Position numbers and translations under genes: made by a program. Below are positions 1 through 64,000 of a stretch of DNA of 64,000 nt, in pieces; the first letter of the stretch is position 1; every line of letters begins with the position of its first letter. Below the pieces are notes generated by a model that had not been told where the DNA came from, did not search any database, and worked only from the letters and a program-made list of their open reading frames with translations. This DNA is from Laetmonice hystrix (taxonomy: Eukaryota): positions 17,796,001-17,860,000 of the forward strand of contig OZ249436.1 in NCBI GenBank assembly GCA_965235115.1. The letters run 5' to 3'.

Positions 1-1388
1 CACTGGTCTTGATGAGATAAAACAAGATGGGCTCAAAATGACCGCAGTGTATTGGTATGTGTGTACTATGACGTCAGTCACTCCCCACCGGGCTGCGCAG
101 CAGTCAATGTACCTAGAGAAATATATTATATATGACTTGTCGAGTTCAAACCAGAGAAATTCTTCACATTATTCATAGCATACACAGGTCTGCTTGAAAT
201 GCTAAGAAGCGGTTCTGCCTAGCAGGTGAACGTGATTGCTCTAACTTTCATGTTATGTAATGTTTGACATGTTTGTTCTTTACATTCAGCCTAGAGTGCA
301 TATCATATGTTTCTAATTTATGCTGTTGTGCTATCTGTATGTTCATAATTTGTCAGTGGAAATGACTTATTTATATTTGCCCCGAAAATGCGCTAAAATA
401 AGGAATGACATCAAGACAATACTGTTCTTTGGCAGTGCATTATTTATTGATATTTTAGTGGTATACCTTCAATTGCCTGCATGAATTTAATATCAGTATG
501 TGGAAAGAAATGTTGAGAAATAAGAAGATGGTAAATTTTTGGAAGTACCTCACTTGAAATGCGTAAAACCATGAGCATGGTGTTGTAGTGGTGAGTGAGG
601 GTTGGTTGGGTGGCTGTGCACCATTTTAGTTTGTGTGACCTGTACGCATAGAGCATATTGAACCGTGGCTCAGTAAGGGAAGGTGTGGAGTAGGCTCACC
701 TGCCCTTCACTGGGCCTCCTGGAACCTAGGTTGTCATGCCAACAAGGTCAGCTAGGTTTGTGTGAGAAATGCGCGTAGAATGCCGGCCATCGTGTGACCC
801 GGGCCGTGCGTGTGATGACGAGTAGTGTTTGAATCGTGGCCCACCTGCTTCTTGTCGCCACACTCAGCAACACCTGTCTAAAACACGTGCACAGCGCGGT
901 GGACCGGAGCGGGGGGGGGGGGGGGGGCGCTGTGAATCCACGCTCGTATCTTCACGATTGATTGAATCTCTATCGTGGGGTCGATATGTAAAGTTCACAA
1001 TGGGCGCCTTGCTGACGCTTGGAGGGGTACGTCTGTGTGGGGCGAGTAATGCAGACGAACATTTCTATACAGCAGGTATTTATCCTTCACACGCAAACGC
1101 ACACATTCAACCTCTGCGCCCGTTCAGACTGGGCCCTAATTTCGGCGGTGTGCATTGTTCACTTATAAACCAGATCACTCCTCCCCACCTGTCTGGTGCC
1201 TGGGTGAACGTCGGCTGAAATGCAAGGCCGTGTGGCCTGCCTGTTTGAACGGGCCATCGTGGTGTGGTCACCTGTAAGGGTTGTCATTTCTGGTGTTTTA
1301 CAAATAGCAGTCGTACCGCAAGGCCAGTGGCGTTGTAACGAAAACGGTTTTAACAGATTACAGAGTTAACGAAGGCGCCGTGAGCTGA

Positions 1389-1472
1389 TGTTCCCTAGGC
1401 GCCCGCCTGTGTTGTTCCCTAGGCGCCCGCCTGTGTTGTTCCCCAGGCGCCCGCCTGTGTTGTTCCCCAGGC
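1389..1472. repeat. 24-bp minisatellite, ~3.5 copies (TGTTCCCYAGGCGCCCGCCTGTGT)
   Basis: Direct tandem copies; explains the FPRRPPVL/GNNTGGRL ORF repeats. Confidence 0.95.
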
Positions 1473-2215
1473 CCCACTGGGAGGTGTTGTCGGCCTCAGC
1501 GTCCACCAAATGCCCTTGGCCGTGGGACGACGAGGGAGAGGAGGGGGCACTGAGTGACCTGCCGGGTGTACGGAGACGATGGAGGCAGTGAACAATATAT
1601 ACGCCCACCCATGTAAGCCGCCAAACGACCACTCGATTTCACCGAAAATAGTTCTAAAGTCGAAAGTCTGAGCTCAGCGTACCCTATAGCTGTGTTAAGT
1701 AACTCTCATGTGAATTGGAAAGCATGTTTTTTGTGAGTGATCGAAGCAGTTCCTATGTTGGTATTGAGATATTCTGGTCATTTATTATCCATGAGCGTTT
1801 TAAAACCAATTTGGATGCTAATAAAATTTTGCATGTTTTTTACAGAATCTACCTGAGTTTGGTGCTAGATTTGTTTTTCAGTTTCAGTCGGCTGGGCTGG
1901 TATGTGCTGCTTATCTATAGTCATTTAGCACGGTAGAATTCAATCCAAAGAACGGCTACACTTTAATATGATGCCATGCAGGGCAAGATCCTCCGAGAAA
2001 TATCTAATTTTTGACATTGTGACCGATGTCTGACAACATTTAGTAGATTGTCCCGTTTGTCCCATAAAAAAAACTACTTGGTTTATCCCATGGGCACACA
2101 GTAGCTCGACCCATGGGCTTCCGAAGTTCGACCTTCACATAAAATTCGCCCTAGAGATCTTACAATGTCCAACCCACTTCTCTCCGAGTTAAGATCGTAG
2201 TTCCACCTTGTACAA

Positions 2216-2640
2216 CAACAAATCCAACTGCTTGTCTTTAACCATTTGGTCCGTCTATGAATATACAACAAATCCAACTGCTTGTCTTTAACCATTTGGT
2301 CCACCGTCTATGAATATATACAACAAATCCAACTGCTTGTCTTTTAACCATTTGGTCCACCGTCTATGAATATACAACAAATCCAACTGCTTGTATTTTA
2401 ACCATTTGGTCCACCGTCTATGAATATACAACAAATCCAACTGCTTGTCTTTTAACCATTTGGTCCACCGTCTATGAATATACAACAAATCCAACTGCTT
2501 GTCTTTTAACCATTTGGTTCACCGTCTATGAATATACAACAAATCCAACTGCTTGTCTTTTAACCATTTGGTCCACCGTCTATGAATATACAACAAATCC
2601 AACTGCTTGTCTTTGAACCATTTGGTCCACCGTCTATGAA
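2216..2640. repeat. 54-bp minisatellite, ~8 copies
   Basis: Unit CAACAAATCCAACTGCTTGTCTTTTAACCATTTGGTCCACCGTCTATGAATATA repeated in tandem. Confidence 0.97.
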
Positions 2641-3385
2641 CATGTATTACCTTTAAATGTCGCCCCTAATACTTGTAACGCCCACGGCCGTATATTGCAT
2701 CAACATGACGGACTGATATGTCCCTAGCTGCCGTTATGTATCGTATATATATCATTATACCGCGCAGTGAGTGGCCGGCGTCGGGCACACACATATTGCA
2801 CCAAGCTGGACAATTTGGTCGTCTGGTAAATGTCAAGGGGGTGGGAGCCTGTACTCGTGGGAATGCGTCACAACTTTCATTCCCTTTTTATTGGTCTGCA
2901 AAATATTTACATTGTGACTCATTTCTTTAAGGGCAACTATCTCCGGGCTGTATACAAAGGGTAATGGTGAATATATTATACATTAGATATCCCGGTATCT
3001 ATACATCTAACAACATTCCCTCGTCCATCCAACGGCCACTACCATCACCATCACGAGTTATAAAATACAGACTCTAACTACTGGCCCAAAACCTAAGTCC
3101 AAATAGTAACAATCTTGGGGGCGTATGTTCCCCTTATCGAAGTTCTCAGAAAATAAATTTTAGCGAATTCACCAAGGAAACCTTGCCAGAAAAGTCAGTT
3201 ATGGAATTGAAAAACCTTTAACCAGGTCAAATTATATAGACCTATTATTACAGACAAGTAAAACAGGAACATATATAAGTGTAATTTTTGTATATATAGT
3301 AATATGCACATTTGGGCCCTAGTAGATCTACTGACGTTTCATCCCGTTCGCCGACTGATCCACACGTGCCTTTGGAATATTTGGT

Positions 3386-3672
3386 CACTGTGGATCAGAC
3401 GTTTCTGTCAATGGGATGAGATGGGGCGCCTTCCACTGTGGATCAGACGTTTCTGTCAATGGGATGAGATGGGGCGCCTTCCACTGTGGATCAGACGTTT
3501 CTGTCAATGGGATGAGATGGGACGCCTTTCACTGTGGATCAGACGTTTCTGTCAATGGGATGAAATGGGACGCCTTCCACTGTGGATCAGACGTTTCTGT
3601 CAATGGGATGAGATGGGACGCCTTCCACTGTGGATCAGACGTTTCTGTCAATGGGATGAGATGGGACGCCTT
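3386..3672. repeat. 48-bp minisatellite, 6 copies
   Basis: Unit CACTGTGGATCAGACGTTTCTGTCAATGGGATGAGATGGGRCGCCTTC. Confidence 0.97.
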
Positions 3673-4254
3673 TGGATACAGACTTATTAATCCCAACACC
3701 AACGTCCACCCCCAAAATATGTGTACGTCATTGAATCCGGAATCCGGACCGTACTGCCGTATGCTGACCGAAAACCGTACCATGTCCGCATAACGTCGCG
3801 AGAGGACGCACTGCCCTGTATTGTGTTCTCATGTCGAGGTGTCCATCCGGTTAACGTGACACCGTGGTGACCCGAAGGGTCGGAAGACTGACCCTACACT
3901 GAGCACTCCGGACTGTTCTCAAGTTGTTTTGGCGTCTGTATTCTCCACTGACCCCCACCCCGAACCCCAGCCCCACCCCCACCCCCGCGAATACCTGGGC
4001 CGGGAATGGGGTCCGGGTACAGATATAGTCAGGGTTGTAGGCCTATAACTCTGTAACTAGACGCTGGAGAGACTGGGAATGGTACACCAGAAGTCAGGAC
4101 GTGACGTCGATGGTCGCCAGACTGGACGTCGACGGGTCGCCACGGTCAGTCGATAAAATCGATCGTGTTCCGCTCGGAGAAAGGTTCAGCAGGAAGTCGG
4201 CCCTAGACGGACAGCCGTCGATTATACGAGACTTGAGCATCGACTCGCTCTCCG

Positions 4255-4497
4255 CTTGGGTAAAGGAATGTACAAATTGACCGGTCGCTAGTGGATGTAC
4301 ACATTAACCGGTCTCTCGTTGGGTAAAGGAATGTAGGCCTACACATGAACTTGGTCCGTGGTGGGGGAATGTACCAATTGAAAAGTCTGTGGTGGGGGGA
4401 AGGAATGTACAAATTGAATGTATAAGTTGGACGGTCTCTGGTTGGGTTAAGGAATGTACAAATTGGCCAGTCTCTAGTGGGATGAAGGAATTACAAA
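4255..4497. repeat. Degenerate ~40-bp tandem repeat (GGAATGTACAAATTG core)
   Basis: GGAATGTAC-like core recurs about 6 times with variable spacers. Confidence 0.75.
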
Positions 4498-4980
4498 ACG
4501 ATCTCCGGTGAAGTTAGTAGACCTAGTCATCCATCACTCAATGTCTGCCTAAAATCACATTGATGGACTTAATGTATGTAGAAATGCGGACAGTCTTGAT
4601 GTGGTTGCAGATACGGAGTGTCTCAGTGTCTGATCACAAATGTGCTTTGTCGTATTTAACCGCCTATGGTGGAGAGATTATGTAAATGGTCTCAGTACTT
4701 TCTTAGTACAGAGGACAGAAAGTTTGATATAGCTGGTACACGGGTGCTCGGATTTCCTGATCATTTGGTCGGAGAGACTTACATTATACAGATTGACTCT
4801 TCTAGTCTACAGTTTACAGTGTCTGAACAGGTTCACTCGGTAAACAGGCGATAATTACTTCAAAAGGCTAAGCCGAATCAATCTTGCCAAACAGTACCCG
4901 CCATATGGCATGCATATAACCTTTGTTCTGCCGACAGGACCTGCCATATGGTATATTGTTAATTCCCCAACATGAACACG

Positions 4981-5038
4981 GTAATGTATCATGGTAATGT
5001 ATCATGGTAATGTATCATGGTAATGTATCATGGTAATG
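4981..5038. repeat. 13-bp tandem repeat (GTAATGTATCATG), ~4.5 copies
   Basis: Direct inspection. Confidence 0.95.
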
Positions 5039-5222
5039 ACCATATTAGTTGATACAGTTTATCAAATCAAAGCCAGACGGATATTATTCCACGTGGCCCC
5101 GCCGGTAAATTGTAAATCCTCTTACGCTGTGTTTCCCCAGCGGCAGGGTAGCGTGTCGGGTCACCTCGTCGAGAGGACTTAAACACGACCACATTAAGCC
5201 TATAGCTGTGCCACTCCACAAT

Positions 5223-6003
5223 CGCCTCATCGCCACGTGTCTGGTAATCTTTCCACAATCTCATCCCCACGCCTCATCGCCACGTGTCTGGTAATCTTTC
5301 CACAATCTCATCCCCACGCCTCATCGCCACGTGTCTGGTAATCTTTCCACAATCTCATCCCCACGCCTCATCGCCACGTGTCTGGTAATCTTTCCACAAT
5401 CTCATCCCCACGCCTCATCGCCACGTGTCTGGTAATCTTTCCACAATCTCATCCCCACGCCTCATCGCCACGTGTCTGGTAATCTTTCCACAATCTCATC
5501 CCCACGCCTCATCGCCACGTGTCTGGTAATTCTGGTAATCTTTCCACAATCTCATCCCCACGCCTCATCGCCACGTGTCTGGTAATCTTTCCACAATCTC
5601 ATCCCCACACCTCATCGCCACGTGTCTGGTAATCTTTCCACAATCTCATCCCCACGCCTCATCGCCACGTGTCTGGTAATCTTTCCACAATCTCATCCCC
5701 ACGCCTCATCGCCACGTGTCTGGTAATCTTTCCAATCCCAGACCCACGCCTCACCGTCACGTGTCTGGTAATCTTTCCACAACCTCATCCCCACACCTCA
5801 TCGCCACGTGTCTGGTAATCTTTCCACAATCTCATCCCCACGCCTCATCGCCACGTGTCTGGTAATCTTTCCACAATCCCAGACCCACGCCTCATCGCCA
5901 CGTGTCTGGTAATCTTTCCACAATCTCATCCCCACGCCTCATCGCCAGGTTTCTAATAGTCTTTCCACAATCTCAGACCCACGCCACGCCGTCACACGTC
6001 TGG
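5223..6003. repeat. 47-bp minisatellite, ~16 copies, most with a CACGTG E-box
   Basis: Unit CCTCATCGCCACGTGTCTGGTAATCTTTCCACAATCTCATCCCCACG. Confidence 0.97.
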
Positions 6004-7280
6004 GAAGGCGTTCCCGACCCAAAGGTGTTTTTAAACGTTGGGACCCCCTGATTCATCGTTTTACATCTGGTAACTCCCGGCACGGCTCCTCGATTTTCCT
6101 GGTTTAGTCTCCGACAGGGCCGTCTGATTCTCTGTTTTAGTAACCCCTTCATGTCCCGCTTTTATTGCCCCTAGTCGCCCCCGTCCCCGTTTTATTCCCC
6201 CCGCCCCCTGATCTCCATTTATCGCCCCCAGACTCCCACTCCGACATGACACCATGAAGACGTGCGCCGTCTCGGCATGTTGAGATCAATACGCGCATGC
6301 CCAGACGCGCCGCCGCCTCAGCCCCGGCTTAGATTATCTCCCTAATTCAAGGAAGGATGTGATGGTTAATGTTACATCATGAACAAAACATGTTGGACTA
6401 GCGAATCTTGGTTCATTACACACCCAGACAAAGGGCATAGATTGCGCATGCTCATCATGTGCCCACACAAACCAAAGCCGCCGTGCAGTGCTCATTTCGG
6501 TAAGCTGACGTGATATATTATACTGTCGGTTTACGTGTGTATAATATATACAGGTGGCGGGGCGGCTGTGGGGGCTTAGATCTGGCATTCAGTACGAACA
6601 GTGCCAGCTTTAACTTGGAGGTAGTGTCGGTAAGGATTAAGACAACAGAAGTCGGTTGGACCACACGGAGATCAGGTTCGTGTGCCAATTGATCCTACTC
6701 CAATAAAAGGGCCCACAAGGCCCAACTACAGATCAAGGGGGTAATGCTGGTATTCAGATCTCGTTCTGGGAATAATGTGTGGTGGCATTCCGACCCCCAT
6801 CTTACCGACGTCGCTTCTCGTCAGTGAATGTCCCAGTCCTAAATAAATTCATCACCCAAGACCTAGTCATCACGGTACAGTCACAGAATACCGGCGGCTG
6901 CTTCCCTGCGATGGATGGTCCGACTGGCGATGGACCAAGAATACCTGGCCCTAAAACCAACTGACTGACTGTCCATCGCTGGTCGGACAGTCTGTCGCTG
7001 TTAGCGAAACGGTCCCCTTGTACTTAGTTCTCTTCAACAAACCAAGTCACTTTATTTGATGCATACACGGAGATACATTTGTTGATTCATCATGCCAATC
7101 AAACACGCCCATGCAAGAATGTTGGTTCATAATCAGTTACACACGGTGTATTATATGGCCAAACAATATCAGGACAATGCTGGTATACATGTGCAGTCGC
7201 GACTGGCAGCAAATCTACTCTTCAGATCTGTAAAACAATACCACAAACAAGATATCCGCAGTCAAGGCGACCACGCCTAC

Positions 7281-8407
7281 ATGGCACAAAACAGCCGGAA
7301 TGGGGTCCCACTCATGGCACGAAACGTCCGGAATGATGTGACACTGATGGCACAGAACAGGCAACTCTTCACTCACGGAATGACGTTACACTCATGGCAC
7401 AGAACAGGCAACTCCCCATTCATGGAATGATGTAACACGGATGGCACAGAACAGGCAACTCTCCACTCATGGAATGATGTGACACGGATGGCACAGAACA
7501 GGCAACTCCCCACTCATGGAATGATGTGACACGGATGGCACAGAACAGGCAACTCCCCACTCATGGAATGATGTGACAGTCATGGCACAGAACAGGCAAC
7601 TCCCCACTCATGGAATGATGTGACAGTCATGGCACAGAACAGGCAACTCCCCACTCACAGAATGATGTGACAGTCATGGCACAGAACAGGCAACTTCTCA
7701 CTCACGGAATGATGTTACACTTATGGCACAGAACAGGCAACTCCCCACTCACGGAATGACGTTACACTCATGGCACAGAACAGGCAACTCCCCACTCACA
7801 GAATGATGTGACAGTCATGGCACAGAACAGGCAACTTCTCACTCACGGAATGATGTTACACTTATGGCACAGAACAGGCAACTCCCCACTCACGGAATGA
7901 CGTTACACTCATGGCACAGAACAGGCAACTCCCCACTCATGGAATGATGTGACACGGATGGCACAGAACAGGCAACTCCCCACTCACAGAATGATGTGAC
8001 AGTCATGGCACAGAACAGGCAACTTCTCACTCACGGAATGATGTTACACTCATGGCACAAAACAACCAACTCTCCACTCACGGAATGATGTTACACTCAT
8101 GGCACAAAACAACAAACTCTCCACTCACGGAATGATGTTACACTCATGGCACAAAACAACGAACTCTCCACTCACGGAATGATGTTACACTCATGGCACA
8201 AAACAACCAACTCTCCACTCACGGAATGATGTTACACTCATGGCACAAAACAACCAACTCTCCACTCACGGAATGATGTGACAGTCATGGCACAAAACAA
8301 CCAACTCTCCACTCACGGAATGATGTTACACTCATGGCACAAAACAACGAACTCTCCACTCACGGAATGATGTTACACTCATGGCACAAAACAACCATCT
8401 CTCCACT
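7281..8407. repeat. 47-bp minisatellite, ~24 copies, two subfamilies
   Basis: Unit ATGGCACAGAACAGGCAACTCCCCACTCATGGAATGATGTGACACGG; 3' units switch to CAAAACAACCAACTCTCC. Confidence 0.97.
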
Positions 8408-8760
8408 ACAGGAATGCCGTGAGGGCGCAAACCATGGTCACAGCCAGGGAATGTCTGGTAACGAATATTTTTTTTAAAACTCAACAAGAGATCGTGATCC
8501 TTTAAGATAAAGTCTGCACCAAAACCAAACATCTATTTAGAAATAAAGTAAAAAAGATAGGTAGATTGTTCGGCTGCCAAGCATTTCCCAAATAACCGAG
8601 GTACAAATATAGTGTAGGTTGGTTGTACAACGGTGCCTACGTATGACTCAGCGAGCAAAGAGCGCTGAATACCGACGGCAATATGACATTCGAGCCCTGA
8701 GTCATAAACGAACATTACGGATGAGGAACATTATTCATCTTCTACCCGAAACAATCTTCC

Positions 8761-9381
8761 CTATAGTCAATGTACAGCAATGTTACCAACCTACCACAGT
8801 CTACAGTCAATATAATCAACCTACATCAGTCTACAGTCAATATAACCAACATACAGTCGTCTACAGTCAATGTACAACAATATAACCAACCTACAGCAGT
8901 CTACAGTCAATATACATCAATATAACCAACCTACAGCAGTCTACAGTCAATATATCCACATCTACAGCAGTCTACAGTCAATATATCCAACCTACAGCAG
9001 TCTACACTCAATGTACAACAATATAACCAACCTACAGCAGTCTACAGTCAATATTATAACCAACCTACAGCAGTCTACAGTCAATGTACAGCAACATAAC
9101 CACACCTACAGCAGTAAACAATAAATATACAGCCCTATAAACACGCTTACAGCAGTGTACAGTCAACATACAGCAGTATAAATACGCCTACAGCAGTCTA
9201 CAGCCAATATACAGCAATATAAACACATACAACAGTCTACAGTCAATATAACCACACCCACAGCAGTCTATAGTCAATATACAGCAATATAAACACACAT
9301 GCAGCAGTCTACAGTCAACATATAACAATATAACCACACCTACAGCAGTCTACACTCAATATACAACAATACAACCATACA
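8761..9381. repeat. Degenerate 30-40 bp minisatellite (CTACAGCAGTCTACAGTCAATAT core)
   Basis: Core recurs more than 15 times. Confidence 0.9.
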
Positions 9382-9652
9382 GTTTCAAGGGAGTCGCCGT
9401 TTTATTTTGAGAGAATGAGACCCTTTTAGTAACTTTGGGTAGGCCTATGAATGCACACACACACACACACACACTATAATTCGATGCTAGAATGAATGAT
9501 TTCGATAGCGTTATTATGTGTTATTCGAATATACAATATGTATATAAGGCGTCACCAAGCTCACAAAATTCCTCTGACTGGAGTATGTCTTTAATCAATA
9601 GCCACAGTAGGATTTGTAAACCTATAGCACCGCTCACCTGCACGGAACGCCA

Positions 9653-10154
9653 CTGGTGTAGGGAGAGACCACAAACTATGATTGTATGATGTTGTCTTAC
9701 ACAAGGATCTCCGGTGGTTCCTGGTGTAGAGAGAGACCACCAACTATGATTGTATGATGTTGTCTGACACAAGGACCTCCGGTGGTTCCTGGTGTAGGTA
9801 GAGACCACCAACTATGATTGTATGATGTTGTCAGAGTCTGACACAAGGACCTCCGGTGGTTCCTGGTGTAGGTAGAGACCACCAACTATGATTGTATGAT
9901 GTTGTCAGAGTCTGACACAAGGACCTCCGGTGGTTCCTGGTGTAGGGAGAGACCACAAACTATGATTGTATGATGTTGTCTGACACAAGGACCTCCAGTG
10001 GTTCCTGGTGTATGGAGAGAGCACCAACTATGATTGTATGATGTTGTCATAATCTGACACAAGGACCTCCGGCGGTTCCTGGTGTAGGGAGAGACCACCA
10101 ACTATGATTGTATGATGATGCCATAATCTGACACAAGGACCCCCAGTGGTTCCT
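9653..10154. repeat. ~66-75-bp minisatellite, ~7 copies
   Basis: CTGGTGTAGGGAGAGACCACCAACTATGATTGTATGATGTTGTC(AGAGTC)TGACACAAGGACCTCCGGTGGTTC. Confidence 0.95.
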
Positions 10155-10544
10155 CCATAGTAACTTCTACATGGAAGTTGGGGTAACTAAACTAAAACTG
10201 TACGTACTCGCTTGTCTTCAGACCTCAACAACAATCCCTATGCCTGACCTTACCTTGACCTTGACCCCTGCCCCAATCTTGCCATGGGTTACTTGTCTGA
10301 TTTGAGGAAGTTGAAACGCCGCACGATAAAGTGGCGTGTCCAGATTGAACAAACACAGAACGTCTTTGTTCGGTGTAGTTTTATTTCTTTGATATAGCGT
10401 ATGGTTTTGTTGTCACACACGCCCCCTTGCCGACCTGCCTTGCACGTGAAACGTTAAGTTGTACCTGAGCCAGCAAGGACGTGCTCTGACATGCACGTGT
10501 TGAACGTGTTGGCAGGGGTGTGCGGTGATACACACACAGAAGCA

Positions 10545-10885
10545 CAACCGCACGCCCTGAAACTTACTACAGTCACACACTCTGAAACTTACTACAACCG
10601 TACACCATGAAACTTACCACAACCACACGACTAAAACTTACGACAACCACACACCATTGAACTTGCCACAACCACACACCATGAAACTTACGACAACCAC
10701 ACGCCTGAAACTTACCACAACCACACACCATAAAACTTACCACAATCACACGCCTGAAACTTATCACAACCACACACCGTGAAAATTACCACATCCACAC
10801 GCCTGAACCTTATCACAACCACACACCATGAAAATTACCACAACCATACACCAGGAAACTTACCACAACCACAACCAGAAAATTG
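10545..10885. repeat. Degenerate ~24-26-bp minisatellite (ACCACACACCATGAAACTTACCACA)
   Basis: About 13 diverged copies. Confidence 0.9.
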
Positions 10886-11055
10886 AAGTGTAGGGCTAGG
10901 GATAGTGAAAGAGTTTTAATTCTTGGAGTCAGCGTCAAGCCACCCCATCCCCCCCCCCCCCCACACACACACCCGACCATAGAACCCCCCCCCCCCCGCC
11001 GCACCCCACCCCCGCCTCCACCCCCGACCCTACCTCAGAAATAACTATGTTAAAA

Positions 11056-11317
11056 CTGCTGGCAGTCAGTACGCACAGGAGACTGTCACTGCTGCTGGCA
11101 GTCCTGTAGTACGCACGGGAGACTGTCACTGCTGTTGGCAGTCCTGTAGTACGCACAGGAGACTGTCACTGCTGCTGGCAGTCCTGTAGTACGCACGGGA
11201 GACTGTCACTGCTGTTGGCAGTCCTGTAGTACGCACGGGAGACTGTCACTGCTGCTGGCAGTCCTGTAGTACGCACGGGAGACTGTCACTGCTGCTGGCA
11301 GTCCTGTAGTACGCACG
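11056..11317. repeat. 40-bp minisatellite, ~6.5 copies
   Basis: Unit GTACGCACRGGAGACTGTCACTGCTGYTGGCAGTCCTGTA. Confidence 0.97.
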
Positions 11318-12762
11318 TAGTTCTTTGATTTGAAAATTATCGTTTTATAGCTGTGTCTGAATTGCCCTTTAAAATACAGCCCTGCTTGGGAAGCAGAGAA
11401 AGCGCCTGTGTTCGTCAGGACTCGTACATGCTCATGCTTCATCTTACCGCAGGTAAATACTTGTAACACGAGTCGGTCCGGACTCCGGTCAAAGCGACTT
11501 GTAGTCGGCGGCCGTCCCATGGCATGCCGACGGCCCATAGCGGCTGACTGCCCGTTTTCTGTTCGTGGGCTCCAGGAGTAGTATATGGAAATGTTGGTTT
11601 GTGTCGGGGTTTGCGTGCAGGAGAGCAGGCTCCGTGAACCTTGGCTCAGTGGCCCAGGCAATACCTCATTCTGACGGTGGTCTCTTTATGACACGTAGGA
11701 GGGGAGGGGGCAGCACACAGACAGACTGACTGCTCTACTGTCGTGACATACCACAACACGGGACAGAAATCTTTAACGTCACTCGGCCCTAGCAGAACGT
11801 GCGGCAGTAATATAGGCAAGTCACTTACTGGCTCTGTGCACATGGGTTCACGCATGAGGAGGCTACCCACTCAGATGGGTGAAGGCTCAACCCATAATTG
11901 ATAAAAGATTAACCCATAATGGGGTACTCTCAGAACTAATCCGACAGGTGGCGCTGTCAGGAACTACGCCATGCAGTAGGCCTGGCTAGGCTTGGCTTAG
12001 CCTGGCTGGAGGCTCTGCTGAACCACACGTTAGCTTATCACAGATTGTGAGCATAGTAGCAACCATTAACAGAAGAAGCATCACGACATCGAGACATAGA
12101 AGATTGCCCTAAGTCTGAATAGACGAACTGAAGGTCTTTTAGCAGACTAGAAGTCTAGGCTATATTGAGGCACAATCAAATCACGTGGTCAAAACATTGA
12201 CCCTGCTAACTGCCGACAGTAGGCCTACCTTATGGGCGTAGACTAAAGATAATAGACAAGTCTTCAGTTCTGTACGAGGGGTATTTCATGAAATATCACA
12301 TTTCAGATACCTACGCCACGTTAGGTGTTCATTTGCATGTTATTCCAATAGTTACAAAAGTTGAAGTGACAGCTGGAACTCCGCCATTTTGAATGTGACG
12401 CTAGTCTAGGCTGATTGGTTCTGACAATAGGTCTAGCCTAGAACCGGTAACATTGATACAAATAATGGTTTTTAAAATTTTTGTCATCTTTTAAATTAGG
12501 TATCTTTTGATGTCGAAACCAAAAGAGACATATGTCTGCACTTTTCACGATGTCTGAATATTACAAACGACCCGAAAGAAGTGTAATCGTGGCTTGATGG
12601 CAGCCACCCTATCCTTTACAATAGCAACCTCGTTTTTGGATGGCTTAGTTGGTGGAAGCGCCACCTTCCGAGTGTTTTGGCGTATAGTACCCCATTAGTG
12701 AAGGCTCATCCAATAATTGGGGAAGGTTCATACAATAATTGGAGAAGGCTCAACCTAGAAAA

Positions 12763-12960
12763 CCTAACTCCTACCCAGGCCCCTCACTCTAACTCCTACC
12801 CCAGCTCCTAACTCTAACCCCGAGCCGGGCCACTAACTCTACCCTCAACCTATTCCGGCTCCTAACTCTAACTCATATCCCGTCTCCTAACTGTAACTCC
12901 TACCCCGGCTTCTAACTCTAACTCCTACCCCGGCTCCTAACTCTAACTCCTACCCCGGCC
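12763..12960. repeat. Degenerate telomere-like repeat (CTAACTCTAACTCCTACCCCGGCTC)
   Basis: CCTAAC/CTAACT-rich units of ~25 bp. Confidence 0.85.
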
Positions 12961-13771
12961 TCTCACGCCTCCATCGTCTAGGTCTAGACTACAAACCTCT
13001 GTATCGTGCCACGGTCGCCTATCTAAACGTTTCTTAATTCCAAACGCCCAGGTTGGCCCCTGGCCTCCTTACCAGTCGCATCTTATGGACATGTCGATGA
13101 GTAATGGGAATTGCCCGCCTTACGCCCACGCCAGATCACGGTAAGTTTGACTATCCTGTTAATCCTACCATACAGGTGTGTTTTTAATCTACTTGTATTA
13201 ATACGGCCTCTCCATGTGTGTTTTGTAGCGACGATTATCTCCCGCCTGGTATTCATGGTAATCCGTTGATCCCTTTCCTGTCGGCACCAGTCCCCCAGGT
13301 GTGATTCCCACGCCCCCGGACGCCGGGAGTGGCGTTTATTGTCGTTCAGGAGGACTGGCGTCCAGGAGGCACCCTTGTAACCAAGGTGTCCTCCACGAGG
13401 TTATCCTAGTGTTCACTTACTGGAGTAGCCTCTAGTCCCACCCGGAGGATCTATCACTCCATGCCCACCGCAAACATACAATGGTGGAACCAAATGGTCC
13501 TAAGGGATAAACGGGGTCAAGGTCGCTGACACAGCGGTTCGTCTCGATATGTCACGTGACCTATGTCAATTTATACTTATAGTTACCCTGAGAGGGGTGA
13601 TAGCTCTGAAATCAGGTCAATAAGGTCACTCGGCCACTCTCTTACTATCCCCCTGCATAGGTCGCTACAATTCATAAATATTTAAGTGGGCGTATAACAC
13701 ATAATGTAGGGGCTACATATTCTGTATGTATAGTACGTGTATTTACCCAGCATCACGCCCCCAGCTCACTA

Positions 13772-14142
13772 GCTGTCTCTGTCCCTGTGTATGTCTCTGC
13801 GTTTCTCTATGTCTCTCTGTGTCTGTCTCTGTGTCTGCCTCTGTGTCTGTCTCTGTGTCAGTCTCTGTCTCTGTGTCTGCCTTCTGTGTCTCTCTGTCTG
13901 TCTCTCTCTGTCCCTGTCCCTGTCTCTGCGTTTCTCTGTCACTCTGTGTCTCTGTCTGTCTCTGTGTCTAGCAGCTGCCTCTGTGTCTGTCTCTGTGTCA
14001 GTCTCTGTATCTGTCTCTGTGTCTGCCTTCTGTGTCTCTCTGTCTGTCTCTCTCTGTCCCTGTCCCTGTCTCTGCGTTTTTCTATGTCTCTCTGTGTACG
14101 TCTCTGTGTCTGTCTGTGTCTTTCTCGCTCTTTGTCTTTCTG

Positions 14143-14181
<39 letters not shown>

Positions 14182-14193
14182 CGCTCTCTCTGT
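13772..14193. repeat. Compound (TC)/(TG) microsatellite with an internal ~140-bp duplication
   Basis: Pyrimidine-rich dinucleotide tract; GCCTCTGTGTCTGTCTCTGTGTCAG occurs at ~13837 and ~13977. Confidence 0.95.
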
Positions 14194-14539
14194 GACTGAG
14201 ATTATAGTGAGGCCCCCCCCGTCCAGCAGCGGCCGCGTCCGTCCCTCGTCTGTAGCCCACTCACGTCCACTTCCACTGGTCGCTCTCAATGTTAGGATAT
14301 TCCCACAAATCCCTCTACCGGAAACCGGCGTGTCGCCATAATAACCACGGCGTGTGCCGACATGCTGCTCGGCCTGCTCGGTCTAATAGCTGACCACGTG
14401 GACGGTGGTCAGCCAGGACCTACCCGCCCTCTATCGGCCTTTCTCTTGGCAATCACCTCCGCCCTCACAACCCTCAGGCCCTTTCCTTGCTTTCGGTGGC
14501 TATAGACGCCGAGCTCGCTAGGAATGCCGGTCATGTTCC

Positions 14540-14650
14540 TGTGGAAATTCTGTGTTTCCGGTTGCCTCAGTTCTCGCGCTCTCGTCCTCTCGCGAGACCA
14601 GCTGCCGTCGTCCTCCTAAACAGGTTTCCTCGACGCATGCGTACGCGGCA
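14540..14650. promoter_or_regulatory. Promoter/enhancer-like motif cluster (ETS TTCCGG, TCTCGCGAGA, NRF1-like ACGCATGCGT)
   Basis: TCTCGCGAGA palindrome at 14588-14597, TTTCCGG ~14555 and ACGCATGCGT ~14633 in CpG-rich sequence. Function is inferred. Confidence 0.35.
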
Positions 14651-16115
14651 CTCAGCGAAGATTAGATTGAAGACAGATCACAACTGAAGCAGACTCAACA
14701 ACGATAATACGATGGAGATATCATTTTCGTATTCATGATTCTTCCCACCTCCTGAAATATCATTTAAACGGTTATTATTTTCACTGGTTAAACAAAAACA
14801 GATAAAAATGGTAACATTTTGTCGCCAGGAAGTTTCTTAAGAGGGGGGGGGGGTAATAATTCCAATAAATTTAAGATACTGAACAGAACCGTTCATTGAA
14901 ACTGAAGTTCAAATTTTATACTAAGTCTTAATTTAACATCTTACCCAAAAAAATCACGTATCACGACTAATTTGGAAGTCTACTCAATAAATAAATTTAC
15001 TCTAAATATTATTTACACTTCTGTTCAGTCGTCATATAATATGGGAGTGCCTATAGTGAAAGAAAGTTCTGAAGTAGACTTTTAAAATGTTGACTGAACT
15101 TGATTGGTCTGAGAAACAGCTGGCTGCACCTATCGGGACGCAGATGGTCAAAGTGGACTCAAGCTGACTTGTAACATGAACTCGAACTCGAATTGACGTA
15201 AAGTTGAATGGATCTAGAAAAAGATGTTGGATCGAATGATGTCCTACAACAACCCTACTGTAAATCGTTTTGGTCTGTCCCGACTGGTTAAACCAGATTT
15301 CATTATGTTCTTAGATTTTTATGCAAGTGTGTTTATGCGTATATTTTGACTTATACCCTTTCCTCGTGAACTGGCCTCTGCTACATCTCTACATTATATT
15401 TCGTGCCTGGTGCCTCGTGTATAGTTCTACCTGCTCTGAACGTTGAGACATGCGAGCTTCACAAAGCCACGCGTACTTTAAAATCTACTCCCGAACTGAT
15501 ACGGACATAATAATGTGATATTTGAAGAAAATGCCATTTGGCATATATACCATATACATTATACTCTATTCAAAAACCGAATTGCATGCTTTGCTGGTTT
15601 CAGGGAAGTGCGTGACTCGAGTCGTCAATGTGGAGCTCATAAACCCCCGGTAGGTGGCGCTGTGCGACAGTCGTCTACATTTAACCTTTATTGTATATTT
15701 CCACCCTCTACCGCCTGGTTTATAGACCGACTCATGCCAATCTAACTGAGGATAAAAACGGGGACGTTAGGCCAATCACGATACCGGTTAGCGGGCCTTG
15801 AAACGGCTTCTTAGGGTCGAGAGATTTATACACATCAAGTGGTGCTCGACTGGATAAACATGATTGGGTGAAATCTTGTCAGAGTGCATTGTGTCTCCAC
15901 ATCTCGTTTGGTTGAAATTCATGTTTAACAAGTTTGTGAAGCTTACAATCCACAGCAAGACCTATTCCGTCTTGAATATTATTATATGGTATACGATTGT
16001 CGCGATGTATTCGAAGGTGTCTCAAGGTTGAGGAAATAATTTCAAATGAAACTACATACTGTATATGACTTTCTATCCATCACAAAGAGTATTTATTGGG
16101 TAATATCTCTGAAGG

Positions 16116-16410
16116 TACAAGCTACTGAACAGATGCTCTACCCCAATTTTGACCTTTGAAGGCCAGGCAGAAGAATACGTCCCACTACGTCATCGTCAAT
16201 TTTCAAGATATAACCATACAGCTATATAGATCTGTAGTCTAGATGACGTCATATGACCATTTTACGTCATGCATCCAAGATGGTTGCCAATCGGCCATTT
16301 TAAATGATATTCCTGATCGCTGTCTATACGGACGGGCGTACAGATCTATGCGGACGTACGGACGGAGAACGAACTAGAAACCCACGCCCCTTCGGGTTGG
16401 GGGCTAATAA
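16116..16410 (+). mobile_element. Non-autonomous pearl/HINE-like (Helentron-associated) element remnant
   Basis: ACAAG-type start, degenerate (ACGG)n tract ~16328-16370, then a 3' stem-loop GCCCC-TTCGGGTTG-GGGGC and TAATAA. This matches the architecture known for bivalve pearl and DINE-like elements. Confidence 0.45.
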
Positions 16411-19400
16411 AACTTACACTGTCCTTTATAATGCCCCCTCACACCGACTGACACCGGATAATGTCACCCTATAATGCCCCCCCCCCCGTGATATCCCGCT
16501 ATTCGCGCCACCATGTGTAGGCATGTCGTCCTGCCATCCATACAGCTAAGTCAGAGGATGCTATATAAACAGTATATTGATATTCTGGCAGCAGTTTACC
16601 TGCGTCCCTTTGATGTGTAATGATGAAGGTGTTAGGCGCGTTCCAATAGCTCTCCTAACACACACCTGGTCCAACAGGTGACTGAGCGTTCCTCTGACAC
16701 CGTGAAACACGAGCAGCACGTGACGGCAGCGGTCGTTCCATCCACAGTGAAGTGTTGTTGACTGAAGCTCCGCTGGCGCCCATGTTTTAGTCAAATGCCG
16801 GTAACGGAGTTCGTCAAACAACCGCTGCCTCCTGTGTTAGCCTTGAAACATGATCCGATGGTTGCCGAGTTGTCGACCGGTTAGTGCCGGGGTTTTGTAC
16901 GTTCGTCTCTCAGTAAACACGAGACCGATACCCCCCCCCCCCAGCCCCTGTACCCGTACCCGTACCCCCAACCCCCGCCGACCAGATGAACTCCGAGTGG
17001 CGCCTTATCAGGTACAAGTAGGCCTATTCAATCGTTCAGGGACCAGTTTCACTGCAAAGTTTTCAATAATAATTTCATTAGCGACTCCATTCGTATTAGA
17101 TGGATTAGATTAGATCGTATTAGTAAATTAGAGAGTAAATTACCCCTGCCCGGTTAGCCATTAAAATTCATTTCTTGCCGTTTAAAAAAAGTTTATCTCT
17201 ATGAAACGAGAACCACTGAGGCCTCCTGTGCGGCTATAGTCTAGGTCGACGGCAGACACCAGCGCCATCTCGACGAGCCGGTGATATAGGCCTAGGCCGA
17301 CATCTCCGGGAAGTGACACGGATCCACTGCAGGGCTGTAGACCTGGACGATGAGTTCAGAAAAAATACCTTAAATCGGTGAGTTAAAGGCTACATGTCAC
17401 GTGAATAGCACTGCTTATTGTGATCTGGTAGAGAGGCAGGCCGACTTCCTAATCAATGACTATACAGGCCTACTATAGGAGTCTACAGTTTCACACACTC
17501 ACGAGACATAGACCTATAATAACAGACCCATTGGCTCATTCGAGGGTTATATGCGGTAACACAAACTGGGGTAGATTCAGCGACTCTCGTATTAAAGGGT
17601 TTATGTCACCCTGGATGAGCGTTCCGGGAAGCCAGTTCGACCTGGTTTCACGCTTACCTCGTCAAAATCTATGCCCCTTCTGTCCCGAGGATATCCTAGG
17701 TTTAATATACGTACCGGTATGTATTGTAAACAGACAGCAGAGAAATGCACTGTCACCTTCACATTCCACATTTCTTGTCGGGAACACTCAAAAAACAACG
17801 CTGCCTTCCCCCTCGGCCATTGCAACGGGTGAGATGATCACGTGATTGCGGCTATAGCCTCGCGTTCTGTGAAAAGGGCGTAAAGTTGCCCGGCTAAAAC
17901 TGTATGTGTAGGTGGGCTGCAGGTCTAGGAAAAGACGCGCCTCATTCCAAATTTTCTTCTTTTTTTAAATATTGCTATGGAACATAATTACCAGACTATA
18001 TATACAATCAGTATTTTCGCCAACTTGTAAAATGTATATGAAATAATTGACATAAACCCTTTAAATAGACCTACATCGCGTTTCAATCTGTGGCAATCGG
18101 TTCATTCACAAGTTGGAGTAGGCCTAGATCTATCTAGTTTTACGGGCTTCTCTCGCAACCATTGGAACTTGGCGTTACATTGACGTCAGTGGTCGTCGAT
18201 GTTTGTTTGCTACGATCTCACGGACGCTAACATCGATATACTGAGGGGTGTAACGTTCACCCTCACTCACCGGTCCCCACCTGGCTAGACAGACTCGGGT
18301 TTACCCTATGCGCGGACTGGGTGGGGGTTGTTTACGTGCTCAGCCCCCCCCCCCCCCACCACCACCACCACCAGCGGGCACCGGAGGCGATGTGTGCGCA
18401 CGCGCGGCAGTGACGCCTGCGGCCGCCAGAGGTCGCCACTAGCAGTCGGTGATGAAAGGCTGTCAACATGTTATCGTCTGGGGTCTGGCTTCATTGGCCG
18501 CGCGGCGACGTAGACCGCGCCAGTGGGGGTGGGAGAGTCGGTATGGAGGGGGGGGGGGTACGGAGGGGGTACGGGGGGTTCGGGGGGTGCGAGGGGTACG
18601 GGAGGGGTGGATGTAAACCGACACGATTACCCGGCGCGCCATGGTATCCCCAATAGAACACGTGCTATTTCTGAGTGTGGTCGATCAGCTACCTCCCGGG
18701 ACCTTGTCTCTATGTTTGGGCATCCCTTACCTTCACCGCCGGGGCTTGAGGCGAGGATCGGCCGGGAGGTCTGCCCGCCCTGCCCGCCGGCCGCCTATAC
18801 TCGCATGCCAGGCGGCTCGCCCGTCGAGTTACCACCAATATCAGTAACCTCTATAACCCGCTCGGACAGGTCTCAGCGGGTTCCACATTCTCCAGTACAC
18901 GGGCTCCAGGTAAACAAGCCACGCGTCAGAACTCCTGACCGCCCCACCCCCACCCCGTCCTGACCCTGGCAGTCTGAGAACGAGTTGACAAGATTCCCAC
19001 CTTCATACTGATCCATACTCTGCCAGCATCCCCACGTCCACCCTACATGCCTAAACCATCTGTGCCCCCCCCCCCCCCCCCGCCAAACACCCTCCCCTCT
19101 CCCACCAGGTTGGATTAGATTAAAACTACCCCAGTCCATCCCGCCCCGGGGGATCGGGGTGTGGCCACGACTGGACGCCCAGAATAGACCCTAGTCGAAT
19201 CAAGAAGAAGATTATGACCTATAGAACTCAATCGACACGTGGAGAATCCCTATACGCATTATCAAAAAATGATCTTATTTTCTTCCCCAATCCACCTGCC
19301 CTCCGTATACTAACCTCGAATTAAAAATCCACGTTTTTCGTGCCCCCTCCCGACAATCAATCGTGCCGGTCGTCAGGTAGTGTTTGTCGACGTCCTCGCC

Positions 19401-19816
19401 AACCGAGGCGCCCTCTATGAGCAGACCCCGGCAGGTCAGGGCTGACTGCGTATAGACTCCCGTTATGACGTATGACGGGAGCAGACGACGGTAACAGATA
19501 CATTTGCTACAGATAGCATCTGTAGACAAATAGGTAGGTTCTGTGCCGGCCGGAGAGTATGAATTAATAAGAAGGGGCCGAGGCGGCCGGCTGCTGTGGC
19601 CGATGATCAGCAAACTCGCCACTACCCGGATACAATTTACCCGCTTCCCCCACCTTCCTGTCCGTGGTCACAAATTTGCTTATTTATATTCAGAGTATAT
19701 GCCAACGGATGGATACACGCAGCCCGCGTCTGTAAAACCGTCCTCGCCACCAGACAGATGGTTGTATGTACGTCCCCAATCTCGTAACTTGCTTCAAGTA
19801 GACTACGCGTATAGTA

Positions 19817-19990
19817 GTAACGTTATCGGCTACAGCGGTAACGTTACCGGCTACAGCGGTAACGTTACCGGCTACAGCGGTAACGTTACCGGCTACAGCG
19901 GTAACGTTACCGGCTACAGCGGTAGCGTTACCGGCTACAGCGGTAACGTTACCGGCTACAGCGGTAACGTTACCGGCTACAGCGTTACCG
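19817..19990. repeat. 21-bp minisatellite, ~8 copies, built on palindrome GGTAACGTTACC
   Basis: Unit GTAACGTTACCGGCTACAGCG; gives the GYSGNVT ORF repeat. Confidence 0.97.
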
Positions 19991-20084
19991 ACTGGAGCTT
20001 AATTTGTTGTGGAGCGGGCCCGTCTGAAATTGATACTTAACGGGGACATGAGTCTGCCGGAGTAGCGGCAGCGTATATCTGATG

Positions 20085-20455
20085 TAGCTAACTGGTATCT
20101 ACTTGATGTATCTACCTGGTGTATATATCTACTTTGTATATTAATCTGGTAAATTAACTGGTGTGTCTGCATATCTACTTGGTATATCTACCTGGTATAA
20201 CTGGCGTATCTACCTGGTACATTGATCTGGTATATCTACATGTCTACCTGGTATATCTACCTGGCATATCTACCTGACAAATCTACCTGGTATATCTACC
20301 TGGGCCCAGTTCAAGTCTAAGCAGACCATCCAATAGAAGCGTTAAGCTTAAGCTTAAGCTTGATTATATCTACCTGGTACATTGATCTGGTACATCTACC
20401 TGACATATATCTATCTGACATATCTACCAGGTATATCTACTTGAGATATCCACCT
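20085..20455. repeat. Degenerate TATCTACCTGG short-unit repeat, interrupted at ~20302-20361
   Basis: Motif recurs more than 12 times; insert runs GGGCCCAGTT...TTAAGCTTAAGCTTAAGCTT. Confidence 0.8.
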
Positions 20456-21227
20456 TCCAAGGTTGAATACGATACCAGTATGTGGAGCACATTAATATTA
20501 GCCTACAGGTATTCCTGGGGAACCATATGGACTCCTTGGCAATGATTCCTGGAAAACCTGTGAATTTACCGGTAAATGATCATAAGGACTATAAACACAG
20601 AATGCTGGTTGTTGAGTGGTGTAGGAGGAAGATGTCCGGATCGAGGGAGGCCGGGCCGGGGGGGGGGGGGGGCTTCCCGGCCCGGAGTGGGGGAGGCCGG
20701 GCCGTGGGGGTGGGGTGGGAAGGCCGGCCGGGGGCAGGGCGGCTGTAACAGTATCCCCCGAGGTCAGGTTACTGTCCAGTGTCCCGCGTCTCTCCAGGAA
20801 TGTAGACGCGTCCATCCCCAGGGATGAGTACCTAGGTCTATAACGGGACGATCATGGGACGCACGCGCCGACCGACGCTCGGACAGGGGTCTCGCAACCT
20901 AATCCCTGCGCGTCCTGCACGTGCTGTTCCTGGCCTCTGAGATACATTATACGGCCTGGCCCGGGACGGGCAGAGACGGAGGGGGCGGGCAGGCCGGCCG
21001 GCCAGCCACTGGCTACAGTCTGAATATAGCATGTCTCTACGGATAGACAGACACCTCTGCCGGGAAGTCAGAGCACAAAATGTACCGCAAACTGCGAAAA
21101 GGTACCATAATTATAGTCGAATAAATACGGGAGAGGTCATGGCAGTCGTAGTAGTCATAATTATACAGCAGTCATATATCGCAAACAGAGCAGTCATAAG
21201 TCCTAAATCAATACAGGACAGGGGCGT

Positions 21228-22690
21228 TTCCCAGACCTGGGTAACCTCCCACCTGGTCTGTTCCCCAGACCTGGATAAACTTCCACCTAGTCTGTTCCCT
21301 ATAGACCTGGATAACTTCCCAACAGGTCTGTTCCCCAGACCTGGGTAACCTCCCACCTGGTCTGTTCCCCAGACCTGGATAAACTTCCACCTAGTCTGTT
21401 CCCTATAGACCTGGATAACTTCCCAACAGGTCTGTTCCCCAGACCTGGGTAACCTCCCACCTGGTCTGTTCCCCAGACCTGGATAACCTTCCACCTGGTC
21501 TGTTCCCCAGACCTGGATAAACTCCCACCTGGTCTGTTTCCCAGACCTGAATAACCTCCCACCTGGTCTGTTCCCCTGACCTGGATAAACTCCCACCTGG
21601 TCTGTTCCCCAGACCTGGATAAACTTCCACCTAGTCTGTTCTCTATAGACCTGGATAACCTCCCAACTGGTCTGTTCCCCAGACCTGGATAACCTCCCAC
21701 CTGGTCTGTTCCCCTGACCTGGATAACCTCCCACCTGGTCTGTTCCCTAGACCTGGATAACCTCCCACCTGGTCTGTTCCCCAGACCTGGATAACCTTCC
21801 ACCTGGTCTGTTCCCCAGACCTGGATAACCTCCCACCTGGTCTGTTTCCCAGACCTGGATAAACTCCCACCTGGTCTGTTCCCCAGACCTGGATAAACTT
21901 CCACCTGGTCTGTTCCCCAGACCTGGATAAACTTCCACCTGGTCTGTTCCCCAGACCTGGATAAACTTCCACCTGGTCTGTTCCCTAGACCTGGATAACC
22001 TCCCACCTGGTCTGTTCCCCAGACCTGGATAAACTTCCACCTGGTCTGTTCCCTAGACCTGGATAACCTCCCACCTGGTCTGTTCCCCAGACCTGGATAA
22101 ACTTCCACCTGGTCTGTTCCCCAGACCTGGATAAACTTCCACCTGGTCTGTTCCCCTGACCTGGATAACCTTCCACCTGGTCTGTTCCCCAGACCTGGAT
22201 AACCTTCCACCTGGTCTGTTCCCCAGACCTGGATAACCTTCCACCTGGTCTGTTCCCCAGACCTGGATAACCTTCCACCTGGTCTGTTCCCCAGACCTGG
22301 ATAACCTCCCACCTGGTCTGTTCCCCAGACCTGGATAACCTCCCACCTGGTCTGTTCCCCAGACCTGGATAAACTCCCACCTGGTCTGTTCCCCAGACCT
22401 GGATAAACTTCCACCTGGTCTGTTCCCTATAGACCTGGATAACCTCCCAACTGGTCTGTTCCCCAGACCTGGATAACCTCCCACCTGGTCTGATCCCCTG
22501 ACCTGGATAAACTTCCACCTGGTCTGTTCCCCAGACCTGGATAAACTTCCACCTGGTCTGTTCCCCTGACCTGGATAAACTCCCACCTGGTCTGTTCCCC
22601 TGACCTGGATAAACTCCCACCTGGTCTGTTCCCCTGACCTGGATAACCTTCCACCTGGTCTGTTCCCCTGACCTGGATAACCTTCCATCT
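21228..22690. repeat. 34-bp minisatellite, ~43 copies
   Basis: Unit TTCCCCAGACCTGGATAACCTCCCACCTGGTCTG; source of all ORFs at 21.1-22.7 kb. Confidence 0.98.
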
Positions 22691-22857
22691 GCAATCCTTT
22701 TTCTTTTATAATTCTTTTTTAAAGCATATTTTTGTTTGGTTTTAGATACAACATTAGGACAAACGGACTAATAAAGCAGGCTCAGAATTCCGACGAATAC
22801 GCTATATTTCCGTCAGGTGCAGACTCGATCAGCTATCAAACTTGACGAGAGAGTTGG

Positions 22858-23239
22858 ACTGTTATGGAAGGCGATGCTCGGACGGTCCCTCGACTGTTAT
22901 GGAAGGCGATGCTCACACGGCCCCTCGACTGTTATGGAAGGCGATGCTCGGACGGTCCCTCGACTGTTATGGAAGGCGATGCTCGGACGGTCCCTCGACT
23001 GTTATGGAAGGCGATGTTCGGACGGTCCCTCGACTGTTATGGAAGGCGATGCTCGGACGGTCCCTCGACTGTTATGGAAGGCGATGCTCACACGGCCCCT
23101 CGACTGTTATGGAAGGCGATGCTCGGACGGTCCCTCGACTGTTATGGAAGGCGATGCTCGGACGGTCCCTCGACTGTTATGGAAGGCGATGTTCGGACGG
23201 TCCCTCGACTGTTATGGAAGGCGATGCTCACACGGTCCC
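22858..23239. repeat. 35-bp minisatellite, 11 copies
   Basis: Unit GACTGTTATGGAAGGCGATGCTCGGACGGTCCCTC. Confidence 0.98.
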
Positions 23240-23644
23240 ATCATTTCTTGCATGCTACTAAACGCGGCATGTTTGTAGCGGAAAATTGATTTCCTTCCAA
23301 ATCTCCGCCGTTCCGTTTTCTCCTTTTTGAATATTTTTGGATCTCACCTTGTCCCAGTGGACTCCGCAACATGACGTGATGCTATCGCGGCACCACGCCG
23401 CGGGGGGTGGGGGTGGGGATGGGGTGGGGGAGCGGCAATAAGACGGTCACCTCGCCGCACTGATTAACTTTTGAGACGCACCCCGAGGCAGGCGTGATCC
23501 CCCGACCCCCGGCTTCAATGAGTCTCACTCGTACATCTAATTTAGAGTTCGCTGTGCGCCAGAATTCATCCAATATTTCCTGGCCACACTCGGAATCTAC
23601 TCAGTGGAGTAGGGAGTGCTTAGGGTGCTTGTTTCTGGAGGTGG

Positions 23645-24125
23645 TTCCAATGGGGTAGTCATCTCATGCCATTTACGTTTTAATATCACATCCATTGAGG
23701 CGGCAATCTCATACCGGTCACACTTTAATATCACATCCAATGGTTTAGCAGTCTCATAACAGTCACACTTTAATATCGCATCTAGTTGAGTAGCAATCTC
23801 ATACCGGTCACACTTTAATATCACATCCATTGAAGCAACAATCTCATAACTGTCACACTTTAATATATACACGTAATATCACATCCAATGGTTTAGCAAT
23901 CTCATAACGGTCACACTTTAATATTACATCCAATGGTTTAGTAATCTCATAACGGTCACACTTTAATATCACATCCAATGGTTTAGTAATCTCATAACGG
24001 TCTCAATTTAATATCACATCCATTGAGGCAGCAATCTTAACAGATCACACTGTAGTATCACATCGAATGGTTTAGTAATCCCATACCGGTCACACTTTAA
24101 TGTCACAGCCGATGGGGCAGTAACG
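23645..24125. repeat. 45-bp diverged minisatellite, ~10 copies
   Basis: Unit TTTAATATCACATCCAATGGTTTAGCAATCTCATAACGGTCACAC. Confidence 0.93.
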
Positions 24126-25786
24126 TCAAAGTTATAACCCGATCATAAACAGTGTATAGATAATAGATACACACACCCATGCCTGTAAAAAAACCTCATC
24201 ATTTAACGATAGGCCTACCATTCGTGCAGTCTTCGTCAAATAGTTTAGCAAATTGTATTTTCCGAATCAATTTATATGTAGGTCCTAGCAGAACATGGTT
24301 AATGAACTAGAAGAAGTGTGTTTGACATTGAAATTATAACAACCTATAACATTTCCACGTCATAGTCGGTTAATCCCGCAGACGATGTCGATGACTGTCA
24401 AATGGAGGTTGACTCGTCCCACGTGACCTTCGTATGATATGATGTTAACCTCACCTCCCCAGGTGGCGCGGTGATCGTTTTTTACGAGTACAGGCACGGG
24501 CGTGCGCGTGTTGTACTCCGGGCCACGTCACGCATGCGTACTGCAGGCGGCGGGGAGTGGTGGCCTCTGGTCACGTGACGTCAGGCATCAAGTGGGCCGG
24601 AATGTTGAATTATATACCAGTCTGGTCTGGTTAAAATAATGTGACTCAATCATATAGGGCGATAATGGGGACGTTTTAGAATGTCTCCAATCAGATATAG
24701 TTATAGCAACCCAGTGGTATTGAACCCTGGCCTACGATTAGCATGTATGTACACCCGTTAGTAGGAATGGTTAGTTGATTGGGGTGTTAGGTAGTTTGGT
24801 AGGCAAGTGAATGTATTGGTCGTGGCGTGTTTCCAGTTTATCAAAGACCCAGAATAAATGAGTCCGCAGCAATCTCAGGATTGCTAAGTGACTCATTGAT
24901 TGAGTGCCGTAACAGAGAACTCGGTGATTGCACCCTTACCTGTTAGAACCACTTAATCCATTTCTCTCACAAACTTGTAATAAAAGTTTAAAACATTAAG
25001 ATCCAATACTGAAGTAGATTTCCTGAACCTGTTTGGGTAAAGTAGTTCATTTTAACCAAGCATTGATTTCTTACAGTTTCGTAGATAGCACGTAGTTTAT
25101 TTCCAGACAAGTCTGTAGTAAAGGGCGCAAGCATCTCACCAAGTAACTTTTACAGTGAACGGTGTCTGGCCTGCATCCTAAGTCAGTTAGTGTTTCCGAA
25201 ACACGTTGTAAGTCAGTTTAGTGATAGACCATTCGATTGCGCTCGGAGCGTTCCCCAAATTACTATGACATTAGCGAGATCTTCTCGACATCTTACCGGC
25301 ACTTCCGGCAGCGTTCCGCACACAGCGCCCTCTGCCGGACCGGAACTCAGGTTTGATGCACACGCACCTGTCCACCGCGACAAGTTCTCACACAAAAGGG
25401 CAATTACATTTAAAAAAGAGGGGAACTTCCACTTCCGTGCGCTGAGGCTAGGTTCACCGTTCCAGACGTTTTTTTTTCTCCCTCTGACCGACCAGATGGT
25501 TGAGGGAACGCCTGTTGTTGACAGCCAACACTTTACCTTCACTTGTACCACATCTAACCCATTGTAAGTATGGCGACGGCTACTCGTCCTCAGACATATT
25601 GCGGCGTACACTTGGAGACCATTAAGGTAGTTGAAGGCCCGTCATTACCAAGACAGCCTGTCACTGACCTCCACCGACCATTCTGTCGGCCGACTGCGGC
25701 TGTCGGTCGGTGGTAAAGGATGGTTTCCGTGCCAGGCCATCAGAGGATAAGAAAGGTTTCAGACACACAACAAATACCTCGCTCAC

Positions 25787-25922
25787 CTGGTGTGAAGGAC
25801 AGCGACAGGCATGGCCATGTCGGAGGACGGTCTTCACGTCCTTAGATCGGTCAAGTTAACGGGAAGAGATCTGATGCTGGAGTCCTCCAGACACGTTCAC
25901 CGTCTTGGCAGGCATTGATTCC
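25787..25922 (-). other. Candidate spliced exon (136 nt, largely non-coding / 5'UTR-like)
   Basis: Minus strand reads polypyrimidine TTTTTTCTTCCCTTTATCATGTTTTAATCAG| ... CACCAG|GTGAGC. There are stops in all three frames before a late ATG (MAMPVAVLHT...). Confidence 0.3.
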
Positions 25923-26299
25923 CTGATTAAAACATGATAAAGGGAAGAAAAAACCCCAACTGGTTTTGTACTTTGGGCAGAAAAGGACATTTTTAATTCC
26001 CAAACAACGAAGAGCTCCCTGTCTGAATAAGGAGGGTATTTGGTAGATCGGTCATGAGGTAGGCTAGCTCGAAATGACGAATTTTGTCATCAATCAACAA
26101 ACTAGGCGTGGTAACCTGTTACAAATCTAGGAGCATTCATACTGACAGAAGTTTCCCCTGAATTCCAAATCCCGATGAGTTCTTGCTCTTGTATCCAACA
26201 ACTTATTTCATTTCACGATAACGAAAGTACATCTTGCTGATGTATGTCCTGGCTTTTGTGCGTGTGATTTGAGGAGAATATCAGGCATACTGATAAACG

Positions 26300-26400
26300 T
26301 GCGGACCGTCCGGCCGGGGCCGCGGGGAATGTCGAGTATTTGGGCAGCACAGCCGGCTGCGCATGCGCACAGGGCGGCCGCCAGATGGCCTCTGGGTCGA
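26300..26400. promoter_or_regulatory. CpG-rich element with NRF1-like TGCGCATGCGCA and CTCF-like CCGCCAGATGGCC
   Basis: TGCGCATGCGCA at 26358-26369; CCGCCAGATGGCCTC at 26378-26392. Confidence 0.35.
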
Positions 26401-28003
26401 CACGCAATCGTCGACAGCCAGGCGTGCATAAGCACCGTGAGCGATGAGTAAAAAAAAACTCGACTGGACTGAGCACATACGGCCGGCATTGTGTCGGACT
26501 GGCCAACCCTGCACTGAGGGGGGTTGGGGGTGGGGGTGGATGGGGTGGGGGCCGCTGCCCCCCGGCAGGTGTGAGTGTGAAATGATGTGATTCGGAGAAT
26601 GGCACGCCTTGTGAAAATCATCTGGAAATCAGTTGTCATGAGCTGTTTAAAGTATGTGTATTCATGTAGATTGTACATTTTCATAATATGTAGAGCGCGC
26701 ACGTGCATGCATGTCACATTACATGTGTTTCATTACTCAGTTATTTGGACGCCGCCTGATATTGGGCCCGGTTTCAGAAAATTTAATATCAAGTTAAGCC
26801 CTGCTTAGGGCCTCTCATTGGCTGGTTGAAGCTGAGCAGCAGAGGACCAGCCAACCAGAGGTTTAAGTTGAGATAACTTAAGAACAAATTTCAGAAAGAG
26901 AACAGTCACAGAAAAGTTCGGCAGTTAGCAAGAATAACTTTTTTTTATCCTTTTTTTGCGAGTTCCTGTAATAGGCCTACGGTCATCGTTACCATGACAA
27001 CCCCTTGGTGCTTCCGACAGATGTCCCAGATCACGTCCAAAGTCTCGTCACGTGTCATATCACGTGATAGCGCTGGCGTGCGTGGTCCGGACTGAGGCAG
27101 TGCTATACGGAAGCTTACGGAAGCTGATGGCCTCAGTCATGATACGCCAGGCACAGGGATTGGCCTTTTAACACGCAATGTGTGTGTTGGATTAACCCTA
27201 TTACATTATCACTGATCTACGTATACGACATTTCCTATAGCTTGGCTTGCGGGATTAGTTCATTCCCCCTAGCCCCCCTCCCTCCCCTCCCCACCGGCCG
27301 TCTCTTGGGGGCAGGTTTCCGTGAACTGACCACACCGGCCGTCTCTCGGGGACAGGTTTCCGTGAACTGACCACACCAGCAGGATATTCCTTAACCCGGA
27401 CTTCTGCAGGAGAGGCAGACAAGAGGTCGTTGCCGGACTCGCCCGGTAAATACTAAACTGATACTAATACTAAATTAATACCAATACTTGTACTAATACC
27501 AAAGCTTGCACTCATACAGATACCAATACATGTACCAATACTATAATTAATATTAAAACCAATGTTTAGAGATGCTCCCAGCCTAACCATGCAGGCCCTC
27601 ACCCCTCCTCCTACCCCCCCCCCTCCCGGCCGTTTGTAGAGACCGCCGGAGGTCGGCCATCAATCTGCTTCACACAACAGTGTGCGAGAATCTCGCGAGG
27701 ACCAGTTAACAAGCGCGAGATGTGAGTCAGTTGTTGTGTTCGCGGAGACATAACAAGCTTACACCATTTGTACGGGGCACACAACAGAGCTCTAAACCAA
27801 CCGAGCTCTCCCTCTATATCCCCTCCTCCCATACACCCTGCCCCTAACCTCAGACTCTGACTGAGTCACGCGTTCTCGGTAACACTCTCAACATGGCTGT
27901 CTTTTGGCGAAACCGAGGCTGTGCTCGGGGTCACGTGACACGGGATGTCTGTATCCAGTCCGTAAAGGAGCGATTTAGTGTTGGAGGTTCCTGACTAATA
28001 ATC

Positions 28004-28228
28004 GAAGGAAAAAAGGAGAAGAGATAGGGGAAGGAGAAGGAGGAAAAGGAGTTCAGGAAAACCAGATGAAGAGGAAGAAGAATAAGGAGAAGAAGAAAGG
28101 AGCAGGTGAACAAGAAGAAGAAGAAGCAGAAGAAGAAGCAGAAGAAGCAGAAGAAGAAGCAGAAGAAGAAGCAGAAGGAGAAGAAGAAGAAGAAGCAAAT
28201 AACAACAACAACAACAACAACAACAACC
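28004..28228. repeat. Purine-rich (GAA)/(GAAGCA) microsatellite followed by (AAC)n
   Basis: Direct inspection. Confidence 0.95.
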
Positions 28229-28705
28229 ACTCTGGAGACTTATCATGATTAATCAGTCCATTCAAATAATTATACTGCGCCTGATTTTTTGTTGCCATGG
28301 CAGGGATTAAACTGTTTTTATTTTTACAGCAGGCTGGAGGCTTACAAAAGCAGGGCTATGAGAGAAAGTTGATCCGGGTAGTCGAACTGTGCACACAGCG
28401 AGGTGTAATGTATGTAACCGCATTCCTGACGCTTTAACAGACGATCTCATTCATATTCAACGACCACGCTCATAATGATGAAGAATCACCAATTAAAGCA
28501 GACTCTAACAAAAGTCGTTGCGTGTTGCGGCATTTTGCTTCGCGATGAAAAAGGATTGGGTCAAGGTGAAGGTCGTGATGTCGGGGAGCATGCGCACGGG
28601 TGTCGGGTGAGGGTGAAGAGCGGTGGACGAGGCAGGTGGATTGGTTATGCAATGACGTCCTCCATACATACTAAAAGATAATCTCCTATGCGTGGTGAGA
28701 ACATC

Positions 28706-28936
28706 CAGGGCCAGATCCAGGATTTTTAAGGGGGGGGGGTGCAAAAACAGGTGAAAAAACACTTTATTACCAAGATACAAGATATTACATTTATATTTTG
28801 CTCCTTTGCCAACTAAAATAGCACTGTGCACTGTACATTGGGGCAATCTGGTGGAAATCTGGCTTTAGCATGTTCAGAATGTTTCTAGATTTCTAAGGGG
28901 GGTTGTACCCCCCTCCCCCCTCTGGATCCGGCCCTG
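28706..28936. mobile_element. 231-bp MITE with 15-bp TIRs and 5-bp TSD ACATC
   Basis: Left CAGGGCCAGATCCAG and right CTGGATCCGGCCCTG (14/15 inverted match); ACATC at both 28701-28705 and 28937-28941. Confidence 0.85.
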
Positions 28937-29379
28937 ACATCGGATGGACACATTCAGCAGACGTAGTGTATCCTGTCGTCAACACGTTTGGGCCCACTTT
29001 ACCACCAGGATTCCGCATAATTATTCCATGCATAGAGTAGTTTACACATTACAAATCAAACTAAAATTGAAAAAAAGACAAGCAAGCAGATCTGGGGTGT
29101 CGAGGGAAAAGGTGTTTTGGCAAGCTGTGCAGAGTTTGTTTTCAACCACGTACATGATTTGGATCAGGCCTCAAGGGATCCGTCTTACATAACTCACAGG
29201 ACGGTAAGGGCTACGATTAGCATTACCCACTTAACGGTAATCAGGGACGACAAGATGGCACAAATAGTGGCACAGGGTCTGAGGCCCAAGGCCCTTTTTG
29301 GGGGGTTTACTTGCTCATCAGAATTCCTATGTAATGTCGGTGTCATAACATTTTACCGACGTTTTACCGACGTCGTTCA

Positions 29380-29540
29380 GGGCGGAGTGTTGACGTCACT
29401 CGGGTTGAACCGGAAGCACGTGACTGGAGCCCAGCCCTGGGTGGTTGATTAAACACCGTCTGGGCGTCTCGATGACCTGCTACGTCAGCACGACTCGCAG
29501 CGTTCTGGTCTGAGGCCCAACTGGTCTATAAACCACGGCT
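29380..29540 (+). promoter_or_regulatory. Pol II promoter-like motif set (GC box, CRE, ETS, E-box, TATA)
   Basis: GGGCGGAG 29380, TGACGTCA 29391, CCGGAAG 29410, CACGTG 29417, TATAAA 29527. Confidence 0.35.
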
Positions 29541-29597
29541 GAATACACCAACCATGGTGCAGCTCACAATCCGTTATTGTAACAGTTCCATGAAATT

Positions 29598-32500
29598 AGA
29601 ACAGAAACTGAACAACATACCCTCACATAGGACTGGACGTTATAAAGGACACAAACTAAACAACGCATAGGTCTGGACGTTATAAAGGACAGAAACTGAA
29701 CAACATACCCTCACATAGGACTGGACGTTATAAAGGACAGAAACTAAACAACACATAGGACTGGACGTTATAAAGGGCAGAAACTGAACAACACATAGGA
29801 CTGGACGTTATAAAGGACAGCAACTGAACAACATACCCTCACATAGGACTGGACGTTATAAAGGACAGAAACTGAACAACATGCCCTCACATAGGACTGG
29901 ACGTTATAAAGGACAGAAACTGAACAACACATAGGACTGGACGTTATAAAGGGCAGAAACTGAACAACATACCCTCACATAGGACTGGACGTTATAAAGG
30001 ACAGAAACTGAACAACATACCCTCACATAGGACTGGACGTTATAAAGGACAGAAACTGAACAACATACCCTCACATAGGACTGGACGTTATAAAGAACAG
30101 AAACTGAACAACATACCCTCACATAGGACTGGACGTTATAAAGGACAGAAACTGAACAACATACCCTCACATAGGACTGGACGTTATAAAGAACAGAAAC
30201 TGAACAACATGTACCCTCACATAGGACTGGACGTTATAAAGGACAGAAACTAAACAACACATAGGACTGGACGTTATAAAGGGCAGAAACTGAACAACAC
30301 ATAGGTCTGGACGTTATAAAGGACAGAAACTGAACAACATACCCTCACATAGGACTGAACGTTATAAAGGGCAGAAACTGAACAACATACCCTCACATAG
30401 GACTGGACGTTATAAAGGACAGAAACTAAACAACACATAGGTCTGGACGTTATAAAGGACAGAAACTGAACAACATACCCTCACATAGGACTGGACGTTA
30501 TAAAGGACAGAAACTGAACAACATACCCTCACATAGGACTGGACGATATAAAGAACAGAAACTGAACAACATACCCTCACATAGGACTGGACGTTATAAA
30601 GGGCAGAAACTGAACAACACTTAGGACTGGACGTTATATAAAGGACAGAAACTGAACAACATACCCTCACATAGGACTGGACGTTTTAAAGGACAGCAAC
30701 TGAACAACATACCCTCACATAGGACTGGACGTTATAAAGGGCAGAAACTGAACAACATACCCTCACATAGGACTGAACGTTATAAAGGGCAGAAACTGAA
30801 CAACATACCCTCACATAGGACTGGACGTTATAAAGGGCAGAAACTGAACAACATACCCTCACATAGGACTGGACGTTATAAAGGACACAAACTAAACAAC
30901 GCATAGGTCTGGACGTTATAAAGGACAGAAACTGAACAACATACCCTCACATAGGACTGGACGTTATAAAGGACAGAAACTAAACAACACATAGGACTGG
31001 ACGTTATAAAGGGCAGAAACTGAACAACACATAGGACTGGACGTTATAAAGGACAGCAACTGAACAACATACCCTCACATAGGACTGGACGTTATAAAGG
31101 ACAGAAACTGAACAACATGCCCTCACATAGGACTGGACGTTATATAAAGGACAGAAACTGAACAACACATAGGACTGGACGTTATAAAGGGCAGAAACTG
31201 AACAACATACCCTCACATAGGACTGGACGTTATAAAGGACAGAAACTGAACAACATACCCTCACATAGGACTGGACGTTATAAAGGACAGAAACTGAACA
31301 ACATACCCTCACATAGGACTGGACGTTATAAAGGGCAGAAACTGAACAACACTTAGGACTGGACGTTATATAAAGGACAGAAACTGAACAACATACCCTC
31401 ACATAGGACTGGACGTTTTAAAGGACAGCAACTGAACAACATACCCTCACATAGGACTGGACGTTATAAAGGGCAGAAACTGAACAACATACCCTCACAT
31501 AGGACTGAACGTTATAAAGGGCAGAAACTGAACAACATACCCTCACATAGGACTGGACGTTATAAAGGGCAGAAACTGAACAACATACCCTCACATAGGA
31601 CTGGACGTTATAAAGGACACAAACTAAACAACGCATAGGTCTGGACGTTATAAAGGACAGAAACTGAACAACATACCCTCACATAGGACTGGACGTTATA
31701 AAGGACAGAAACTAAACAACACATAGGACTGGACGTTATAAAGGGCAGAAACTGAACAACACATAGGACTGGACGTTATAAAGGACAGCAACTGAACAAC
31801 ATACCCTCACATAGGACTGGACGTTATAAAGGACAGAAACTGAACAACATGCCCTCACATAGGACTGGACGTTATATAAAGGACAGAGACTGAACAACAC
31901 ATAGGACTGGACGTTATAAAGGGCAGAAACTGAACAACATACCCTCACATAGGACTGGACGTTATAAAGGACAGAAACTGAACAACATACCCTCACATAG
32001 GACTGGACGTTATAAAGGACAGAAACTGAACAACATACCCTCACATAGGACTGGACGTTATAAAGAACAGAAACTGAACAACATACCCTCACATAGGACT
32101 GGACGTTATAAAGGACAGAAACTGAACAACATACCCTCACATAGGACTGGACGTTATAAAGAACAGAAACTGAACAACATACCCTCACATAGGACTGGAC
32201 GTTATAAAGGACAGAAACTAAACAACACATAGGACTGGACGTTATAAAGGGCAGAAACTGAACAACACATAGGTCTGAACGTTATAAAGGACAGAAACTG
32301 AACAACATACCCTCACATAGGACTGAACGTTATAAAGGGCAGAAACTGAACAACATACCCTCACATAGGACTGGACGTTATAAAGGACAGAAACTAAACA
32401 ACACGTAGGTCTGGACGTTATAAAGGACAGAAACTGAACAACATACCCTCACATAGGACTGGACGTTATAAAGGACAGAAACTGAACAACATACCCTCAC

Positions 32501-33065
32501 ATAGGACTGGACGATATAAAGAACAGAAACTGAACAACATACCCTCACATAGGACTGGACGTTATAAAGGACAGCAACTGAACAACATACCCTCACATAG
32601 GACTGGACGTTATAAAGGGCAGAAACTGAACAACATACCCTCACATAGGACTGGACGTTATAAAGGGCAGAAACTGAACAACACTTAGGACTGGACGTTA
32701 TATAAAGGACAGAAACTGAACAACATACCCTCACATAGGACTGGACGTTTTAAAGGACAGCAACTGAACAACATACCCTCACATAGGACTGGACGTTATA
32801 AAGGGCAGAAACTGAACAACATACCCTCACATAGGACTGAACGTTATAAAGGGCAGAAACTGAACAACATACCCTCACATAGGACTGGACGTTATAAAGG
32901 GCAGAAACTGAACAACATACCCTCACATAGGACTGGACGTTATAAACGGCAGAAACTGAACAACATACCCTCACATAGGACTGGACGTTATAAAGGGCAG
33001 AAACTGAACAACACATAGGTCTGGACGTTATAAAGGGCAGAAACTGAACAACATACCCTTACATA
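29598..33065. repeat. ~3.5-kb satellite of 48-bp and 39-bp units (~75 copies) with higher-order duplications
   Basis: Unit CATAGGACTGGACGTTATAAAGGACAGAAACTGAACAACATACCCTCA; the short variant lacks 9 bp. Confidence 0.98.
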
Positions 33066-33821
33066 TGCTCCTGCAAGTAAATAAGATTATTTTATTACTG
33101 CCGTGATTTCTTTGTCGTGATTGGTCACTTTAGCACCATGTGATCACGAAAGAAATTTTCCCGATGGACGGAATATAAATGTGTACTTTCAGATAAAATA
33201 AAGAACACCCCGAGAGTGCTTCGTCTGCCGTTCTTTATAGACCATAGGGAGTCCGTGATAACTGTTTTGAAGACCCCATTATCGCCCCCTTTGGTTGTCA
33301 TAGAGACAGCTCTCAGCCAGTCGTCGCTCCGTGAGAACCGTTCAGTCCACAGTCTCCTCTCTGTTTTAGACGCTGGTCGTTGATGTAATATGCCCTGAGC
33401 AAACGCAGTCCATATGAATAAACGCACGGGAAGTGAGACCTTGCGGATCGGAGCACGGAAATTGAGAAACTCGGCTTGGAGACTTTCAAATAGAGGCTGA
33501 GTTTCCGGTCGCTTGGCTCATTGTTTAGAAGCTCGTTCTCGGTCGAAGTATTGAGGCCACCACTCAATATTTGCATAACTTGATTGTTATATGCGGTTTA
33601 GTTCTTTTGTATGCAGCAATTCTCATCGAAATGCAAACGGGAGAGTATTGGATTAACTTAAGCATATTGTCTGCTGTGTGAAGTGATGCCTGATTATGGT
33701 GACTGGATAACGTGACTGGAAGCAAGCCTTTCTCACTTGGGCTGCACGCAGATATATTTCAATACAGGCATCAACCTCAGGAACGGTCAGTGTCTAGGAC
33801 AAAGCCTAAACATTTCAACAA

Positions 33822-33922
33822 GGGAGGGAGGGAGAGAGGGAGGGGGGAAAGAGGGAGGGAGGGAGGGAGGGAGGGAGGGAGGGAGGGAGGGAGGGAGGGA
33901 GGGAGGGAGGGAGGGAGGGAGG
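33822..33922. repeat. (GGGA)n microsatellite
   Basis: Direct inspection. Confidence 0.97.
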
Positions 33923-36852
33923 ACACCTGTGAATACAAACAATTAGTTCACAAAAAGGTTTTGAACTGCTCCGGTAAATTTCAAGGAGTATACATTTTTT
34001 CTGTCTGCACCCAGTTCTATACTTTCCACCGTGTGCTAACATTTTTAAACGTTTTTATTACGTTACTTACCCATTCCTGTAGGTAAAAAACCCGCGTGCT
34101 GCAGGAATTGCTCACAATGGGTTCGTATGAGGCGGGTGACAATGATGAGGGTGGGAGACCGCACCCCTTCCTTGATCTCCTTATCCTGTGTCTCCGGCAC
34201 GGTATCATTCCCGGTCATGGCAAGCCCCCCCCCCCCCTCCCACGCCGCCCCCACCAGGCCCAGGATCCCATTAGGCCCTCCCTACGCGTCGTTAGCAGCG
34301 CACACTACAAAAAGCACACTCGGGAAATACTTCCGACTCGGCCAGTGGCCGCTGAGCGAACGTGGCGCGATAGAAAACGAGCGTTCGTAGAGTGTGATAA
34401 ATCGGTCGGTTTCAAAGACCGACGCATGTCGTTTCTCATATTTTTCTTTTAGCGACGACATGGCAAACGTTCCTACCAATAAGTGGGTCAACAGCTTCAT
34501 GATCACGTGATTACAACACGTTCACGTATCTTCCATCCTCACAAGGGCTTTCCTTTGGAAACTTTTGTTTCCTTTTCTCTGTGTGTCTAATTAAGTAAAC
34601 CGCGTACGTTCGTGATTCATGCTGCAAGGACATGACTGTTGGCACGTTTGCTGTACGGGATGCTCTTGTGACGTCATAAGTGATGTGGATACACAACTAC
34701 GTGACGCTTTAGTGTCACGTGATGCTTATGACAGGCCCCCGGATGGACAAGTCAGTCCCTTCCCCAACAACTGCCTTCAGTCGTACCGTGCACTATAAAA
34801 AATGTCAGAGCATCGCGCATCCTGCATTCTACCCCTTGAGCTCAGCCCAGGCTAAACTGCCGGAAGTTGACCTTGAGGTCAAGCTTATGAATATTAATAG
34901 GGCCTGGCATCGTCGTCATAGACTCACCACCCACACTAAACGGTCCTCACCAAAGGCTTACTTCTCGCAAAAATGCCTGATAGCCTTGCCTAGTTCGCTG
35001 TTAAACCAATGTGTCCCTCCTTAACAATAGGCCTACAGTTTGTATCACTCTGACTGTCTTGATACGGGTTTAACACGCGAAATTCCAAAGTTTAACTCCC
35101 CTGATTTCAGCATCGTCGCTTCGCACTGTCATCCAAACATTGGCCTGGTCGGCCCGGTGTTGCAGGCGCTGGCTGTCGGTCTCGGCCTCTGCCGTGCCCG
35201 TGGGTTAAGGTTATAGGTCGGGATAGGGTTATAGTTATAGTGTGTGTTCTTGCAGCCCTGTCAACTCAAAGTTGTTCCTCCCACTGTCACTAGTGTCAGG
35301 ATTAAATGCCTACCCGTTGCTGCTATCGTTGGCTTCGCCATATTGCTTTAACAACAATAACTTTACTAGGGACTTTCCTATTGGCTAACCAGAAATGCAC
35401 GCTAATTTTTATGAATCGCGCCTCAGGCAGTGCTATGATCTGATTGGTGCTTGCGGGTACTGAAAGTAGGTGGAAAAACAGATGGCGCTGCGAAGTACGC
35501 GCTTCTGAGAATAGGCGGACAGTCGTGAGGCGGGGGGGGGGGATCACTGGAAGCGGTTCAACCCCTAGTGTGGGAGGATGGATAATACTGTGAAAAAAAG
35601 AGAGGGGGGGGGGGGTTGGGCCTGTGCGGTGAGCGGCTGTGGTTTTATCACTGAGTGGGTATGGGTCGGGTCGAGGGTGGACCGGTTTTAAAGCTTGCCT
35701 TTTTACGGCACGATTTACGACACCTGGAGCGTCCATAAATTGAGGCGCTCAAAAGGCCCTTTAACTGGCTCTGTCATACATCACCCGAATTAGGGATATC
35801 CTCGACTTCCCGGCAATAGTTGTTATTATGGGCAGCTACTATCGCCAGTCGGTTTTGAAGTGAAGCCTGAAGGGTTGACTCAAGCGACCCGCCTCCGATA
35901 CAGCCCGGACCACAAACACTCACCCCGTCCCTATGGCTCCATGCTCCTGCCCAGTGTACGTCCAACCTGATTTAGTCCGCTCTCTAAATTGTGCATTTGC
36001 ACGCGCACGCACGCGATATTGGCTTTAAAATATGAATAAATCGACCCAAGGACACAAAATGATAGCTCTATTCTGTAACCTGGACTACCTTTTTTTTTAT
36101 AGTGTACACGAAGTTAGTTGCCCAGCCTGCCCCGATGTCGTGATTTTACCCCGGTAAATGTTCCCCGCATGCCCTGCGGTAATCATCGCCTGGGTCCCCT
36201 CACAGCATACCCGTCCTCTCTGCGGGCTGCCCGATCTAAATCACCATTTCCACACACTACTAGTTGGCGCACTAACTTGGTGGTCAATTCGTTCAGCGAT
36301 GCTTTTAAGTTATATTACACCATGGGGTACCCTGGCATCATCAGCTATAATTACTCAGTGTATAATAAATAATTCAAACAATAAGCCGTTTAGAAATCTG
36401 TCGTATTTAATAACACAACCAGGGAGCAAGCACTAAGCTTAATCAGGACGCACTTTAGGAAGAGTTTGGACTCTAAGCTATTATATACATATGATATCCC
36501 ATATAGACATGTACACATCACATGATTCTCCTAAAGTGTGGGGTTAGTCTTGGGATGGCGGAAAAATGAGCTTTTGCTTCACAAAGAGTGTATGACAAGA
36601 CGTATTTGTTCAGGAGTTTCATGTCGGCAGCTATCTACATTACGCAGTAAAAACAGTTCCCTTTCAAATCATGGGCTCTCAGCTCAGATTATGAGACCAT
36701 AGAGTTGAGTGCTCAACTGCTTATAAGTTAGGAAGATCACCCACTTCTTCCCTGCATACATTTGACGGGAAACTGTTGTCACCTCCACACAGACACGGGT
36801 GTCGCCAGTTACCTCAGTATTACTGTAGCCCGATTTCTGTAAATAAATCCCG

Positions 36853-37425
36853 GCTTGTCCAGTACCCGCGACAAGTCCTTAGTCCCACACACAGACTTGT
36901 CCAGTATACCCTCCACAAGTCCTTAGTCCCCCACACAGACTTGTCCAGTATACCCTCGACAAGTCCTAAGTCCCCCACACAGACTTGTCCAGTACCCTCG
37001 ACAAGTCCTTAGTCCCCCACACAGACTTGTCCAGTATACCCTCGACAAGCCCTTAGTCCCCCACACAGACTTGTCCAGTATACCCTCGACAAGTCCTTAG
37101 TCCCCCACACAGACTTGTCCAGTATACCCTCGACAAGCCCTTAGTCCTCCACACAGACTTGTCCAGTATAGGCCTACCCTCGACAAGTCCTAAGTACCCT
37201 ACACAGACTTGTCCAGAACCCTCGACAGGTCCTTAGTCCCCCACACAGACTTGTCCAGTATACCCTCGACAAGTCCTAAGTCCCCCACACAGACTTGTCC
37301 AGTATGCCCTCGACAAGTCCTTAGCCCCCCCCCCCCCCACAGACTTGTCCAGTACCCTCGACAAGCCCTTAGTCCCCCACACAGACTTGTCCAATAACCT
37401 CCACAAGTCCTTAGTCCCCCACACA
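36853..37425. repeat. ~42-44-bp minisatellite, ~13 copies, with internal inverted repeat GACTTGTC...GACAAGTC
   Basis: Unit TTAGTCCCCCACACAGACTTGTCCAGTATACCCTCGACAAGTCC. Confidence 0.96.
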
Positions 37426-39979
37426 CCGTGCCTAAGCTGACCTATGGCTAGTCTCGCCTGTCGACCCCGGGTTTTCTCGCACCACGTGACACTGTACGAG
37501 AGCTGGTCGCCTGCCAGGCTCAGAGTGCCTGCAGCGACTGATAATGTAAATATTTAAAAGAACCATTACACAATTGGCCGCTCTGATGACCCGAGCACGT
37601 CATGGCGTGGTCAGGGAGGTAAGTGGCCAGGTAGGGCGGCATATGGAGTAGATCTACACCCGTAAAGGTTGACGTCCACAGAGTGGACAGTCTGCCTTTA
37701 ACTACATATCTCCGCAAACACACGGGTCATCTGCTGGCTAATCAGGTCAGCTGAGGTCATCAACCGCTTCACCTTACGTCTTGCTCACGTGACTATAACG
37801 TGAGGTTTGATTGGTCGGTCAGCATGCGTTACTGTCTGGTGTAAGTACGAACCGAGCCTTTCGTAAGTGCGCACACAAAGATACCAGAGTTTAAGTTGTA
37901 AAAATGTTACGAGCCCCCGACTCAGCCTTCCAGACAGATATAAATTACCAAAAGAATGGATACATATCAGCATTTCCTAATTTTAATTTGAAAAAAGAAA
38001 AATCGTTTAAGGTTGTAAAAACATCAATGTGTCTTGATCCATGCAATGGCGTGAAGTTACAATGCTTGCCGACCTACCCTCGGGGTTGTGAAAACACGTT
38101 TGAACGTAGAGCTAAAAACAATATGCCAGACATCTGCAGTGTAGGAATGTACAGTAGGCCCTATCTACTACATCTGCACGGATGGTTCTATGTCGACACG
38201 ACAGCAATGGTCAAAAGTTAAGGACAGTTCCTACTTATTCTCCAGAATAGACAATTGTCAGACGTTGAGGCATGTAGTTGCACTCAGTTTACAGACTGGT
38301 CAATGGTCTAAACTTGAGGAGAGTTGATTCAGAATGGACCCTCCAGTTGCTTCTATTTGACCTGTACGTCCATCTGAGCCTTGATTGGTCGAGAATGAAC
38401 GGATGTTGGCGATCGTGCCTGCGCATGTCAAGTACCGACTTGTCTGAGGGATCGTGTCATAATCAGCCTCTTCATGAGATTTCCCTCGCCCACAGGATAA
38501 TTAATTACAACCATCTATTTACACTGCACCATTACCTAGTTTCTTACCGAGCCGAGAAACGGTCATTTGCACCGTGTTTGGCGAGGATTCTGCCCGGGAG
38601 TGAATCAACCCGTTTCTCGTTTCATGTCCCCACTGACCGCCACCTGTGGGCGCCAGATCACATTCCGATCATCATGACGTCATCATGACGTCATCTGAAC
38701 CGTTCTGAGACGCCAGTGAGGCGTTCCTCGGTGTTACCTTTCACCAATATCGCCAACTGTTGCTAATGCTTCGCTACTTGGCGCAGTGGCGATTCACTAA
38801 GAACTCTCGCAAAATGATGTTTGCGAAATCGGCCATCTTTGATGGCGAGACCTCAAAGCACACCCAGTATTCACTTGACTTGTTAAAAGCTACACTTTCA
38901 TACGGCAACCTTCGATCTTTCACTTTCGTCATTTTGCTCTTCGCCAGTCACGCCAAACTAGACAGGTATCCATGCCACACTAGAGGAGAGGTAGATATAA
39001 CTTCTGACATTTAGAGTAAAACGAACCGCATGTCGCCCCCCCCCGCCAGGTGGCTCCCGGGGAGAATGCCGTCTCAACGTCTTCCTGTCGTTCTGGTCAC
39101 GTGACATTCCTCCAGATCGAGGCTGTCATCTGAAAGGCAGGCGGAGTGACTGCTACTCAGGAAAGTCATACATAAAGACATTAAGGAAACATGTAAGACT
39201 ATTTCATAAAACGGAAGATGTCGAAGATAATTTCCAATATACCATGTCTGTATTTATCCCAAGGGGACCGAAACCTTGTGCAGGCAGACTCTAACCATCT
39301 CTGACGTTTATTTTAGCGAGCCGTTATCGCCGTGGCTGTGCGAGCCTCGGTTTCAATCCGTCATGACGTTGTTCGATCGCAGTGCCTCATCACCCGCGGA
39401 GTTCGTCAACTGGGACGAGAAGTGCCTTTTCCCGACAGCCTCGTCCGCCAATATCTCCAGGAGGGGGTGCCACGAGCCTCGTTCTGGTGCAGAGATGTTA
39501 TCCCGAGGCGGACGTCAGGGAGAATATCACGGATCTCTGAGTAAACCGGCTCAGAGCTCAGGTCGGTGCATGCATCATAATTCTGGCATTAACCTCCCAT
39601 AGGTCTGCCCTTATACACGGTGACACATCCCTTGGCTCTTCACCTCCCCGCCCTGCTGGCCACACTGACACCATGGCAAACTGTCCTTTAGTTTCCTAGA
39701 AGTCCCTTCATTAGTCTGGTGAATGCAATACCAACCTTTTATTGTGACCCACAGATCCCTTAGTATTTCAGAAGTCAGTTTATGGTCTGACAGCCCTTTT
39801 TAACAGTCTATAGATGAAAAAGAACAACTAGTGTCCTAGTCCTAGCAGATCTTCATTTTGTCGCTCAACAGTTCGTTTATGACATCCAGTTTGTAAAACA
39901 CAGTAAAACACAAGTTGGTATCCGACCTTCCCACCTTGAGAGTGTCCTGCAAGCCTGCTCCAGAGTCGGGCCAGTGCTA

Positions 39980-40157
39980 GGCCCCTGCTGACAGGCTGGC
40001 CCCTGCTGGCGGGCTGGGCCCCTGCTGACAGGCTGGCCCCTGCTGGCGGGCTGGCCCCTGCTGACAGGCTGGGCCCCTGCTGGCGGGCTGGCCCTTGCTG
40101 ACAGGCTGGGCCCCTGCTGGCGGGCTGCCCCTGCTGACAGGTTGGGCCCCTGCTGGC
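39980..40157. repeat. ~19-20-bp GC-rich minisatellite with alternating variants
   Basis: GGCCCCTGCTGACAGGCTG alternates with GGCCCCTGCTGGCGGGCTG. Confidence 0.95.
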
Positions 40158-40311
40158 AGGAACCCCAGTGGCGATAGAAGGCTACTGAAAAAAAGGTAGG
40201 CGGGTTACTTGAAGTTAAAAAGTTGAATGGATTCATTTCGTTTGAGACCATGCGGGTTTTATCAGGAGATTTGCAGCCACACCCTACGTGGTCTTGTATA
40301 AGAGAAAGGTG

Positions 40312-41061
40312 ACGATACCGGCTTACAGTAAACCAATAACTGAGACTGGCCTACAGCAAACCATTAACTGACACCGGCTTACAGTAAACCAGTACCTGAC
40401 ACCGACTTACAGTAAATCAGTAACTGATACCGGCTTACAGTAAACCAATAACTGAGACTGGCTTACAGTAAACCAGTAACTGACACCGGCTTACAGTAAA
40501 TCAGTAACTGATACCGGCTTACAGTAAACCATTAACTGACACCGGCTTACAGTAAACCAGTACCTGACACCGACTTACAGTAAACCAGTAACTGATACCG
40601 GCTTACAGTAAACCATTAACTGATACCGGCTTACAGTAAACCAGTAACTGACACCGGCTTACAGTAAACCAATAACTGATACCGGCTTACAGTAAACCAG
40701 TAACTGATACCGGCTTACAGTAAACCAATAACTGATACCGGCTTACAGTTAACCAGTAACTGATACCGGCTTATAGTAAACCAGTAACTGACACTGGCTT
40801 ACAGTAAACCAGTAACTGACACTGGCTTACAGTAAACCAATAACTGATACCGGCTTACAGTAAACCAATAACTGATACCGGCTTATAGTAAACCAGTAAC
40901 TGACACTGGCTTACAGTAAACCAATAACTGAGACTGGCTTACAGTAAACCAGTAACTGATACCGGCTTACAGTAAACCAATAACTGACACCGGCTTACAG
41001 TAAACCAGTAACTGACACCGGCTTATAGTAAACCAGTAACTGACACTGGCTTACAGTAAAC
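40312..41061. repeat. 28-bp minisatellite, ~27 copies
   Basis: Unit ACTGATACCGGCTTACAGTAAACCAGTA. Confidence 0.97.
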
Positions 41062-42228
41062 GGTGCACGGTTCGTCCATTCAGGCGGTAACCATACCTCG
41101 GACTCACAATATTAATTTTATCAATCCATCCTCATATCGAGCGTGGTCGATCCCTCCCTGATGATGCTCTGATGATGAAATAAGTAAATCGATTAGGCCA
41201 TAATAAGTAAATCGCCTCGGCTATGATAAGAAAATCGGTTCGGCTATAATTCTAGCGGTTAGAGATTAGAGATTTGAGGTGGCAGTTCAATCTAAATCAC
41301 TATACATACCATAACCGCAAGACTAAGGTCTGGCATGCAGCCTTTTAACCTTGACATCGAGTGGCCCTCATCTGTTATTTTCTTGCTATAATGAAAGACG
41401 CCGGGTTTAATTCGGTCTTACTTGGCTCCCGTAATGCGGAGAAGGCATCGCCTAGGATGAAAGATGGTAATTACTGTGATTTTCTTGGCACAAATTCTGC
41501 CCAAGTCAACTTCCTGTCCTGCCTTTGACTGGGCCGGGCAGAGCCGAGACCCCCTCCCCCTCCCCCGACAAACACCCACACACCAGCCCCCCCCCCCCCC
41601 ACCCCCACACTCCACAGATGGGTCACATCAAACAGAATAACCCAAGTAACACGCCACAATATCCAACAGCATCGATTCTCGATCAAGTCTCATCATATGC
41701 GAGGTTTTCCGTGCTCGTATCCGATTGGCTGCCTCCGCTTTCAGATCGACTGGCCAGAGAATATCGATGAATATCTGAATAAATGAAACGGCTTGGTGCA
41801 CAGTGTCTACTAACTAGTCCTTATATAAATGGGGGGGGGGGGGTGTACGGAAAGAAAATAAAGAGAGAAGAAGGAGAAGAAGAAGTAGAAATGAGGGAGG
41901 GGAGGGAAGTTAATTCAGTTATACCTACCATACGTTTTTTTTTTTTAATCTTTATTTTCACAGATGACGGTACTCGGCTAGACGCCGGTTTTCAGTACCT
42001 AGCCTGTATATCAATGTGTTATGTCTAGTATATATTATATTCTATTATAGCATGAGGTGCATGAGTGATGGAATGAGTAGGAGAAGTGCCAACAACAGTT
42101 CTGTTCTTATTTATTGCAATTTCATTTATAATATCTCTGAAGATATCAGGAGTGCAGAAGTAAGATTCAGTTGGGGGTAGGGTCCTACAATAATAAACCG
42201 GTAATCGGGGTTCAAGCTAGTAAATAAC

Positions 42229-42705
42229 TACGTACGTTACGTCCTGATGTACGTACAGATTACGTAGGTTAGGTACTGACGTACGTACAGATTATGTAGG
42301 TTAGGTACTGACGTACGTACAGATTATGTAGGTTAGGTACTGACGTACGTACAGATTACGTATGTTACGTCCTGACGTACCTACAGATTACGTACAGATT
42401 ACGTATGTTACGTCCTGACGTACGTACAGATTACGTATGTTACGTCCTGACGTACGTACTGATTACGTATGTTACGTCCTGACGTACGTACAGATTACGT
42501 ACGTTACGTCTTGACGTACGTACAGATTACGTATGTTACGCACTGACGTACGTACAGACGTACATACGTTACGTCCTGACGTACATACATATTACGTACA
42601 GATTATGTAGGTTAGGTACTGACGTACGTACAGATTACGTATGTTACGTCCTGACGTACGTACAGATTACGTACGTTACGTCTTGACGTACGTAGATCTA
42701 CGTCC
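42229..42705. repeat. 32-bp minisatellite rich in TACGTA/GACGTACGTAC palindromes
   Basis: Unit TACGTACAGATTACGTATGTTACGTCCTGACG. Confidence 0.95.
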
Positions 42706-43653
42706 GGATGGAGTGTTGTTGGTCAGCCGGTTAAAGGCTCACACTATAGGCCAGTCCGGGATAGTGCCCGTTCGACCCCCCCCCCCTCCCACAGTGGCCC
42801 CGGTTGGGCTGTCCAACGCTGTGTCACGTGAACGAACCCTTGCCACTTAATGATAAGGGTAGTGTCCTGGCCCGGTGTGCAGGTTTCTCATGTACCATCA
42901 TGGAAATGAAAAATACTTTTTCACAACCACCACAGCCGCCACCACCAACAACAATAGATGGCCCCCTGGTTGGTGTAGTTTTGTTAGACGTAGTCTTGTG
43001 GTGTTAAACACGTTCGGTCCCAGCCACGTTGGGTGTGTTTTACAGCATATTCCCACGACATTTCAACGGCCTGTGTCTATTATATCAAAGCCACCACTGG
43101 ATCATAGCTTCGAGTGGTTGATTAGTAGTTTCCCGGTTTTCTGCCACGCTGTCTGAATCACCGTGATTTGTCAAACTAGCGGCCAGGTACACACCGCGCC
43201 CACGCCGGGCCCAGAGCCGGGCCAAGAGCCGGGCCCGGATCCAGTCAGACCTGCTGGCTCCCCCACCCCCACCCCACCCCGACAATCGGCCCGTATCATG
43301 CGCTGTTTATCCATCCCACAGCGTTCCGACTCTTGCTAAACACACCCGAAATGTGATAGCGAGCACCACTATCAACCCATTCAAACACGCGCCGAATTAG
43401 CGCACTTCAGTAATCGTGTAGACGCTGATATTCAGGCCGCGGCGCGCACACTGGATTAGCTTAGCCAGATAATCTGATCGGACCAGCATTGAATATTCAC
43501 TATATGTAGCCCGCGTGCTACAATATCGGATAATGAGGGAATTATTCATTTTCTTGTGAATAAATTAGGTTTACTTACCAGTCAGCGGTCTCTGTGCGGT
43601 GGGTGCCCGGACTGGGCGTACAGTACAGAGCCGTGGGAGGGGAGGGGGTGGCC

Positions 43654-44059
43654 ACAATAGCGTCAGTCAGGGGCGAGGTATACGGAGGACATACCACACA
43701 AACTGTGGGTATATCGTTACCTGGAGGACTACGCCCGGAGGAGAGGGTGGGTGGGTGGAGGCGTGGAGTAATACCATCTTCTATCAATACAATAGTGTCA
43801 GTCAGGGGCGAGGTATACGGAGGACATACCACACAAACTGTGGGTATATCGTTACCTGGAGGACTACGCCCGGAGGAGAGGGTGGGTGGGTGGAGGCGTG
43901 GAGTAATACCATCTTCTATCAATACAATAGTGTCAGTCAGGGGCGAGGTATACGGAGGACATACCACACAAACTGTGGATATATCGGTACCTGGAGGACT
44001 AAGCCGGGAGGAGAGGGTAGGGGGGGGGTGGAGGCGTGGAGTAATACCTTCTTCTATCA
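43654..44059. repeat. 135-bp tandem triplication
   Basis: Three near-identical copies starting CAATAGYGTCAGTCAGGGGCGAGG. Confidence 0.97.
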
Positions 44060-44210
44060 AAGCGAACTAACCATACGAAGGTGTTTTCTCACGGCTATAA
44101 CTATCATAAATATTTCTATCTTGGGAGTTCTTGCATTTCTTTGCAGATGTTCTTCCATGGTGGATAGGCCTATGTGGATGGCAGTGGATGGGTTTATGGA
44201 TGGAGGGGGA

Positions 44211-46335
44211 GGTTGGGTGTGGTCGGCCTGTGGTTGGGTGTGGTCGACCTGTGGTTGGTTGTGGTGGGGATGTGGTTGGGTGTGGTCGGGATGTGGTTGG
44301 GTGTGGTCGGCCTGTGGTTGGGTGTGGTCGGGATGTGGTTGGGTGTAGTCGGTCTGTGGTTTGGTGAGGTCGGCCTGTGGTTGGGTGTGGTCGGCCTGTG
44401 GTTGGGTGTGGTCGGCCTGTGGTTGGGTGTGGTCGGGATGTGGTTGGGTGTAGTCGGTCTGTGGTTTGGTGAGGTCGGCCTGTGTTTGGGTGTGGTCGGC
44501 CTGTGGTTGGTTGTGGTCGGGATGTGGTTGGGTGTGGTCGGGATGTGGTTGGGTGTGGTCGGTCTGTGGTTTGGTGAGGTCGGCCTGTGGTTGGGTGTGG
44601 TCGGGATGTGGTTGGGCGTGGTCGGGATGTGGTTGGGTGTGGTCGGTCTGTGGTTTGGTGAGGTTGGCCTGTGGTTGGGTGTGGTCGGCCTGTGGTTGGG
44701 TGTGGTCGGGATGTCGTTGGGTGTAGTCGGTCTGTGGTTTGGTGAGGTCGGCCTGTGGTTGGGTGTGGTCGACCTGTGGTTGGTTGTGGTGGGGATGTGG
44801 TTGGGTGTGGTCGGCCTGTGGTTAGGTGTGGTCGGGATGTGGTTGGGTGTGGTCGGGATGTGGTTGGGTGTAGTCGGGATGTGGTTTGGTGAGGTCGGCC
44901 TGTAGTTGGGTGTGGTCGGGATGTGGTTGGGTGTGGTCGGGATGTGGTTGGGTGTAGTCGGGATGTGGTTGGGTGTAGTCGGGATGTGGTTGGGTGTGGT
45001 CGGCCTGTGGTTGGGCGTGGTCGGCCTGTGGTTGGGCGAGGTCGGCCTGTGGTTGGGTGTGGTCGGGATGTGGTTGGGTGTGGTCGGGATGTGGTTGGGT
45101 GTGGTCGGGATGTGGTTGGGTGTGGTCGGGATGTGGTTGGGTGTGGTCGGGATGTGGTTGGGTGAGGTCGGCCTGTGGTTGGGTGTAGTCGGTCTGTGGT
45201 TTGGTGAGGTCGGCCTGTGGTTGGGTGTGGTTGGGTGAGGTCGGCCTGTGGTTGGGTGTGGTCGGCCTGTGGTTGGGTGTGGTTTGGTGTGGTCGGCCTG
45301 TGGTTGGGTGTGGTTTGGTGTGGTCGGCCTGTGGTTGGGTGTGGTTTGGTGTGGTCGGCCTGTGGTTGGGTGTGGTCGGCCTGTGGTTGGGTGTGGTTTG
45401 GTGAGGTCAGCCTGTGGTTGGGTGTGGTCGGCCTGTGGTTGGGTGTGGTCGGCCTGTGGTTGGGTGTGGTTGGGTGTGGTCGGCCTGTGGTTGGGTGTGG
45501 TTGGGTGTGGTCGGCCTGTGGTTGGGTGTGGTTTGGTGAGGTCGGCCTGTGGTCGGGATGTGGTTGGGTGTGGTTGGGTGTGGTCGGCCTGTGGTTGGGT
45601 GTGGTCAGGATGTGGTTGGGTGTGGTCGGGATGTGGTTGGGTGTGGTCGGGATGTGGTTGGGTGTAGTCGGGATGTGGTTTGGTGAGGTCGGCCTGTGGT
45701 TGGGTGTGGTCGGTCTGTGGTTTGGTGAGGTCGGCCTGTGGTTGGGTGTGGTTGGGTGTGGTTTGGTGAGGTCGGCCTGTGGTCGGGATGTGGTTGGGTG
45801 TGGTTGGGTGTGGTCGGCCTGTGGTTGGGTGTGGTCAGGATGTGGTTGGGTGTGGTCGGGATGTGGTTGGGTGTGGTCGGGATGTGGTTGGGTGTAGTCG
45901 GGATGTGGTTTGGTGAGGTCGGCCTGTGGTTGGGTGTGGTCGGTCTGTGGTTTGGTGAGGTCGGCCTGTGGTTGGGTGTGGTCGGTCTGTGGTTTGGTGA
46001 GGTCGGCCTGTGGTCGGCCTGTGGTTGGGTGTGGTTTGGTGAGGTCGGCCTGTGGTCGGGATGTGGTTGGGTGTGGTTGGGTGTGGTCGGCCTGTGGTTG
46101 GGTGTGGTCAGGATGTGGTTGGGTGTGGTCGGGATGTGGTTGGGTGTGGTCGGGATGTGGTTGGGTGTAGTCGGGATGTGGTTTGGTGAGGTCGGCCTGT
46201 GGTTGGGTGTGGTCGGGATGTGGTTGGGTGTAGTCGGGATGTGGTTTGGTGAGGTCGGCCTGTGGTTGGGTGTAGTCGGTCTGTGGTTTGGTGAGGTCGG
46301 CCTGTGGTTGGGTGAGGTCGGCCTGTGGTTGGGTG
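44211..46335. repeat. ~2.1-kb G/T-rich 21-bp minisatellite (GTGGTTGGGTGTGGTCGGCCT / ...CGGGAT)
   Basis: About 100 copies with extreme strand skew. Confidence 0.98.
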
Positions 46336-47389
46336 CACGTGTGGTCGGGATTGTGATTGATCAGTTCTTTCTCATATAAAGCTGTACTACGGGTTTGATC
46401 GAGGGTTGAACGTCCCAGCGCTGATATATCTTGTTAAAAAAACATTTTTGTTATAAACTCTTGTAATAACACCTTTTTGTTATAAAGTCTCCTCATTTCT
46501 CAATTGAAATTGAAATTTGAATGTGAGATTTGAATTTGGAATGTCCCTTCTCGGCTTTCGTATGGACCTAACCTCGGGAAGAATACACGGGAAAATGGTT
46601 GGAGTCGACTTCTATCAACGATCCTATTCCAGGCTGGATGAAAACTTCACTTGCTGAAAATTAGTCTTGATAACTTTACATCATAATAACAAGACGTATG
46701 TATTCATAGATAATACAAGAACCGAATATCAGACCGAGAAATAAATAAATATTATCAGAGTCCCGACCGTCAGACACTCGAGGATTCAGCCTTGGAAAGG
46801 TCTGACCATACACGAAGACATTGGATTTTATGTAGAGTGATCAATCCAACAATACAACTTATCTTGACAATACTGAACGCTCCAGCGGTCAGACCGACTC
46901 TGCCTGCTACTTTCCATCGATTGGTTTCGTAATAGAATGGCCTGGCCGAGGAGTGCCGCCCCTAATGGTGCTGTTGTAAATATATAGTAGATGGGTGTTA
47001 TATATTGGGTGCGTCACGCAGGGGTGTGAGAGGGTGGGTATTGTGGAGGGGCACCCGGCTTGCTGGATGAACCCTACTGGACAAATAAACATCTGGTCAC
47101 GCCTGCCGCAGCGCTGCCGTCTCTCCACCCCCTACCCAACCCCACCCGACCGAGTCCACACCGAAGTAGATCATCTAAACTAGATCAGCTAGACAACCCC
47201 TAGAGGCCATGAAGCAAACATGCACCACTCAAGTTTTTTCTTTTTCTACTGTCCGACTCCATCGTCCACATTGCACAATATGATCTTTGTTTGTGGAAGC
47301 CAACGTCATAACGTTCTAATAGCATAACGCCGACGTTTCTAACCTTTTTTCACTTCTTTCTAGCTACGATGGTTTATAAACAATATGGA

Positions 47390-48031
47390 TTGCCATGTCA
47401 TGTGGAGTAGCACAGATCAGAACATTACGATATTGTCAAGTAATGTGGAGTAGCACTGTCGAGTAGCACAGATAAGTGGGATACGGTATTGTTATGTCAT
47501 GTGGAGCAGCACAGTTCCGAGCGATACGGTATTGTCATGTCATGTGGAGTAGCACAGTTCCGAGCGATACGGTATTACCATGTCATGTGGAGTAGCACAG
47601 TTCCGAGCGATACGGTATTGTCATGTCATGTGGAGTAGCACAGTTCCGAGCGATACGGTATTGTCATGTCATGTGGAGTAGCACAGTTCCGAGCGATACG
47701 GTATTGTCATGTCATGTGGAGTAGCACAGTTCCGAGCGATACGGTATTGTCATGTCATGTGGAGTAGCACAGTTCCGAGCGATACGGTATTGTCATGTCA
47801 TGTGGAGCAGCACAGTTCCGAGCGATACGGTATTGTCATGTCATGTGGAGCAGCACAGTTCCGAGCGATACGGTATTGTCATGTCATGTGGAGTAGCACA
47901 GTTCCGAGTGATACGGTATTGTCATGTCATGTGGAGTAGCACAGTTCCGAGCGATACGGTATTGTCATGTCATGTGGAGTAGCACAGTTCCGAGCGATAC
48001 GGTATTGTCATGTCATGTGGAGTAGCACAGT
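47390..48031. repeat. 43-bp minisatellite, ~14 copies
   Basis: Unit GTCATGTCATGTGGAGTAGCACAGTTCCGAGCGATACGGTATT. Confidence 0.97.
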
Positions 48032-48985
48032 TTAGCACAGGGAAATCATAACCAACCCTCGTCTGTCAGCCAACCGATCCATGCGGTCTATAGGCCTACA
48101 ACAACTATGAAATAAACGTCGTCTTCTTCGATGATGTAATTCTGCTGAAATGTTGACTCCCATTCAAAACTTGCAAGCTCTGACTAAAGAATTAAGTTGG
48201 AGTTCTTGCTAGCAGCTGTACTATTTCTGAGAATGTGGAGTGGGGTAGAATGGTGAGGGGTAGAGTCAGCCTACCTGATCAGTTGGGGGGGGGGGGGGGG
48301 TTAAATGATACACTGCCCCCTCCCGTATGGGGGCATGACTTCCATGCTCCTACCAAAATAAAAACCCTCCACTAAATTTGTCTAGTCAAAAGGTAGAAGC
48401 GACATTTTTGGCCAATGATTCAACCTCCTGATTGTATCCTTTCATCACTATCGTCACTTCACAATGCACGTTTATTACTTTATCTATTACCGTTTCAATC
48501 TGTCAGTATTTCAGATAAAGCCGTGGTCAATCCGGTCTGTGACCACAACTGGTCCCTTGAGAACAGGGCCACATTCAATCCTCATGGATTCCGAGAGGAA
48601 ATTGTCTAACGATATTCCTGTGGCTGACGGCAGTGTCATCTTCCTGGCGAATCGTGTGTCAGACCGTGTGTCACGTGATCACCCACCGGAAGCACATTGT
48701 ATCAGAGCTGACGCGCCCCCTGGTGGGTTCACGTGTCACAGGTCGACTTCCCTCGGTAATTGTTCACTTGTGACGAGATCAAACGCCTCAATAACTGCTG
48801 TTGTCTCCGCGGTCTCTTTACCACAAAACGCTGCAGCTTCAAGTTGTCGAGCATGTCGACTACGTCACTAAAACCGGGGTAGTCTGAATCTGTAACGTGC
48901 ACGCTGAATCTGTAAGGTGCACGCTGAATCTGTAACGTGCACGCTGTACGCGTATTGGTGTAGGACTAGTTCAAATACACCGCCT

Positions 48986-49585
48986 CCTTCAGCCCTCACC
49001 CCCACCCCCTCACTCCAACCCACACCCTATTCCAACCCACCCCCTCAGCCCGCACCCCCTCCCCCAGCCCATCCTCCAACCCCACCCCCGCCCTCACCCC
49101 CACTCTCAGCCCCACCCCCTCCTCGACCCCAACCCCCAGCCCCACCCCCAGCCCCACCCCCACCTCGACCCCAACCCCCAGCCCCACCCTCAGCCCCACC
49201 CCCTCCTCCAGCCCCACCCCAGCCCCACCCACGCCCCACCCCACCCCCAGCCCCACCCCCTCCTCGACCCTCACCCCCAGCCTCACCCTCAGCCCCACCT
49301 CCTCCTCCAGCCCAACCTCCAGCCCCACCCCCACCCTCAGCCCTACCCCCCCCCCTCGACCCCAACACCCAGCCCCACCCCCACCCTCAGCCCCACCCCC
49401 TCCTCGACCCCAACCCCCAGCCCCACCCCCAGCCTCACCGTCAGCCCCACCTCATCCTCCAGCCCAACCTCCAGCCCCACTCCCACCCTCAGCCCTACCC
49501 CCTCCTCGACCCCAACACCCAGCCCCACCCCCAGCCTCACTCTCAGCCCCACCCCCTCCTCCACCCCCGCCCCACCCTACCCGCA
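48986..49585. repeat. C-rich low-complexity repeat (CAGCCCCACCCC)
   Basis: Degenerate C-run repeat; gives the Pro-rich and Gly-rich ORFs. Confidence 0.93.
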
Positions 49586-52500
49586 CCTACAGTACCCTAG
49601 TTGGCGCCATCGTATATGACAACCCGAAGTGCATGCACTAACAAGCTAAAACAAAGCTTTGTCTCTCGGAGTGACGGGTCTTTCCTATCATACACTCACT
49701 TCCGATGTACGTTGATGTACACGCGGCCGAACATAGCGGGGGGGGTGTGGGGTGTGCGGGAAACAGATGCTGAACTTACAGCCTCGCTTTGACAGACATC
49801 TGTCTAGTGGTCACCTTATTTCACAGCGTCCCTTTCATGTAGACCCCGCGCATGTTTTTAACCAGGGAAGGTTTCCGGAAACTGTTCACTACCGTCCTTA
49901 CGGAGGCCTTGTGACTGTTTGGACGAACTTTGTGCTTGTTTTCCGGCTAGGCCAGAATTTCTGGGCATGGCGTGTTGCACTTAGCCGACCAGCGTCCCGA
50001 AGCACTCCTCCAGCGTCCCCAGCTCCTCCAGCACTCCTCCAGGTCCTCCAGCACGCACCTGCCTGAAGTAGCCGCGCCAGGCGATCGGCTGGAGACGTCC
50101 CGTCATGCATTCTGTTTTCGACATTTCGCCTACCGCCCCGGCCACATCTCCGGTAAACGTGCATTGTTGGTGAAGACCCTGCCGTTTTCTGCTATGACAA
50201 GTACCAGCTACTGCGGCGTAATGAAGGGCCTTCCTATGTTCCGTGTGGCGGGGCGCGCCGACTGAGGTTTTTTTGAGCATGCAGACGCGGAAGCAGCCAT
50301 TAGCATACGTCATACGTCGTCTGCCGCGAACAGACGGCGTTCCGCTCCCAGCGTTCGTTTAGCTGCTCAAGAAACATTAGGGCTTCGCGGAGCCGATGGT
50401 GGAACACGATATCACCACCACTAATACCAATGCTAATAGCGTTACAAAATGGCTTCATTACAAACTACAAAGTAGTGTTAATAGCATTGTGAATGAGCGA
50501 ATTTCTCTGGTCTGTCGCCGCTGCTGTCCAAAAAAGAAGAGTCATAAGATATTTTTGAAGAATGCTTTTATGATTCGCCAGCATAGCAATGTTTTTTAAT
50601 GGTAGGGTCAGCTTTCACCAAATGACGCGGAAAGAAGAAATAAATGACGATAACCAAATGCCTGATGGCCAAAGCTTCCTCATAACGAATCCCGTGTGAG
50701 GGCCCGTTTGTTTGAAGTCATGATGATGAGAAAGGGTACAGCCATCAGGGTATCCCCTGCTCAGACTCCTGACCCCAGACAAAATGATTACACTTCTGTA
50801 GAATACCCATATACATCCCTAGAGAAATCCAACCCTCATCATTAACCAAGGTTACAACTCCTGAATCCCACTAGAGGGCGCGTCTCCAGGGCCTTTGACA
50901 TCAAGATTAAATTTCCCCTTGGTTACAACTACTGAACCCGCATAATTAACCCCTTAATTACAATCATATTAATTGGGTGTACTCCCTTTCGGGTTACCAA
51001 CATATGATGAATGACAAAAGTTTCCGAATTCTGTTGTAATAGAATGAATACCGGGACCTAAAATGGAACATACAAAATAATTATTACGCTGCATGTTCCT
51101 TTTGTGTTTGAACTTTCTTTGACTTGTCGCACCTTATATGTGGTGGGTAGGGTTGGCGTTGGCGTTGGGGCTGGCGTTGGCGTTGAGGTTGGCGTTGGCG
51201 TTGGCGTTGGGGTTCGGCTGGAGGGGGTGTCATGAGGGTGCTGGTGGTGATTAGGGTGCACATCTTCGAGCAAGGGGGCGTATGAACCGTAAGTGTCCCT
51301 GAACATGAAAACGGAAATGGTTGAACAGAGAATGGGTAGAAATTGTTCCAGTTTGGACACGGAAACGGAAACGGTTGAACAGAGAATGGATTATTGTTCC
51401 AGTTTCGATTGTTGTATTCGTGCCAGAGACCTGAAGGTTACGAAACGTCCGCCATCAACCAGTTCCATTGGTGGATGTAAACAGATCCTTCTCTTGGCAA
51501 TCACTGGGGATTGTGTTTCTGAGCTGCTACTGGCCCAGCTAATGGGATGCCGGACTAAGTACGTCCATAGGCCAACTTAGTAACTTCGAGCTTATCCGTG
51601 ACCTTTAGTTGTAGCCATTCGCTGCTAGACGTCTCCGCCGGCCCTGCAGGTACTGTAACATGGACTGAGCCTCACTCTCGTGATGGACCGCAATAAGCCA
51701 ATCAGGAAGCCCGACACAACCCCACTGGCCATAATATAACAAAGGTAAAAGGTAAAAGCACCCAAATAAACTCTCTCAACTTTGTACCTCGTTATACATG
51801 ACCCCAAGGTCATTGAGTGGATGTCGTTTTCCGCGTGCTTTGCTAGCTTTACGTCTTTTGAATTCGGGTACAGAATCTGAACCATGGTCAGTCCTGTCAT
51901 GAATAAAGGATCTTGTCGATTGGTAGTGTTGTCATGTCGCCGTTTCCCGTTCATGGCTTTGATACCTGCCGGCCTGACTTGAGCTAAATGTCGTCTGTTC
52001 CGCGTCCGTTTCCGGTGGAAAGTTCGAGATGTCGTCTGCTATCAGCGTTTATTTGATAGAGACGCCGCGTCCTGTAGCTCGCGACCCGAATAGAACGAAC
52101 GTGTGTGACGCATCCTTGACCTTGACCATCCGTTCACCGTTAGATGGCGTTGGCGTGCCAGGTGTACGTAATGGGAAAGAGTCTGTCAACCCCGGTCCTC
52201 TCAAACACAGAGAATGGGCACCCACCCATATTATCGTCATTGATCTTAAACTAATGAAGCCAATAGTTCTCCACTGCTCCAGTGACCCTTACGCACCTAC
52301 AGATAACAGATTGTCGTTCTCTGTGACCTACCCTCGGAGGTGACACACTCTCGGTTGAATACATCTTTCTCACACCCTGAACCGGGTTGAGTCAGATGGC
52401 TGAAATTCCCTGAGCATATCGAACTTACCCAAAACGTTACAATCACGTTTCCTTCACATAATATTGTAAAATCCTGATTAACCGTTTTCTTATAGTGTCA

Positions 52501-53431
52501 GACAACTCATTAAAAACGTAGAAGTTTGTCGCGTTTTTTTTTCAGCACGTTGTAGACCGACTTCGTCTTGGGTCTGAAACCTAAGAAAAACGGATTTGTA
52601 AACTCACCATCCTGAGTGGGGTACATTGTATGATTTCTTTCTGCCAAGCTCACTTATCAGACGCCAAGATATATACATAACAACAACAGCGTTTTCTCCT
52701 CCTTCCCTGGCTTCGGCAATGCATGTGGCGCCCCCCCCCCCCTCTATAAATCCTCAGTTTTAATCAGTGATGGCAGCTTGGCGTATTTCTCAAGATGTGA
52801 TGATTAAAGTAAGACGCGGGGGGTGAACAGATTCATGCAGCAGACACCTGTGGATTTCACAGGATGTCTGAAAGCAGTCCGTAAGCCGCTTCACACCCGC
52901 CAGGAGACGTTTGGAGCACAAGGAAAGAGTCCCATGTGTAACTAGCATGACGGTTCTATGAGAGTTCCTGGCTGAGTAAATGTCGTCAGTGTGGGAAACG
53001 ACTGGCCGTGTGAGATCCAAACCACCCCGGCCCTTCGCATCTTCTAGTAATTGGCCATATCGATTTGGCATAGTTATTAATGAAATGTCCCCAGGCGGCC
53101 AACGACTTCCCCTGACTATTTAAGGTATATATAGAGAGAGAATCGGCAAGAGTAAATGAAGGCGAATAGGCGTATATCCTGCTAAAACAATGTGCAATTT
53201 TCATTAGTTGGTGATTGATACACGTGTCATCTTAATATCTGATTGTTTTATAAAACAGAAAGCCCTCAAGGGTTGTAATCAGCCGCATGTATTGGCTAGA
53301 CGGAGCTACATTTCATAATCGTACTACTAAAACCCTCATCAATCCTTCAAACTGCACGGTGGCATTCTTTGTTATATAATATATGAGGGGCCCCTGAACA
53401 AATGGCCATATTAACGACCACAAGTCCCTGC

Positions 53432-53467
53432 AGAGAGGGAGAGAGCGAGAGAGAGAGACAGAGAGAC

Positions 53468-53499
<32 letters not shown>

Positions 53500-53691
53500 G
53501 GAGACAGAGAGACAGACAGAGCGAGGCAGAGAGGGAGACAGAGACAGAGAGAGACAGCGAGACAGACAGAGACGGAGAAACAGAGAGGGAGAGAGGGAGA
53601 GAGCAAGGAGAGACAGATAGACAGACAGAGAGGGAGAGAGGAAGAGGGGGAGGGACAGACAGACAGATAGACAGACATATAGATACAGAGA
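53432..53691. repeat. (AG)/(ACAG) microsatellite
   Basis: Direct inspection. Confidence 0.95.
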
Positions 53692-53888
53692 CTTGGAGCA
53701 GGGAGGGAGAATTGATGTTGAACGGTTCGGAAAGACACCTTTGGTGATCTAGCCATAATTCATTTCTCCCTTAAAAGGCGTTCATCTTTCAACTTGAATC
53801 GTGACGACACAAGACAAAATTTCACAAAGGCATGCATTGTCCATTCCCTGTGTAATCATATACGTCATCGTAAGGACAAGGGTAGTAG

Positions 53889-54579
53889 CCTGCAGGAACA
53901 ATTGGACTTCGCAAGGGTGGTGGGCTGCAGGAACAACTGGACCTCGCAAAGGTGGTGGGCTGCAGCAACAATTGGACCTCGCAAAGGTGGTGGGCTGCAG
54001 GAACAATTGGACGTCGCAAGGGTGGTGGGCTGCAGGAACAATTGGACCTCGCAAGGGTGGTGGGCTGCAGCAACAATTGGACCTCGCAAAGGTGGTGGGC
54101 TGCAGCAACAATTGGACCTCGCAAGGGTGGTGGAATGCAGCAACAATTGGACCTCGCAAAGGTGGTGGGCTGCAGCAACAATTGGACCTCGCAAAGGTGG
54201 TGGGGCTGCAGGAACAATTGGACGTCGCAAAGGGTGGTGGGCTGCAGGAACAATTGGACCTCGCAAGGGTGGTGGGCTGCAGCAACAATTGGACTCCGTA
54301 AGGACGCAGGGCCATGAGCAGGATTTTTTGAGGGGGGGGGGGGAGTTACAGACTTCCCAGAACCCCCCCCCCCCCTTCGCACGGCCCTGAGGGTGGTGGG
54401 CGGCCGAATCAATTGAGCATCGTAAGGGTGGTGGGCTACAGGAACTTTTGGACCTCGCAAGTGTGGTGGGCTGCAGCAACAATTGGACCTCGCACGGGTG
54501 GTGGGCTGCAGCAACAATTGGACCTCGCAAAGGTGGTGGGCTGCAGGAACAATTGGACCTCGCAAGGGTGGTGGAATGC
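53889..54579. repeat. 35-bp minisatellite, ~17 copies, interrupted by a MITE-like insert
   Basis: Unit GGGCTGCAGSAACAATTGGACCTCGCAARGGTGGT. Confidence 0.96.
54307..54389. mobile_element. 83-bp mini-MITE related in architecture to 28706-28936
   Basis: CAGGGCCATGAGCAG...CTTCGCACGGCCCTG (12/15 inverted match) with the same GATTTTT-(G)n ... (C)n subterminal layout; no clear TSD. Confidence 0.7.
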
Positions 54580-55498
54580 GCGTATCCCATCAGGATTCAG
54601 ATACAATACGATATTGGTGGTTGAGGCAGCGCCCGTTGGCCGGTAGGTGGCGCTGCCAGGAGAGTTTGGTCAGTCCGTGTGGGCACATCCGGGACTCTGT
54701 AAGGAACGCCCCAAGTATAACCTGCTTCCAGTCTGGCTGCCGCGTGGATGTGGCAGCTTTGTATTGACGGCGTTTTCCGTTTCTTCACCTCAATCACAGG
54801 GTATAGAGACAGAAACGACGTGACAGCCAGACCCTCACTAAATCAGGTTAACACTCGAACCGATTGGATGAACAGAGGCGAGTTGGACAGATTCAATCCC
54901 TAGTCAAGTACAAACACTTTAATCCGAAACCAACTGCACTTATTCCGACGGCCATATTTTCAGATGGCCCTATAGATATCTACTCACTGCACGTGGCCCA
55001 TGGCCAAGGGCTCTACCCTTGACCCAATGATCCAATGGCCAATGGCCCAATGATTTAAAGGGTCAATGGGTCAAGGTAGGGGTGTCACCAAGCGTATGCC
55101 CGGCCAGCCGGCCGATTTGGGCATTTCACCGTTATATTGGCCGCAAAATCAAAAATCACGAATACATGGTTTTACATGTATACGAATATATATGTATCTC
55201 TTCATTAACATTATGTCTACTTTAAATCAGCCAATCCGGGGAGGGGGTAGATGTATTATGTGACAACAGGATACCTTTAAATTCTTGATTTTTTTTCTAC
55301 CACGGTCAACCATACCAAACAGGGCCGGCCAGGCGGGCCAGTGGACGAGGTACTTAATGGATGGCGGTAGACTTATAGCGTAACGAACGTATCAGTTAGG
55401 AAACTTACCCCGTCTAGTTTTATATGAATTATATTCTTTGGCGAGATAATAAAGACCATATTAACACCCTTTAATGTCAATTTCGTAAATTATATGAA

Positions 55499-55569
55499 GC
55501 CCGGTTAGCGCAGTCGTTAGAGCATCCGACTTTTAATCTGAGGGTCGCGGGTTCAAGTCCCTCAGGCGG
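55499..55569 (+). pseudogene. tRNA-Lys(TTT)-derived pseudogene or SINE head
   Basis: GCCCGGTTAGCGCAGTCGTTAGAGCATCCGACTTTTAATCTGAGGGTCGCGGGTTCAAGTCCCTCAGGCG closely follows metazoan tRNA-Lys-TTT. A/B boxes and the CTTTTAA anticodon loop are retained, but the acceptor stem 3' arm is shortened and D/anticodon stems are mismatched. Confidence 0.8.
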
Positions 55570-55619
55570 AATTATATTTTCTTCAGAGAAAAAAAATTAG
55601 GTTACAGACCAGAGGAGGG

Positions 55620-55654
55620 GTTAGGGTTAGGGTTAGCCTAACCCTGACCCTAAC
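55620..55654. repeat. Head-to-head telomeric-type inverted repeat
   Basis: GTTAGGGTTAGGGTTAG-C-CTAACCCTGACCCTAAC, 16/17 pairing. Confidence 0.85.
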
Positions 55655-55819
55655 TGCTGTTACAGATATGTGAATTAATCAAATAAAGACTGCATACACT
55701 GTACAACATTATATTTGATTCCTTCAAGTTGCTCAAGGCATCATCAGGAGGTTTTTTATCACTTCATGGAAAAATGGTTACCCAACGATTTTGAGGGTAC
55801 GGATCCGTACCTTAGAAAA

Positions 55820-55867
55820 ATTTTAGGGTACGGAATTTTACCCATTTTACCCTCTGGCGGAAACCCT
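55820..55867 (-). mobile_element. DNA transposon terminal sequence (right-end-like; hAT-like CAGGG type)
   Basis: Perfect 48-bp reverse complement of 56693-56740. Confidence 0.65.
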
Positions 55868-55885
55868 AGTAATGGGTTTGACTAA

Positions 55886-56292
55886 TGGGCCTTTCACACC
55901 GCAGCCGATGCCAATACCGATGCCGATACCGATGCCGAGGGCGACACCGATGTCCACACCGACCTCGGCTGCAGTGTGAATGATGCACCGATGCCCGACT
56001 CCGATGCCGACATGTAGATCCCGACTGGTTCCCGACACCGGCCCGGCTGGCGGCCGTCCTCCGCGTCGGTGAGGGATTGCTCCGATCCAGATGCACGGGA
56101 ATCTCGGTGGCCGACGTTTGAAAAATAGAGCATGTTCTATTTGCCTCGCCGACGTCGGTGTCGGCCACCGACGTCGGCGTCGGTATCGGCCTTGGTGTGA
56201 ATGCTCCCACTGGAAATAATGTGTTTTAAAAAAAAACCATCGGTGTCGCCGTCGGTATCGGTGCCGGTATCGGCTGCGGTGTGAATGGACCA
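55886..56292. mobile_element. ~407-bp PIF/Harbinger-like MITE
   Basis: Long imperfect TIRs TGGGCCTTTCACACCGCAGCCGAT... / ...ATCGGCTGCGGTGTGAATGGACCA with CCGATR subrepeats; flanked by TAA and TTA. Confidence 0.75.
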
Positions 56293-56691
56293 TTAGTGTA
56301 GCACATGACCTTAAGTAAACTAATAGGCTTCTGATTGACTGGTCTCCTTAGGCTTGACGTAGAAAAAGTTCCGAGGCAAGATTTTGCTTAGGCCTATTTA
56401 CAAGTTCTCCCCCACCCACTGGGTTTAATACGTAAGACCTAATCTTTCCTTGACGTAATCTTTGACTGATTTTTGACATGTGAGAGAGTATTTACTATTC
56501 CTAGAATGAAAAAATACAAAAAGACGATTTTTTTACCACCTGATCTATATTCGGTCTATTTGAAAGAACAGAAACATTTTGTACAGGAAGGTCTACTTTT
56601 GTAATATCTCAGTCAATAGGACAGCCATTTAGCCAAAGATGCTGCCGACACACACAATATGTTTATTGTAACAAGGGTTTTTTCTTCCAGA

Positions 56692-56755
56692 CAGGGTTTC
56701 CGCCAGAGGGTAAAATGGGTAAAATTCCGTACCCTAAAATGTTCCCAGGGTAAAT
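56692..56755 (+). mobile_element. DNA transposon terminal sequence (left-end-like, CAGGGTTTCCGCCAGAGGG...)
   Basis: Inverted copy of 55820-55867. Confidence 0.65.
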
Positions 56756-57857
56756 CAAGTCGTGTGTATTGATCAATGGTTGTGATACAGGTGAGGAGGC
56801 GCCGAAGTTACCAATCTCACCATTACAGAGTTCCTATTTCAGTGAGACTATAATAGGCGGACGGCATTCAATTTAGAAATAACAGTGAGTTTAATCGTGA
56901 TACCTAAACAGATAGTTTTACAATGATTAATCAAACGTTTAAAGAAAATGGTAACGCTCATGTGCCGCATAGCATTCATTTGAACAGAAAGGGCCATGGC
57001 GCAAAAAGTTAAATGAAAAATATCGTGAAAAAACTCTGATTCCGCTGATTCAGTGTCGATAAAGCAATAAAGCTGCGCACAATGCATGGAGGATTACTTA
57101 CCTATCAGTCTGCCTTGTCAGCGACTTACAAATCAGACCGGCAATTAAAGGTCACCTGGTCCTTCAGGAGATTGAAGCTCAGGTTTATAGGGAGCCTCGA
57201 TGTGGGGGCCACCAGGCCGGTTTGACATGCGCACTGAGCGGGGGCGCCTGCCGGAAGTAGTTTCAATATACTGTCATCGCTCCAACGTCACCATGACAAC
57301 GGTGGCAAACTCGGCCTACATCACATTCATCGTATTAAACCTCAACCCTTCCTCTCACCGCCAAGCAAAAATACAGCATGCTACCATGTTTACTTAGCAT
57401 TTTTATACTTCTCATTAAATAGGAAATGCTTGTTCGATTTACAGGATAATTTACGCAAACTCTTCACCCGAACACTGTATATAATGGGCTGATCGACACA
57501 GACGAGGTGACAGTCTCGTAGTTTATCACAGAGACAATTCCTATGCAAATAATTTGGTAAATATGGTAATTTAAGATGCCCAGACCTGTCTTGACTCAAG
57601 TCAGGCCATTTAGCCTGGATACACCGTTTAATTGCCCTGCTGGGTTCGCCCTCATTAGGTGTGGAAACCCCTCGCACACGAGAAACGGGATACAGGGTTA
57701 GAGAGCGGACATACGGCCAGTTATGGATAGTGCCTCTCCCTGCCAGTTCGACCCCCCCCCCCCCGCCCAGTGCTCTTGACTGAGTTATTCTACAGGAATT
57801 ACAACCAACCACCCACCCGCGTGAGGATACGACAGTCTCAGTAGTATAGGGAAACGG

Positions 57858-57972
57858 CCCCCTGCATCAGGCACGGCCAGGTGATGGGACCTGCATCAGG
57901 CAAAGTCAAGCGATGGGGCCTGCATGCATCAGGCAAGGCCAGGTGATAGGACCTGCATCAGGCAAGGTCAAG
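57858..57972. repeat. ~30-bp degenerate repeat, 4 copies (CCTGCATCAGGCA core)
   Basis: Direct inspection. Confidence 0.85.
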
Positions 57973-58268
57973 TAATCAGACCATACCTCGGACCAAGCCA
58001 ATACATGTCGGACCTATATAGTAACCTGAGAATTGCAGGGTGATATTTAGGTCAAACTTTCAGTTATGTGATTCCAACCACACTGAGGTTTCATTTGAAC
58101 ATGTCTTTGAAAGTCTCAGGCATATCCCCACATGACTCCACAAGTCCGTGTTACAAGGCTCGGTCAATATCAGCTGTCCCAGCACGTTGTGCGTGACTGC
58201 CCGGATCTACATTGTATCACGAAGTGTCAGGTGTGTGACGTGAGGCCCTGAGGCAAGCAGGCCATGCA

Positions 58269-58745
58269 GTAACATTAACAAGTTCTACAAGCGTCCTAGT
58301 AACATTAACAAGTTCTACAAGCGTCCTAGTAACATTAAAAGACTCTACAAGCGTTCTAGTAACATTAACATGTTCTACAAGCGTGTTCTGCAAGCGTCCT
58401 AGTAACGTTAACATGTTCTACAAGCGTCCTAGTAACATTAAAAGGCCCTAGAAGCGTCCTAGTACCATTAACAGGTTCTACAAGCATCCTACCTTGTAAA
58501 CAAATCAACGGGTTCTACAAGCGTCCTAGTAACATTAACAGGTTCTACAAGCGTCCTACCTTGTAAACAAATCAACGGGTTTTACAAACGTCCTAACTGG
58601 TAAACAAATCAACGGGTTCCACAATTAAGCGTCTTAGCTTATAAACAAATCAACGAGTTCTACAAGCGTTCTAGCTGGTAAACTAATCAACGAGTTCTAC
58701 AAGCGTCCTAACTGGTAAACAAATCAACGAGTTCTACAAGCATTC
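58269..58745. repeat. 30-bp to ~37-bp evolving minisatellite (GTTCTACAAGCGTCCTA core)
   Basis: 5' units end GTAACATTAAC; 3' units end TAAACAAATCAACG. Confidence 0.92.
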
Positions 58746-61700
58746 TATATCATTAACACGAAGAACACCTGACGCGATGCAACACGATGCGACGTGATTA
58801 TGAAAAGCTCCTTCTGGTTTTCAGCGAGTGTGAACACACCTGAAGCTCCACGTTCTATAAGCGTCCTAGCTTGTAAACAAAAGCACCATTCAAGCAAGAT
58901 ATATTCTCTTTATAAATACAGGTCAGGTTTGAAGCCAGGAGAAAGAATACCCAATTGTAGGGCCAATATAAACAGTGGTAGAATATTTTCTGTGGTACAT
59001 TTTTCTCAGCTAAACATCGACACTAAGAGAATAACATTATAATGGAACCTCGCACCCGTAAACCTGACGGGGTTTGTTTATGTATCACGCGGGGTTGGGG
59101 TAGTGAGGGTTAGGGGGTGTTCAATTGAACCCTCCCGCCATTTTCGGAATCGATGTACCTCGTCAACTGAACGTCACTCTCTTTGGCCACGTGATTCACC
59201 GAGCCGATCTAGGTCACGTGACTGCACGTCGTCACGGAGAGCATCTGGTTGAGGTCACGTGACACGTCATGAGTTGTGTGGTTGAGATCGCAGCTCTGAC
59301 AAGGACTGATTGAGGTGGGGAGAAGCAGCTACAGTCCCCCCTCGCAGGACGGCTGACAGGGCCTACTCAGCCGCTATCTTCTAATGTCATCAATCTCTAG
59401 TCGTTGTGTACATGACAGGTATACAGTGGCCAGGGAATACAACGTTACCCATCTCCCGGTGCCAGTTACAGCTAACTCTGACATTACCACCAGTCCCTCT
59501 CACATATTACAGACATGGTCCCCTATCACTGCTAGTGATGTCTATACGACCCGAACACACCGCAACTTTGTGTGCATCTGGTCGCCCTGTAAGCCAGCTG
59601 TAACCCTGGCAATCTATTAAAGTTTGCCAATTTCCAGAGACAGGGGGAACGAGGGAGCGACTACCAGCAGGATCCTAACTGTGTCCAGGAGATCAGGCTG
59701 GCAACGGTTAGATCACCGGCTACAGGAGAACCACATCAACACAACACATAGTTCATTAAAACATGACATAAAACACAGATACTCAGACACACAAATGACC
59801 GCAAAGTAATCCATACACAGCTCAGAGCAGTATCCCAATGATACCAGCCTTAACCTCATTCCGGCCCCCTCTGGACCTGCTCTGGGCCCATTCTGGGCCC
59901 ATTCTGGGCCCATTCTCTATATCAGGCCGGGGTCTGCGTGTAACAGAAAGTAAGATGACAGTGAAATCATGTGGCCTGCATTACAATGCATGGAGCACGC
60001 CACATTAGGTTCCGTCACTGATCGTTGATGGATGGGGCTGGGTGGGGGTGGGTTGGGTGGGGGGTGTACCCCCAGCGTGGGGCTTTCTCTGCTGTCTGTA
60101 CACTTCCGTCAGTTAACGCGACACGTGACGAGATCCCTAACGACCATTCTCATGACGTGTCCACATCTCGCACTGCCAGCGGGCTGTCCTGATGACGATA
60201 TGTTGGCTATGTCCGCTACACTTGGCATTCGCCTGCACCCAACCGCCGTCCTTATAGACTACTCGCATGTAAACCCAACCCTTAGCTCGATATTAGCTGA
60301 AGCGTGTTGTGCAAAAGATCGTTGATCAATAATCCCATTTCCGTGCAAAGAAAATGAGGAGTGATTCTGTGGGTGGTGGCGGCCACGAAGACGGGGTATC
60401 AAAGGCCTGCCTTCCGACTTCCCCATTATACGGCCGACCTAAGTACGCCTCCCGGCTGCTTTAAAACCCCGAGCCTTTGTCCAAAATGACCAGGCCGTCC
60501 GTAGCCTCGTTCTAGTTGTACCCCGTGCTGCCCGCCGTCCCCCTCCCGGTCCCAACAAAACGTGACCACGTGACTACCACGTGACGGACCGGCTTGCCCA
60601 TTACTAACACCAGACGCCTTTTGCCTGGCCTTTCCTCCTGTCTTCTGGTTTGGTCACAGGAGGCGTACTTAATGACCTCCTTTCCGTGTTTCTGTTTCCC
60701 CTCTAACCTGTAAATGCTTTTAGTGGACGCTTGTGTCGGACGTGGCTGGTGGTCAGACCATTCTGTCTCCAATTACAGACCGACCACCACACCATCACAC
60801 TTTCAAGTCATCTACAATCGGCCGACTGAAGCAGACTCGATGGGAGCCTTTCAACTCGTACACGGACGAAAACTAAATTCTTCACCAACCCACGCACCGT
60901 GTTTTCTTTGTACTCGTATCCTGATTGGCTAATTGAGCGCCTCATCCGGGCACTTGACCCAGTTTCACGGCTCGCCCATTATGGCTTGAGCTACGTCTAC
61001 GTGTGGCCGAGACTAAAACAGTGTGACGTGAATGGAGCGGTTCGTCTTCAGGGTTTCAGCGGACATAGACCCCTACCTAATGATAATGGATCTAATTTCT
61101 ACAGGACCCCTGCAGTACTAATTCTAATACGATTTGTCCGTTTCAGTGCCTCTTAAATAACGATTTAGATTATCATCCCTTTATACGAAACTGTATGAGT
61201 CGATAATAGAATGCATATAGCCTTGTCTTTGGAGGAGCATAATAAACACATCGTTAATATATATTGCGATGTACAGGATGGACTTGTTATTTAACGATTT
61301 TATCAACCCATATATTCTTTATGACTGACCGCACTGAGACAGAGAGAGAGAGACAGAGACAGAGAGTTAGACAGTAAGAGGGAGAGAGAGAAACAGAGAG
61401 AGAGAGTACATACAGAGTGATCAAGAGCAAACAATGCGGAAATGCCGCTTATATTAGAGATAAATGCTGCTTACAGTGCAGTTAGTCCAACATGACGCTT
61501 AAAGTTTGTTGTGTTGTGTGGCGTGCAAAGTTTTCCTATTGATTCGAACAACATCAGTGTCGTTTGTAGTTGCGAGTAGAATGCTAATGGTGGCGGTGCT
61601 CGTGGTCAGTGCACGGTTGCAGTAATGGATGGCATTCAGTGCGGTCAGTCATCCGACATGTCCACTCATTGTGAACTCTGACTCTCTACCTAATCATCAC

Positions 61701-61842
61701 TCTATACCGGGCCGTTCTCTACCTACCTAACCACAGCTAGTCGTGTGGACACTGACACAATACAAGGCACACACCCCCCCTCCCCCCAGGATCGAGTCAT
61801 CTGATGACTACACGGGCAGTCAGCCTAAAATCGCATTCCATC

Positions 61843-62612
61843 AGGGTAGATGGGAGCAGTGCTTGTCTCTACAACCAGGGTAGATGGGAGCAGTACTTGT
61901 CTCTACAACCAGGGTAGATGGGAGCAGTGCTTGTCTCTACAACCAGGGTAGATGGGAGTAGTACTTGTCTCTACAACCAGGGTAGATGGGAGCAGTACTT
62001 GTCTCTACAACCAGGGTAGATGGGAGCAGTGCTTGTCTCTACAACCAGGGTAGATGGGAGTAGTACTTGTCTCTACAACCAGGGTAGATGGGAGCAGTAC
62101 TTGTCTCTACAACCAGGGTAGATGGGAGCAGTGCTTGTCTCTACAACCAGGGTAGATGGGAGTAGTACTTGTCTCTACAACCAGGGTAGATGGGAGCAGT
62201 ACTTGTCTCTACAACCAGGGTAGATGGGAGCAGTACTTGTCTCTACAACCAGGGTAGATGGGAGCAGTGCTTGTCTCTACAACCAGGGTAGATGGGAGTA
62301 GTACTTGTCTCTACAACCAGGGTAGATGGGAGCAGTACTTGTCTCTACAACTAGGGTAGATGGGAGTAGTACTTGTCTCTACAACCAGGGTAGATGGGAG
62401 CAGTACTTGTCTCTACAACCAAGGTAGATGGGAGCAGTACTCTACAACCAGTCCCCTGAGACATCAACCAGGGTAGATGGGAGCAGTGCTTGTCTCTACA
62501 ACCAGGGTAGATGGGAGCAGTACTTGTCTCTACAACCAGGGTAGATGGGAGCAGTGCTTGTCTCTACAACCAGGGTAGATGGGAGCAGTACTCTACAACC
62601 AGTCCCCTGAGA
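61843..62612. repeat. 34-bp minisatellite, ~22 copies
   Basis: Unit CAGGGTAGATGGGAGYAGTRCTTGTCTCTACAAC. Confidence 0.98.
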
Positions 62613-62894
62613 TGAGTTTACACATATAGATTGATGTGCATACGTAAGTAGTACTAGAGATGAGAATACGCGACTAAAACCTGTTTAATGCTCTCTTACC
62701 TGTGGCTTAGTGAGTCTACGTGACTGGCATGGTACATACTTGGTTATACACAATGTATCAAGCACAACCAAGTAGTTAGACCGTTCTTACTAAAACTGTT
62801 CGCAGCGCTTGTTTCCGGTAATATTGCTGTGTTTGGCCTCATAAAAACTAGAGGACTTTGGTGGAACTGGGGTCATAGGGTCCCGGGGTCTGCT

Positions 62895-63431
62895 CACTGG
62901 CCACCTGCCGATAGACCGAGCTACTGGCCACCTGCAGATAGACCGAGCTACAGGCCGCCTGCCGATAGACCGAGCTACAGGCCGCCTGTCGATAGACCGA
63001 GCTACAGGCCGCCTGTCGATAGACCGAGCTACTGGCCACCTGCCGATAGACCGAGCTACTGGCCACCTGCCGATAGACCGAGCGACAGGCCGCCTGTCGA
63101 TAGACCGAGCTACTGGCCACCTGCCGATAGACCGAGCTACAGGCCGCCTGCCGATAGACCGAGCTGCAGGCCACCTGCCGATAGACCGAGCTACAGGCCA
63201 CCTGCCGATAGACCGAGCTGCAGGCCGCCTGCCGATAGACCGAGCTACAGGCCACCTGCCGATAGACCGAGCTACAGGCCGCCTGCCGATAGACCGAGCT
63301 GCAGGCCGCCTGCCGATAGACCGAGCTACAGGCCACCTGCCGATAGACCGAGCTACAGGCCACCTGCCGATAGACCGAGCTACAGGCCGCCTGCCGATAG
63401 ACCGAGCTGCAGGCCGCCTGCCAATAGACCA
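62895..63431. repeat. 27-bp minisatellite, ~20 copies
   Basis: Unit CCRCCTGCCGATAGACCGAGCTACAGG; gives the RPPADRPSY ORFs. Confidence 0.98.
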
Positions 63432-63903
63432 TCGGCTGGCCGGAGTTGCAGGTCGGGAGATGAGGGGTTTAGGACGCCAGCGTCTCAGTAGCTTCAGACG
63501 ACAGAACACCGGCACGTGGTTACACGTGCCTTAACTTCATTATGGCCACTTGATATTCCCCGGGCGGCATTCTTTCAGATCGGGATTGTTGTCATTCCCA
63601 TCAACCCCGCGACTTCCGCCATGTTCGGGCGGCGCAGGGCATCCTGGGAGACGCCGACCTGGATCTCACGTATTCTGGGTCAAGGTCAAACTAACGTGGG
63701 CCCGGCACGAGGTCATGGCTCGGGTCATCGCAGGGATCATTCCAACCAATGCATGCACGCATCGGCAATTTCTTTTCATGGACATTCCTGAAATTTACGA
63801 GGCGATTTTGTGAAACCTGTAGGCCTAAAGCGTTCTTGGTAGATGATATGAAAGTGTCCTTGGAAATGGTCATGGGGGTGCAGACCCCCACCAAACACCA
63901 TAA

Positions 63904-64000
63904 AGGCCGGTTTATAGTCCGTCGGCCGACCATCGGTCGATCATCGCTGAACGTTTATAGTTGCAGCGATCCGGCCGTCGGCCGCCGGTCGCCGGGTCAC
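63904..64000 (+). mobile_element. Possible left end of a Harbinger-like MITE (truncated by window edge)
   Basis: TAA|AGGCCGGTTTATAGTC followed by CCGAC/GTCGG-rich subrepeats and an internal TTTATAGT echo, similar in style to 55886-56292. The right TIR is not visible. Confidence 0.3.

Follow-up and report, generated by a model that had tools for sequence, protein, structure and literature searches.

A TA-GGCC-TA insertion in a minisatellite of Laetmonice hystrix as a probable transposon excision footprint that recurs at unrelated sites

Results

The window analyzed in this work is a 64,000-bp stretch of the Laetmonice hystrix genome (assembly GCA_965235115.1, contig OZ249436.1, positions 17,796,001 to 17,860,000); it is repeat-rich and apparently non-coding, and TRF masks 21,201 of its 64,000 bases. 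The locus under study is a minisatellite in which one unit bears a short insertion:

36854..37427, no strand: minisatellite of 13 units of 42 or 44 bp, delimited with TRF (44-bp period, 36854-37425) and unit splitting, which provides the ancestral reference
37156..37189, no strand: imperfect palindrome of the unit, with 8-bp arms at 37156-37163 and 37182-37189; its dyad coincides with the scarred TA, around which 10 of 13 flank positions are symmetric
37158..37207, no strand: unit 8 (50 bp), which bears the insertion and has a TAAG variant common to the TATA-type units 3 and 10
37169..37176, no strand: TA-GGCC-TA scar, a duplicated TA with a palindromic 4-nt filler, +6 nt with respect to the TATA sister units

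When the 13 units are aligned, the scar position reads TATA in six of them, TA in three, and TATG, GAA, AATAA and TA-TAGGCCTA in one each, the last being unit 8. The alignment confirms that the unit-8 insertion at TA is real, and it bears out the initial annotation, which had described a six-letter addition at 37169-37176 to sister units reading TA or TATA and a TA duplicated around GGCC. The same filler is found again in unrelated contexts. Since the downstream TAAG variant of unit 8 is also present in the TATA units 3 and 10, the parent unit was most likely TATA, and the event can therefore be read as a gain of six nucleotides (TAGGCC, equivalently GGCCTA) at the second TA instead of a gain of eight. 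Across 26 well-conserved arrays (15,691 bp, 849 TA), only two insertions of at least 4 nt relative to the consensus were detected: the one in unit 8 and a 6-C homopolymer expansion in unit 11. On its own, the unit-8 locus provides a clean demonstration of insertion polarity with a built-in ancestral reference.

Other length variants occur in the arrays. The unit 11 expansion is a 13-C run (37325-37337, +6) attributable to slippage or to a consensus error. Units that differ by +TA were seen in three arrays, at 36854-37427 (TA versus TATA), 21226-22691 (four copies) and 29666-33065 (five copies), and could stem from slippage or be filler-less footprints.

The inserted word is not particular to the minisatellite. 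TAGGCCTA occurs 15 times in the window, compared to 0.68 in shuffled sequences (0 of 100 shuffles reach 15), and 14 times outside tandem repeats, where 0.57 are expected (24-fold, P=2.6e-15). These 14 instances fall in 42.6 kb of non-tandem DNA, which corresponds to about 0.33 per kb or roughly 1 TA in 180. Under order-3 and order-4 models, TAGGCCTA ranks first among the 8-mers that are not homopolymers, while an order-2 model places CACGTGAC above it. GGCC accounts for 14 of the 217 TA-NNNN-TA words outside tandem repeats and the next best filler for 4, which makes it the dominant one. Once the 8-mer is masked, words retaining one TA fall to background (AAGGCCTA, GAGGCCTA, CAGGCCTA and TTGGCCTA occur 0, 0, 1 and 2 times versus 0.95, 1.08, 1.25 and 1.26 expected), which indicates that both TAs are needed. 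After removal of the six bases, 11 of the 15 window sites conform to R-TA-Y, compared to 28% of background TAs (P=3e-4).

Copies of TAGGCCTA with one mismatch number 19 in the window, against about 19 expected, and this lack of an overall excess suggests that most scars are young. The 3-nt companions of the word are not enriched (5 versus 2.95), so the scar product appears to be unusually uniform in this window. Among the transition variants of the scar, TAGACCTA/TAGGTCTA (fillers GGTC/GACC) reaches 7 versus 0.94 expected, at 3237, 4518, 12428, 12979, 17509, 18066 and 20833, and the other three variants total 2. These seven sites, for none of which (0/7) a reference copy was found, may represent a second scar type left by a GGTC-ended element, or biased decay. 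At 12428-12440, TAGACCTA/TAGGTCTA overlaps TAGCCTA.

A reference copy exists for 3 of the 15 TAGGCCTA sites in the window, 11 are without one and the site at 17287 is ambiguous. Besides the unit-8 scar, the sites are:

4038..4045, no strand: TAGGCCTA; reference copy searched, none found
4334..4341, no strand: TAGGCCTA, second in-register case, in a degenerate array of ~36-bp units whose sister units have a single TA
9440..9447, no strand: TAGGCCTA; reference copy searched, none found
12220..12227, no strand: TAGGCCTA; reference copy searched, none found
17019..17026, no strand: TAGGCCTA; reference copy searched, none found
17287..17294, no strand: TAGGCCTA, ambiguous, in a 32-bp imperfect palindrome and directly followed by GGCC
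18119..18126, no strand: TAGGCCTA; reference copy searched, none found
24210..24217, no strand: TAGGCCTA; reference copy searched, none found
26972..26979, no strand: TAGGCCTA; reference copy searched, none found
35028..35035, no strand: TAGGCCTA, third in-register case, borne by one copy of a high-copy repeat, the others having a single TA and then the same right flank
44165..44172, no strand: TAGGCCTA; reference copy searched, none found
48091..48098, no strand: TAGGCCTA; reference copy searched, none found
56389..56396, no strand: TAGGCCTA within the inverted-repeat element 55808-56752
63820..63827, no strand: TAGGCCTA; reference copy searched, none found

At 4334, the sister units show a single TA after the same left flank; the MAFFT gap spans 11 nt, but the unit at 4289, when aligned with a gap of 6 nt, agrees with the right flank at 8 of 9 positions. 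At 35028, the other copies of the repeat leave the window sequence just past the first TA in three of three runs and resume the right flank with no GGCC. The loose-end consensuses behind this comparison derive from 25 and 18 contigs, with agreement of 0.62 and 0.61, and joints are seen at 35029 in all three runs. The word at 17287 may have arisen by slippage or point mutation instead of being a scar.

These additional sites bear on three explanations that require no transposon. Local replication error within the minisatellite, through slippage or a quasi-palindrome template switch at the unit hairpin, would account for the position of the scarred TA on a palindrome dyad, with a flank symmetry equalled by 0 of 2466 background TAs; folding of the units gives an 8-bp stem, and TA/TATA and poly-C length variants are present in the array. 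We nevertheless consider it very improbable. No unit contains the GGCC template, and the same filler appears at 4334 and 35028 between asymmetric flanks (2/13 and 3/13). The 84 sites analyzed in other animals show no flank symmetry (3.38 versus 3.38), and with about three TAs in each unit, an insertion at the dyad TA carries no significance. A general preference of scars for palindromic flanks was rejected as well, given that its support in the window (P=0.04) is driven by the 37169 site and that none is seen at the 84 other sites. Because other scars lack such symmetry, the dyad position of the unit-8 scar is treated here as incidental.

Assembly or sequencing error, or a chance insertion, was considered as well. 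Depth over 37152-37348 was 32, 49 and 0 in three contig sets of one sample, with no indel among the rows listed, and these sets, which cover the array thinly, neither confirm nor contradict the unit-8 allele; the 13-C run in nearby unit 11 could itself be a consensus error. Such errors would, however, have to generate the most enriched non-homopolymer 8-mer of the window under the order-3 and order-4 models, and TAGGCCTA is enriched in independent public data sets as well, which makes this explanation highly improbable. We assign similarly scant credence to the view that TAGGCCTA is a selected protein-binding palindrome, kept wherever it arises. It is indeed a strongly enriched palindromic 8-mer, and the window is rich in a further palindrome, CACGTG (38 versus 12.6 outside tandem repeats, with (T)CACGTGA(C) likewise strongly enriched), but TAGGCCTA arises by insertion of a whole six nucleotides into repeat copies instead of through point changes, and it is located in arrays and repeats. 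Its origin would remain unexplained by selection.

Independent collections were searched for further instances. Scanning metagenome contigs for three close copies of TAGGCCTA returned at least 119 loci; removal of 8 loci with ORF cover of at least 0.35 and 4 redundant ones from the 119 listed left 107 loci, totaling 240 kb. Tandem repeats and the selecting cluster, together with 100 bases on each side, were masked before counting. Having been chosen for clusters of TAGGCCTA, these loci are biased and document occurrence, not prevalence. Outside the selecting cluster, they contain 86 copies of TAGGCCTA versus 4.6 expected, 81 of the 3-nt class TAGGCTA/TAGCCTA versus 25.6, and 9 of the 5-nt class TAGGCCCTA/TAGGGCCTA versus 1.5, with TAGGTA/TACCTA at 65 versus 89 and TAGGCGCCTA at 0 versus 0.2. 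A series of 3-, 4- and 5-nt fillers is of the kind given by end-joining. The R-TA-Y preference is also present in these loci, in weaker form (36 of 84 sites versus 25%, P=3e-4). Pfam matches in 7 of 27 chosen ORFs, including a ligand-gated channel domain, a SOCS box, G-alpha and a tyrosine kinase, imply that at least part of the loci are animal-type DNA.

Comparison of homologous copies in these loci again yields empty and scarred states. A repeat copy at one locus (L243) bears TAGGCCTA where its homologue at another (L145) has a plain TA, and at L201 one of two inverted copies carries the 5-nt version. An automated empty-site search over the listed metagenome loci retrieved homologues for 6 of 589 TAGGCCTA sites, five of them of low complexity, and yielded one convincing TAGGCCTA case, one 5-nt case and one weak TACATGTA case. 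An all-against-all indel table of the 119 loci among the matches listed comprised 96 indels, none of which was +GGCCTA, the class whose dominance the initial annotation had proposed to test. At loci L142-L260, TACATGTA is also enriched (26 versus 5.6). In Caenorhabditis elegans this word is the scar of Tc1, whose filler, CATG, has other letters than that of TAGGCCTA. TA-flanked CACTGTG...CACAGTG elements at L154, L165 and L217 are possible sources of TACATGTA.

Viral contigs gave 121 matches with two copies, and those viewed (at least three copies) were mostly local repeats; the 20 matches in prokaryote genomes were all or nearly all tandem repeats. A 20-base probe from the high-copy repeat of the window matched 0 viral contigs.

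The element that would have left the scars was sought directly. The initial annotation had suggested a search for inverted-repeat elements bounded by TA|GG...CC|TA, and none with a true TA boundary and GGC or GGCC ends was found in the 64-kb window or in the 119 loci among the matches listed. None of 82 window ORFs (at least 78 aa, outside arrays) reached a Pfam cut-off, and no transposase domain was detected in these 82 or in the 27 chosen metagenome ORFs. In the contig sets and metagenome loci, the same site was observed empty and scarred, never filled with an element.

Several candidate parents were rejected. The only TA|GG..CC|TA pair of the window with a good inverted repeat, 55826-56734, is nested in the longer element 55808-56752, so that TA is not its boundary. 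The segment 35369-35568 has the form TA|GGG..CCC|TA, but its inverted repeat is at most 3 nt and its C-TA-G flanks are unlike those of the scars. Among metagenome loci, L193 shows an 8-bp duplication matching at 7 of 8 positions and is hence not TA-targeted; L143 is unconvincing (12 of 16 positions match and the repeat runs on outside the TA), as are L145 and L186, with GGG ends.

Some of these regions have features of their own. The high-copy composite repeat at 34810-35580, with summed contig depth of up to 65,737 versus about 60 in unique DNA (a roughly 1000-fold difference in some bins), contains the ~200-bp part 35369-35568, which starts with GGG, ends with CCC and has AC-TA ... TA-GT flanks; a +TA insertion follows 35290 in six contigs. 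The region 55808-56752 is made up of nested inverted-repeat elements, with outer arms of 60 nt that are 93% complementary and an inner TA-flanked element at 55885-56293 in AC-TA-GT context. At 17595-18061 lies a 467-bp element with 16-nt inverted ends (two mismatches) in TTAA context, which we take to resemble Kolobok-type non-autonomous elements. Rfam reports a weak tRNA match at 55499-55568 (32.5 bits versus a cut-off of 29), unrelated to the scar and just upstream of a short TTAGGG/CCCTAA inverted patch (~55618-55655); it may be a tRNA-derived repeat.

Discussion

We propose, with a probability of about 0.7, that the 6-nt insertion was left behind as an excision footprint by a cut-and-paste DNA transposon that duplicates TA and whose ends start with GG, probably GGC or GGCC. 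Four properties of the scars favor this reading: the polarity of the insertion, the duplication of TA, the constancy of the filler in unrelated contexts and the R-TA-Y preference. The element would have entered a TATA-type unit at its second TA, which was thereby duplicated; the transposase of the element would then have released it by staggered cleavage a few bases in from either end, so that short element overhangs stayed on the flanks, and sealing of the break by germline end-joining would have produced TA-GGCC-TA.

The filler itself could have arisen in three ways: two GG overhangs may have been filled in, two GGC overhangs may have paired through their terminal GC, or self-complementary GGCC overhangs may have been ligated directly. 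The GG...CC ends put forward in the initial annotation correspond to one of three end chemistries that give TAGGCCTA; the companion words seen in other animals suggest GGC or GGCC, and ends that begin in this way are favored here. GGC agrees best with the occurrence in other animals of 3- and 5-nt companions but no 2-nt class, and a 4-nt stagger fits the near-absence of the 3-nt class in the window and its excess of GGTC/GACC.

Several observations weigh against an excision footprint. About 0.33 scars per kb implies very many cycles of insertion and excision, with no resident copy visible in 64 kb; only 3 of the 15 window sites have a reference copy; the 3-nt companions are unenriched in the window, empty-site homologues are few and the metagenome loci are biased. 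An alternative is an undescribed TA-specific micro-insertion process that involves no stable element, for instance strand transfer that a transposase-like enzyme aborts and at once reverses, or a nuclease that uses a fixed template to add GGCC at TA cuts. The product is very uniform, its density is high (14 in 42.6 kb) and no parent element was seen; the scars show little decay (19 one-mismatch copies versus about 19) and so appear young, yet no young parent lies in the window. Taking both forms together, we regard this process as unlikely: ordinary excision repair would be expected to yield the TA-filler-TA format, the preference for certain flanks and the series of 3-, 4- and 5-nt fillers in other animals, and the parent was sought in 64 kb and in short contigs, so its absence is weak evidence. 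A bolder proposal, to which we give slightly less weight still, is that there is no parent element and that a TA-specific enzyme writes a fixed GGCC and a TA duplication into the germline at a high rate in several animal lineages, the sister words TACATGTA and TACCGGTA (CATG and CCGG fillers) being other versions of its product.

If the scars are excision footprints, small insertions in this genome have a major and very uniform source in cut-and-paste excision, and occurrences of TAGGCCTA can be counted as traces of past transposition, which are overlooked in repeat annotation and could be taken for a binding site in motif searches. The 3/4/5-nt series provides a prediction for the element, with termini of GGC or GGCC, and suggests a rule whereby scars are uniform when excision overhangs can pair with each other. 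In the accessible literature, outside subscription journals and Repbase entries, we found no description of TAGGCCTA as a scar.

Comparison with known systems, based on the available portions of the cited articles, sets apart several transposon groups. For hAT elements of the Ac/Ds type, the footprint should be a palindrome derived from the flanks and varying with the site, whereas the filler described here is identical at unrelated sites (PMC4561436). Canonical PIF/Harbinger (Tourist) elements do not match either, since the scars lack a 3-bp TWA duplication and retain a constant 4-nt filler, so that excision is not precise (PMC4561436). The Tourist element mPing has ends starting with GGCC, according to the primers of that study, as the putative ends here could, but it makes a 3-bp TWA duplication and excises precisely, while the scars conform to R-TA-Y and do not have TTA/TAA on both sides (PMC4561436); of the 30 half-sites at the 15 window sites, 26 have a purine before the TA and 2 have T. 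Stowaway-type elements such as Osmar combine TA duplication with element-derived footprints, like the scars (PMC4561436). The Harbinger-related PHISTA elements of rust fungi also duplicate TA (PMC12730594), and are fungal; TA duplication is thus not exclusive to Tc1/mariner. A table of terminal inverted repeats in PMC10379824 could list matching termini. In Platynereis, PMC3979674 reports heterogeneous, not uniform, Mos1 excision products, which shows that uniform scars cannot be taken for granted in annelids.

The closest format is that of Tc1/mariner elements, to which, at roughly even odds, we would most readily assign the putative element. Their footprints retain 2-4 nt from the start or the end of the element, with TA on either side (PMC6943129). 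A TA duplication relative to the empty site is observed at unit 8, at 4334, at 35028 and between L243 and L145, and the filler, GGCC, is constant, lies within the 2-4 nt range of these footprints and is independent of the flanks. The initial view of an excision scar left by a TA-targeting GG...CC element is partly supported: it holds for the insertion with TA duplication and for its Tc1/mariner footprint format (PMC6943129), while neither the element nor a transposase was found in the window or in the 119 metagenome loci listed. Sleeping Beauty likewise leaves a duplicated TA around a short constant filler, in the footprints TACAGTA/TACTGTA; these are experimental excision products with the 3-nt filler CAG/CTG, whereas the scars reported here have a palindromic 4-nt filler, GGCC, and, numbering about 0.33 per kb, belong to a natural assembly (PMC6943129). 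For the Tc1 element of C. elegans, the +4 insertion scar is given as the typical somatic footprint (78%), so that a 4-nt filler is dominant there too (PMC13148408). In the worm this outcome is somatic (PMC13148408), whereas the scars in this genome appear to be inherited.
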